From Rhodosorus marinus CCMP1338 (lineage: Eukaryota > Plantae > Rhodophyta): a stretch of 64,000 nt of DNA. The stretch lies in assembly GCA_029953675.1 (NCBI GenBank), contig JAMWBK010000004.1, positions 1,922,001 to 1,986,000 on the forward strand, in the 5' to 3' direction. The position numbers and the translations under genes are program-made. This document shows positions 1 through 64,000 of this stretch, one piece after another. The first letter of the stretch is position 1. Each line of letters begins with the position of its first letter. The notes below the pieces were generated by a model. The model saw nothing but the letters and a program-made list of their open reading frames with translations, searched no databases and was not told where the DNA came from.

Positions 1-11
1 ACCGGCCTACG

Positions 12-743
12 ATGAGAAACAAGCTCCTCCGCGAAAACGACAGAGGACCGATCCACAAAATAGCGCTGAGGATGAATTTGAAAGTAGGATCAATGGTTCC
101 ACGAATATTCCGTAGAATTGCCTCGAGTTTGTATGTATCTGACCATACAGGTTCCACCTCTCTCCCCCCCTTCGTAGTTCAAAAGGCACCTCGGTCCGAA
201 GCAGAACTATCGGCTATTCTTGTGCAGCACCTAAAGCCGAAAGAAAACGTTTTGTCATGTTTGAGAAGACTCGGCGGAAAGGAGAACTCCAAGAATCCCA
301 CGCTGAAAAGCAAGTTTGATGAGGTGACCGAAGTAGCTGACGAGCTGTTGAATGGTGGTCAGTATACAATCTACCAACAGACTAGGGAACAACTTATGAA
401 GCTGGCGAAGACGAAGATAGGCAAGTCACTCGACGTTGGAGATTCAGTCAAGCCAAAGCTTGACCTTTGGGAGCTGAAGTAAGCAAGGTCACCAGTGTGA
501 ACTGGCCATGGCCTCGTGCAAAGGTTCCGTAGGGCTGCTTGTGGAAGGCTGAATCACCCCTTATCATTCCTCGTCTTTTTCAGGTGGGGAGAGGACACGG
601 AAACCTACGGGCCTTTTACAGCTGAACAGATGTTAGGGTGGCAGCAGTCGGGCTATTTCAGCTCTGAAAGAACCGCTTACGCACGGCGCCAAGGAGCTGG
701 TGGTCGATTCGCGCTCGCGAGAGACCTGTCCTATTCATCGTGA
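12..743 (+). CDS. CD2BP2/U5-52K/Lin1-like GYF-domain spliceosomal protein, probably 5'-truncated by the window edge; intron 479-583
   Basis: The ORF has LRRLGG and KFDEVTEVADELLNGGQYTIYQQTRE. Splicing GTAAGC(479)..TTTCAG(583) joins WELK to WGEDTETYGPFTAEQMLGWQQSGYF, a GYF domain. Confidence 0.85.
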
Positions 744-1068
744 AAGAGTGGTTGGTTTCTTTCGTTTTCGAAGGACGGGGTGGAGGACTGGAGTTTGAAA
801 TCATCGTAGCACAGGTGGCGTACTTTTTTCATGCTCTTTGTGGTACTCTGGAAACCTTGCACGCTTCCCATGGGACCGCCACAACTTTAATACATAACTG
901 TCTTTAGTTTACATAATTTTGGTCTAGAGATCGTCTCTTTTCAAACGATTGGCACGTATCTCTGTCTTACAAAGACAACCGCTCTAACAAGGGTTAAAAG
1001 TTACCTGTACATTCTCCCAATAGGACCAACCCGGGACCTTATCGATCAGACAATTGGTCCCCCCTGGA

Positions 1069-1646
1069 CTATTCTCCAGGAGAAGAATCTTCGCTGTCTG
1101 TTTCGGAAACCAGCGAATCTCCATCATCGTCGCTAGGGCTAACCTGGTCCATGGCGGAACGCTCATTATTCCCGCTCCTTAGGCTTTCAACCAAATACTT
1201 TGTCTTCTTCAGACGATGTGAGTAGCCTTTGCGAAGAGACGTAGACCTGAAGGAAGAAATTCTTGAAGAATGTCTTCCATGCGCATATGAGAACCATGTG
1301 TCCATAGACTGTGTTCCAGCCTCCGACATCAGCGATTCCGCAGAATCACAAAGTATCCCTTCTTTCACAAGGGGCAAGGCGTTTGAAAACATGGACCTGT
1401 AGATAAGAGCAATCCCACAAAGCTTCATTCAGCACTAGAGCGTTGGTACGATCGAATCTGTCCCATCCAAACTACTACTTACCGACTCCTATCAAACTTT
1501 GCAGCGTTTTCATAGTACGATGCGCTCTGAAAAATCCGAAGCTGCTCCATCTTCAGCTCATGGATTTTTCTGCGGGCAGGATCCGGTGAGCCCGGTCTTA
1601 CCAATGCCGCCAAATCGCTACTTCTCTCGACCATAACGTGACTCAT
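1069..1646 (-). CDS. Hypothetical protein of ~160 aa, two exons (intron 1397-1482), acidic Ser-rich C-terminus
   Basis: ORFs 1479-1751 and 1069-1428 join in frame through a canonical GTAAGT..CTACAG intron of 86 bp. No family recognised and the start codon is uncertain. Confidence 0.55.
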
Positions 1647-3394
1647 GTCCAGTTCACACTCCAACTCTGCCCAACCCAAACCCTCCAACTGGAAATCCTC
1701 AAAACCTGCTTCAAACAATACACCACAGAAGCCAAACAGCCACACCATCAATATCTCCCACCACCTCCAAAAACTCTGCTTCTCAAAAGCCTAAAGTACA
1801 ATGACAACGCAAGCCCAGTATTTAAACGACCGCTTACTGCCCACACCACCCGCGTCCTCTTTGTGTCCCAGTCACAACCCTGATCTAAACTATACAAAAA
1901 CCAATCCTCCCTCCCAACCCCCCGGCGCCCACCCACAAAAAACACAAAAGGAAATCTCCAACCTTCCAAACAACAAACCTCAGCAGTAAGCCCTCCTCCC
2001 CCGAAAGGAAAGTCTCGCACGTGAGACCTCAAATACTCAAACCTCACTCAGCCCTTACACGTACCCAAACCCCCCCCCAAAAAAAAAAAAAATTCAGGCA
2101 CACAGAACACGACCAAAAATGAATAGTAGTATCAAAACCATCCCTCAACAGTGATAGATCTTCCTTCCACACTTCTTAGATCCCCCTAAAATTGACAAAA
2201 TAAGACATGTTACGGTATCCATTTGCTCAGTATTATCGGATACTGAAATCCCATTCACCCTCCCCGACCGCCTCCATCAGTACAACGCCATCCCCACCAT
2301 ACTTCCCCCAAAATGACAATGCCTCAGTAAATACCTAAAAACAAGAATCCAGTAACAATATTCCTGGAAAAAACTTCATTAATAAATACCCATACCCGAT
2401 TCCTATAAATAGTCGCGTCCAGTTCCCAAGTCACTTTACATTGGGGGGGACAAAAAAGGAAAATCAATCGACCTTCTTATTGAGCTTTCCAAAAACTAAT
2501 ATTCATTTTTTAAAAAACAACACTCGGAAGATAGGTATTGCTAAATTAAATTTCATTCAATTCATATGGTCCAATGTAGATCAGAGTTGGATTGATTTTA
2601 TCCAATTATCAGCCTTTGAATTGAATTCGGTTAGGGGAAGGAATTTGTTTTTGCTCTATAAGGTTTTATTGATAATATATACACATAATTTGATACTCTT
2701 GTCCAATTATTTGGAATTTATGTGGAGGATTACAATCCTATATACGATATCTCGCGGGTAAACTCTAGAGGTAATGGGTCTGCTGTGTTTTTTTCCGCCA
2801 AAAGGTAATTCGTATTGTGAGAACGTCGGACTAAATTTAGCTGTATGGAGGTAATATTTTGTATATTTCTGGATAAAATATTATTATTTTTGGAAATTAA
2901 AAGGGAGGGTTTCGCGATCCGCAGGGAGGTCCCACCAATGGCGAGCAAAACTTTTGCGAAATAGATGTAAAGGGGGGTTGAATCTGTTTGTATTGTGAAA
3001 GAAACTGGCGAGTCAGAGTTCAATTTACAATTTAAGGAAAAGAAAGAATTTAAAAAAAGTGATACATAATTTATTTCTAAACATGAAATGCTTAGTGTCA
3101 GCGATTTTTCGTTGCGGCGTTCGCAGGGGTTGTGAGTACTAACCTTTCTCGTTTTGATTAGAATAGGCTTAATAATGGAAATGTTTCACTGCTAGATTAT
3201 CGAGTTTCGCCCCCCCTCCCCCCCCCCTCCGGGTTGTTTTCTTTTCTTGTTCATAAGCACACTTCATCAATCATGCCTTTGGGAGAGTTGATTTGGGCTT
3301 GGCAAGGGGTCGGGAGGGGGGGGGGGGGGGGGGCGGATTGGTGTCGAGTATTCTAATCTTAACAAACGAATCTTAGTCAATCTCTGAAGAGCTG

Positions 3395-4260
3395 ATTTCA
3401 TGTATCGCTGGGGTCTACTTGAGTATGACCTTGCAGCCCGGGGGACAAGCAGATTTTCTGGAGAAGCCGCCCTCCAGAGAAGAAGCTAGCCCTGACACTG
3501 CTGTTCCGAGGGCGATTGGACAGATTCTTCGAGATAGAGACAGACGCGTACGACGTAGTATGAGCCATGAGCCAGTCCATCTAATTTCACATAGTGGGAG
3601 GATTAGCCGGCAGAAAAGGGATCGGCTCATGGATCAGCTCCGGGATCGTGCTGTCTATGGGACCTGCCCACTGTTGTCGAAACAGATTTGCTTGCAGTAG
3701 CGCATCCAAAATGCGTATCTTCAGTATGGTAAGCCAGGGCAGAAGAAACCTACTCAATGGACTGTCAGGGTAGTTCCAAGTAGAGTGCCCGATTCCTCGC
3801 TGAGGGGTCGTTGACTACCACGGCGATCCCAATCGCTTCTTAGCAAAGCTAGAGGTGCAGTTCGCAATGGCCGGATAACGCCGAAAACGTGTTTCCTTCT
3901 TCCAATTGAAGCATAACATCGCGACCGTCCCACTAATGCAGAGCCAGTTCTAATTGTTTGTTCAGTTGCCGCAAAGGACAGCAGGGTGTGCGCGAATGAT
4001 TATGTAGTCATACTTGAATTCGTGATCTCCACTACAAACACTATTCCAACGCTGTCGATTGATTTCGTCTATCGTGGGGTCTCCTTGAGTAGGACCTTGC
4101 TCTTCGGGCACGAATACTATTCCAACTCTGTTGCTTGATTTCATCTATCGTGTGGTCTGCTTGAGTAGGACCTTGCTGTTCGGGCACGCTGATTTTCTGA
4201 GGGAAGCCTCTTCCACGGAAGAAGCTAGCCCTGACGCTGCTCTTCCGCGGGCAATCGTCT
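3395..4260. repeat. Three diverged copies of one motif, including a 76-bp tandem duplication (4040-4115 and 4116-4190); probable decayed sequence
   Basis: gatttc.t.tatcg..gggtct.cttgagta.gaccttgc recurs at about 3395, 4062 and 4138. The copies at 3440-3520 and 4190-4260 also share gaagaagctagccctgac.ctgct.ttccg.gggc.at. Confidence 0.8.
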
Positions 4261-5520
4261 GCTCTATGTTGAATCAACATTTCCGCTCCATGCGGTCGCA
4301 CTGACTGTTTAGGGCTAAATTTGAACGGCGGAGAAGTCCAGCATGCATGCCCATAGTGTTGTATCTCACAGCTTGTGTTTAGAACAGAAGACAGTGTGCA
4401 GAGTTTTTATGTTATCTGGAGGGAGCACTTCATCTTTCGCCGCTGCACCCGTTTGATCAGTGCTGGGATGGCAGGACCTGTTGCCTAGGTATGCGTCCCA
4501 AAACCTCCAAATTGCAACACGTTATGATGAATCACGTTTCATGATATCATCTGGCACACCGAAACCGATCGTTCGTGTTTCTTGAAGCACAGACAGCATA
4601 GATCGACAGCTTTTTAGCCGCGACATGTGCGGGTTAGTTTGTTGCATCACCTTTGGGTAGACACTGTCCTTTACCAGAGTTGCAATCTGACTACTTATTG
4701 GGATGTTGAGTAGGTAACTGTAAACTTTACTCGGCAGCTGCCTAATGCAGCGCAACACTAATTCTATCAACCGTATGAGCAAACCCATCCTCCCTCCACG
4801 CTGCCTCGAAGAGCTTAATCAGGAATCCAGCTTGCTGAGGTGCAAGGCCCTCGTCTTTCCGCCTCGATCTGTACGCGCTTCGATGAGAGCAACCTACTGC
4901 ATAGGTGCGTGGAGATTTTAAGTGCTCCTTGGCTGAGACATGTGAAGGTGTAGTCACGTTCACCTCTTGAACATAATTTTGCGTTGGCTTAATATTTAAT
5001 ATTCGCCCGTGGTAGCCATCTTTTGACAGTGATTTTTAAGAACTGTGAGTCTCGGTCGCCTCGGGTGAGATTTCGAAATGCAGAGCTTTGCATCAACAGC
5101 TGTCCTGACCCAGACGCTCACTGCGATACGCTAGCACGTGTAGAGCGGATGAGGCAAGGGACCCATTCCGCCTACCGGCTGGCTGGAAGTTGCTAAAACC
5201 TCTAGAAGAGCTCACAATCCTTTCGTAGAGCTGTGGCTAATACTGTGGTTGAACGCTTTCTGTGGTCAGTTCTCAAATCCACACTGATCCAAATTCCGCC
5301 GCATTTTGCTGGGATTGCACAGCAAAGGTGGGACAAAGGTGATGGAGGCGGGAGAGTGCTACTTGTGACGGGACAAGGATAGGTGAAAGTGTGCTAGTAG
5401 GCAAGTCAGGGTATATAACTGATAGCGTCTGGGTCCATGAAACGGACCAAGAGTACGAGAGGGGTACCTCAGGACATGGTGGTGAGATGAGGCTCGTTGC
5501 GATCACGGAGCGAATCAGAG

Positions 5521-8500
5521 ATGCTATCTTTTGCTGTGGTTGGGGGGCGGGTTTTTGCACCTGCAGTGGTGGGGAAACTGGTTTCCCCCAAGGGCCATTC
5601 CGCTAATTTGAGAACGTTTTTACGGGCGACTTCCAGCGGTATATCTGCTGAACCCTTCAAGGTGACTGCTCCGAGGAAAACACGATCACCACACCAGTTC
5701 GTTTCGTTCACGAAAAGCATGTACGTGGCTCACATGAACGAGCTGGCGATTCGTGGACTGAGCAAAGCTGCAAAGGATCCAGTTTCAGAGTTAGATCACG
5801 CCTTGTTCGACACGGGCCTCAAGCATGAAGAAAACGTACTAGATCGGATCAAAAGCCTAGGGATCGACGTTGCGGTTGTTGATGACAATGACCCGGATAA
5901 GTGGCGACGAACCAGTGATTTTATTCAGCAAGGACGTGAAGTTATTTATCAAGCAGGCCTTCGAGACGATATTCTATCCGGTGTCGCTGACTTCCTGCTC
6001 CTCGCCCCTGGCGGAATAGACTGGATCAGCATCATGAAAGGAGACGAAAATGAGCTGAAAAGACTCCGCGAGGTACGGCAATCGGCTGATTTCCAACCAA
6101 CGTACGCGGTCCTTGAGGTCAAGTTAAGCGGATCCGCAAAGAGCGAGTATGTGCTCCAGGCACTCTGTTATGCAGATCTCGTTGAGGGGATCACAGGGAC
6201 AGTTTCGGACGACCTGTACCTCTGGTTGGGGGGACATCAAGCTCCAGTTCATGTACATAGGAACAAGTTTCTGCACTACTTCCGCGCCAAGCGCGCAGAA
6301 TTTGAAGACTTTCTGGCTTGTTTTGATCGAGGGATCCCACGGCATCCCAAGCCGGATCGCCCCGTAGACAGCCTGGGACCGTGGACGGCTGCCGCAAAAG
6401 AGCAGCTCAAGCAAGAAGATGCGTTGCAATTCGTTGCGGGTATTCGTAAGACTCAGATAGAAAGGCTGAATACGATGGGAATAACGACAATGGCCCAACT
6501 CGCGGCTTTGGAGAACCCTGCTGCAAACTTGTCCAAGCTCCAAAAGCAAGCTGAACTACAAATGGAAACTAAGCGTCGGCGAATGCTCGATCCAAACGCA
6601 ACTCCTGCCTACCGCGTACTTCACCACGACGGCGCACGAGTTGGACTTGCTTCACTACCTCCAGAGTCCGAAATGGACATTTACTTCGATCTAGAGGGGT
6701 TTCCTCTTTACGCCTTCGAGCACCAGGAAGGGCTGGAATACCTTTTCGGTTTTTCCGATCGGGAAAGGAACTTCACCGAGCTTTGGGCGCATGACCACGC
6801 GGAGGAAGAAGAGATTACTGCACAGTTCATAAGAGAAGCGCATAGCCGGTGGGAGCGCGATCCGGGTATGCATATTTACCACTACGGAGTTTACGAGATA
6901 ACGGCTTTGAAGAGAATAGTTTCGAGAGTTGCCGGCGAGATTGACCGCAAATTCGCGGACATGCTCGAGGCTGACGTATTCGTTGATCTGTTCAGAGTAG
7001 TGAGGCATGGCCTTATGCTTGGAGAGCAGAGCTATTCAATTAAGAAGGTGGAGAACCTATGTGGTGTTTCTAGGGAGGAAGATGACCTGGCTGATGCACA
7101 GTCATCTGTAGGCCTTTACCATCGCTTCCGATGCTCTACGGTTAAGGAAGAGAGAAGGAAGCTTCTTACCACAATTGCTGACTACAATAGGCAGGACTGC
7201 TATTCGCTGTCAGATCTCATTGACTGGCTGAGAAAGGAGCAAATTAAAGAGAAGATACGATACATACCTTGGAAGACACAGAAGCTCGAGGCAGAAGGAC
7301 TCAGTGAGGAGCAGATAGACCTGCTAAATACTCCAGGGGCATGCGGTGCTTCGCCTCAGCGCAGAATAGCAGATGCGGAGGTGATTGTTACAGGAAGAAA
7401 AGTGGAGGAAGACCTGATGGACCAAGGAAATGATACGCTAGGTCGGCTGGTGTCCTTTCATATTCGCGAGGGACGCCCCGCACGGGCACAGTTCCGCCAG
7501 AGGCTGACCGCGTACGACGAAAACGATTTCCTCACTGATACTCTCTGCATTGGACGGGTAAGAATAAGGAGCCAGGAAGCGGTGCAGCGTCGGAGATCAA
7601 CTGTATGGAGGGTAGTTGGCCGTTTCGACCCGGATCAACCGCACGTTGTGGAAGTGGGCAATCCAGTCGCTGTCTTGCGAAAGGGGAGAACGCAGGAGGA
7701 TTCAGTTCCCTTTGGAACTGTTAGGGCCCTTGAAAAGGGAGTTGTTGTAATCGATATAACCGGTACAGTTGTACCGTTCGAAGGCGAACTGGCGCTTGTA
7801 AGCACTGCGGAGCTTTCAATCTGCTCCGCGCCAATGCGTGAGGGAATTTTGCGACTTGCGCAGACTGCTCTCGGCAACGAAGAATCCTCGTGTGGCGGAT
7901 ACGGGATGGCACAAAATTTCGTAGAAAGGAGACCTCCAGTGATGCGGGGAGGCAAAGGCATCAGGTCGATAGTGGATGATGCTAGGAATGATCCGCGACT
8001 GCTAGCCGATCTTGTACATGATTTGGAGAAGTCCGTCCTGATCATTCAAGGTCCACCAGGATCTGGCAAGACGCAGCTAACATCGACAGTTATCCAGCTG
8101 CTCGCAAGAAAGGGTCTCAAGATTGCAGTTTCCTCGAACTCGCACGCCTCAATAGACAATGTGCTGCAGAAGGTTGCTGCGCTGGACTCTGACGTCGCGG
8201 TTCGCAAGGTATCATCTGGGAAAGTGACAAACGACGGGGACGAAATTCCGATCGTTCCATATTCGACTTCCGTACAGCAGGCTCTCAAGAAGGGAGCTGA
8301 TGTTGTTGGAGCAACCGTGTTCCAGATCAGCCGACAGGAAAACATTGGGGCGTTTGACCTCCTCTTCATCGATGAGGCTGGACAAGTCCCACTTGCAAAC
8401 TTCATATCCATGGCAGGGTGTGCGAAGTCTGCGGTTTTGGTACGAATTGTCACATCTTCCCTGGGCGCAATTACACCTGGTGCTCAACTTCCAAGCCTTT

Positions 8501-9504
8501 CAATTCGAGTGCTCTGAACATGCTGAGTTCGTTTTCCTTCTTCCGTTTTTTTTTTTTTTGTTGCCTTCTTGTGCCCCGCTTAATCTTACCAATTGACTCA
8601 TCAGGTTGGAGATCAGAGGCAGTTGGAAATGCCGATTCAGGGAATCCACCCGGCTGGTAGTGGGTTCTCATGTCTAGAATACCCGCTTGGTTCAGATTGC
8701 GTCACTGTTCCCAAAGACCTGGGACTGTTTCTCAATCGCTCCTACAGAATGGCTCCGAAAATCTGCTCATTCATTTCTGGTGCTATGTACGATGGCCGCT
8801 TGACACCTCATGAGAGAACTGAACAGAATTCCGTGGACATAAGCAACTCGGAGCTACTAACCAAGCGAAGTGGGGTTCAGTTCGTTGGTCATGTTGGGGA
8901 GAAGGGAAAGAATGTATATTCACAGGCGGAGGTTGATCTCACGAGGAGGGTGATCAAAGAACTCCTTGGAAGGCAGTTTTCAACTGCCTCACGGGAAGGA
9001 GAGCTCACGGAGGAGGACATTCTAATTGTTGCGCCGTACAACATTCAGGTATCTGCTCTCAAGAAAGACCTTGGTGGGCCCCCCTTCCGTATCGGTACAG
9101 TGGACAAGTTCCAAGGACAGGAGGCACCTGTGGTTATCGTAAACATCTGCTCCAACGGCGCCGAAGAGGACGATGAGAGAAGAGGTAATGGATCACGTCC
9201 CCTTGAAGGTTTGATCTACAGCATCTGATATTAGGTCTTGTTTCTACCAGGTGTGCGTTTTGCGCTGAAAAAGAACAGGTTGAATGTAGGTATTTCAAGA
9301 GCGCAATGCCTAACTGTAGTGATAGGATCCCTGGAGTTGAGCATGGCTCCAGCAGGCACAATTGCGGAGATGGAGTTGCTCAGCTTGTATACGAACATCA
9401 TGCAGGTTGGAAGCAATGAAAACGGGTTCCCGTGTTTTGACCTGGAAGCGGATGCGTTTAGACAAGATTCTCTAACCAGACATCTTGGGAACCTAAAACT
9501 GTAA
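5521..9504 (+). CDS. Bacterial-type TM0106/RecB-family PD-(D/E)xK nuclease + RNase H-like domain + SF1 (Upf1/Dna2-like) helicase fusion, ~1250 aa, with putative organelle transit peptide; introns 8440-8604 and 9185-9250
   Basis: Nuclease motifs SGVADFLL, EVKLS and QALCY. RNase H-like motifs YFDLEG, HIYHYGVYE, FVDLF and YNRQDC. Helicase motifs QGPPGSGKT, FIDEAGQ, VLVGDQRQL (formed by splicing), YRMAPKIC, APYNIQV, GTVDKFQGQE and NRLNVGISRAQ. Exon lengths 2919+580+254 keep the frame. Confidence 0.9.
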
Positions 9505-11020
9505 AAAGAAAACGCTTACATCCATCCATTGTGAATCCCGGGAGAGCCAACCCGTAAGTCTGCCAATTGGCAGGCCTGACTGCCCCGAACGTTCTTTCCG
9601 CGACGATGGTAAGGCTCTATTTGCTTCGCGGATCTAGGAAATTCTGACACAGTCTGTGACGTTTGCGTGGATCTCTGGAGGCCCCGACAAGTTTACTCAT
9701 CGATCCACAAAACCGGACAAACCAAGCTGGTCGAGACTTCATCATCTAATCCAATCGATCCGATTCCAAATCCAGCGCGTTGCTTATTACGCAGAATATG
9801 CTAAGGTACACACAAATCTGTGCACTCGCCTACGCCAACAAGTTCACTTTCCACCCTTTTAAACCCCCTTAAATACGTAATATTAGGATTTTATGTTACT
9901 TTTAGAGACCTAGTGTTCTAATCAGACGTTTCGGAAGGGGTAGTTTCAACAACCCACAAAGTCCTTATATTTCCAAATTTAGCCCACCACGACCGCGAAA
10001 CCTCGTCCCTGGGGTAGAGGAAGCTTCCACACGTCAACACAAATCATTCAAAAAAAATAATCACACCGTACGATAGTTAAGAACCAGTAAGTACACCCCC
10101 CACCCCACGAGATCTTATACAAACCTATTTCAAGTCTTTCCTAAATATAATAAAATTCAATGATTAGTTCCAAGAGCTTCTAGAAATTGAATCGATCAAA
10201 TTTTTCGTTCTTCCTTTTTATTTACAAAAAAGCATTCACCCTAAGGAAAAAAAGGAAAAAAAGGAAAAAAATACAAACCCCCGTTCGATCTGCGTAATAA
10301 TATATAGTTTTAATGGTTTTTAGGGTCACTTTTGGTATTTTTTTAAAAAAAGATAAGGCGTTTTTTGTTTTTTTTTTGTTGAGTTGGAATCGCCCGATGT
10401 CACCAATCACTTGTTGATGGATAAAAAAGAAAGAAAAGTCTCTCTGAAGGGGATGAAAGAGAATGGATCTTTTTTACGTATAGAGGAGAAAATTTTCGGG
10501 TTAAAAAAGGGTTTTGGGGGGGTTGGAGAGTGGGAGAGGGGACAAGGTTGGGAAGGAGGGGAAGGAGGGGCAAGAGAGAGGAAGGAGGAAACGTGTGAGG
10601 ACCTTTGGTGTTTTTTTTTGTTTGTTTGTTTGTTTGTTTTGGTTAATGACTGTTAAAATTTTTTTGGAAATGGTTTTGGTAAATCGTACTTTTAGGGAGG
10701 TAAAGAGACGAGTTCCGGAAGGGGATGAGTGAAGAGGTTTTATGTAGAGGGAAAGGTTTTGGGGCTGGGGCAGGAGTTTGGGAGGTGGGGTAAGGGTGTT
10801 GGACGTGTTTGTGAAGAATGCAGTTTTTATAGTTTTGGTAAGGTTTTGTAAGAGGTGTAGAGGGCAAGGTTTAGGGGGTTTTGGTTGTGGTCTGCCGGGT
10901 TAGGGTGAGTTTGGGTTGGGTCTAGATGGGCTGGGTTTTGAGTGTTTTGATGTGTTGAACTGGGACGGTTGCTGGGTTGGAGACGGGGAGGTGGGATTGG
11001 GTTTGGGCGATTGAGAAACG

Positions 11021-13062
11021 ATGTCAAGGAAGGGGAGAAAGGGAAAGCAACCGAAGGCATCGAAGAAGAAGAAGGAAGTTAGTGAAGGAAAGGGGAAGCC
11101 AGCGAAAGGAGGAAAGCTTCCGTATGAGAGTGAAGACGTGGTTGGAGGAGTACCGAGGTCGTTGATGAACCTTGGGAACACTTGGTGAGTGTTTTTTGTT
11201 TTCCTTTTGCCTGCTTAATGTACAGGCGTACGCTTGTGCCTGTATGGTCGGGTCGTTTTTTGCTTTAGCATTGTGGACTGGAAAGATTTTCTTGTCGTTG
11301 TGTTGTTGTCTTTGTACAAGAATACGAGGAGGAATACGTGCTCTGCAGGCAGAATTGCCCAACTGACAAGCTTCTGAATTTTTTTTTTTTGAACCAGTTT
11401 TTTCAACTCAGTGCTGCAGAGTTTGATGAGTCTGAGCTCCTTTCGGGATGTGTTTACAGATAATTCACAATTGGCAGAGGGTAGACTGACTCTGAGTTTT
11501 CTGGACTTTGTGAGCGCATTGAAGTCCGATAAGAAGAGCAATGGAGCGGTAAATCCAGGAAAACTGCTCAAGGAGATTGGGGGCCTAAATCCTCGGTTCA
11601 AGGAGAGAACTCAAGAAGATTCACACGAACTGTTCCGTACATTAGTGAACGGGCTCATCGATGAAGAGAGGTGAGCGTGAAATCCAAACGGACAGGCAAT
11701 ATAGGGATTCTACGTGCTTGATCGTGAAGAACTAACTGAAACCGAGACTGGGTTTCTGTTGTTTTCGTCGTCAGGTCCGGCAGTGATGAAAGCAGTAGCA
11801 CCGGGGACTCGAACGGTTCGACAGTCTCGTACATCGAGGGCTTGTTTCAAGGAACGCTGTGCAGCACTGTGCTCTGCACCGAATGCGGAAGCAAGTCTAC
11901 TGTTCGTGAGCCCTTCCTGGATCTAACCGTTGCCTTGTCATCCGCAAAAGGCGTAGGGAGTACGAACGCAGCTAGATCCCCTCCGGCCCAGCCCAGGAAT
12001 ACAGAAACGGAAGTCTCCACGTCAAAACATCAGAAGAAGAAGAAGAAGAAGAAGGAGAAAGTCAAGAAGAAGGAGAAAGTCAAGCATCGGAAAGGAATGA
12101 AGTATGCTTCGCTTGACAATGGTTCCGATCACGACCTCCTTCCGTCACCAGTAGCTGAAGAAGGGGAGGAAGACCCATCCCGAGCTGAAGCAAGTGATGC
12201 CGATATAGGCTCATTGTTCAATATTTTTGAGCCGGAAGAGGGAGAAGCGAAGGAGGAGGAAGCTGAGGATACCCTGCTCCCCTCATTGTTCGAAGAACAA
12301 GACGACACTGAAAGTTTGTACGGAGATCTTGAAGACATCAGCCTCGAGACGGACTCTAAAGGCAGGATTCTCTCGGACGACATCCTCGCCCCTCTTCAAG
12401 AATGCCTCTCAAGGTTCTTGGATAGTGAGATCATGGACGGAGATAACAAGTTGATATGCGAGGCCTGCACGAAGCGAGAGCAGAAGGATTTCAGGAAGAG
12501 CATCCCGCGAGAAACTCGTTCCAGGTCTTCTTCAGAATCAGAGAAAACACGTGAGACGTTTTCGGATTGTTCTGATACCACTTTGGGTAGTTCAAAGTCC
12601 CTGAAAGAAAAGGCTGAGAGCACAGATAGTGAAGACACCATTGACAGGGACAAGACGACGCCCACTGCGGAGACAACTGTCAAGCCAGTATACACGAAAG
12701 CAACGAAGACTTTCAGTTTGGAGAGTATTCCCGAGAATCTGGTCCTACAGTTGAACAGATTTTATCAGCATAGCTTGCTCGGAGCGATGAAGAAGGTCAC
12801 TGGATTTTGTGAATTTCCTTTTGTGCTGGACATGAGTCCTTTCACTAACAAAGGTGGAGATCAGGAGTACCGCTTAGCTGCGTTGATATGTCATTCTGGG
12901 ACCATGCGATCTGGGCACTATATCGCCTACGTTCGCAGAGAGAGTGCCGAAGGTGAACTGTGGTTTTATTGTAGCGATTCCAACATCAAACTTGTGAACG
13001 AAAGCGAAGTTTTAGAGTCAAGGCCGTATATGTTCTTCTACGAGCTTCTCACCTACTCTTGA
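11021..13062 (+). CDS. Ubiquitin carboxyl-terminal hydrolase (USP, peptidase C19) with long acidic/basic insertions; introns 11185-11397 and 11671-11774
   Basis: The Cys box NLGNT|CFFNSVLQ is restored by splicing. QEDSHELF, CTEC, LVLQLNRF and the His box HSGTMRSGHYIAYV are present. Confidence 0.92.
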
Positions 13063-13590
13063 GAGCTGCCCTCACGGCGATATTTTTGTTTTGCCCCCCG
13101 GCACGCCCCTGGCGTATCTGATTCCTTACTACCTTCAATGAACGGTGAGCACCGAGCTGGCAGCAAGTGGTGAATGGGTGATTCACCGGTGGATGCGGTT
13201 GGAGCCTGCTTAGGACTAATAGTCTTAATTCAACTATTTATTTCTACTTGACGGTCCGCGATTAAGCTTCCGTTGAAGAAGCTCAATGTTGTGGGCTGAG
13301 TTTATTAAAACTGTAAAGTTTGGGTAGTCTGAGCTGCCGTATGGAGCACGTGGTACACTTTCTGACTCCAGCGCTCAAAGAGAATCATGTATTGCGCGTA
13401 GTCAAGGATTTCTTCGTTCTTCTTTTCCGTTTGTTGAAACTACCAATGGGAGGAGGGATTCAAAACGGGTGGGAATGCTCGGCGGTTTTTTCAAGCCGGA
13501 CTGGAAAGCAGCTTTGTTCCGTATCTCCAATACTTCAGTGTTTTATTCTATTGCACATTCCTATACAACAGGGGTCGATCCTTGACCTTA

Positions 13591-14688
13591 TCAAAACGGA
13601 TCCTCCTCTGGGAGCTCATCAGATCGATAATCCGCTTTCGAGGAGTCGCTCTTCTTCGATGAGGAATTTTCTCCCCAGTTCGTGCTCATGTTCGAAAACC
13701 CTCCCTTCTTCCTGGGCATTAGCCCGCCTCTCGTTCCTCTCGCGAAGCTGTCATCTGGTAAATTTTGGGGCACGTTAACCTCATCTCTCCCCTCACTCGC
13801 TGTCCTATCAGCCGAATAGCCTGACTTGTACGGTTCCGGCGTGTCCGGTGCGTTTGAAGCCACCCAGGAGCTTGTGGAAGAGCCAGAACTATCAGAGCTC
13901 GAGTCCGATGGCATCTTGGGAGGCTTGAAATAGTACTCATTCTCCTCAGAAAATTTTGTTCCGGGGGCGTATTGCTGATTGCTCGAATTTCCTGAAGGGC
14001 TCGATGGGTTCCTCGGAGGTTTAAAATAATAATTGTCTTGTCCGGAAGAACTCGGTTCCTTTCTATCCTGAGGCCCATCCCAGGTTGAATCAGGAGATGT
14101 TGGGTAGAGCGAACCCGAACCTCTCGTCTGCATGTCCTCCGGATATGAGTTGGCGTCGTTTGTGTACATTCTGTTTCTGTCCAGGATTTTCAGCGTATTC
14201 GCAGTAATTTCCACACTGAAAAATTCCTCCCCTTCCTTCTCCCAAGTCCCGAGAGTCGGTGCACCCTCTATACCAACCAAGGTTCCTTCTTTAAAACTCT
14301 TCTCGACCAACTCAGCGTCAAACCTGAAAGCCAGTATCGTAAAGTAGTCATTCCCTGGTGACGCGGGATAGTTCCTCTGAACACAGAGCTTGAACTTTGC
14401 CACTTTCATTGTCGGCGTCGTTCGAACGTCGGGAGGAGATGCTACATATCCAACCATCGTCACAGTATTGATATCCGGCATGCCTAGCCATGACCCATCA
14501 TCGTCCACAACCATATCAAAAACATCATCAAACTCATTCACTCCGTCTCCCTCACCCCCCGCAGGTGCCTCTTCCTTACCTCCTTCCAGTCGAACCACGC
14601 TATGCCTCCACCTGCGTGCCCTACCACACCCAACTAACCTACTCCACCTCCCGTTAACTGGCACTCCATTCCCAACGAACGCAAACAT
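13591..14688 (-). CDS. ssb: Bacterial-type single-stranded DNA-binding protein with plastid-like transit peptide, long disordered linker and acidic C-terminal tip; intronless, 365 aa
   Basis: OB fold INTVTMVGYVASPPDVR...KGTL-like KEGTLVGIEGAPTLGTWEKEG..VEITAN. The N-terminus is MFAFVGNG.. and the C-terminus is DELPEEDPF. Confidence 0.88.
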   Translation of the reverse strand: MFAFVGNGVPVNGRWSRLVGCGRARRWRHSVVRLEGGKEEAPAGGEGDGVNEFDDVFDMVVDDDGSWLGMPDINTVTMVGYVASPPDVRTTPTMKVAKFKLCVQRNYPASPGNDYFTILAFRFDAELVEKSFKEGTLVGIEGAPTLGTWEKEGEEFFSVEITANTLKILDRNRMYTNDANSYPEDMQTRGSGSLYPTSPDSTWDGPQDRKEPSSSGQDNYYFKPPRNPSSPSGNSSNQQYAPGTKFSEENEYYFKPPKMPSDSSSDSSGSSTSSWVASNAPDTPEPYKSGYSADRTASEGRDEVNVPQNLPDDSFARGTRGGLMPRKKGGFSNMSTNWGENSSSKKSDSSKADYRSDELPEEDPF

Positions 14689-15120
14689 CGTTTTCAGAAA
14701 GAAAAAAAACACACAACTCCTCCCCCTCTCCCCCTCCAAAAACTTGCACCTCCCTCACTCCCTTTCGCCTCAACTGAATTAGTTTTCTCAAGCTAATAAC
14801 ACAATCACCCCCTCCTCCTCCCAGAAGCTTTCCCCCTCCCACATACTCTTCTCCTTTACAACAGAGTTCGCCTCTTCTTCTTTCTCCACTCAGAAATTCC
14901 GTTCCACATTGACAAAAATGCTTCCAGCTCTCGCACGACAGCTACACAACTCGATCCATTTCCGCCTTCAAAGCTGTGAATGACCATGAAGAAAGTCTTC
15001 TTATCCATTTTCCTGTCGAGAGCGAGTTCCATGAGAGATGTACTCTGCTCATCAGGAGGCACAAGCCGTATGACAACTCGTATAGAAACTTTAAAACCCA
15101 AGTTGAGGCGGTCGGGATAG

Positions 15121-15270
15121 AAGCTGGTTACGAGGCTCATCAGCCCCCGGGAGAAATGTTAGGTCAAAAGGATTGTATGGGAAAATGACCAAAACCCATG
15201 TCGAGGTGCACAGGATCGAACCTAGTTGCGAGGCTCATCCGCCATCAGGAGAAACGTTAGGTCAAAGCCC
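15121..15270. repeat. Imperfect direct repeat of ~45-50 bp with a 98-bp period
   Basis: cgaggctcatcagcccccgggagaaatgttaggtcaaa at 15131 versus cgaggctcatccgccatcaggagaaacgttaggtcaaa at 15229. Confidence 0.75.
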
Positions 15271-16509
15271 CCGGGCGGGAAAAGACTGGACTTCAATGAA
15301 AGTAGATGACAACTGAAAGTCTAACAACTGCAACCACGGTCCGTCCAAGAAGGCCGAAACCCGCTGCCGGAGAGGATCCAAACATGGTTGCGTGAAGATG
15401 CCTAAGTGACCTTTGTCATTAAAGCTCCATTGCTGGAAGTCCTGGACATTTAGATGATCCAGAGAGCTTCCTAAATGCCCCGGGCCAACTGTTAAGACCC
15501 GACTGCTTTCCCATCCCGTCGCTAAGAAGCGCACAGTGTTCGGCTTCGCCTCGTCAACCTGCTCATCCACGATTCAATCATTTTAAAAGTCATGTACTTT
15601 TTTATTTGTATTATTAATACTATTGTCGAGATTTCAATATCATATAGTTGAGTAAAATGGTTTGTTTTCTGATTCGACTGGATTGATATATTTTGTTTAG
15701 TTTACATATTTATGAACATGTGGAGAGAACGGATATACTATTGGCTGTAGTAAATATGTTTAGATTATATTTTTGGAGATGTGGAGTCGTATGGAAAAAA
15801 TGGTCTTGTTCGTTGATGAAGTTCCGGAGGGCTGGAGGGCATTCTCGACGTTTTGATCATGATACCTGGCATGTGAGCGCTGAATTCTTTAACCATCGCT
15901 TTCCTCTTCTCAGATGTATTGCCTAGTAAGGGTTCCTGAACATTGTCCGTATCGGTGCCCTCCTCCACCGAGGCGAGGGCCACCGTTGGTGGTTTGACAA
16001 AGTTTGACAAAGGGACTGATTCTCAATGATTGCTGAGCGGCTAAATGTGGTGCTTTGTAAGGTAGCTATGAGCCCATATCCAGTCCATCAAGAGCACCAA
16101 TGCTCAACCAGCTGGACAGCAAGCTTGGCACCCGAAAAAGCGCCCGCCTCCGGAGCCGGCCGCTTTCCGAGAAACAGGCGGCGGATGAAACATTCTGGCG
16201 CTCCTCTTTCCATCTAAACTAGCTCCAGTTGATCAGTCTCCGCTGTGCTTACCAAATTGGAGCAGCTTGCATGAACTTATAGACTATCCTCAATCCAAAC
16301 ATTCCTGGAGGTGCCCGTCGCCCTCCGAATAAGCACAGGCGCTACTAACCGTTCTGTCAACACGAATGATTGGCGATGGTGCGAGCCCGGAGCGACGCTT
16401 GCGAGAGGAAGAAAGCGTTTTGGTGAGCTGAAGGGGTAGCAGTATAAGCTCATAGGTTTTTTCTACTGGAGTAACTGTTTTGCCAGTGCTCTGGAAATTT
16501 TGAGCAGCG

Positions 16510-17079
16510 ATGGCTGAGGACTCGCTGGCGGAAGGTGTGAGAACAAGCTTACAACGGTTTTCAGAAACATTGGATACCGTTGAGAAGAGCTTGAAGCCTG
16601 TGCTTGAGCTAGTTCAGGACGAAGAGGAAATTGAGAAAATGCCTGCAGCGGACAAAGCTCGGGCTCATATCGCGTTGTCTTACGCTGCCAACTCTCTCTT
16701 CTACTTGTAATCATTGGAGCATTGAAACTGAACCGCCTGAGATTTTGTTTTGTTTTGAGGTTCCTGCCGTGACTAACTGTATACCACCGTACTAAATTGG
16801 AACAGGTACTTGAAAACTCAAGGAATGGACCCATCTCAGCATCCCGTGCGGGAAGAGTTGGAGCGGGTAAAGCAGGCTTTTATAAAGCTATCGAAAGCAA
16901 CAAAGGCTGATGCGGAGGTCAAAGGAGACCTCGCATCTAAAAGCAAGCTGAACATGGAAGCTGGAGCCAGAGTGATTGCTGCCAATATCGATGGTAACAA
17001 AGGGTTGAAGCGGAGCATTAAAGAAGCTGGAAAGAGCAATCAGAAACGAAAGAAATCAAAGAAGAGGAAATCAACCTGA
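16510..17079 (+). CDS. C1D: C1D/Rrp47 (Sas10/Utp3/C1D family) nuclear exosome cofactor; intron 16707-16805
   Basis: The spliced product reads KARAHIALSYAANSLFYLYLKTQGMDPSQHPVREELERVK and ends in a Lys-rich tail. Confidence 0.88.
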
Positions 17080-18315
17080 ACCAGGGAACGACTTCCTCGC
17101 TTTCTAGTGAGCGTGTTCGCGATGAAAATCTCTGTACATACGTTTTGTAGAATAACGGGTTGAGGATCTTCTCCAGAAAAACAGATCGCATTGGGAATTA
17201 ACCGCTGCGCTGAGACACGAGCTGGTGGTTTCTTTTCGTTGAGTAAGACTTCCTGGAGAAGAAACCAAGCTGGAAATGCAGATTATTCACAACTAATCAG
17301 AGACGCTATAAAAGCAAACTGTAAATCGTACGCGCGGTTCCAAGGACACGACAAGGCGCTCGGCCCCATACGTAGACCTCCATCGAGATTTCTTCTCACC
17401 CACTTCTGGACCTGGCAATCTGGAGGATAGTCCCCGTAAACGCGAGTGGTTTCTCAAGTATCACCAGGGTCAAGAGGTGCTGCAGTTTTGTCTACTGGAA
17501 CTGAGCTCTGTTCCTCTGAAGTGGCAGTGTCACTCTGTCCAACCATCGGCTCACACACATTCCACGAGCTTCTCCTCACCGTCTCAAGTTGTGCAATCCA
17601 GGGATGCCATTCGGAACGCTGACAGTGAAATCCATTGAGAAGTCCTTCAGTTTCACCTCCAACACTGCTAGGTGTACACACGGGATGTGACATCTGGTAT
17701 CATGGCACACCAAACGATAGATAGCGCACGGAATTACATACTTGGAGAGTATTGTGTTAGAAGCGGAAGAAAGAGGCCACCTCATCGAGTGGCAATTTAC
17801 GAGGTTTACCGAAGGCCTACTGTTACCATTGCATCTTTTTCTAGCAGAAACTCGTACCTCGCTCTCAGGAGGCAGACCCCTTCACCCTCTCACTACCACA
17901 CGCAGAACTCTCACTAATGCAAAATGCCGACATTGCCGATCAAAAAAAAAGGACGACAACTAAGGACAGCGTGTCATTGCGAAGAATTGACAGTTTGTCC
18001 CCAATACAACCTTGAATTTCAATAGAAAAAGATCATCCGACGTCGACGACGGTTCCGAGGCGCATGAAATTGTGTGTTGAATATAATTTCGAAGAAATAT
18101 GGACAAGCTGTCCTTAGTAAATTTTTTTTTTCGTTTTTGGGTTTAGACGTCGACGATCAGTTTGTGTGGAGTTTTTAGCTCTTTGGGATGGAGGAGAAAG
18201 GATTTGGCTGATGAGGGTTGGATGAGTTGGAGAGGTGTTACTGAGGATTGGAAAGTGGAACGTTTGTGTTTAGGTTGTTTGGGTTTATTTCACACTTCAG
18301 CTGTTCGAAGAAAAG

Positions 18316-18940
18316 ATGGAGAACGACGTTGGTGAGATTGTTGACTTGTATATTCCGAGGAAATGGTGAGTGTGTGTTATATTTGCTAGTCCTTCCTTTT
18401 GTTGTTGGGTTTTTGGTTTCGGTGGGGTGTGTGAGATGGATGCCTCTGGACTAGAGCCCCGCAGCGTTTCTTCGCTCTGTTTTCTTTTACTGTTGAATGC
18501 TTTGGGTGTGCGTGCGGAGATGGCTTTGATGTAGTTCGGTTTTTCCCGTTCAGTTTTGTTTCGCGTGTTTGGGTTTGTGGTCTTGATTCGGGAGGGTGAA
18601 CGCTTTTCTGTGTTTTTTCAATTTCCAAGCTCGCTTTCTATATTGGGTACTCGGAGGTTTATGCTCCACACATGATGTTTTATCTTTTTACAAGTCGCTA
18701 ACAGAAAACTCGTTTTCTTTTTGGTTGAATCGTAGCTCCGCTACCAACAGACCGCTGACCGCTAAGGATCACGCGTCGGTGCAGATCAACATCGGCAAGG
18801 TTAACGAAGATGGGTTGTACACTGGAGAGTTTGAGACAGTTGCAATTTCGGGTTTCGTGAGAGGAAAGGGCCTCGCCGACGATGCCTTGAACAGGATTGT
18901 TGACTCGAAAGGATTGCTCGACGACATCAAGAAGAAATAA
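18316..18940 (+). CDS. RPS21: 40S ribosomal protein eS21; intron 18366-18735
   Basis: MENDVGEIVDLYIPRKC|SATNRPLTAKDHASVQINIG is the eS21 signature. Confidence 0.97.
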
Positions 18941-19798
18941 TTAAAAGGCTCTATAGTTAACAAATGCTCACGCATATTAGCGAGAACCGTACGCTCTACG
19001 CTTCGCCATGAACAAGAAGCCATCAATGACACTAGTTGAGCTTAACGCAATTCGGTTTTCACATGTAACATCGTTGCTCAGTGGTGCCTGAGGCAAGGGA
19101 AGACTGCCAGACTAGTCCTCGACCAATACAACCACAACCTGCTAGTGAACTACGTCGAAGCAGCTTTCTAAGCAGAGTCAAGACCTCGACCTGGTCTAGC
19201 CGATTGATTGGAGACCCAAGTCGATGTCCATAGCCCGATCTAGGCAGTTCATCCATGAACATCAAAAAAGGAAAATACCGTCCTTTTTTATTTGAGAAGT
19301 AAAATGTCACAGGGGTAATATTGCTACAACTTAAAATAGTGCCTGAAAGTTTTTTGAAAGCAATAAAAACGGATTTGAAAAATCTACAGCCCCCTTGCTA
19401 GGAGGGAAGTGTTTAATCTATAATGTACGTCAAACATGATCTAGAATTCTTTTTTCTAGAGACACAATGTGGTGAGGGCTTCGCGATAGGAGCGAAGTGG
19501 AATGGGTTTGAAGGCTGGGGAGGTTGTGCGAAGGCCATGGCAATGCTCTGACAATACAGGATTAGACCCGTCTGAAGATCTTTGCGATGAAAGCTTTGAC
19601 TGCCGCTGAGTGTGGTTTCAAGGGTTGGGGTTGCGCGAGAGACTGACTTTTTTTTTTGTTTTTGTGTATGGTGGGGATCTGGAATCTGTTCGGGATTGGC
19701 GGGTTGGATTAGGGCGGCAGGGTTGGCCTTGGAAGACATAAGAATCTTGTGTGCTTCTTTCGGTCCATTGAAAATTTGAAGAAACGCGAATAATCGGA

Positions 19799-20793
<995 letters not shown>

Positions 20794-21056
20794 TATACGA
20801 CCAATGGGACAACAAAACTTCCGTATGCTCATGCTCATGAGCTCTGCAGCCATGACTTGCTGAGTGGTATAGTGAGTATACAGAGCCAGCCTGTGTTCAT
20901 GCAGCGCAATTATAATATAGGATAATCTTTAACTTGGCAAAGCTGCATCCGTACTCTGCTTACATGCAGAACCAGCATGATGTTAACAGCTAAAACAAAA
21001 CTTTTATACGCATTGAACAGTGAGTGAGCAGTGTAGTTATTTTGGTCCCTAAACAG

Positions 21057-22474
21057 TTACTCGTGTAGCTTAGATATGGAGAAAACCCTTATGTTCAAAT
21101 GTTCACATATCTGTCGCGCGATTCTGTACGCCTGAATCGCATTCACAACCGCAGAAATTATCACAACGCCGAAAAGCAGAGGGAGCTCCAAAACAGATTC
21201 AGCGCCGAGCTTAGCGATAACCGCGTTCGCCATTCCAAGGATGAGAGGGAACACCATGAAAGAGAAACTGGGAAGGCTAGGCCGTCCACACAGGTGTGAA
21301 ACAATAACGTATGAGACGACATGCAGGAACGCCAACTCACAAGCCCAGATGAAAAGAAATGGGTAGTTCTCAAGAACGCTTGAGGAAATGGCCCAGCCGA
21401 ACATGGCTACTGTGCATATTGCAAAAGGTATTGATCCGTAAAGAGACTGCAAGCGCGAGGCGAGCAGACAGAACTGTGTTAGCGCTATGATCCAATCAGC
21501 ATTATTCGTTAGCTTCTGAACATGCAATTACCTCATAGAAGATTCTGCTGTCAGACTTCTTTGACTCCTTCAAAATCGCGTAGTAATTGGCAGCAATAGT
21601 CGGCATTGACACAGGCACCACGAAGAAAATAACGCACTTTCCAAGGGGAAGGACCCAAGCAGAAGTGATCTGAATAGGCGTCATCCACAACCCAGTGCCG
21701 AAAATAGCGGAGAACAGATAAAAGCCCTGCATTGTCAGCAATCCTTCGTTTGCGCCATTGATTTCCCGCAGGACTAGCGATCCAGTATAGAATTCCTCAA
21801 TCGTTGCCGTGAAGAACACAGACATTCCGAAGAACCAAATCTGCACGCGTGAAATGGAAGAATGTAAGGTTCAGTACGAAAATTCACAATGAGAACCACG
21901 TCGTGCAAGTAAACTACTGCGAACATATTCATACCAGCAGCAGGGTGTAGATATTATTGCCAAGTCTCAGGGTAGATGCCACTGTGAGACCGGTGATGGC
22001 TACGTTGATTGCGTCACAAGTGTGGTCAAACATGTGTCCCAATGGGCTTGCAGCGCTAGTGCGCCTGGCCTGCCTCCCGTCGAGATTATCCAGAAGCATA
22101 TACATGAAAAGCCCGATGAAATTCAATAAATAGACCCATCCTGGCGCTTCCTCGGACAACGTCGGAGCGTAAAACGACAGGATTATATGCGGAACCAGCA
22201 CGAAGCACAAGCCAATCAAAGTAACGGCGTTTGGTGCCAGCCACATTGGCAACAACTTGACAGCCCGGTCGTACAGCTTTGACATCACATACTTGTAAGT
22301 AATTGACCTATCGCAACCCTTGCCCTTGTAATTACACAGTGCAGTCAGCTCAGACTCTGTAAAACTCTCAGAATATAACAAAGCGTCATGCTTCCTCCTG
22401 CCCGTCCGATTTCGGCTCCCCGAGCGCTTCAGAAGCCCTCGTGATAGCTCATACCCTCCCTTCAGAACATCCAT
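21057..22474 (-). CDS. Choline/ethanolamine phosphotransferase (AAPT/CEPT, CDP-alcohol phosphotransferase family); two introns
   Basis: PMWLAPNAVTLIG and the CDP-OH motif LDNLDGRQARRTSAASPLGHMFDHTCD, followed by several hydrophobic segments. Confidence 0.93.
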
Positions 22475-24442
22475 CTTCACCAAAAGCCACGGCAAGAAGA
22501 AAATTCCCTTTTCCCAACTAGCCAGAATACAAAACGCTTCCAAAACAAATTCAAATCCTCCCCAAAAGACCCCGGGAACCTCTCCCTCCCCAGATCTAAA
22601 AACGCTTCCCTTCTCTAAAACCTTCAACACCGTCGCCCCGTGCACCTCCCCTACCTCCCCCAAAACCTCTTCCCTCACCATGATTCCGATCACTCTGTTA
22701 TATACCCCCCAACCCCATGGGCGTCAGACATCTGACAGGATACTCCACCCCCTCGCGTCCACATCATGACAGGCAACGCTGAATAAAAAGCGAAAGAAAG
22801 CATCCACCGAAGCAAAACCTCAACCGTAAAGAAAACTCGAACATTTCTACCTAAATTCAATCAATCTCATGGGGCAGCACACAAGAAAGCAAAAAAAAGG
22901 CCGGGAAACGGCTTTCAATGCTGACAACTGACACCTTCCAAATTATATACAATTTTCTAACACCTACCCGCACCAATGTACCAAAAAGACCGCATTTATT
23001 GCTTCACAATCTCCTCTAGCAAGCATGAGAATTGTTGGATAATTCTCCAAGGGGGGGTATGTCATGTGTCCATTCAGTTGCTGAATTCTACCATGCCTTA
23101 GTCTGGTCTACAATGTTTCTATATAGTCTTAATTTAAGATTTGATTCGGAGGGGTGCGCGTCATGCCCCCGCCTCCTCTGCCCCATTGGAGAAGAGTGCA
23201 TATTTCAGATTTGTTAATGCCTCCAAACCTGCCCCCACATATCCTGCCACTGACGCGCTGAACCTCATCGGAGGTGCACGTGGCTTCTCGGGATTATCGA
23301 TAATTGGATGAAATAGGGATGGTGCTTGTAAGGCCACTTCCAGGTACATCTTCATAATGAATTTCACCTCGATAATTCATTTTTATGGAAGTGCTCTAGT
23401 TTTCGTTATCATACGAATAAATGTCAATGTATTGTATTGTAGTGGCAATGAGAATATAATATGAGGCATCTTTGTGGGAAATAAACAAAATAAATTGTGG
23501 TAGTGGGCATGTTTCAGTGCGATTACGACCCGAAATCAAAGGAGACCAATCATATTTTATTTTCATGTAATAAAGTCAACCTACGGAAGGGGCATGCCCC
23601 TTTGCCCCAGCCAAGGCCCCCCACCTTACCCGTTTCGGCTTTCCTATAAGAGTCATTTGTATCGTACAAATGAGAAGAAAAGTTAGACGTGAAAAAAAAA
23701 TCTTCTTGCTTGTTTTCAAAAAACTAGATGCATAGATGCATGCTATATCGTAGACGTTAACTCCCAATCAGAAAGATTGGGACTTTATCTGAATTCTACG
23801 ACTAATCTATGTTGTTCTGTGACCGTCCTAACCTTGATGCATCAACCCACGCATATGTAATGATGTAAAAGCTCAGAAAAGGGGGGGGGGGGGAGAGAGG
23901 TGTTTTCACTTGAATTTCAACAAGTACGGAATGCTGCCCCCGACTGAAAACAAACAACGCTTCGTCGACGGATGCGTTAGGTTCTATAATTAAGAAAAAA
24001 TAAACGCGCTTTACAAAAAAAAGAAGTTATGAAAGTTCTGTTTTACATAACATCATCGCTCGCTGGGGGAAAGCAACAAGTTAAATTCAAGCATTACATA
24101 GATTTGGATTGAAGCTCTAAATAATTATGTGGTTTCAATTGACGTTGATTGAATATTGGATATTTTGTTTTGTAGAAATAATATGTACGAATTCAAAAGC
24201 ATTGAATTTTGCACGTTAGGAGGGGTTGGTGCGGAGCGCGTTGCTGGCTCCGGGTCTTCGGTCAGTGACTCCACTCCGGTTCCGAGCCTGATACACAGCA
24301 CGTCTTTCAACTTGCGAAGCTTCTTAAAGAGTAGTGATATGGGAACTAGTAGTGACCATTTGACAAGAGCGTTATTACGCGTTCTGATAAAATTGCTTTT
24401 TTTGTTTCGAAACTAGAGCAACCTCCCCCTCTTGCCGTTTTC

Positions 24443-24757
24443 GGGGCAGCACGAGCTCTGTCAAAGCGTCCGCGGCCCCAAGCGAAAGCTGCGGGCCCTA
24501 CCAGGCAGGTTGGCGTACACAGCAATGGCCTAGCATCTTTGCGCACATCTGGGAAGGCCAAGCGCAAAACGTCAACCGCGGTGGGTACTTTCTTTGTCCC
24601 GATTTTAGGGCAGAGTCCGAGGTCTGTCAAAGCGTTTGCGGCCCGCGCGAATCTGTGGAATCTGCGAGCCAGGTTTGCGTACACAGTAGTTGCCCAGCAT
24701 CTTTACACACATATTGAGAAGTCAAACGCAGCATCAACCGAGGTAGATATTTTCTCT
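24443..24757. repeat. Diverged tandem duplication with a period of ~165 bp
   Basis: tctgtcaaagcgt..gcggccc....caggtt.gcgtacacag.a.t.gcc.agcatcttt.c.cacat...gaag.c.aa.cgca..cgtcaacc occurs twice, starting at about 24457 and 24623. Confidence 0.8.
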
Positions 24758-25280
24758 GAACGATGCGCCGTTCACGAGATATTTTTTGTTCGGCCGTTTT
24801 AGTGAGTGCATTGTAAACCGCTCATACCAAGTAAAAAGCAGTCAAAATGGTGGGGAGGGGGAAGATACGGTCGGGCAGATACGCTTAAGCAAGACTATGA
24901 GCAATGCTTCGTTCATAAGATGCTACAACCCTACTAGGACTAGCAGTCAGCTTCTTTCCGATCACTCGCCCAAGGACCACTTGGCCATGGCTACACGGCT
25001 GCGGCGCATCTCCCAGGGTCAGAGCAACTCAAACACGCTTCCCTCTCTCAGCCGTGGCGTGTCCGCCAAATGGCATCAGTACATGATTGATATCCGTTCG
25101 GGTACCTTTTTCAGATTTTAGATATTCCGACTCCAATCTAGTAACTCATACGACTAACCCCTTCACGCTGCTCGTATTGGTTGCTTAGAGTATCCAAATG
25201 GTATCCAGCCACAATCGACCGGGCATCAGATTGGATCACGAAGTACTTATGTGGTTGACATATGCATTGAAAGGTGTCGG

Positions 25281-25310
25281 GGGGAAGGTGGGGGAAGGTG
25301 GGGGAAGGTG
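25281..25310 (+). repeat. (GGGGAAGGTG)x3 tandem repeat, G-quadruplex-capable, just upstream of the CBM gene
   Basis: Directly visible in the sequence. Confidence 0.85.
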
Positions 25311-25378
25311 GTGTGAGGGAGAGGGGGAATGCTGTAGAAGAATAAATATTGTTCTTCTGTTTATATGAACTGAAAGCA

Positions 25379-26144
25379 ATGCTTGAAGAGCCATTTAGAG
25401 AGACGCCGTTCGCGCGTGGATGGATTGAAATATTTCATTCTATGCCATCCTGGGACCGGTGTTTCATCGTTTTTCGGAAGGACGGCAAAGAGTGGAAGAA
25501 GAACGCACGTTATGAGCTGCGAGATGCGTCCGATATCAAGCCTGGATTTCGTGTATTTCGGGTAAAGGCTTGGACGCTTGAGTTCTACCTGACGAATGGG
25601 TCTTCGAGGAACTGGGAGAACAATTCCGGAAAGAACTATTCGATTGAAGAGTCTGGAAGATATTTGGTCAGTTACAAGAGCATGTCGCGTGTTGGAGAGG
25701 CAGACATTGGAAGCTGCATTCGTGCCATGAGGAAGCATGACAGGTAAGGAGCTAGCTTTCAGAGTTTGCGACTTCGATGTGCAGGGTGAACACTTACCCA
25801 TCTCAATTGCACTCTAACCTCGTAGGTTTATCGAGCTCATCTACCAACCGCCGACTTCCTGGCTTGGGTGCTCTATTATTTACTCGAAAGATAACGAGCA
25901 GTGGCTCGAAGCGCCAGGTGAAGCTATGATCAGAATCAAATCTAAGGACCCGCAGCTGTTCATGCTGAGGACCGAAGCGCATCACATGAACTTTGCGTTC
26001 TTTGACGGCGTGGAGGAGTGGGACAGCAACATGGATGAAAACTACAAAGTCGGACTTCCAGGGAAATACTTCATTAGAGATGGAGTGTGCAAGTACGTTG
26101 GGCCATCTGAGATGGACCACTTAATATCCCGAATGATCCAATAA
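25379..26144 (+). CDS. Protein of two tandem CBM25-like (starch-binding type) modules and no catalytic domain, 227 aa; intron 25744-25825
   Basis: Module 1 is W..F....W...LEFYLTNG..NWENNSGKNY..GRYLV. Module 2 is IY..SW...Y..QW..APGEAM...FAFFDGVEEWDSNMDENY..GKYFIRDG. Both follow the CBM25/26 pattern. Confidence 0.7.
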
Positions 26145-27723
26145 CGGATTTTTTAGTCTGCGATGGTGTGGTACCCACTGAGCTGAACGAATGAGTTCGT
26201 TCACCCTCAGCTCGGAGCGTCACCTTCGTCGCTACTCCGAACCCGCTGACACCGATACCCTCGACTAGTCAGCTGCGGGTGCGTGATCGAGAACGTCAGA
26301 GGAGCGAGAAGACCATTAGCAGGGTGTTCTGCTTCTTGGAAATCCGTTGTGGTTTCAGGAGACGAGCAAATTATTGTCACCTAATAAACATATCACCTTA
26401 TCTTCACTGTCTCACGCCGGTTGCAGACGTATTTCAACAGGTTACCACCCCGACCCCAGTCGCCTTTGTGCAGCTTTGTGCAGCACTGAGCGCGTTCTGG
26501 AAGTTTTAGGTGGTAGTCATAGACATGGAGGACGATCGTGATGGCCATTGACCTTCGATTCCATGACTGGGATTCCCAGTCATGGAATCGAAGTGTTGAA
26601 CAAGCTCAGCTTCCACGACAGTAGTTCTCACGGCCCTTTGACATGTGGATGGCTCTTGTGGTGTCGTGCTTAGCACCGGATCAGAGGTCAAAAATTTCAC
26701 CTCCTGACCTGGAGCAAATCGAGCAAAGGCTTGTACGCACGGAGCCTGCTCAGATGATCGTGAGGTGGGGTAGCAGAGAAGCTGCCACCCGCCCGGCTGT
26801 AGTGAGCTCCAAACTTGTCGGAGATCAGCTAGGACAGCCATTTCGGGGAGTCCAGAATCAGACCATGAAGATCCTTTGACCTCTTTCATCCCGTGTCAAA
26901 CAAAGACCAATTTTAAGAAGTTGCTTGCTAGAAGCAGGCTACCAGCTGTCCAGCGGCATTGCACACTCCCCACCCAGAACCGGATTTATTTTCCCGCGAA
27001 AAATAGTTTTGCTTTTGAACTTAACCCCCCCTTTTTGCGACTTATCACCCACAAGATATCCTCCTTTTTATATAAAATTTCTAATATTGGGGATGCGAAG
27101 AAGAATTGCTAACCCCCCAAGCCCTCCCCGGGGTTTGCAATCAAAAAGACGTGAGGAGCAGAACAATTCGAAAAAATAGAGAAATGATCATTCTGGTCAC
27201 CCCCTAAGTCCTCACGAAAAAATTGGAAAGTTGGTATTTTTATTTCCTCCCCTAAAAGCTCCATCAAACTTGGGGGGTGGGCAGATAAGAGTTTCAACGG
27301 TCTTCAGCCAGAAAGAAAGACAGATGTATGCCCATAGACAAGAATTCTGTGCATCCAATTTCAAGTGTGGTACTAAATCTCAAAAAAAAAGGTATTGAAC
27401 GAACTGGGATTGAATATTTCTAATAAAAAGGTAACTGAGAATTGTGGCGATTTTTTGCGCAGTTGGGTTCAATTTTTGAAGAGGATGGGATGCCATGGAG
27501 GTGATTGGTGAGGAGGGACTGGCGGGGGAGGGACAACTTTTTGGTTTGAAGAGGGAGAAGAAGGGGTTAAAGAGACCAAAACTATGAGGTTTCTGTGTAC
27601 CCAACTGAAACAGTGAAACAAGAAAGACTATATGCTAGCCAGGGTCTAGTTGTTCTGGATTGTTGAGGTTCTTTTGTTGTTTCTTGCCGGGGGGGAGGGA
27701 GGGAGCGGGTTGTTTGAAGAAAG

Positions 27724-28830
27724 ATGGCTCCACAAGCTCAATTGGAAGAGGAAGAGCTTCAACTGTATGAAGATGCTGGGCCTATGCTGGTTTCACGATT
27801 GGAAGGCACCTCAGTTGCTGCTGGGGATGTGAAGAAGCTGCAAGAAGCTGGGTACTACACAGTAGAGTCCGTTGCGTATAGTACAAAGAAAGCCCTTCTC
27901 GGAGTTAAGGGTATCAGCGAGGCCAAGGCAGACAAGATCCTTGCTGAGGCCAAGAAACTGATCCCTATGGGCTTCACGTCCGCAACCAACATCCACAAGC
28001 AACGGCAGGACATAATCACTCTGACAACCGGGAGCCAAGATCTAGACAACCTGCTTAAAGGTGGTATTGAGACCGGATCGATCACGGAGGTTTTCGGAGA
28101 GTTTCGGACTGGAAAAACCCAGCTTTGCCACACTCTTTGTGTTGCGTGCCAGCTGCCAGTTGAGAATGGAGGCGGGTCAGGTAAGGCCCTGTACATAGAT
28201 TCGGAAGGAACTTTTAGGCCTGAAAGATTGAAATCCATTGCTGAGCGGTACGGTTTGAATGGAGACGATGTGCTTGATAATGTGGCGTTCGCCAGGGCCC
28301 ACAACTCAGATCATCAGCTCCAGCTTTTGAATCAAGCATGTGCTCTGATGTCGGAGAGCAGGTGCGTTATGACAGATGATGTATCCGTCAGTGCGCTCAA
28401 CAGGGAAAACCCCGGAAGCTGATTTTTTTTTGCTTACCCTCCACTGCACAATAGATACGCCCTCATTATCGTGGACAGCGCTACCGCATTGTATAGAACG
28501 GACTACATTGGCCGAGGTGAGCTTGCTTCAAGGCAACAGCACATGGCAAAGTTTCTCCGATCACTTCAGAAGATCTGTGACGAGTTCGGCGTGGCAGCGG
28601 TGATCACAAACCAGGTCGTCGCCCAAGTAGACGGCGGAGCGATGTTCGTATCCGATCCGAAGAAGCCGATAGGAGGAAATATCATCGCTCACGCCTCGCA
28701 GACCAGACTATACTTGCGCAAGGGCCGCGGTGAGAACCGAATATGCAAAATCTACGACTCTCCTAGTCTTCCTGAAGCGGAGGCGACTTTCGCCATCGGA
28801 GAAGACGGAATTATTGATCCTACGGAATGA
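27724..28830 (+). CDS. RAD51: DNA recombinase RAD51; intron 28362-28454
   Basis: Walker [21 protein letters not shown] and GGNIIAHAS are RAD51-type rather than DMC1-type. Confidence 0.97.
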
Positions 28831-29896
28831 TTTCCCCTCTAGCCAGTCTGAACATACTCGAAATACCGTGTCGCTTACTTCCAGCAGGTCTACTTGTGAT
28901 TTATAAAACTGTACCTTCTCTAGATTGCGGGGCGGCACAGGCCCTCATCACACTCATCAGCCCTTTTCAGGCAAATTTCAGCATTCCCCTCCCGTACAGT
29001 CTTTCAGGAAGCTCATCGGTCGGAGAGGCAGCAACTACTGGGGAACTGAACGAGCGCTACGTCGCCTCGTATCCACTTGCATGCGGACAAGAACCCTGCA
29101 GGAGTCCCGATACTCCGCGAGGATGTGAGCAGTACATCAACGAGGCAACCTAGTCCTCGCTTGAAAAGCCCAGGGCTTTTTAAGCAGATTTCGTTTACCA
29201 AATACTGTATGGGAAGATCTACTATGGCTAGGAATGCTCAGCGAGATGTACGCTTTTGGCAAGCATTAGCATTGCGATTGAGCTCCATTTCACAAAGTGA
29301 ATCTTGCTCGCTTGATGCTAATCACCAGAAACGCCCTCACTCGTCTTCATTAAGCCACCGGAGATCGACCACCCGTCTGTTCTGCTCACGGCAATCAGTG
29401 CAGCACCTGTCATCGTCCCCACGAAGACATGCTAGTCCAAGAATACCAGATTCCGTTCGATTAGGCGGAGGAGCTCGACGCAGAAACATCTGCGTTTGGA
29501 TTTCGATGTACGTTCCTTAGAACAGGTTCTATTACAACTTGGTGGCAGGCGTTCCCACTGGAACGGCTGCCATCGTCTTGGTTATGCAAACAGGAAAGAC
29601 AGAACCTCGAAAAGCAGAAAAAGCTCGAACATGACTAGCTGTTATTGTCGTCGCTCGGGGCAGAGTGTCGGACCTGCTCTGACCAAGGAAGCCTCAACTG
29701 GAGTGTGTGCTCAAGTAGTTGGTGTAGAAGCTTTCTTCCGATTATGACTCATTGGGACCGAGCGACGGGGTTATCTTCGTCTTAGTCAGTAGCAATTTTC
29801 TTTTAAGTATTCACATGGACCTGCTACTGGTCGCTGGGGGAGGTTTCAATGGAAAGGGTTTGTTGAAGCAGGAGTTCGAAAGTATCTGTTGATAAA

Positions 29897-32406
29897 ATGG
29901 AGGCGTCTGTGGAATCAGAGGACGATGATAATGGTCCGAGGCAGTTTACACATGATAATGGGAAAAAGAAGCTTCCAGTTCTTGGAGACGACGGCGTATT
30001 CAGGAGCCCGGAAAACGATGGTTCGAGCCGTCTAGTGAAGAATCGAAAGCGTGGAGATCCGAAAGAGGGAACTGCAGTTGAAAAGGAGCTCAGAAAGGAC
30101 AAGGAGGCGAAGAAGAGGAGAAAGGCCAAGGAGGATGGGCCGAAGGCGCGACTCCGGGTTGCGTCGTTGGCGACTTCGATCACAAGCAACCCTACGAAAA
30201 ATTTGAAGCTGATGCAGGAGCTCAGGAAGATTAGGCAAGAGACGTGGAGAGACACACAGGTCAGAGGGATGGCTTTAGCTTCCGAGGCGCAGATATTCGC
30301 TGATATATCTCCGGGGTATGTGATCAAGCCACTGACAGCCGAAGAAAGCGCTGTCAAAGTCTCCAAAGAGGTTCTGAAGACCCGTGAATTCGAGGGGCAG
30401 CTGATAGACTTGTACGAAAAATTCCTCCGAGACGTTGTCAAGCTTTCCTCGTCGAAGGATCCGCTGACGCTGACCTCGATTCACGTGCTTTGCGCTGTTC
30501 TTGATGCCCTGCCGCATTTCAATCACGGCGAAACGGTAGCGAAGACAGTCGTCGACAATCTTGAGCACCCAAATCCGTCTATTCGAGAATTGACATCCAC
30601 CACGCTGTCAAAACTCTACTCGGAAGCCCATCACGCTCCTGAGTCGGTTCTCGACGTCATCGTCGTATCTGCCCAGGTACGTGAGATGGACTTGTGCACA
30701 GTACCCTTCATGGCTTCTCATGGAATTTGCCAGTTCTACGTGTACGTTCGTCTAAGCTTTTGAGCAAGCAGCCTCCGAGAATGCTCAAGTGTTCGTCTGC
30801 TTCTCGATCGACCATCGACGAGTTCGGCTTGCAAACAAAAAATTTCGGAATGTGAAGACGATGTCGGGGCAGGGGCAGTAGATCTGAGCATGCTCTACGC
30901 GTTGCAATCTGTCGCAGGACGCGGCCCTTAGTTTGGCATCCTTGGATTTCCGGATGCTGCTTGCTTGTTCGGCAGAGTCGAACGACGATCTACACTCGAG
31001 TCTGCTTTTTGCCTTGTAATTCTAGTAGTAGCATCACAGGAGCATTATCTGATGGCCTCTCCTGTACTTAACTGAATGTTCTAGGCAATTGCCGATCTAG
31101 CTGAGAAGAAACGACACAAGCTTTCGGAGAGTTCTATCAAGCCGTTAACATGTCTGCGACTGGGAGCTCTGTTAGGGGCGGCCCACATTTCAGAGCTGAA
31201 AGAGGAACGAAGGACTAAAGGTGAAAAGAAGAAGGGAGGCAAACATGAACGGGAGCTTGAACGGGACATGATGATGGCAAGAGCGGAAACGAGCTCCGAA
31301 GCGCGGAAGAAAGCTGCGGACAATCTCATGAGCTCTCAGTGTTTGGTCTACGTTCGCACCCTGTACAATGCGCCAGCAGTGCCAAGCGGCCTCGCTTCAG
31401 TTCTACAAGGAATTAACAACATTTCCACCTACCTTTCCAAGGATGTGGTTTCAGCGCTGATTGATGCCATATCCCCCTTGATTGAGAAGCAAATGCTGCC
31501 GCTTCGGAGCTCGCTTCAAACGATCTCGTCCTTCTTTAAGCTCCTGCTAAAACATCAGCAGTTGACTGGGTGAGCCCGAGTGTGCCATAACAGTGATGCA
31601 TTGCTCAACAGCTTCCTTGTGAATCAAATTGAAGCCATTGATTTACTGATCGCTGGGATTTGGTGCACAGAGTTCATCAGGTTTTGTTCAACGTTCCTGA
31701 CCCTTCATCTGTCGCCTTTATGTTGAATAGGTTTGATCCAGTGGAACCGACGCGACTAGAGAACCTCATGGACATCGCATTGGCAGGCTTGTACCTGAGC
31801 AGCTGGAAGGTTAATGAGGAGGTTGCGGATGTCGCGGTTCGAGCTGTGACCAGCGGTCTGAAGCTTCGTCGTGGAGATCCTGTGGTATGGAGTTCCATCA
31901 GCAGACGACTGCTGCTCGCGGCGTTGTCATTGACAAACCACAGCTGCAGCATTGCGTTTCTGGATACATCACGTCACGCGCATCCGAATCCGAACGAGGC
32001 GCTTGACCCAAACCACTCTGACTTGAAGAGGCGCTGGGACCCGTCAGAAACTTCCCCTGCGGCACATAACAATCCGGATACGACTTCGTGGGAGCTCGTC
32101 GCACTCTGCAACCACTATCATCCTAAAGTTCGGGAGCTTGCCACCAGCTTCTCCTTGGCTTCATCGAGATTAGAACCGGAGAAGTTGCTCGCCACGTACC
32201 GCGCGTCCTCGGGAGGTTTCAAGCCAAAGATTGCAAACAGTATGCTCCCCCACCACCGAAGAAAGCCGGTGAAGTCCAGCTCCCAAATCTTGAGATGCGA
32301 GTCTTCGACTCTACCCTCAGACTTCCTTCTGCAGTACTATTTCAATCAGCGCCTTGAATCGGCTCGCCAGTCGTTTGAGGGCCAGAGACGGAGACACCAG
32401 TCTTAG
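29897..32406 (+). CDS. NOC3: Nucleolar complex protein 3 (NOC3/CBF family); introns 30677-31084 and about 31570-31670
   Basis: DISPGYVIKPLTAEESAVKVSKEV..TREFEGQLIDLYEKFL, ALPHFNH and a C-terminal WEL..L..HYHPKVRELA. Confidence 0.88.
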
Positions 32407-32683
32407 ACGAGACTCATAAATCGTTTCTCGTTTGTACCACTAGCTCGTCGTTTTTCATTAACAAAATTTAAGAATGAAGTATAGGCCCTGAGAGCATTTG
32501 GTGATTAGAGAGGGAAAGAACAAACCAAGCAACTGTTTAACAGAAGAAAGCAGCACCGCAGCAATGGTCGAAAGACGACAGATGAAGTTCTCGTTTAACA
32601 AATTTTGGAGAAAGTAAGTCTTATAAACACGTTTTGTTGATTAGCAAAGGAAACAACTAAGTAAAGTTCGAAAGGCCCACGGA

Positions 32684-34335
32684 TCACGGAAAGATCCGCT
32701 TAAATCTTAGATACGCCATGGAACCTTTGAAGAACATTACCGACGAACCTATTCACAACAAGCGAGAAGGAAAAACGTTGAATCAATTCTGTGAAGATGT
32801 GATGAGGTTTGTCTAGCACCGAAGCTCCCGACCCAGCCAATTCATCACAAAATACTTACCCAGTAAGCTTGAACAGACTACGTAGAATGCGTACGGATGC
32901 TCCTCATATCCGCTGGTCAAGTTCATGCCGAACAAGCCAGCGAAGAGGGCGCCTGTAAAGGAACCGAAAAAAATTGGTTGCCGCTGGTACATGAGCACCC
33001 GGAGCCGGCTTGATTTGAGATAGAAGATAAATTGAAGAAGGCCGCAACGCTCACCGGCTGCCAGAGACATAGTAGCCAGGTTAAGATAGACTTCCAACCG
33101 CAAGATTCTGTTCCGTGCTGCGTCAAGGCGGATCTGAATGACATTCTCCGTAACCTCAACCTCCTTGGCTATGGACCGAATCTCGTTTAGAATAGAGTCC
33201 ACCTACATCGATAGTACCAGTTCACAACCTGAACAGGTGCTCGAATCCTTGTTGATGAGCAGTGCAGTGTATGAGTTACCTGCTTTAAATAAGTTTCGAA
33301 CATCATTTCGACATCTTCATGTTGATCAGCCCGTCTCCTGTGTCCTAGAAAGTGGTCGTACAACGAACGTTTTGTGTTGGGTCACAGGAGACAAGGCACG
33401 GAGCTAAATAAAACCGTTTTTGCCTTTTTTGCCTCTAGTTCATTAGCAGTTGACCATTGATGAGCCCTCGTCATGCTTACCAGTTACCATTTTATCAGTT
33501 AAATACATTTCACTCATGTCCTCATCGTTCTCGAGCACCTCAATCATTGCGTTTCGAATCTGTTCCACCTGTGACCCGAACTCGTTCATGGAATTTTCCA
33601 ACGGCAGTAATCGATCAAGCGATTGAGCGACTTGTACGCTTCCAAAGTCAGCGGTAGTTGAGCTGGAGAGGGTGTCCAAAACGGATTCTACTGACGGAGA
33701 TAAGGTTAGTAAGCTTCGATTCTGTGGTAACGACGACATAGGGTGGGGAAGAAACATGTTCAGGGGTCCATCGGTAAGGCATTCAGATAGTTGGAAGCAG
33801 TCTGTGAAGTTCTGGATCCTACAAGTGTTCCACAGACGTTGATAAGAATAGCTTCCAGCGCCCTCAGTTCGTACGGTAGGGGATGTTTCTCCTGTTCTAG
33901 CCTGTCTCGTAGTTGCGGAAGAAAAGCTTGTACCCTGGGATGGTTTGGATCGAACAGTAGAATTCGATTTGCTTGAACAAGTGCCCGGATGTGTTCGAGG
34001 TGAACAACGATTGCAGATGACCGAGCCAAGAACATCGCAGTTTCGCTGCGAAAACTCGGGTCTACCACACGGAGATCTCTGTAGTTGAGATGCAGCTCAG
34101 CAGCCACGTCAGATTTTTGCAAGTGCCTCTCTCGTATGGTACCATCCGTTTTGATTTCCAGAGCGATGATTGGCACGGATGCAGGAGTCTGCCGACGCTG
34201 GCCTGTCGACGTCGACGTTGACGTTCGACGGCATCCCATCAATGCCCCTCGCGGATCCTGTCGTCCCAAGTTTACACTCACCCCATACCGGCTCTCTCTC
34301 AAAGCAATTCTCAATGCTCTCAGTACGAAACCCAT
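32684..34335 (-). CDS. MRS2: MRS2/CorA-family magnesium transporter, likely mitochondrial; several introns
   Basis: RDLRVVDP, LPYELRALEAIL, LENDEDMSEMYLT, IRLDAARNRILRLE and the GMN motif in LFGMNLTSG. The N-terminus is Arg/Ser/Thr-rich. The last exon (..YLRFKRIFP*) is inferred. Confidence 0.92.
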
Positions 34336-35969
34336 TCCAGCCCTTTCTCAAGAAGAGCACCAACCACAGCCCAAACCCAGTATTCCCAGATCCTTCACCC
34401 AATATCAAAACCCGACCACCTCAGATTAGGCCTTCGTCCACACCATCAATCCACTCACTCAGCTCATCAGTCCTTATCAACTCTTTCTCCAATTCGAACG
34501 CTCAATCCAGGTCCCCGTTTGGACCTGCTAGTCAGCAGCTACTATCTGCAGTAGTCAGACATCTCCATCGTCAATGCCACCTGAACTCCTGTGTCACGTT
34601 AATATTTATTTCAACGACAAAAACGTATCTAAACTTTCTAAATTTAGAATATTTATCTTTTTATTCTTGTTTTCTTTTTCCATGTAGTCCAAATTAGACC
34701 AATATTTGAACCAGAACGTTTTCGTCCGAAATGAATGTCACGCTACCCGATCTGGTAATTTTTGCTGAGGATACACTTATTTCAACGAGATTATTTTTCT
34801 AAATTTAGACATAGTTTCTTATTTTGTTTTTTTTAGCAAGGTGTAATATCCAAATTAAGAAACTAACTTGAATCAGAACGCTCTCCCGCTCCAAAATAAA
34901 TGTCCGAAGCAGGCACCCCACTTCGCTCGATCGTTGGAGCTGGTTTGACCTTAGCGCCGTCGTGGTTTTCCTCAACCACTTCGGCTGCTTCATGAATACT
35001 CATGTCTAAGCAGATAGGCTCTATTGCGAGTGGTCTCTGCTATTGTCTGCGACTGCAGAATCCAGAAGCTTGCAACCTTACTTGATTTGGACGACGGACC
35101 TCGATACCTAGTTGTATCGAGACTTGCAAGGTCGACTTTGACTTTGTGCATATTTTGCGTATTCTGCGCTGCTATAGATTCAATGATACGTTGAATAGTA
35201 TCTCGGGTTAACTAGTCGGCCGAGTGATGGCTAGGTGAGTTCGTTGGTGCTTCAAACTCTCTGTTCCCGAGCCAAAGCCCAGGTTAAGTGCTAACGCTTT
35301 TCGGCAGCGTTACTCCGCGTTCTTCACCACCTCCAGGACTTCACACAGGTTGTTCGTTGAATAGCTCCTTCGCCGTCTGGTCTCCAGCCAGCTTCAGGCT
35401 AACCAGTTCAGCTTCATTTGTGACGGCAAGTTGCTCTTCGGACAGTAGTTCTCAAGTCGCTTCTGGATCGTATTCTGACGGTTTGAACGAACTGCCACTG
35501 ACGATATATATATATATTTTTTACTTTGTTATCATAACCCTTTGCATAATATCTGCTGTTGTAGATGATGAAACTTCTCGTATAATGAACAAACAGAGCG
35601 AACCCTTGCGCCCTCCCCGAACCCCAAAATGCGGATGGCAACGGAACTAGTCTTCGTGTTCTTGCCCAGGTGAGAATGTCCTTTTCTCTCCCTACCACCG
35701 AACGGCGGACTTTTCGCGGAGCAGAGCCTCTGTCAGATCGTTCCAGTAGTCACTTGAAAGTCCTCGGCTGTTGGCATGCGGCACCTCTGTCAGAGCTGAA
35801 AGTCTCTCTTGCTACTTCAACATGTTATCAACCGTGCACGCAGACGTACATGACTCTCTTGTTCAAATTTAAATATCCTATCCAAGCGTAAGATCATTTT
35901 TCCATTTTACAGCCTAGATTTGTGAAACCCATGTGTCTTGTCTACCCTACTTCATTTTTTTGTGCTGTC

Positions 35970-36183
35970 ATAACCTCAACCTGATTTCTTGCCTAAGATT
36001 ACGTATGATGCTAAATATCTCAAAACACTTCAGAGATAGAGAACCTCTCCATTCTAATCGCCATCTTCCCATCGATATAACCCCAACCTGACTTCTTGCC
36101 TAAGATCACGTATGATCCTAAATATCTCAAAACACTTCAGAGATAGAGAACCTTTCCATTCTAATCGCCATCTTCCCATCGAT
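35970..36183. repeat. Near-perfect 107-bp tandem duplication with 5 mismatches
   Basis: 35970-36076 versus 36077-36183, compared base by base. Confidence 0.95.
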
Positions 36184-37538
36184 CTTCCTCTTCAATGACC
36201 AGATCTCCAGTTCGTCTTCCCCTCCACCAACTCAGATCGTCAAAAAAACTCGTCCATCAGAAACCGAAGAAAATGCTCTCACTCCAATGTACCTTTTGCC
36301 TGACACCAACAAACAACAAAATCCACCCCTGCATAGTTTTTCATTCCCGAATGGGCTTGACCAAGTCAATACTATTACCCCTCTTTTTCTATTCAATCTC
36401 AACACAGAATCAGCAAATAAATATCTAAAACCCATTGTTTGGAGAGCAACAACTGTTAGTCTCTACGGGGGATGGAATCATTCAATTTTTTGATCGTATT
36501 ATCATTGAACATCTAACCCCTCCCCTATTCTATTACCTTCCGCCACTCATTCTCCTTCTTTTTTCAGAACATTGGAGACCTTTCCATTACAATCCTTTTT
36601 TCTTTCAAAAACACATTATTATCTCTTATCGCCCAAAAAAAGAAGCTGACCCCCCCTTTCTTCCTCTACCCACCTCAAAATGAGGTAAAATATTTCTTTT
36701 TGTACTAATAGAGCTTCTGGAAGCTTTTTCTTCAACTGTATTGTTTCCCCCCATCCCGCCTAGAGTATTTCCGATTTTCCTCCCTATCAGAAGAAATCGA
36801 TGATTTTGGTCAATTTCATCACCATCGTTTCTTATCTACAAACAAGACTTTTTTCTTCAATAAAACGTGTAAGAGTTTCTGATCCTTTTCCTACACCGCC
36901 CTCTTTTCCGGGTTCTACTGACTTGGTGACGATTAAATGAATCTTTGATAGAGTATTTATAATGTATTTATAATATAAGCCTTATATTTGTTTTAAATAA
37001 GTTATTTTAAGACAATATATTTCTTGTATTAGACTATTTATTTTTGATAGAAATTTTTTAGATGTCTCCATGGCGTTTTCTAGTGACCATTAAATGTCTT
37101 TGCTTCAAAGTATATTAGTTTAATTTTATACTATAAATGGTATAATAACAAGTAATTTAAAATTATTACGATAGATTGTATGGTTTATTGTAGATCGTTT
37201 TTAATTAAAATACTTTTAAGTGTCATAGCCAGGGTGACACAGGAATTGGTTATGAAGAGCTGGTGCTGGCGGAGATGGCGAAGGATAGGAGGGGGAGGAC
37301 CGAGCGGCGCTGCGCGAGGGGATGTATTGGATTTGAGATTGCTTCTTGCTGACAAGGTGTGAGTATTGTCATATATATATCTGTATATGTATATAAGTAG
37401 GATGTTGTGTTAGTGTTTGGGCGTTGTGGGAGAGGTTTATGGGGGTTTTGAAGGGTGTTGGATTCGCTGTTTTGGAAGGAGTGCGAAAGGATTTCTGGGA
37501 CTGGGTCGGAGAGGAGAGGGTGCCTGTTCTGAGTAGAA

Positions 37539-38589
37539 ATGGCTGAAAATATGGACATGATTTATGTTTGTTACGCTTGTAACGATAGAAATGCGAGGAC
37601 GAGGGAGAGCGAGGGCGAACTTGTTTGTGAGTCGTGTGGGATGGAGGGGTTCATCGAAAAAGTTGAGACCAGGAGTGCTCTCGACGAGGCTCGGAGGTTC
37701 GTGAGGCATGAGGATGCCGAACCGAGGGAAGCAGATGGAGGTAACTCAGCTGCTACTGCGAGGGCACCACCTCCAAACATTCCCCAGTTTAGTTTAGCTG
37801 TTTTCGGCGGTTCGGGGGTACCCGGAACTTCAAATGTCGATGTAAACCTCGGTGAGAATGCAGGAGGTCCCGTACAGGTGAGCTTTTTTTTTGAAAGAGT
37901 CACCGCGTCCACCTTGGATATAGTTTTCCTTTTATTGCTGCGAGCAGTTCTGACGGTGTGACCGTACTGTTTTGGTCGTAGTTACGTCAGAGATTATTTA
38001 CGAGCTTGATTGACGGTCTGCAAATTGAAAACCAACGAGGGGGCGGATTCGCCGCGGAGTAAGTTCTTGACTCATGTCCTGAGTATAGTGCATGGGGTGC
38101 GTACCTTAGCAGCTAACCGATTGGTTTTGTTTTGCCGTCGCTTTTCGTTTGTGAAGTTTTGGTATGATGCTCGACGGGCTGACCAGGATGTCCGGTGACT
38201 ACGTGATCGGTGAAGGAGGGTTAAACGCGGTTATTCAACATCTGACAGAAAACGATCCCAACCAGTACGGGAATCCTCCGGCGGCAAAGGACGCCGTCAA
38301 CGCTTTGCCCAAACTTAAAGTGACTGAGAGCATACTAGGTAGTGAAGACGGATGTGCGGTGTGCAAGGATGCGTTCGAACTGGACCAGGAGTGCGTGCAA
38401 ATGCCATGTAGCCATATTTTCTGCGAGAGCTGCATCAGTCCGTGGTTGGAAAGGCATAACACATGTCCTGTTTGCCGCTTTGAGCTGAGAACCGACGACG
38501 CAGACTACGAGCGAAGGCGCGTTAGCGCTCAGGCAAGACAAGATTCGCAGGCGGCCACTGCACGACAGGCTCCCAACTCTTCACAGTGA
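37539..38589 (+). CDS. RNF115/RNF126-like RING-H2 E3 ubiquitin ligase with N-terminal zinc ribbon; two introns
   Basis: N-terminal CYAC...CESC..GFIEKV, then YGNPPAAKDAVNALP and the RING-H2 CAVC..MPCSHIFC..CI.PWL..HNTCPVCR. Confidence 0.92.
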
Positions 38590-39091
38590 AAACAATGGAA
38601 CCCGTTAGCAAAGAGGCAAGCGGCCACCGGCAAGCGAACTCTGTAACTTTTTTTTTTTGGACTTTTGGTTCCGGCAGGGGTTGTAATGAAATGGTATTTA
38701 GTATGTTAAGGACTAGCTCTATCAAGCGATATGTTGATTACTATTGTTGAGAAGCTTGATATGGGCAGCAATGTTGAGTGTTTTTTTTGTCGTTCTGCCT
38801 ACTCTCTTGAGGTATAAACAAGATGAAAATACTTCGATTTATTTCTAAAAGACAATTGCAAATCTTAGAGAAGAAAGACGAACGGAGACGTTCAAGTTGT
38901 TGACACAACGACAAGGAACCCCAAAAGCTTTTAAAACTCCGTTCTTGGGGGCAATGCTACAAAACCTATTGCTCAATGAGCGCCCTAGCCTGTCGCAAAA
39001 GACAAACAACCTATGGAACGGCAACACACTTCCGTCATGAAACATCGCGAGGGAAACTATCTTCAACAGCGCCAAGGTTGTTGTATTCCGT

Positions 39092-40402
39092 TCATTTCTT
39101 ATCCTTCCCAAGAGCTTCCTTAATCGTCACCTGGGCAGCCAGATATTGTCTCGCACCATCAAGAATTGAGTCCTGCTTCTTTAGTCTCATCGAAGTACTT
39201 CTCGTTTGTAGCAGAAGCTGCTGGTCCAGGACCGTCATGTCGAGCATTTGGTTCACGCTGAAGGAGAATTTCTTTCTTCTATCAGCCTGCTCCACGTCTT
39301 GCTCAGCTGTCGAGTTCGAAAGAAAGCACCGATAAACAGAAGACAGCGTTGAGTGAGTCGCCACGCTACCGTATGGATTGAATGCAGGCTTGGTATACCG
39401 TCGCCGGGAGCTATTTTTGTCATTCGCTCTCCAAACTCTTGTCTTTTGTCGTAAAGCTTGTTTGAAAGTCTCAGAACATCTTGAAGCTTTGACCAGACGT
39501 TCAATTCCACTTCAGATATGTCTTCGGTAGGCTCTTCATCATCATAAAATTCTACCATAGCCTTGATGTATGGTTTCTCTTCCAGGTACCTGAAATGCAC
39601 CACATTCACCTTTATCAGTGCTCTGCTGTCACAAATGGACTCCAGAACGTAGGGTGACAAAGAACATGGCTGCTGAAAGACCTGCAGCGGTCGTCCTCTA
39701 CCCACCTGAGAACTCGAAATCGCTTTGTTCCATTGTTGTCCACGAGAAGACGTCCGTCGTCCAGCGGATTGTATTGCGTTACCTGAAAGGTCGGCAGGGA
39801 ACAATAGAAACGTGTCAGAGCTTAGACTCCAACCTAAGACTGGATCGAGGACTACAAGGAGCTCACACGAGCTAGAAGGGCAAGCGCTTACAAGTGCAGC
39901 ACAGCCAACCCTCGCGACAAGATTGTTTTCTTTGTTGTAGAAAATAAGACCGAACGTGTTGTCCTTTTCCTGAATACGGTTAAACAACAGTCGGTACCTC
40001 ATCTCGAAAATGTGCAGCGGGGTATTCGCTCCAGGGTTCAGCACAATCCCGAGCGGAAACAGGGGCAGCTCCCTGACTGAACCTTGCTCAACCTGAACGA
40101 GGCGGAGGATCAGAAAACAAGAGAAACGCTTTGGTAAGAAAACAAACAGCTAAAAACTCGCGTTTTCTAAGCAAAACCGGAGCGCTTGTCACCTTCTCCT
40201 TCTCATCGTCCAATCTGATATCATCGACTCTTGGCCTATAGTACTCAATCTCCGCATTACTGAACGAGATTTCTCCACCTCCTTCAGCCGTCATTCTCAG
40301 CAGTAACATTTTGCGGGAAGGACGTCCGGAACAAACCATCCTCGAGCCCTTGGATGATGTCCATCCGCCCACACCATTCGAAATTCCCACAAATCCATAC
40401 AT
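39092..40402 (-). CDS. LON peptidase N-terminal (substrate-binding) domain protein without protease domain, plastid-targeted; several introns
   Basis: Transit-like MYGFVGIS.., then ELPLFPLGIVLNPGANTPLHIFEMRYRLLF, and a C-terminal FSFSVNQMLDM...QQLLLQTRST..RL. Confidence 0.85.
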
Positions 40403-40513
40403 CTCCACAAAACCAACTCCAAGCTCAACCAGTCCAATCCAAACCAAAATTCTCACCCCCCACACAAACACGCAATCCAAACAGACCCCTCTTCAATCAC
40501 TCTGAGCTGTTCT

Positions 40514-41040
40514 TCTATAATTTCATCCTCTTCGCCGTCGTCTTTGCTCTTTCCTCATAAACGCCTTCCAGCTCTCTTTCATCCCAAGCCTGTTCAACCT
40601 TTCCCACCTCAAACGCCCACCGCGTATCCACATCCCATCCATTGCATCTTCTCCAAGCAACTGTTCCATTGTAAAACTGACTTTGGTGCAGGCTTTCCGC
40701 AGGTGGGCAGCTGGCACTCTTGACAGATACATCGGTTCTCTTTTCGACAACCAGTTTTTCGAGGATCAGTTAGTTAACTGTGAAGCTGCAATCATATTCG
40801 AATGGTCTCAGCAAGAGGCCTTAGCGACACCCTCTTACCAATCCATTTCGTCTTCCCAAGCAACATTCCACGGCAACAAAGCTGTCTGTGAAGCAGGCTC
40901 AGGGGGTATCTGTTTGCTTATGACGATGTATTATTCGCATCGAGGATCAGCTAGTGAATTAAGTTGTTGATATCCTTATCCATGCGCGTCGAGAGGCGAC
41001 AACCACCAGCTTCCTGGCATCTTTCTCAACAATCATGCCT
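40514..41040 (-). CDS. Possible spliced hypothetical gene; exon structure unresolved
   Basis: Two overlapping open frames end at about 40514 and 40523. A GTAAGA donor and a CTAAC branch point lie upstream. No homology recognised. Confidence 0.25.
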
Positions 41041-41682
41041 GGAAACGAGAAGGTCGCTCAGGTAGCAGCTGACTGTTTGTAACAGTATTCGAGCTACGAG
41101 GATCTAGCACCGTACTTACAAACTATTTCAATGTTCAAGGGGCCTCACTGACCAGCGGAAGAAACCAAAAAAATCGCGGCATCCATTGGCAGAATGCAGA
41201 GAACGCCCGTATGTTAAAAATCGCTCGAAGTACCGGACATCTCAAAGATTCGTGCGTAGAGAACAAGCCACTGGACTAGAACAGCTTCAGTCCTCGTCGA
41301 CAGGCTAGATTCTGAGGCTGAGAATTCCAATTCAATAGTTTCGGAAGTATGCTAGAGGCAAGCCTTGAATGTCCACGTTGCCGACAACTGGCAGATACGT
41401 AAGTTTGGGGTCAAGCTTCCTCGCTTGCGTCAGTAAGAATGAGTGAACATGATAGGAGCAGAAAACTGTCTATTTAATATGAAGCCTATACAAACTCAAC
41501 AACCTTGAATAAACGACAGATCTTGAAACACCTGTAGGCAACCGCTCTCTGATTCTGAGTACATGCGATCTTTGCAGTAGCCCAGACGGCAAAATGATCA
41601 CCGTTACCGCAACAGGGTGCTTTGAGTGGACTGGGGAATCGAAACTTCTTGTGAACCTTGCTTGTTCTGAACACTTCAGTTG

Positions 41683-42425
<743 letters not shown>

Positions 42426-44098
42426 CTACTTTGACCACCACAACCTCGTCATACCGTCAATACCACCTGCAGTAGAGCTACATCAACCTGTGCGGTGAGC
42501 CTTAGTCCTCCTATCTGCTTCTCCAAAATCAACTTGTTGTGCCTGGATTCCGCGTGAGAAGCAACCTTGGCGCAAAATCCGAAGCAAACCAGCTCCACCA
42601 AAAAAAAACTAGCCGTTCGCAATGAGAGTTTTAAAATATAATGAATAGTAAATTAAAACGGAGAATTGACCAGAAGAAAAAAAAACAAATTTGTAAATGA
42701 CAGTCTGTCCCAACTCCGCAGTTGAATTCCAGCAGAAAAATATATGCGCGGATGAAACAAGAAATTCATTAGCTAACCTATCAGTTTTGACAGCAGAACA
42801 TTACTTTTGGCAATATTTGGATTTATTTCAATTTAAAGAGTATCCCGCACTTTATTGGCTATACTAAAGCTCTAAGCCAATAGTTTCGCTACATGTTTTT
42901 GGAATCCGAATATTATTTATAAAATAAACGCAAATCTATTCAAAAAAAATTTGCGTACGGGTTCAACTCGATTCTAGTACACGGTACTAATTGTGTGAGC
43001 ACCACGGGGTACTCAACGAAAAGGACTCTGGTCGAAGGCTTACTTCCCAGGGCCTCTTTTCAGATTTGAATGACGCAGTTTATAATCCCATGCGTCTGAT
43101 GTCATAGGATGGGCTTCATTTCACCTCCCATGCCCTGAACTCCTGCTGTCACGAACCTTCCATCGCCGCGGTGCAACGCCCGCCGCCCCCTCCCCAAAGG
43201 AAAACTTCTGTTGCTCGCACCCAGCTCACCCCCAGAAGGAGTGTCTAGGTCTCTCACCCAGAAAACGCGAGCGAAAAACAACGAAATCAACCACTTCCTT
43301 CTCCGCACGGCCTCCCAAGCGAAACACCCTCAACCACTCCGCTAAAGCATAAACCAGACAGACTGTCTCAAACCAGTAAACAGGCTGTCCAAGCAGCGTT
43401 TCTAGATCGAGGCAACGGCCTCGGTCCGAAAGAAAAAGGGTTAAAAAATATAGACACAAAATTAATAATTTTCACGTTCTCTTCTCATGAATTGTGAGAA
43501 AGGAGGACGCGACCTTGATGCGAGACTCTCCCACTCTCAACTCCCTCAAAATTTCGGCCTAAAAACTCTTCTGTTTCCGATGAAGCTTTGAGAAGTCCAT
43601 ATTTCTTTTTCTGGGTGGATGCGAGGGGGGGTATTAAATCAAGCGATAATCTACTCTTACCTCCTCGAGGTTTTTCGAGGGGTATGAATGAATCAGTTAC
43701 TATACCTCTTTTCATCTATTTGTTTGGGAATTATTGAATTGAATGGTCGGGATTGGAAGCATGTAAGAAGAAGGGGGGGTCCTAAGTATCCTGAAATTGT
43801 TCTGGGAGGAGGAAAAATCGGAGGGGAGGGGGGGAATTTTTAACGATGGTGAGGACAGAAGTGAAGTAGTGGTGAGTGAGGGAGTAGACGTTGGATTTGG
43901 GGTTGTTGGGGAGGGTGAGTGGTTTGCGTCGGGGAGAGCTAGTGTACGTATGAACCATTTTGGAAAATTTACGAGATGATCTACTTTTATGAGGATGGGG
44001 TGGTGCTATAGATTTGGCTTTTTTGCGTTCTCGGGGATGGTACTTTTTTGGTGAGCGTTCATGAAGCGAGTTGGAGCGTTCGTGCCTTGAGTTCCGGC

Positions 44099-45619
44099 AT
44101 GCTGAGAGGGCTGCTGAGGGGTGTCGGGACCAGCTTGGCTCGTACACCCCTGGGGAAGAGGAGGTCCATAAATTATTTGCACAGCTCGACTCCAGTTCAA
44201 GGATGGTTTGCAAGGGACGCGTTAAGGAGGAGTCCCCGTCCAGGTGGTGTAATAGTGCTCTTGAGAGCTTGTCCAACAGCCGACGATCTTCATGAATGCG
44301 TGTTATATGGAGAGCAACTTGGGAGAGCCTCGACATGGTTGTGCAAATTGTATTCTGTCGCATTTGCTTGCGTGGGAAAATTGGGTTCTGGACCGGACTC
44401 TGATAATGCGGGGAAGCTCCTCGGCGCTCTAGCTGCTCGTGCTAAGGATATGCAGGACGTCTTCGATGGCCAAACTTACACAGCACTGGTCGGTGCTTGC
44501 GTTGGCTGTGGAACGTTTGATCTTGCTGAGAGAGTTTTCACAAATTTTAGAGCCTTGGCTGGAACCGAACCTACGACTATTTGCTACAATAGTATGATTC
44601 ACGGTTATTCAAAGTCTGATCAATTCGAAAAGGCCTCGGCACTCATTCGGGAGATGCGGTCTAAGGATATCCCCAGGACCGCCACGACGTACTCGCCACT
44701 TCTCGAGTATTTGGCTAGACGGAGGCGCATCCCAGAAGCGAAAGAGATTTTGGAGAGAATGAGGCAGGATGAGATTCAATATGACGTTCGGCTTCACAAT
44801 GCAATTCTTTTTATGTACTCTTGCGGGAAGGAAACCTCCAAGGCCTTGGGTTTGTTGCTCGAATTTCTTAAGGAAGAAGAAAAGGGCGGAATGCGGGTGT
44901 CGAGGGAAATGTTCCATTCTGTTATGGACGGTTTTGCCAATGCCGGGGATAAGGCTACTGTTCGGAAGTTGTACACCCAAATCGGACTGAGGTTCAAACC
45001 TGATTCGTACTCATTTACCCTGATGATTCGCTCATGTCTTCTCCACGCCACAATACATGGAACCTGGTCAGAAGATGTTGAGGCTGCGTTATCCGTTTGG
45101 GAGGACATGAAGCGAGCTAGAGTAGCCCCAGCAGTGATCGCCTATAACTCCATGATAATGCTAGTGGGGAAGACTAGCGTTCAGGACATGCTTTCCTTCT
45201 ACGAATCCATGATCGAGAAAGGACAAAAGCCGAACGTTTTTACGTACTGTGCTCTCGCAGAGGGGTTTAGGGGTATCGGGGAGGAGGAAAGGGCGTTGGA
45301 GTTTATGGAGAAGGCCAGGAATGCTCTAGGTCCTGGTGATGACTTTCGCTCTTATCAGTTGATACGGTTCCAGCTCGAGACTGGAAACGTAGCTCTCGCG
45401 GTTGCACTGCTGAACTCCGCGAGCGCGGCTCATGCAACTAACTTCAACGTGGTTCTCAACTATTTAATGAGAAGATCAATGTATGACAAAGTGGACGACG
45501 TGGTGAGCCTGATGAAACTGAAACGCGTTCCTTTTAACCAAAGCACCTACGATATACTAGTCCGTAGGGCGGGACTGAAGAGTGAGGCTACGCAAAAAAC
45601 ATACGAGAACCAAGCATAG
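44099..45619 (+). CDS. Pentatricopeptide repeat (P-type) protein, probably mitochondrial
   Basis: Presequence-like MLRGLLRGVGTSLART.. and repeats such as TICYNSMIHGYSK, ATTYSPLLEYL, VIAYNSMIML and PNVFTYCALAEGF. Confidence 0.9.
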   Translation: MLRGLLRGVGTSLARTPLGKRRSINYLHSSTPVQGWFARDALRRSPRPGGVIVLLRACPTADDLHECVLYGEQLGRASTWLCKLYSVAFACVGKLGSGPDSDNAGKLLGALAARAKDMQDVFDGQTYTALVGACVGCGTFDLAERVFTNFRALAGTEPTTICYNSMIHGYSKSDQFEKASALIREMRSKDIPRTATTYSPLLEYLARRRRIPEAKEILERMRQDEIQYDVRLHNAILFMYSCGKETSKALGLLLEFLKEEEKGGMRVSREMFHSVMDGFANAGDKATVRKLYTQIGLRFKPDSYSFTLMIRSCLLHATIHGTWSEDVEAALSVWEDMKRARVAPAVIAYNSMIMLVGKTSVQDMLSFYESMIEKGQKPNVFTYCALAEGFRGIGEEERALEFMEKARNALGPGDDFRSYQLIRFQLETGNVALAVALLNSASAAHATNFNVVLNYLMRRSMYDKVDDVVSLMKLKRVPFNQSTYDILVRRAGLKSEATQKTYENQA

Positions 45620-45819
45620 CTTCTGTTTGTTGATATGGTAAACCTTGCCTCGCCGGGCTCGTTCCTTTGAGCCGCTTCCAGATGCGCGGCCGAGTTTCGG
45701 AATGATTTTGGCTTTTTTATTGAGAAGTTTATCTTGGGGGAGAAGATTTTTTTAGTATGGAGCTGGGTGGAGTCGTTCCAAGCATTTCTGAACGCTTTCG
45801 GTTCTAAAAACTTGTGTTG

Positions 45820-46082
45820 CAGGTTTTCCGGTGAAGGAAGTGCTCCTGTTGTACCGGGAGATGGTGGCTCGCGGGATACCTCGAGATCCGCGAACGGTTG
45901 ATCGCTGTGTATTTTTTTGCGGAAGTTGCCCTTCCGACGAGGCGAGGAGGCTTTTAGATGAGATCGCAGAGCACGACGGTGAGACCTTGAGAAACTGCTG
46001 CAGAAAATCAAAAGCGTTTTCGGAAGCGATGTTGAAGCAGGATGTGAAAAAGCTGGAGGGGAGCTGCGAAACGCACAACTAA
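45820..46082 (+). CDS. PPR-like segment, probably a downstream exon of the PPR gene at 44099
   Basis: KEVLLLYREMVARGIPRDPRT follows a TTGCAG acceptor. The splice path from the main ORF was not resolved. Confidence 0.5.
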
Positions 46083-46632
46083 ATTCGAAGAGCTTGAAAG
46101 CTTCCTGTTCGGGGTCCCATTCTGTCGGTTTTGATGGGCGGGGGTTGGTGGGATTGATGGTGGATTGGCGTGCTGGTATTTAGGGTGTCTTGTGGAAACG
46201 TGACAGGGCGCCTAGACATCCCTTGATCCATTTCGTTCCAAGAGAGTCTCTACGCCTGTGTGGGCAGTTGCCAAACACTTGTTTTGCGCAGACAAATCAA
46301 TTGACTGCTTGTCCTGGTATCTCTTCGTGTCCCTGAGTAGAAGTAGATGATCTCCACGTCCTGTGCTCTTGTCGGTGTGTGCTTCCATACGATTCTGCCG
46401 TTGTTCTTTTTGATTAACTGTCATTTATTCTTAACGTAACTTTGTTTAGCAAAAAAATGTGAATAAATTCGATATCACGATATCAAGCTTGATCTGTCCG
46501 TGACATTTCTACATGTGGTGGCCTCCCCTTGCATTTCAGGTTCCCCCCGACGGGTCGGGAAGAAACGCGGCATTATTGACGGAAATGGCTCTGCATGCCG
46601 CACACATTTGCGAGTTAATTTCCATGAAGTAG

Positions 46633-49600
46633 TTATGATTCTGGAGGGCCATCGGGGTCCACGGCAAAGTGCTGGCCGGCGAGCTCCGCCTCGATTCCTC
46701 CAAACCTTTGCGCAGCCTCGGTAAATGAACTCCAGTTGCTCCCAAGCATCTTCTTCGTCTTGCCAAGATTGTACAGGTCCGCCAAGGCGTATCGCACGCA
46801 GGAAGCGTCACGATCATCGCACGTGCGGTCTGTCGTGTGAATTTTTCCAGGGAATTCCTTTTCCATTTCCTCCTGGACTTCGACTGTGTCCGAGGCCACG
46901 TAGAACTCGAGTTCCGGGTCTTCGATGGCGAGTTGCCTCATCTGTAGACACGCGAACCATAGGATTCAGCAAAAAAAATCTCCTTTTCCAATATAGTTTC
47001 TCTCAGCGGGAGTAGGCTACATCTGGAAACTTACCCTGTCAATAAAGTTCTTGTAGTGACTCTTGTGGCGCCAGTAGTCCATAGTATTCGAAGCTGACGC
47101 AGTATACTCCTTCGAAAAATCTACATTCTGGATGTCCTGTGCCAGATCACGGTTTCGAATATGGACACCCACCATATTGTTGAACGGCTTCGTGCTATGC
47201 TGTTCCATGATCTCCTTGACTTCGTCGACCGGGACAAGGGATCGCAAATTCTCGTTGTCCTGCTCCCAATCGCTAAGTTCTGGAGCATTCATGATGTACG
47301 CTCCCTTATAATAGAGGTGCATCTCGGGATCGTCAACCACAAGCTCGTCCTTGACGGCATCTTCTTCAAGTTCCATGTAATTGTAAACCTTCAGTTTCTT
47401 GAAAGCGTCATCGTACTTTTGTCCGTCCTTGAAAGGAGCTTTAGGACCCAATTCGCCCATTGTCACGTATTTACTAGCGAACAGGTCCTCGAAATCGGAG
47501 CCACAGTGTTCATCGTTTTCCCAAATGATCACAAGCTCCCTGAATGGACAAATTCGAGTACAACGTTAGCAAATTTCCTCCACATACCTCAACAAGCAAC
47601 GCTGCTGTTTCTTGGGGAGTCGTTGTGCAATCGTACCTGTTTGAGTTCTTCGCAAATGACATCATCGATCCAAGCGCTCTGAGCCTGTTGCCAAGACCAT
47701 GCATACAGTGTCCAAACAAAATTTTCGGCGTGTACGATTCGTCTTCGCTCCTGCTCAGCCTTTCCATCAGGTTGCGTAGTAGAAGCTCCCGATTCTTCGT
47801 ACTCATCGATGCCAAAAAGTCCCATGGCACGAGGAACTGGTCCCTGAGACGCTGCCCTAATGCGGTTGCCCACGACTCCTCCCTGTCTACTTCAGCGCTG
47901 AGCTCTTCAACGCTAGATGGTTTCACTGTCGCAGTCACGTCGTAAACGTTTCCGTGAGCCTCCACTGCATAGGCGCTCCTTTCCGTCTGCTTGGGACCCC
48001 AATCATCAAGCTTCTTGAGCAAGAGGCTATTGTAGTCAGTCTCAACTTCGACGAACTTTACACCTTCCTGTGCGCGGGCAGAGTCATCGTGTTGAAGATG
48101 CATAATCTCGTCGTAGTTGACAACCGATTTCTCTAACTTCGCGCCGTTCATCAGGCGACTGTACATGTCCTCATCGTCCCAGCCGTAGGTTTGAATACGT
48201 TCGTCATAACCGAGGACATTCCAGAAATCCTTCTGATGCACATACATGGCCCCATTCAGGTGGCGCTCATTTTCATCTCTCGCGTTTTCCCAATCTCCAG
48301 ATACAAAGTTCCTCCCCTGCTCAATCTTATGCGATTCGGTGAAATTGTTGTGTAGGGCATAATCGCAGTCCAATTTGATCACTTTCTCGTAGCTCGCAAA
48401 TTGGACTCCGATGTTAAATGCTCTGGAGAGAACCCACTTCGGCTCATCGTTCACCCGAACAAGTTTGATCTTGTTGCTGTCAAGCGCGTCCACAATCTCC
48501 TGCATACAAATGCACGTGCCAAACGAGGTTGTCAATATGTGCGCGTGTCACAGCCAAGGACTGGGCCAGCAGCACTCACCTTTAAAGGTGGCTCAGAAGA
48601 CCAATCCACGAGCACGATTTCCTTGGCATCCTTTATGGTAAGCCAATTCTTAAGAATATCCTCGAGGTTCTCCTGGCGATTCATGCAAGCACCAACTATA
48701 GATATGCCATTCCCCAACTTCTCCATATCCTTCTCACCGATTTTGACATCAAATTTGCCTGTTTACGAGGAACCACTGGTTAGCAATATGAAGTCGTCGC
48801 GGCGTGTGGATAGATTGAAACTTACCCGAACTTGGGTAGATGCTCACGGCGCCGCCCTCGAACATGGACACCGCATTGGACATAAGCCAGATGCACGGAA
48901 TGACAAACAAGCCGAGAAGGAATAGGTACCGCAAGTTGCCAACCACGAGCAACCTGTTCAAACTACCCTTCTTGAGGGAGCCGCCGAACATTCCATATTC
49001 GTAGGGTTGGTTCGCTTCGTATCCGTACCCAGACCCTGAGTTCTGGTGGTAGGGAGAGTAGACCTTCCTCTGTGGTGGTGAGGAGAAACCATTTCCATTT
49101 GCATAGTTCTCAGCGGAGCACTCATTCGGATGAACCTGTCCACCCCTATGTTTCATTTCACCCGCTGCAGCATAGCTGGTCACCTGCTCGGTGTACTGTG
49201 GCCCTGATTGGTACTGGGTATACGGGCTGTAAGGAGCTGGAGATGAATATCCATACTGATTAAACGACTCAGTTACAGGGCTCACAGCCCGAACAGGCGT
49301 ACGAGAGCTGTTGCTGTTGTAAGCAGGATTCAGGCTTAGAGGAGGGATGCTCATCTGGCCACCAACTGCGGCCTCCGCGCCTTGACCCTGAGCCGAAGGT
49401 GAATAAGGAATCGGCGAAGCTGGCCCCGACGTTCTCGGTGCGTACCCAGAGGAAACGTTTGTCAAGGGCGACGCAGCACGTGGTGGCTCCACGGAGTAAC
49501 TCTGTGACCTGGCCATCTGCTCCATGTTGTCCGAATCATTTCGATATACCGAGCCACCGTTTTCCCAGCTCTGCTGAGCGCCGTTGTTCACTCCATTCGC

Positions 49601-49657
49601 ATTCCCGTTTCCCGCATTACCCCCATAGTTACCGTATCCCCCGCCTCCCTGCTGCAT
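46633..49657 (-). CDS. Type II membrane bifunctional glycosyltransferase: low-complexity N-terminus, TM helix, GT2/GT7-like GT-A domain and fucosyltransferase-like GT-B domain; four introns
   Basis: TM segment YLFLLGLFVIPCIWLM. GT-A motifs SIVGACMNR, VLVDWSS, KLDCD and GYDERIQTYGWDDED. FucT-like motifs HGLGNRLRA, VGVHIR, FYVASD and ADLYNL......GSNWSSF. Confidence 0.85.
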
Positions 49658-52327
49658 CTTTCTCAAAGGCTAGTTCTTGGCTCAAAGCCCACCTCAGATC
49701 AACACGCCCTAAAGACCCTCCGCCTTCTTTCTACACTATTCCTCTGGCATGCAAAAACTGCCCTCCCTCCCCGTCCCTCCGAACCGTTCCTAAACCATAA
49801 TCTCACAGTCCTCCCTCCCCATCACCCTCCCTACTTCCCACCCCACGCAGCCCCCATCCACAACTCTAAACCCCCTCTCCCCCTTCCCTCCTTCATTTCC
49901 CCCCCGATAATACATCCACAGACGCGACTAGGGCCACACTTGGAGACACATGGCAACTCATGAAAGCTTACGCAAAATCGTTAGAAGAACAAATTATTTA
50001 CGAATACAGAACATTGGCCAGAACATAAATAAACCTACTTTTTTCTTAAAAACAAGAAAACCAGTTACTAAAACTTTAATCGAAAAAAGGAAAACCCTCT
50101 AAACATTATGGAAATACATCCTTTAAACGTTTGGCCGCGTATCATGCCCTCAGAGCATATATTATGAATATATTGAATACAAAATCTTCCAAAAAAACCC
50201 TATTAGAGCACCCAATGCTAATGTAACCGATTCTTCTTCTCACCCCCCCCCCCTCCTCTGAACATTACCGTCCCGAACTTTCAATATTTAGTACCACCCC
50301 GTTCTATTTGTCAGAATGGAGAAGTGAATATTGAAATAAATAAATACAAATGAGGATATGAAGAAGTTAGTTGATTGGGGAATAGGGTGAAAAGGATTTC
50401 AATGATGATAGAAGACTTGAACTGCGTCCCCCTACCTTCTCCCCCTTTCCAATCCCCGCCCCCCTACGCTGGACACTTTACAAAAAAAACGATTAGCAAA
50501 TGAGGCGTTTCCACCTACACCAAACCGCCGATCCTCTCCAGACAAATATATATATGTTTATAAAAACAAACTTATGTTTTACTTTTTTTTAGGAGAAACG
50601 GTTTCATCTCATCCCCCCTGCTTTTCAGGTTGTCACTCGAACCCACTAATCTTTCCCTACCCCAAAATGGCACACTCCAATCAACTATCCCGTTCTACTT
50701 TATATCCAGCACCCCCCTTTTTCCATTTGTACCGTTTTCCTATGCGCTGGCTCGCAACCCCTCTTGATAATAATGTACGGAAAAACAAGAATTCCACGGA
50801 GAACAGATAAAGACTTTCAGAAAGTCTCTGCTAGTGTTTACCTCGTGGTTCGAGAACCACGAGGTAAACGAAGAAAACAAGGAGTTTGGAATCGAACAGC
50901 TGTCCGTATTTATCGAGATACCCGAAGAAGTTGGAACTATTCCCGTTGTACATTGTACTAAGGATACAAACTCTTATTTTTATTCGTAATTATAACATAT
51001 GTTAGAGGTTTCTACGTTCCCCATACTGGCTTGGACCATATGACAGTGGCCTGGGAGTTGCTAAACGGATTGCTTCTCGGAAGGGGTTGGGAATGGTTTT
51101 CACATTGTTCGCTTGATCGTTTTTGTTTTTACGGTTGTATGGATAACGTTACTTCTTACGGGTTTGTGCATAGGGCTCTGTAAAAGACCATAGGGAAGAT
51201 GACTAGTACTGTAGTAAAAGTTTGGAGGAATTGTGATGTGAAGATGTTCTGGGCGTGGGGGGAGGGGGGGAAGCATGAAATGCGAACTGAAGTTTGATGT
51301 TCTCGTAGTTTTTAGACTCAACCAATTCTCATGGGTTCCAACCCGGGGGGCAATCTGTAAGCAAGTTTCCTTATAAAATTACAAGAAAAGGAAACCTCTC
51401 TATCGCACAACAGAAAAGGAATGTAAAAAAAAATCGTTCTGGATGAGAATTGAAAAACAGAAAATTTCAAAACCTACGAGACTATCATTGGCTAGAACTA
51501 ATTGCGCTAAATCGAAAGTCTTTCATTATTCAGTCGAAGAAAAACAACCCTTTCCAAATTTACAAAAATTAGTGCACGTCCATATTAATTTATTTGATTA
51601 TACGAAACTTGACGGGGAAATTCTTCTCATCCAGTGGTGCAAAATAGATCTTCTGTCTAATATATTTTATCGTATACTTCATAAATTATTTCATCATAGA
51701 TATAAATTTACTGCGTATTCATTCTAAAGTGTCGAATTTTCGTGTACCGCGTGTCTTTTCATCCAAATCATTTCTCGCCTTGGATGTCTGAAATGGGGGG
51801 GGGGTTGTATTGCTATCGAGTCGTGCCCAGCCCCTCAACAATGTGAGGTGGTTGAACTTTGTGACGCGGATATGCTCAACTAACAGGTGAGCTTTTCTTG
51901 TTTTGCTTTAGTCCAACGGCAGAAAGAGACCATTACGTGGTAAGGGGGGTTGCTAGTGAGTTCCATGTTGAACAGTAGGGGTAGTAACCAAGCTACTGAC
52001 TAGTTTTTTTTTGGAGGAGCTACTCTACCTTGCTGCTTAGTGATTAACACGGTTGGGAAAATGTTTCCGGCCATCTGATCCAAGGTCAGTTGTACGTGGC
52101 CCACTGGTAGTTTCTGTCAAGGGCCTTTCTTCTCTAGGTTTTTTGCCAGCCCGTGTCTGTATCTACCGCTCTGATAGGGTTATGTAGTAGCTTGGGGTAC
52201 TTTGGCAGGAGATTCTTCGAGTTTTAAATTGAAAATGGAGCGTGTACCTCTGTCGTTGAGTGAGCATATCTGTCCCACTTTTGTTAGCAGCTGGAAGCGC
52301 TTACCCTGTGTCTATTCGTCCGGCTTG

Positions 52328-52380
52328 TGCGTGTGAACCCCAACTTCAACAATAGTTGTTGAAGTTGGGGTTCACACGCA
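52328..52380. repeat. Perfect inverted repeat with 25-bp arms and a 3-nt loop
   Basis: tgcgtgtgaaccccaacttcaacaa-tag-ttgttgaagttggggttcacacgca. Confidence 0.97.
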
Positions 52381-52790
52381 TATAGCCTGTGTCGATTTCC
52401 AAGCACTTTTGTGGATAAGAAGTTGCTTGTGTAGGTCCGTCAATCTGGGCTCGGATCTAGATTCCGATGAATTTTTTTTTTTTAATCAGTTGACAAAACG
52501 AGCCGGGAGGAGTCCTGGGCTGATCAATTTGCGCAACGCCTACAGGAGGCGACGAACCATAATATGGGTAGGGGGTTGAAGTTCTCACAGTAGCCACATC
52601 GTTCAGACTGCACCATCCATAGAAGGAAGATTTCCATTCCAACGGGAACGGAAGTAGTCGCACGAGGAACACTAGCATATTTGTTCTGAGTTCTGGCTTG
52701 TTTTTTTGTGGAAACTGGAGATGATTCCGTTCCTTTGCTCAACCTGCGATCAGAGCATAACCCGAGAGCTCTTGGATAAATCGCAGATCC

Positions 52791-55700
52791 TTACTTTATT
52801 CTTGGTCGCTTCGAGCTTGCCGAAAGGCCGAATATGTCGTCCTCCAATGTTCGCCTTTCTTCGAGCACAAAACGCATTGCCTCGAGATTAAATCCAAGAT
52901 TATCTCTATGGCGATTAACGCGGGAGCGCAAGAGCCCCGAGATGCTAGAAACCAGGGATCTGTTTCCGCCAGAAACAATCTGATCTTGATGGGTATGAAC
53001 TATGTACATGACAGTGCGATAAACAAGTTCAATATCTACACAGCTGGCCGCCTCAGTCTTCAGCCACGAGAGGCAGTACGTTAATATCAGGGTCGCCTGC
53101 TTTAGCGGCAACAACTGTAGGGTTGCTTCCAAGTCCGCTCTTCTCACATTCTTCAGGACACGCAGGACATAGTCCTCTGCTGAGAGTCCCACAAGCTCTA
53201 CGCTAGGTGGCTCGCTAGGCTCCTCCTCCCTTCTCAGCTTTTCCAGTTCTCCGAGCTCCAATGCTTCAAGCAGCTTATCACCTCCGGTTATGGCGTCCAG
53301 CGTTCGTCTCCCGGCAAGCGAGGTATCGGTTGGAACCTGTTCATTTTTTGCTTGGAATGTAAGTCCTGACTGGCCAGTCACGATTCTTTTTGACAATGTC
53401 AGGTCGCCCTTACCACTTCAGGAACTATTGCCGTAGACGATCGTCTCTGTCGCTCATCTTCTTGAAGCGTTCCCTCCAGCACTGCATCAAGCCTCTTGTT
53501 TTTCTCGTCCTCTATAAACATCATTTCGTCTGATCTCTTCCATACTCTTATGCTTCTGTCATGGCTTCCACTGACCACAATTTCGCCGTCGGCGCTAGTC
53601 GTACATGTCCATACTGACGCCCAAAAAGAACGAACACACATCGCATTCAGGGACGAAGACATTCACATATCTACTAGGAGAGGTTTTATGGATCTGTATA
53701 GACTGCTGCACGCATTTTCCAAAACTCAGAACGCGTGTCACAGAAACAACGACGGTTCCAAGCGGAACTCAGCAAACTGAAGACATGATAGCCAGAGTTG
53801 CTCCACATGTACTTCGCTTCTGTGACACTATGTGAGTTGGAAAGCTTGGGTAGCGGCAGCCTATACATAGCCAGAAATCATATGCATCCGATTGAACGCA
53901 GGTGCTTCCCTACCTTCACATCTCTGTCCAGGCATCTCTGTGATCAGTTCAAACTTATCTGCATCCCAGTACTTCAACGTACCATCCCTACTGCCTGAGA
54001 ACAGCATATGTGTATAAGGTTGGAAGACGACGGTCATAACCGATCCATCATGCGCTCGCAGACTCTTCCGGCAATCGCCAAAATCAAGGCCCCAGAGTTT
54101 AACGCTCTTATCGGCCGAACCAGTAGCAAGCATTGTCCCATCACTCGACACATCCAGAGAGAGTACAGGAAGCTTGTGGCCATAAAAAGTAAGGAAGGGC
54201 TTCAGTGAATCCAGGTAGAATGCTCTCACGGTTGAATCCAGCAAGGATACAAGTATGTATTTGGAATCATTTGTAATCCGCACGCAGAGCACATCTTCGT
54301 TCAACTCCAAAATCCTTTTGGTAACCAAGCTGAACTTGCCCTCGCTGTCTTCAACAAGATTCCAAAACTTGACCTTTTTGTCGCTCCCACATGTTACGAA
54401 GCCGTCGTCGCTAGAGGGCACATCGATCCCCCAAACAGAACCATCGTGTGCTGTTTCAGCGAGGCAAGCTTCGACTCCAGATGAAAAGTCGAAGATTTGC
54501 ACTTGCCCCGCTTTGAACCCAGCAACGACAAACTTCTCAGAGGCAATTAGCTTGCAACAAAGCCCGTATCCCACAGTTTCAATCGTGCGCAGGCACACTC
54601 CGGTTACGGGGTTCCAGACCTTCAAAGATTTCGCTGACGAGAGAGAAAGCAAGGCCGAATCGTCACTGGTCATTGTCAACGAGCGAACATCTCCTCGATC
54701 GCCAGGCTTGTCAACCAACATGATGCTTTTCAGTGTTCCTCCTCGTCCTAATCCGATCTCAAGAACCTCGAGCAAGTTGTGGTGCATGTGTGCCTGACGA
54801 TAGACACGGTGATTCATATAGTGAGCACGTTTCCGAGCAACAGAGCTTTCGAAACCGTAGTACCTTACCATAATACGAAGGTTTTGTTGGTTCTCAAGAA
54901 AAGACGCGGATCTCACTTTGTAATCAGTTTTTACAGATCGAGCGTGGTGAAAGAAATCTACTGCCTCCAGTGCCAGATCACCTACGGGCTGGACTTCTTG
55001 CTCGTTCGAACCACTTTTCGCCTCCCGTCGCGTTCTTCGTCTCCGTCGATGCTTTTTCGCATCAGCTTCATTCCTTACGTGGAACAGTTGAATTGATTTC
55101 TCCGTTCCGTGGCCAAGGAGTATAGTTCCTGCTTTGTTGAAGCGAAGGCAGATACATCTCGAAGAGCCCTCGCGTTCAAATGATCCTAACGGGACCAGTT
55201 TTATCCCATTTCGATCTGTAGCATCCTCGAGCTTCCATACACGTATATCCTGATCAATGGATCCTGTCACAAGTAGGTCCTTTCCAACATCCATTGACCA
55301 GACTTCCCCTGGATGCCCCACAACGGTTTGCACGCAGCTCTGTGTACTGATCTCGTATATTTTCAACAGTCCGTCTTTAGAAGCGGTGATAATGTGCCCG
55401 GAGATAACCCGTAATGCAGTAATCTCATTCGAATGCGCACCGTGAATGCGGAATCGCCCTTTCTCGGCGGCTGGATCCCAGAGAACTACCTCACCGTCTG
55501 CGGAACCAGATACGAAGAGTGTCTCACCCTCAGGATTATTGCCTCCATCCGCCCAAGCAAGACTCGTTACAGCAGTTACGTGCCCGTTGAAAATGCCTTC
55601 CAGTTTTGACTCGACAATCGACCAAGTTCTGATGGACCCATCCGCGTATCCGGCAGCCACTCGTGTGCCGTCGCCGTAGGCGGAGAGAGAAGTGACTTCA

Positions 55701-55924
55701 CGTGCCTCTCTAGCTCCATCGTTCACAAATCTTGCAACCTCCGATCCACTTCTCAGATTCCAAACGATTACCGTGTCCACAGCCGGGGATACCGCCAAAT
55801 TCACTCGGTTTCCATACCTCCTCCTCAACTCCTCGCCCTTCTCCAACACCTCGCTCCCGCATCGAACTCCAGCAACCACTCCAAAAGATTTGTCAAACTG
55901 GTACCTTAAATAAGCTTTCACCAT
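52791..55924 (-). CDS. WDR3: U3 snoRNP WD-repeat protein WDR3/UTP12/Dip2; several introns
   Basis: MVKAYLRY..SFGVV, many WD40 repeats, FYGHKLPVLSLDVSSD..LATGSADKSVKLWGLDFGDCRKSLRAH and a C-terminal Utp12 domain (DLEATLQLLP..NLGFNLEAM). Confidence 0.95.
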
Positions 55925-56722
55925 ATGTCCTTTCTCGAGCCCCGGCCAAAGGCCTTCCCAACACCGAAAACCCACAGGGCAAAAAAAAAAATTTCTTAAT
56001 GTGATGCACTCACGATCAAACTTCTAGATGCAAACGAGAATCCAGTTCCAACATCTTACAAACCTATCGACCTTTTCCTATACTTGTCTAAGCTCTCCAC
56101 AGATGCACAGGCCCAATCCACTGCTCCTTCACCCTCCCCAAACTTATCAAATGGCTTAGTGGCCATTCCCCGTCATCACCAATAGTGATTCCGTCAAAGA
56201 GTCACCTTCCATATCAGTCAAAAATATGATAATTATAAAATATATGAAATATATTCAATCATTAAAATTATTGATTGATATTAGTTAATGACACTTAGAG
56301 CATTTTGTGGGGGATATTCTCGTACCGTTTAAGAGTCCGTGTAAAAGTCAGCCAAGATGGAGAATAAATTACAAATATATGAATATTTATATTCCTTGGA
56401 TATTATGGATTGAACATTATAGGTGACGCTTAACATGTTTTCATGTTGGTACGGGGTTGATTGGATGGAACCGGTCAACGGCGGTGACCATTTTTTCGAG
56501 GTTGGTTGGGATGATTAGAGGAATGGAAAGGACTTCGTTTACGTGAATGATGTGGAGAATTATTAAGGCTTTTGTGGATAGAATGGATGGCCTGGAGCTA
56601 TGGTTTGATATAACACGGAGGGACTCGCCCTAGTTGTCCTGATTTTTGCTTATTGCTTGGTGAGCCGCTTTTTGGCGGGACTTGATTTTCAACTTAGGAT
56701 AGGATGGACTATTAGGAGCTAG

Positions 56723-57166
56723 TTGTGGTTTGTCGCGTCTGTTAATCTGGTATCGTGCCTTTGCCACGGTATTTTAGCTTACCTACGAACTGCCGAGATG
56801 CATCTTATGACATTTTCACTCAGTGCGAGTGACTTACAAAGGAAAACTGTGTCTCTCGTTGGGATCTGGAAGCGAAGGGGTTTTCACGGAGGGCATCATG
56901 GTCGGCTCACAGCTCCACTTGAATCCGGCCTTGTTGAATTGACTGAAAAGATAGGATCATCGGCGACCCGTTACTACGAGTCCAGAGAGTATCGCAGGTT
57001 CCCCCCCCAGACGCCGGCATATGGGATGGCCGAATTCCTAACCGGTCCCAGTCGCGGCGACCGCTTAGATTTTGTGAAGAGTTATGAGGTGTGTAGCTCT
57101 AGTCTACTATACCCTCAAGCCATACGATCATCTGAACAACAGCAGCGTGCCGCGACTCATCTGTGA
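56723..57166 (+). other. Unassigned 147-codon ORF
   Basis: Only an open frame with a non-ATG start; no motif recognised. Confidence 0.2.
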
Positions 57167-58081
57167 TACGATAGATAGTTGGAGTTGCAACTGACCACGT
57201 AGATTACCTGAGGTCAGTATCAGTACCTCAGGATAACAATCCGCTAACCAAGGGGATCCAATGTCGAAAGGTTCCTCGCGCTATCGCGTCCAATCTGAAT
57301 TCCGGTTGAGAGTAATTACTATGGTTCCATCTCAATTTCATCCGACAGAGTACTCGTGTAGGGAATCCACTTATCCAGAGGAAGTCATAGGGGTTGATAG
57401 TGTGCAAATAGAGCACGTGACAGCCCATTCAAAGCATGTACAATGAAACGGAAAGGAAAACTTAAGCTCTGGTAGATCGGAACATCCTCTATTAGGAAGT
57501 CCACATGATATCCTGTAAGTCAGTCCTCGTCAACCCAAGATTGATCTCCTCAAGCCTTTCCTCCACGACTGGAACCGATAGAGCGAATCCAGAACGAGCG
57601 TATGGACTGTATCCGACCTTCCGAAATTCCCATCCAGACACCTAAATGACAATTCTACAGTGTTCGACGAAAGGCTCCGTCCTTGTCAACGACCGCAAAC
57701 TCCTACTCCTTTCACTCTGGAGAACTGCATCCGTGCACAGTGGACTACCCGTAGGGGTTGTATCGGAACAACTGAAAAGCTTGCGTGATCTCGATGAAAA
57801 ATGAATACCTGGACTACCTTACAATTAGCCCCAGTTACTCCCGAGCAAAAGGAGCTCGGGCTTGGCCTTTGCCGAAAACCCTATTCCCTCAGTTTCAAAA
57901 ATCTCAGTCGATCTGGTCGTTGGGGAGGGTGCGTGATAAGAGAACAACACTTGATGCCAGAGACTAACTCCAGATCTCAGCATTAACTTGATTAGGCAGA
58001 ACCATTTTTTTCCTGATTCTTGGTAGTGTATACGAAGGGGAATATTTGCAAGAGTTCGGTGTTCGTAGAAGTTTCCCAACG

Positions 58082-59109
58082 ATGGTTGGTTTTGTCTTGT
58101 CGTTGAGTGCTACGGTTAGGACAAATGAGTTGATGAGATCTAATAGGGTGAAGGGTAGTGGATGGTGCAGGAATGTTGATGTGGTGAGAAGACGCGGAAT
58201 GGTTAGGTGCAGAGCCAGTCCGAAGAACGAGTTCGAGGAGACCGCGAGGAAGGAGCTCAATGAAGATCTTGAGAAAAGGTTTCGCGAAGCGGAGGAGGAG
58301 ATGTCGAAGAAAAAGGAAGGAGAGGAGAAGCCGAAAGATCAGAGCATAGAGGGCATGATGATGAAATTTGCTGGTAGTCAGGAGGCTCAGGATGTGAAGG
58401 CATTTGCTACCGCGTTCGCTATTGCTCTCGCATTCCGTACTTTCGTCATAGAACCAAGGTAGGATTTTTGTTTCCGAATGGTATTCATCACCACCAACAC
58501 CTCAGGAGAAAAGTCTTTAAGGGTTTGCGATTTCTCGACACTGTTCCAGATTTATTCCATCGCTTTCTATGTTTCCTACCTTCGCTGTCGGGGACCAGCT
58601 ACTCGTAGAGAAGGTCACCAAGTACTTTAGAGGGTTCCACTCGGGTGATATTGTCGTGTTTGACCCACCAGAAGCCCTGATTCTTAAGGGGTACAAGAAG
58701 GGCGATGCTTTTATCAAGCGTGTTGTTGGAGAGGAAGGAGATGAAGTAGAGGTATTCCTAAAGTCATTTGACAGTTGAAGACCATATCGCTCCTGAGGTT
58801 TACCATATACTGTCCGCCTTTTCCTTCCTCCTCACCTTCAGCTCACTTGATTTTCACATACAGGTGAAGGGTGGAATCCTGTATGTAAACGGGAAGCCTA
58901 GAAAGGAGGACTTCATTGCTGAAAAGCCCACCTACGAATGGGGGCCAAAAATTGTGCCAGATGGAATGGTGATGGTGCTCGGTGACAATAGAAACCAAAG
59001 CTATGATTCTCACCTCTGGGGGTTCCTGCCGAAGAAGAATATAATCGGCAGAGGTGCTCTGAAGTATTGGCCTCCCGGGGAATTTAGAAGCTTGATATAC
59101 TCGGAATAA
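58082..59109 (+). CDS. Plastid type I signal peptidase (thylakoidal processing peptidase, S26A); two introns
   Basis: Transit-like MVGFVLSLS.., catalytic Ser in [10 protein letters not shown], catalytic Lys in FIKRVVG, and [14 protein letters not shown]. Confidence 0.93.
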
Positions 59110-59266
59110 GCTCAACTGGCAACTATGGTACATGCTTCTCCGGATCGATTGGCTGCAACATTGGAGCCTGGCTCTTGTCTTGCCGCTAACGGGTCTTGTT
59201 TGGCTTGTGTCGATCGCACTAAAACGCATACACTTAATTTTCACAACCTAACAACAGCTCCTAGTC

Positions 59267-61479
59267 TCAAATCCCAAACCTAAACCTCTCTATTCGGTTT
59301 CCCAAGTTCCTTTCCATGGTGAAACCCTTCACATGTGTTTTGGACAGTTCTATGTAACGCTTCGCCATGGCCTTGTCCCCTAGAAGCTTGTGCAGTACTG
59401 CGAGCTCGAAAGTTGCGAAGACGAGGACCCACTTGTCCGCCTGAGGATGCTCTACGGCTTGCTTCGCATATTCTACTGCTTTGGGTAGCAAGCTAGCATC
59501 AGCTCCGCCCGCGACCCGCAGCAGGGAAGCGCACGCCACGTAGGCTGCGGTAAGTTCGTCAGTATTAGAATCCCTGCAAAGCGAGCGGGAGTTCACGATG
59601 TCAGTGGTCTCCTCAGTTCAAAGAGTTAATAACAGTAGCACTAAGCTCAGGAAAGGATGTACTAAAGGTGCTGGGCCGATCGTGAAGTGGATGAGAGAGA
59701 AACCCTTCTCCCACATGGTGCTACAGGCGAGGAGCCAAATTGGCCTGGATTCTATCTTGAGCTGGCGTATGTGCACGTCCGACAAACCCCTAGTGCTCTG
59801 CTCTTGCTTACCCGCTCAGTGTAGAGGTTAGTGGTACCTTCCTCATCATCGCAAGAGTTCTCGAACCCCTGGAAGGCCTTTGTAACGCAATTTTCTTCCT
59901 CCGGTCTGACTCCAACGGTCCTAGCGTGTCAAGCAAATGGTTCGCGATTGTCAAGGCATCATCTGCATGAATCCACTCTGTCGCGAAAACCGACAAAACC
60001 AGCTCTCCAAAAGCGACCCATGGATACACCCTCTGCGGAAATATTTTCAGTTTGATTGAGATCATAGACTCCACTTCCCCGAGGTGTCGGGTTGCGTTGT
60101 ACTTGGACGCCTGCGATAGCGTAGCTTCTGCCTCTCTCTTCATGCCTAGTACTAGCTCTGATACTCCCAGAGTCGCAAAGGCATACAACGGTAAAGACTT
60201 TGAAGGGTCTGCCACATGGAAAGGAATCAACAACTTTCTAGCCTCAGAGAGTGGCGGCAAGGATAAGGTAGGTCGTGACCTCCAAGTATCTCTTACCCGA
60301 GCTCTGAATCGTTTCTTGCGATATTTTGCGCGCTCTCTCGTAGCTCATTGACATCAGCAGGTTGACTTGGAGATCCGAGGCGATTCTACTCTCGCTTAGG
60401 GGTGCCGGGTTCTTATTTTGCTCTTCATATTTGGCAAAGGATTCGAAAACAACTTCATTGCCCTCTACTAGCCTACCCTGTTGTCGCAAACCCCAGAATC
60501 GCAGCCACCCCCATACGATTGAATCCGGGCAAAGACTTTCGACGGTATCCAGTATCCGCTCCCCTAGCAAAATCCTTTCTTTTAACACCATTTCCGAAGG
60601 AGTGAAGGATGATACCGAGAAGTCGAACAAGAACCACAGAATCGCGTGCACAGCAAAATAGCCAGTTACGGGAACTGTTGCGATATCCTCGTCCTTCATC
60701 TCAGCGACGGCTTGCGCAAGAAGACCAAAGCCAAGCTCTCGGTCTACAACGAAACCCACTAGTTCCAAAATCCTAAGTAGCTTGACTGGAACCATCGAGA
60801 TGTACAGCATGTAAAACCCAAGGCCAAAGCGCCAGCCTGATGAGAACCCTACAAATTCGCGTTTACCATCCTCGAAGCATATCCGTTGCTCAACATCGGA
60901 GACTCTTTGAGGCTTTGGAAGCTCAGACGAAGAGGGCCTCCAGTCGACGGCAGCTTCCTTATACTCAGCAGTCACTCTTTTGAGTTCGCTTTCATAGAGT
61001 TTGAATGCTGATCGAAAATTTATCATGCCTTTCATTGTATCACCGGCGTAGAGCTGCATCGTCGCCTTGAACATTGTACCCTCTGCCACCACAAGTCGGT
61101 AGTCCTCCAGGTCAAAGGCCTGCAAGTCCGTGAGTTCTCCTCTGTTCTTCTGTATTGAGGTGAGCGACTGTGACGAAGGAGAGTCGGATTTAGATCTGGT
61201 CGGAAACTACATCCAGGACAAACGCTTTCCCAAGAGTCCTACCTTGATACTGTTCTCAGCCGTTGCTATTGCCAGATCGAATCGCGCAATGGCTGTTCGT
61301 GCATCTTGCACGTAACCTGCGATCCACATTCTAAACAAGGAAACGTGCGCATGCGTCAATTGGGCTCGAGCGGTGGTAACCGTAGCTCCGAAGCCTGCCT
61401 TGCAAAGACCCTCCGCTTCATCCAGGCGCGCACTCCATGTAAGGTTTTCGACCTTGGATATCGTTGCCTTCTCAGCCAT
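59267..61479 (-). CDS. TTC39/IML2-family TPR protein; several introns
   Basis: FGLGFYMLYISMVPVKLLRILELVGF..DRELG matches the TTC39/IML2 core. A C-terminal ATFELAVL TPR-like helix is present. Confidence 0.75.
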
Positions 61480-61484
61480 TTCCA

Positions 61485-61989
61485 CTAGAGTAGTCCGTCA
61501 GGCTTGCGGCCTCTCGTCCAACCTTTGCTGCTCCGTGGGACAACTCTACGCTCCTTCGGATGAAGCTTTGCACCGGGAGGAGGGTGCCAATCCGCCCTGG
61601 GGAACGGCGCTTCTAGGGAGCTTTCCTTGAACTTACTCTGCTGAGCGACCTCAGCCAACCCTGTAGAGCATGTCACCATACACGAGATAATCATTCATTA
61701 GAAAACCCTCCGAGCCTGTTGAATCGAATGGCGTCCTCCTTTGTCCCGTACCTATTAACGCTCGAAAGCTCGCGGGTTCGTGGCTAACAAGCAGCGACAG
61801 TGTTCTCCTATCCAATCTCACTCCAGTCGTGCGCAATGCTGAAATGAACCTACTGTACGTTGAGTTGTAGTACTTCGCTCCTATTCCAATGGTGCTGATC
61901 CAACCGTCCTTATGCTCTCTATGTCGATATTTCTCTTTTAAGGCCAAGTTCAGTTCTTTCATTCGCTGGAGCCTCCGCAATCCCGGCAT
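61485..61989 (-). CDS. Organellar ribosomal protein bL20-like, probably mitochondrial; short N-terminus and probable intron before a basic tail
   Basis: YRHR..K..WIS.I....YSRFISAL...GVRLDRRTLS.LVSHEPASF.AL matches the bL20 C-terminal core. Confidence 0.75.
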
Positions 61990-63144
61990 GTCCAATTGAA
62001 CAAGAAAAGACGCGCTTTATAATTCAATGTTCCGCAGGGCGCATCCAAACCCAGCATCTCATCAACCTTGCTTAGGCGATCTCTCCCTCCCCCCTCAATC
62101 CACTCCCCTAAGTCAACGTTCCAGCAAGCAAAAAAGGGGGAAAAAAGCATATCTGAACAGAGCAAAAATGCACCCGCCTCCCGAAACCAAAAAGAAAATA
62201 GTTTTTGCTCGGCCATATTTTCACGGCCAGTAATACCTGGATTTTCAAAGGGGCTCCAACTTCTTATTCCTTGTCCGAAAATGATTAATCTTCATTTTTC
62301 CGCCTATTAAGCCATCACACCCACCCCTGGAAAGAAACGCAAAAAGGTGGATATTGACTAGATTCAATCATTAAAGTCTCACCACCTGCCAGTCGCTCGC
62401 CGAAGGTGGCCTGCGTGAAGCGTCTGAATGCTGGAGGATGTGTATGCATGTTGACCATATTGTCATTTAGCAAGATCACTATCTCTCAACTCTCCTTTAC
62501 TGATTGAGGTGATTTTAAACATCAGTAATAGAACAAGCTCTTCGACTCAGAAGCAAAAGCTGAAGTAGGAGCACCTGGGCATAGCCCCCGAAAACTCGTG
62601 GACCTAACAAGTTTTGCTTCTGAAAGCGTGAGGAGGATGTGGATCATATGAACAACAAAAGTGGCGCCCGCTTTTACTACGTTCTTACAAGCGAGCGCTT
62701 GCGGTGTAGGTGTACCAGCCACGGACTAGCCACTGAAAGTGGAATACGGTAAACGGCTTGTTTAAAACAAAAAACTGCTCAAAGAGTTCACAGTCGAACA
62801 AACGATAATATCCAAAGAACAACACTCAGTCCGAAAAGTGCGAACTGAAGGATAACCTTTGTATCGGCATGTTGCACTTTAGGATCGTAAACTCCGGCTT
62901 GATGCAATCCTATCTTTCCCCTTCGGTGCCGTCCATCAACTTTTCCCGACGGCGGTGCTCGAGCAGGGGGGGTTTACTACCTAAAACTCCTTTCTCGAGT
63001 TTGGGTCGTGGCTGTGGGCTCTGTAAGGTGCTCTGCGGCTAGTAGGATAGGATGGGACGATTAGTCGAAGCAGAAATGATGGACAGTACAGCTCGGCATC
63101 TGGATTAATTGTTTACGGTACACCGAAGTTTTGGTGAAAAGAAA

Positions 63145-64000
63145 ATGAAAATCAAACCCCTGTCCAGGTCGGCCTTGGAATGGAGCGGGACTATTGATGG
63201 GAGTGGAAGCGGGTCCGGACCCCGGAGAACGACGAGGAATAGGGATCCTACGCTTCATCCTTTTGAGAGAGCTCGTGAAGAGCAACGGGCTCTGAACGCG
63301 GCCAAGCTGGGTCGCGTGTTTGCCAAACCGTTTGTATACTCTTTGGAGGGTCACGAGGATGGTGTTTACTGCTTTTCCAGGTCTAGAAAAGAGATTTCGA
63401 AAGTATGCTCGGGTTCTGCAGATGGTTCATTGAGGATTTGGAACCTTGCGTCAAGGAGGGAGGTAGCCACATGTGAAAATGCGCATGCATCCTTTTTACG
63501 CGGTGTTTCTGTAACTGCCGACGGCGAACGTGTCATCTCAGCTGGAGATGATAGGGCAGTACGAATTTGGGATACGACCAATGGTAAGCATGCGTAGATG
63601 ACACAAGTTAGAACCGAATTTTGCTGTAGGCGCGTTGGCTAAACGAACGCTGTGGTTCTTCTCTGCACTAGGAGAACGATTGAGTGAGTTCCTGGGTAAC
63701 AGTGCATTCTCAAGTGTCGACTGTCACTGGTCTGACTCAGTGTTTGCGACGTCTGGAGCTACAGTTGAGATTTGGGACGAGAACAGATCGGATCCCATCC
63801 AACGACTTGAGTGGGGTGCTGACTCGGTGACAAAAGTTCGGTTCAACCCAGTTGAAAAGGACATTTTGGCGAGCTGTGGTACGGACCGTGGAATAGGACT
63901 GTACGACTTGCGTCTGCAGACCCCTGTGAGAAAGCTCGTCATGGCTATGCGCTCAAATTCTGTTGCATGGAATCCCATGGAGTCCTTCAACTTCACCGTT
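63145..64000 (+). CDS. DCAF13: DCAF13/Sof1/WDSOF1 U3 snoRNP protein, truncated by the window end
   Basis: MKIKPLSR, RNRDPTLHPFERARE..RALNAAKL.RVFAKPF...L.GH.DGV, then after an intron FNPVEKDILASCGTDR. Confidence 0.95.

Follow-up and report, generated by a model that had tools for sequence, protein, structure and literature searches.

The TM0106 family (TIGR03491; COG2251) joins three nucleic-acid enzymes in one chain and constitutes a large bacterial family, with thousands of homologues in many phyla. A literature search found no biochemical or functional study of any TM0106/COG2251 member from any organism; the PF13482-type domain of these proteins has been assigned to RNase H-like family F.13 (Majorek et al. 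2014, PMC3985635). A gene of the red alga Rhodosorus marinus, located at 5521–9504 on the forward strand of the window (the whole stretch of 64,000 nucleotides that was analysed), encodes a further member of this known, uncharacterised family. Its domain order is that of the thousands of bacterial relatives, as the first-pass annotation had proposed, its length is similar, and it retains all of the conserved nuclease, exonuclease and helicase residues. The red-algal proteins nevertheless carry signature features not found in bacterial members. These are a basic presequence of 49–108 aa, an insertion that follows the nuclease ADFLL strand (after ADFLLL), a GACG motif, FHxRExxPAR in place of the bacterial FHxRExKPxWW, and GDQQQLEMP in place of GDQMQLxQP; the Rhodosorus gene differs further from the bacterial genes in having two introns.

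Among described nuclease-helicases, the full-length model matches Dna2 (PDB 5EAN, 5EAX, 5EAW) best in structure (E = 1.6e-26, ~1200 aligned columns); in Dna2, too, a single polypeptide carries a PD-(D/E)xK nuclease on the N-terminal side of an SF1B helicase. However, the nuclease half has no detectable sequence similarity to that of Dna2, which phmmer and the family profile match only from residue 470 or 640 onward. The four-Cys Fe-S cluster of the Dna2 nuclease is missing (C216 is the sole conserved cysteine in aa 56–280, and the invariant and near-invariant columns contain no Cys quartet), a DEDDy exonuclease-like domain is added between nuclease and helicase, and the low TM-score (0.34) indicates that the domains are arranged differently. 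The Rhodosorus protein is an analogue or distant relative of Dna2, not its orthologue. The AddAB and RecBCD enzymes supply the proposed working analogy, as they also combine a helicase motor with two nuclease activities and can thus act on both strands of a DNA end. They are multisubunit machines driven by SF1A (UvrD-like) motors, with the RecB nuclease at the C-terminus, whereas the single chain of Rhodosorus has an SF1B motor (AAA_11/AAA_12), carries its nuclease at the N-terminus and adds a second, DEDD-type one; the UvrD_C_2 model scored below threshold (19.8 against a cut-off of 27.4 bits).

Two further groups of systems share single modules with this protein. The N-terminal nuclease domain finds its best fold match in Cas4 (PDB 8D3L, 4IC1), from which it differs in having no Fe-S cysteines and in its fusion to an exonuclease and a helicase; no CRISPR-adaptation genes were present among the sampled bacterial neighbours, three of which matched the PADLOC Cas3c model. 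The defence proteins Mokosh (MkoA/MkoC), Hhe, ProA and PLuB have the Upf1-like SF1B helicase core in common with it, but these matches are limited to aa 944–1198, the N-terminal modules are unrelated and the curated cut-offs are missed by far (e.g. 26.5 vs 1500 bits for ProA). None of the known anti-phage systems in PADLOC-DB 2.0 (Mokosh, Hhe, Dpd and others) gave a full-length match, and those matches that were obtained covered the helicase region only.

An intact, transcribed and spliced nuclear gene

The gene comprises three exons and two GT-AG introns, all on the forward strand, with an ATG start at 5521 and a TAA stop that ends at 9504. Its spliced product of 1250 aa shows 100% identity over 100% of its length to the GenBank entry 'hypothetical protein NDN08_002359 [Rhodosorus marinus]', whose locus sits on a 3.19 Mb contig. 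Exon 1 (5521–8439), delimited by its open reading frame, a GT donor at 8440 and a transcript alignment ending at 8441, encodes aa 1–973, namely the presequence, nuclease, exonuclease, linker/beta-barrel and helicase motifs I–II. Intron 1 (8440–8604; 165 nt, phase 0), which contains a T14 polypyrimidine tract, interrupts helicase motif III (AVL|VGDQRQL). Exon 2 (8605–9184) encodes aa 974–1166 and the first base of codon 1167, with motifs III–V, and is followed by intron 2 (9185–9250; 66 nt, phase 1), which lies directly ahead of motif VI and is flanked by DDERR upstream and VRFALKKNRLNV downstream. Exon 3 (9251–9504) supplies the rest of codon 1167 through aa 1250 and the stop codon, including motif VI (RLNVGISRAQ) and the C-terminal tail. 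Exons 2 and 3, like exon 1, are supported by the open reading frame and by transcript alignment, and both introns by transcript alignment and by a second locus, L001, from one relative, which matches them in position and phase.

An MMETSP transcript from a second Rhodosorus strain (L002) aligns to 5371–8441, 8604–9185 and 9249–9535 with contiguous query coordinates. Because this transcript skips both introns, they are precisely spliced out in mRNA, which agrees with their earlier prediction from the genomic sequence; isoforms that retain intron 1 were also recovered (P0123, P0124). Comparison of the two Rhodosorus strains yielded a dN/dS of 0.23 for the whole gene, and the gene is therefore under purifying selection, with values of 0.17–0.29 outside the N-terminal extension and 0.77 within it. 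The locus thus encodes an intact, transcribed and correctly spliced TM0106/COG2251 family member.

Outside the algae, the nearest relatives of the protein are bacterial without exception, at 30–35% identity, which might be taken to indicate that bacterial DNA contaminated the assembly, that the contig is chimeric, or that Rhodosorus alone acquired the gene recently. Such an origin is extremely improbable and was rejected. The spliced transcript shows two spliceosomal introns removed in mRNA, and codon usage is that of the host (GC3 of 0.525; for RSCU, r is 0.61 against the neighbouring genes and close to 0 against the cyanobacterial homologues). In addition, the genes on either flank within the 3.19 Mb contig are ordinary eukaryotic ones (UCH, Rad51, PPR, WDR3), and no fewer than four other red algae have orthologues with eukaryotic neighbours. 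The first-pass annotation had described a resident nuclear gene retained under selection rather than a contaminant, and on the strength of the introns, spliced transcript, codon usage and neighbours, together with the dN/dS value, this description stands.

Domain architecture and catalytic residues

The protein was matched with HMMER by TIGR03491 (151.8 bits, E = 3e-44; curated cut-off 97.45 bits), with aa 127–570 covering profile positions 60–462 of 462, by PF13482 RNase_H_2 (76.6 bits, E = 2.9e-21, aa 387–570; cut-off 22), and by AAA_11 (61.3 bits), AAA_12 (94.1 bits) and AAA_30, all above their cut-offs. These matches bear out the earlier view of the product as a nuclease, RNase H and SF1 helicase protein of about 1250 aa, and the landmarks on which that view relied proved exact: E199-V-K201 is encoded from nt 6115, D390-L-E392 from nt 6688, and YNRQD corresponds to aa 555–559. 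The motifs had also been judged intact, and every catalytic residue is indeed kept in an alignment of 113 eukaryotic and bacterial homologues.

The Cas4/RecB-like PD-(D/E)xK nuclease domain (5686–6360, aa 56–280) is defined by TIGR03491, by the conserved residues D157, E199, K201, Q213 and Y217 (the last two forming QxxxY), and by its best Foldseek match, Cas4 8D3L. It is followed by a segment at 6418–6555 (aa 300–345, containing VAGIRKTQIERLNTMGITTMAQLA) that is conserved in the family and helical in the AF2 models. No Pfam model matched this segment, so that its putative helix-hairpin-helix label follows from the sequence pattern; it is possibly a DNA-binding element. The DEDDy-type exonuclease-like domain of the RNase H superfamily (6673–7245, aa 385–575) is identified by PF13482, by fold matches and by the residues D390, E392, D489 and D559, which are invariant in the 113 homologues, as is the Y555xxxD559 motif in the family alignments. 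An AF2 model of the N-terminal half (pLDDT 94.3) matched Cas4 and the exonuclease region of family-B DNA polymerases in Foldseek, with marginal E-values of 1e-3 to 0.5.

A six-stranded beta-barrel, preceded by the FHxRExxPAR helix, lies ahead of the helicase at 7546–7803 (aa 676–761; AF2 strands 626–711, to which 50 is added to convert from model numbering). The family profile aligns with Dna2 residues 470–857, an alignment that starts upstream of the helicase-core matches obtained with other PDB helicases. The Upf1/Dna2-like SF1B helicase core extends from 8011 to 9351 (aa 831–1200, spliced over both introns) and is supported by AAA_11, AAA_12 and AAA_30, by Foldseek, and by PDB sequence matches to IGHMBP2, Upf1, Sen1 and Dna2. 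Motifs I, II, III, V and VI are conserved across the family, with GPPGSGKT encoded at 8050–8073 and DEAGQ at 8371–8385, and so are the residues K850, D951/E952, Q955, R1021, Q1143, R1176 and R1183 in the same set of 113 homologues. The full-length AF2 model has a pLDDT of 84.9, and the Dna2 nuclease-helicase ranks first among its PDB matches.

The likeness of this core to Upf1, IGHMBP2 and Sen1 in both sequence and structure might suggest a UPF1- or SEN1-like helicase acting in RNA surveillance, and the GenBank names of the Gracilariopsis and Porphyridium orthologues say as much ('Regulator of nonsense transcripts 1-like', 'DNA polymerase alpha-associated DNA helicase A'). This assignment is very unlikely, as the likeness is limited to aa 835–1200 whereas the N-terminal 580 aa constitute the TM0106 module, the nearest relatives are bacterial, and Pfam searches found neither the UPF1 CH zinc domain nor any other domain specific to UPF1 or SEN1. 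These names were carried over automatically from the helicase half, and the domain assignment corrects such misleading labels.

A red-algal clade of probable bacterial ancestry

The Rhodosorus protein belongs to a monophyletic eukaryotic clade of at least 20 sequence clusters, all of whose named members are red algae: Gracilariopsis chorda, Chondrus crispus, Eucheuma denticulatum, Porphyridium purpureum and Rhodosorus. In a search with an exon-1 profile, the sequences P0151–P0166 ranked above every bacterial protein. Neighbour-joining (NJ) trees, the method used for all phylogenies here, supported eukaryote monophyly at 96–97%, and both a florideophyte-like clade and the grouping of Rhodosorus with L001 at 100%. 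The clade spans several red-algal classes. Because it is monophyletic and every named member is a red alga, the transfer from bacteria was ancient, and the gene is, on the evidence of these sequence comparisons, an old one inherited vertically within red algae. Acquisition from bacteria, as proposed by the first-pass annotation, is the likely origin; the gene, however, is common to the red-algal clade and not peculiar to the Rhodosorus genome. The same annotation held that a vertically inherited clade of orthologues across eukaryotes would speak against such an origin; a vertically inherited clade does exist, but within the reach of the searches it is limited to Rhodophyta and not distributed over eukaryotes at large.

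The donor would have been a bacterium, possibly a cyanobacterium, and the recipient an early red alga, the gene having moved either out of the plastid ancestor by endosymbiotic gene transfer (EGT) or through ordinary horizontal transfer. Several signals lean toward a cyanobacterial donor. The smallest distances of the eukaryotic clade are to a cyanobacterial clade, and the best bacterial matches of the eukaryote profile are from Alkalinema and Leptolyngbya. The nuclease motif takes the form ExK in 19/19 eukaryotic and 14/14 cyanobacterial-group sequences, and DxK in 73 of the 79 other bacterial ones. In the NJ trees, the eukaryotes are sister to a Vulcanococcus group at 90–92%, a relation that joins two long branches; without that group, support for eukaryotes plus cyanobacteria is just 17%. 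No green-alga or glaucophyte copies were found among the best 150 representatives, which counts against EGT because EGT would predict such copies.

The introns are restricted to the Rhodosorus lineage and L001, and the other red-algal copies are uninterrupted open reading frames. The two introns were probably gained in the Rhodosorus lineage after the transfer, which makes the gene a clean case of intron acquisition after transfer from bacteria.

Predicted organelle targeting and proposed function

The protein begins with an N-terminal extension (5521–5685, aa 1–55, MLSFAVVGGRVFAP...) that has no counterpart in bacterial homologues and resembles an organellar, plastid-type targeting peptide. 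It contains 9 K+R against 1 D+E, 18% Ser/Thr and a Phe at position 4. Basic, Ser/Thr-rich extensions are found in the red-algal copies and not in the bacterial homologues, in which a median of 10 aa precedes the SPxDL anchor. These extensions favour organelle targeting of the Rhodosorus protein, with the plastid somewhat favoured over the mitochondrion as the predicted destination. A Phe-based motif has been described for rhodophyte plastid transit peptides (PMC7038456), and an early aromatic residue is present in both Rhodosorus strains (F4), L001 (F6), P0152 (F3), P0158 (F4) and P0157 (W3/F7). The early Phe is absent in Eucheuma and P0156, and the first Phe of Porphyridium is at position 11; orthologue start codons were called on Logan contigs and may be wrong.

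We consider the protein to be a bacterial-type nuclease-helicase that is imported into an organelle of red algae and processes DNA ends in the manner of Dna2 or of a single-chain AddAB, a reading to which we assign a probability of about 0.55. According to this model, a bacterial gene was donated to an early red alga and then gained an N-terminal targeting peptide, by means of which its product would be imported into the organelle. There, the SF1B motor would translocate 5'->3' along one strand of a DNA end while the PD-(D/E)xK site cuts the 5' strand and the DEDDy site trims the 3' strand. Linear or broken organellar DNA would thereby be resected or degraded, serving recombination-dependent repair or replication, or the clearance of damaged DNA. 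DNA is presumed to be the substrate, a qualification made because the Upf1-like helicases include RNA enzymes. If correct, the model places one more candidate among the few DNA-maintenance enzymes of bacterial type in the organelles of red algae, and a selected, conserved and probably organelle-targeted clade offers a eukaryotic setting in which to test the function of the family.

The same enzyme with the same origin might instead be imported into mitochondria, or into both organelles, and maintain mtDNA, including the minicircular mitogenomes of Stylonematophyceae. Basic, hydroxylated and acid-poor extensions fit mitochondrial presequences equally well, several orthologues are without the early Phe, and the mitochondrial genomes of Rhodosorus and its relatives are minicircular, an unusual organisation (PMC10250338). 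We regard this destination as doubtful: the Phe at positions 3–7 in Rhodosorus, L001, P0152, P0158 and P0157 corresponds to the rhodophyte plastid motif, the affinity of the clade is cyanobacterial and not alphaproteobacterial, and red algae with ordinary mitogenomes also carry the gene, which therefore has no specific tie to minicircles.

The main rival to DNA-end processing in an organelle is immunity, because the bacterial relatives stand alone, often on plasmids in defence islands. The Rhodosorus gene would then be a domesticated bacterial immune gene whose product destroys foreign nucleic acid (viral or plasmid-like DNA) in the cytosol, nucleus or organelle. No conserved partner gene was found among 119 bacterial neighbours, which are often WYL regulators, HEPN, DUF499, or BREX or DISARM parts in a raw tally taken without a background rate. 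The family occurs on 76 plasmids, 28 of them conjugative, and was found on no phage, and its helicase half resembles the Mokosh MkoA/MkoC helicases. Yet it is not among the described defence systems of PADLOC 2.0, and the presequence-like extensions of all red-algal copies suit organellar housekeeping better than cytosolic immunity. Moreover, steady purifying selection and a single conserved orthologue across classes are unlike the typical fast-evolving immune gene, and on balance domesticated immunity appears rather unlikely. Against the repair reading stands the plasmid and defence-island context of the bacterial relatives, which points to immunity, not repair, as the ancestral role.

A more speculative synthesis, to which we give little credence, is that red algae have kept for about a billion years a cyanobacterial or plasmid-derived gene in which an undescribed stand-alone defence against plasmids or phages was turned into a plastid guardian that degrades linear, damaged or foreign DNA. 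If true, a bacterial immune module was converted into a eukaryotic factor for organelle genome maintenance or immunity, and a first function would be assigned to the widespread TM0106/COG2251 family. In the bacteria themselves, the defence-island setting marks the relatives as a candidate new single-gene defence system. Two plasmids illustrate this setting: on Acaryochloris pMB05 the family gene lies between HsdR, McrC, an AAA ATPase and a toxin plus integrase, and on Vibrio tubiashii p123 it adjoins BrxL and a TrlF ATPase.

A TM0106 nuclease-helicase gene resident in the Rhodosorus nucleus

Three reading-frame segments make up the nuclease-helicase gene (window 5521-9504, + strand), and their spliced CDS of 3753 nt encodes a protein of 1250 aa that is a eukaryotic member of the known TM0106/COG2251 family, a family that is wholly uncharacterised. 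HMMER matched aa 127-570 to TIGR03491 ('TM0106 family RecB-like putative nuclease') at 151.8 bits (cut-off 97.45), and also returned PF13482 RNase_H_2 (76.6 bits), AAA_11 (61.3), AAA_12 (94.1) and AAA_30 (40.8), confirming each of the domains named in the first-pass annotation (nuclease, RNase H-like, AAA_11 and AAA_12). The landmarks that it had read from the DNA proved exact as well: E199-V-K201 starts at nt 6115, D390-L-E392 starts at nt 6688, and YNRQD occupies aa 555-559. In an alignment of 113 homologues, 20 of them eukaryotic, the PD-(D/E)xK nuclease residues (D157, E199, K201, Q213 and Y217), the exonuclease DEDD acids (D390, E392, D489 and D559) and the helicase-motif residues (K850, D951/E952, Q955, R1021, Q1143, R1176 and R1183) are conserved, and the Exo III-like motif Y555xxxD559 is invariant in separate family alignments. 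When the nuclease, HhH-like and linker segments were each scanned alone with Pfam, no significant family emerged. Majorek et al. described the same architecture, PF13482 with a DUF83 PD-(D/E)XK domain and tandem AAA domains, as family F.13/COG2251, which they placed in the 3'-5' exonuclease clade beside the family-B polymerase exonuclease and classed as uncharacterised (PMC3985635). No functional study of TM0106/COG2251/PF13482 members was found in the literature, and the orthologue accessions are unmentioned in the literature searched.

An identical gene model is already public as a hypothetical protein without function: the 1250-aa product matches GenBank 'hypothetical protein NDN08_002359 [Rhodosorus marinus]' at 100% identity over its full length, on a contig of 3.19 Mb. 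The genome of this unicellular red alga (assembly JAMWBK000000000) was published with a study of minicircular mitogenomes that makes no mention of the gene (PMC10250338). Both introns have GT..AG borders, with junctions read by eye. Removal of intron 1 (8440-8604, +; 165 nt, phase 0, a T14 tract lying close to the 3' end) joins ...SAVL to VGDQRQLEMP... and rebuilds helicase motif III, and removal of intron 2 (9185-9250, +; 66 nt, phase 1) rebuilds motif VI (...EDDERR-G-VRFALKKNRLNVGISRAQ...). The earlier proposal of two GT-AG introns, whose removal restores motif III and the stretch before motif VI, is borne out by these junctions and by L002, a 4873-nt MMETSP transcript from a second Rhodosorus strain that is 89-93% identical to the window in nucleotide sequence. 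L002 aligns in three blocks (5371-8441, 8604-9185 and 9249-9535) that are contiguous in transcript coordinates; both introns are thus spliced out exactly as modelled and are absent from the mRNA of this second strain. Two sibling MMETSP transcripts (P0123 and P0124) run through intron 1 into an in-frame stop (window 8440-8517), so retention of intron 1 also happens, and it could be regulated or could reflect unprocessed pre-mRNA. A protein made from such an isoform would break off inside motif III, just past helicase motif II. Nucleotides 1-1069 of L002 form a ~1.07-kb stretch ahead of the start codon, colinear with window 4322-5215 at only 69-91% identity, and are explained either by a long 5' UTR or by the merging of overlapping transcripts; comparison of this 5' stretch with the window showed no intron upstream.

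Spliced introns, host-like codon usage and eukaryotic neighbours together exclude bacterial contamination or a chimeric contig. The GC3 of the gene (0.525) lies inside the 0.50-0.59 range of eight neighbouring genes, and its RSCU correlates with that of the neighbouring genes (r = 0.61) and hardly at all with that of cyanobacterial homologues (r ~0). The window holds ordinary eukaryotic genes, among them a ubiquitin C-terminal hydrolase (UCH) with a lysine/glutamate-rich insert (11842-13062, +), a Rad51 exon (27724-28422, +), a PPR-repeat protein (44048-45619, +), WDR3 (53861-55975, -) and TTC39. The first-pass view of a resident nuclear gene and no contaminant accordingly holds, as does its suggestion of selection, the Nei-Gojobori dN/dS between the two Rhodosorus strains being 0.23 (dN 0.061, dS 0.26). 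In the composition profile, window 10001-12000 has a strongly positive GC skew (0.32), and its ORFs hold low-complexity runs, such as the KKKKKKEKVKKKEK run in the UCH-domain ORF.

Distribution in red algae and bacterial ancestry

The first homologue search brought up a single closer relative, P0003, which is 47% identical and encoded on a 6.8-kb Logan contig (L001, run SRR22824290) beside an eIF4E gene. Its introns occupy the same two positions and phases as in Rhodosorus (between VL and VGDQRQL, phase 0; between RR-N and AGFVLRKNRLNV, phase 1), and splicing them out leaves an intact protein of 1266 aa; the two introns in common suggest that L001 comes from a lineage related to Rhodosorus. 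When a profile of exon 1 was run against 1.84 billion representative proteins, next in rank after the known sequences was a set of longer proteins, 1218-1400 aa in length, whose scores of 420-530 bits mostly exceeded those of the bacterial proteins. Motifs missing from bacteria mark the red-algal clade (RSPxxLVxFRRSR[FY]VAHLNEL, an insertion after the ADxLL strand, and GACG), in which FHxRExxPAR also replaces the bacterial FHxRExKPxWW, and GDQQQLEMP replaces GDQMQLxQP. Cluster look-ups identified members in Gracilariopsis chorda (PXF47079.1, P0301), Eucheuma denticulatum (EukProt EP00177), Chondrus crispus (XP_005714461.1) and Porphyridium purpureum (KAA8491523.1, P0168), and the named members of the clade are all red algae, from the Florideophyceae, Porphyridiophyceae and Stylonematophyceae. 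The public names of PXF47079.1 ('Regulator of nonsense transcripts 1-like') and KAA8491523.1 ('DNA polymerase alpha-associated DNA helicase A') are misleading, being based on the helicase half alone.

Two further orthologues are uninterrupted ORFs on red-algal contigs of 40 and 109 kb with eukaryotic neighbours (a protein kinase, Cmc1 and an XPD-like helicase), and the two introns are therefore derived in the Rhodosorus/L001 lineage. On both contigs a Na+/H+ exchanger gene lies upstream on the opposite strand (L083 1-1577; L084 2250-4382), a synteny absent from the Rhodosorus window. The best 150 representatives included no green-algal, glaucophyte or other eukaryotic members, and a scan of JGI metagenome contigs for the eukaryote-specific motifs YVAHMNE and LQ[AT]LCYAD gave no confirmed relative. 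A Rhodosorus-specific transfer was rejected. So was the idea that the gene is tied specifically to the minicircular mitogenomes of Stylonematophyceae, since Florideophyceae and Porphyridium have it too.

Scanning a single genome for each bacterial species turned up 599 relatives across many phyla, all sharing 29-34% identity with the alga. Neighbour-joining trees on Kimura distances (84 then 113 sequences, 100-200 bootstraps) recovered eukaryote monophyly at 96-100%, and both the florideophyte-containing clade and the pairing of Rhodosorus with L001 at 100%. The eukaryotic clade is sister, at 90-92%, to a divergent group with two Vulcanococcus picocyanobacteria, both branches being long; upon removal of that group, eukaryotes joined the main cyanobacterial clade at 17% only, an attachment point without support. 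The smallest distances of the eukaryotic clade are to the cyanobacterial clade, and a eukaryote profile gave its top scores to Alkalinema and a Leptolyngbya-containing cluster. The search with this eukaryotic-clade profile returned bacterial proteins, the best of them cyanobacterial, without the profile's own red-algal members. All 19 eukaryotic and all 14 cyanobacterial-group sequences have ExK in the nuclease motif, and 73 of the 79 from other bacteria have DxK. From these sequence comparisons we conclude that a single transfer most probably brought the gene from a bacterium, likely a cyanobacterium, into an early red alga; either endosymbiotic or horizontal gene transfer would fit the results. 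The first-pass annotation had proposed a bacterial gene domesticated after horizontal or endosymbiotic acquisition and kept under selection. That reading is correct as to kind and needs re-scaling, because the gene is not a novelty of the Rhodosorus genome: it is old, widespread in red algae and already annotated as a hypothetical protein.

Predicted structure, a putative end-processing role and bacterial context

The best PDB matches of an AlphaFold2 model of aa 51-1250 (pLDDT 84.9, pTM 0.84) are three entries of the Dna2 nuclease-helicase (5EAN E = 1.6e-26, ~1200 aligned columns, TM 0.34-0.38), followed by IGHMBP2, Upf1, SETX/Sen1, ZNFX1 and nidovirus nsp13, and the likeness to Dna2 is one of overall layout in the predicted model, which also has a six-stranded beta-barrel (aa 676-761) N-terminal to the helicase. 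UPF1 orthology was rejected. A separate model of aa 51-577 (pLDDT 94.3) had Cas4 as its top match (8D3L, E = 1e-3, probability 1.0; SSO0001, 4IC1, matched as well), then many archaeal family-B DNA polymerases and then Dna2, with fold E-values that are marginal, yet consistent with the HMM assignments. The matches of the family profile in the PDB were limited to the helicase and to Dna2 residues 470-857, the latter match beginning upstream of the helicase-core matches from other PDB helicases. Dna2, AddB and Cas4 feature an Fe-S cluster; a conserved four-cysteine set is absent from the nuclease domain across the family alignments, and the TM0106 family therefore lacks such a cluster.

Because of this Dna2-like layout, the protein is proposed to be a putative organelle-resident DNA end-processing enzyme, a mechanism that we infer by analogy. 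Its motor would translocate 5'->3', the direction established for the SF1B class in Dna2, Upf1 and IGHMBP2, with the 5' strand as the target of the PD-(D/E)xK site and the 3' strand as that of the DEDDy exonuclease, such that a single chain might serve as a functional counterpart of AddAB or RecBCD.

The chief rival, an immune role kept in red algae, arises because the bacterial context of TM0106 suggests defence. The family was found on 76 plasmids, 28 of them conjugative and some cyanobacterial (Acaryochloris, Picosynechococcus), and no phages were found to carry it. Among 119 immediate neighbours of 60 bacterial TM0106 genes no conserved partner was evident, the 108 Pfam families represented being led by WYL at 4 occurrences, and an operon-partner model was rejected on this diversity; the neighbours include WYL regulators, RmuC, HEPN, DUF499, SNF2 and components of BREX, DISARM and Hma. 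On Acaryochloris plasmid pMB05 the gene has HsdR, SprT, McrC and an AAA ATPase to one side and, to the other, a YhaV toxin and an integrase, an island of type I R-M and McrBC-like genes, toxin and integrase, and on Vibrio tubiashii plasmid p123 it lies between BrxL (BREX) and SMEK genes and a TrlF ATPase. PADLOC matched only the helicase half of the algal protein, to Mokosh models. The bacterial proteins may thus be stand-alone, single-gene factors in defence or plasmid competition that are not yet in PADLOC. Such plasmid defence islands favour a retained immune role, but the red-algal presequences, steady purifying selection and single-copy conservation across red-algal classes speak against it, and it is ranked below organellar end-processing. 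The red-algal clade gives TM0106/COG2251 a testable biological setting, and possibly links a bacterial defence-island gene with organelle genome maintenance.

N-terminal extensions and putative organelle targeting

Bacterial proteins have ~10 residues before the conserved SPxDL anchor, whereas most red-algal proteins with complete N-termini have 49-108 (P0153 has only 19 and P0159 only 9). The extensions differ in sequence from one protein to the next, are Ser/Thr-rich and contain 7-22 K+R against 0-8 D+E, and the Rhodosorus one evolves almost neutrally, dN/dS being 0.77 over the first 55 codons and 0.17-0.29 in the enzymatic domains. Properties of this kind are typical of organellar presequences. 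Several extensions carry Phe or Trp within their first seven residues (MLSFAVV, MGAGCFV, MLFARHL, MTAFGVF and MGWRATFF), and a Phe-based plastid-targeting motif is known in rhodophytes and glaucophytes (PMC7038456). The early-Phe extensions fit this motif and are putative plastid-targeting sequences; other extensions are without an early Phe or Trp, and import into mitochondria is conceivable.

About 4 kb downstream of the nuclease-helicase gene, on the opposite strand, lies a gene for a bacterial-type single-strand DNA-binding protein (window 13591-14739, -; PF00436, E = 1.9e-12). The protein carries a long extension at its N-terminus, where translation from the first ATG gives MFAFVGNGVPVNGRWSR..., with an early Phe that looks like the nuclease-helicase presequence, and it is probably an organellar SSB.
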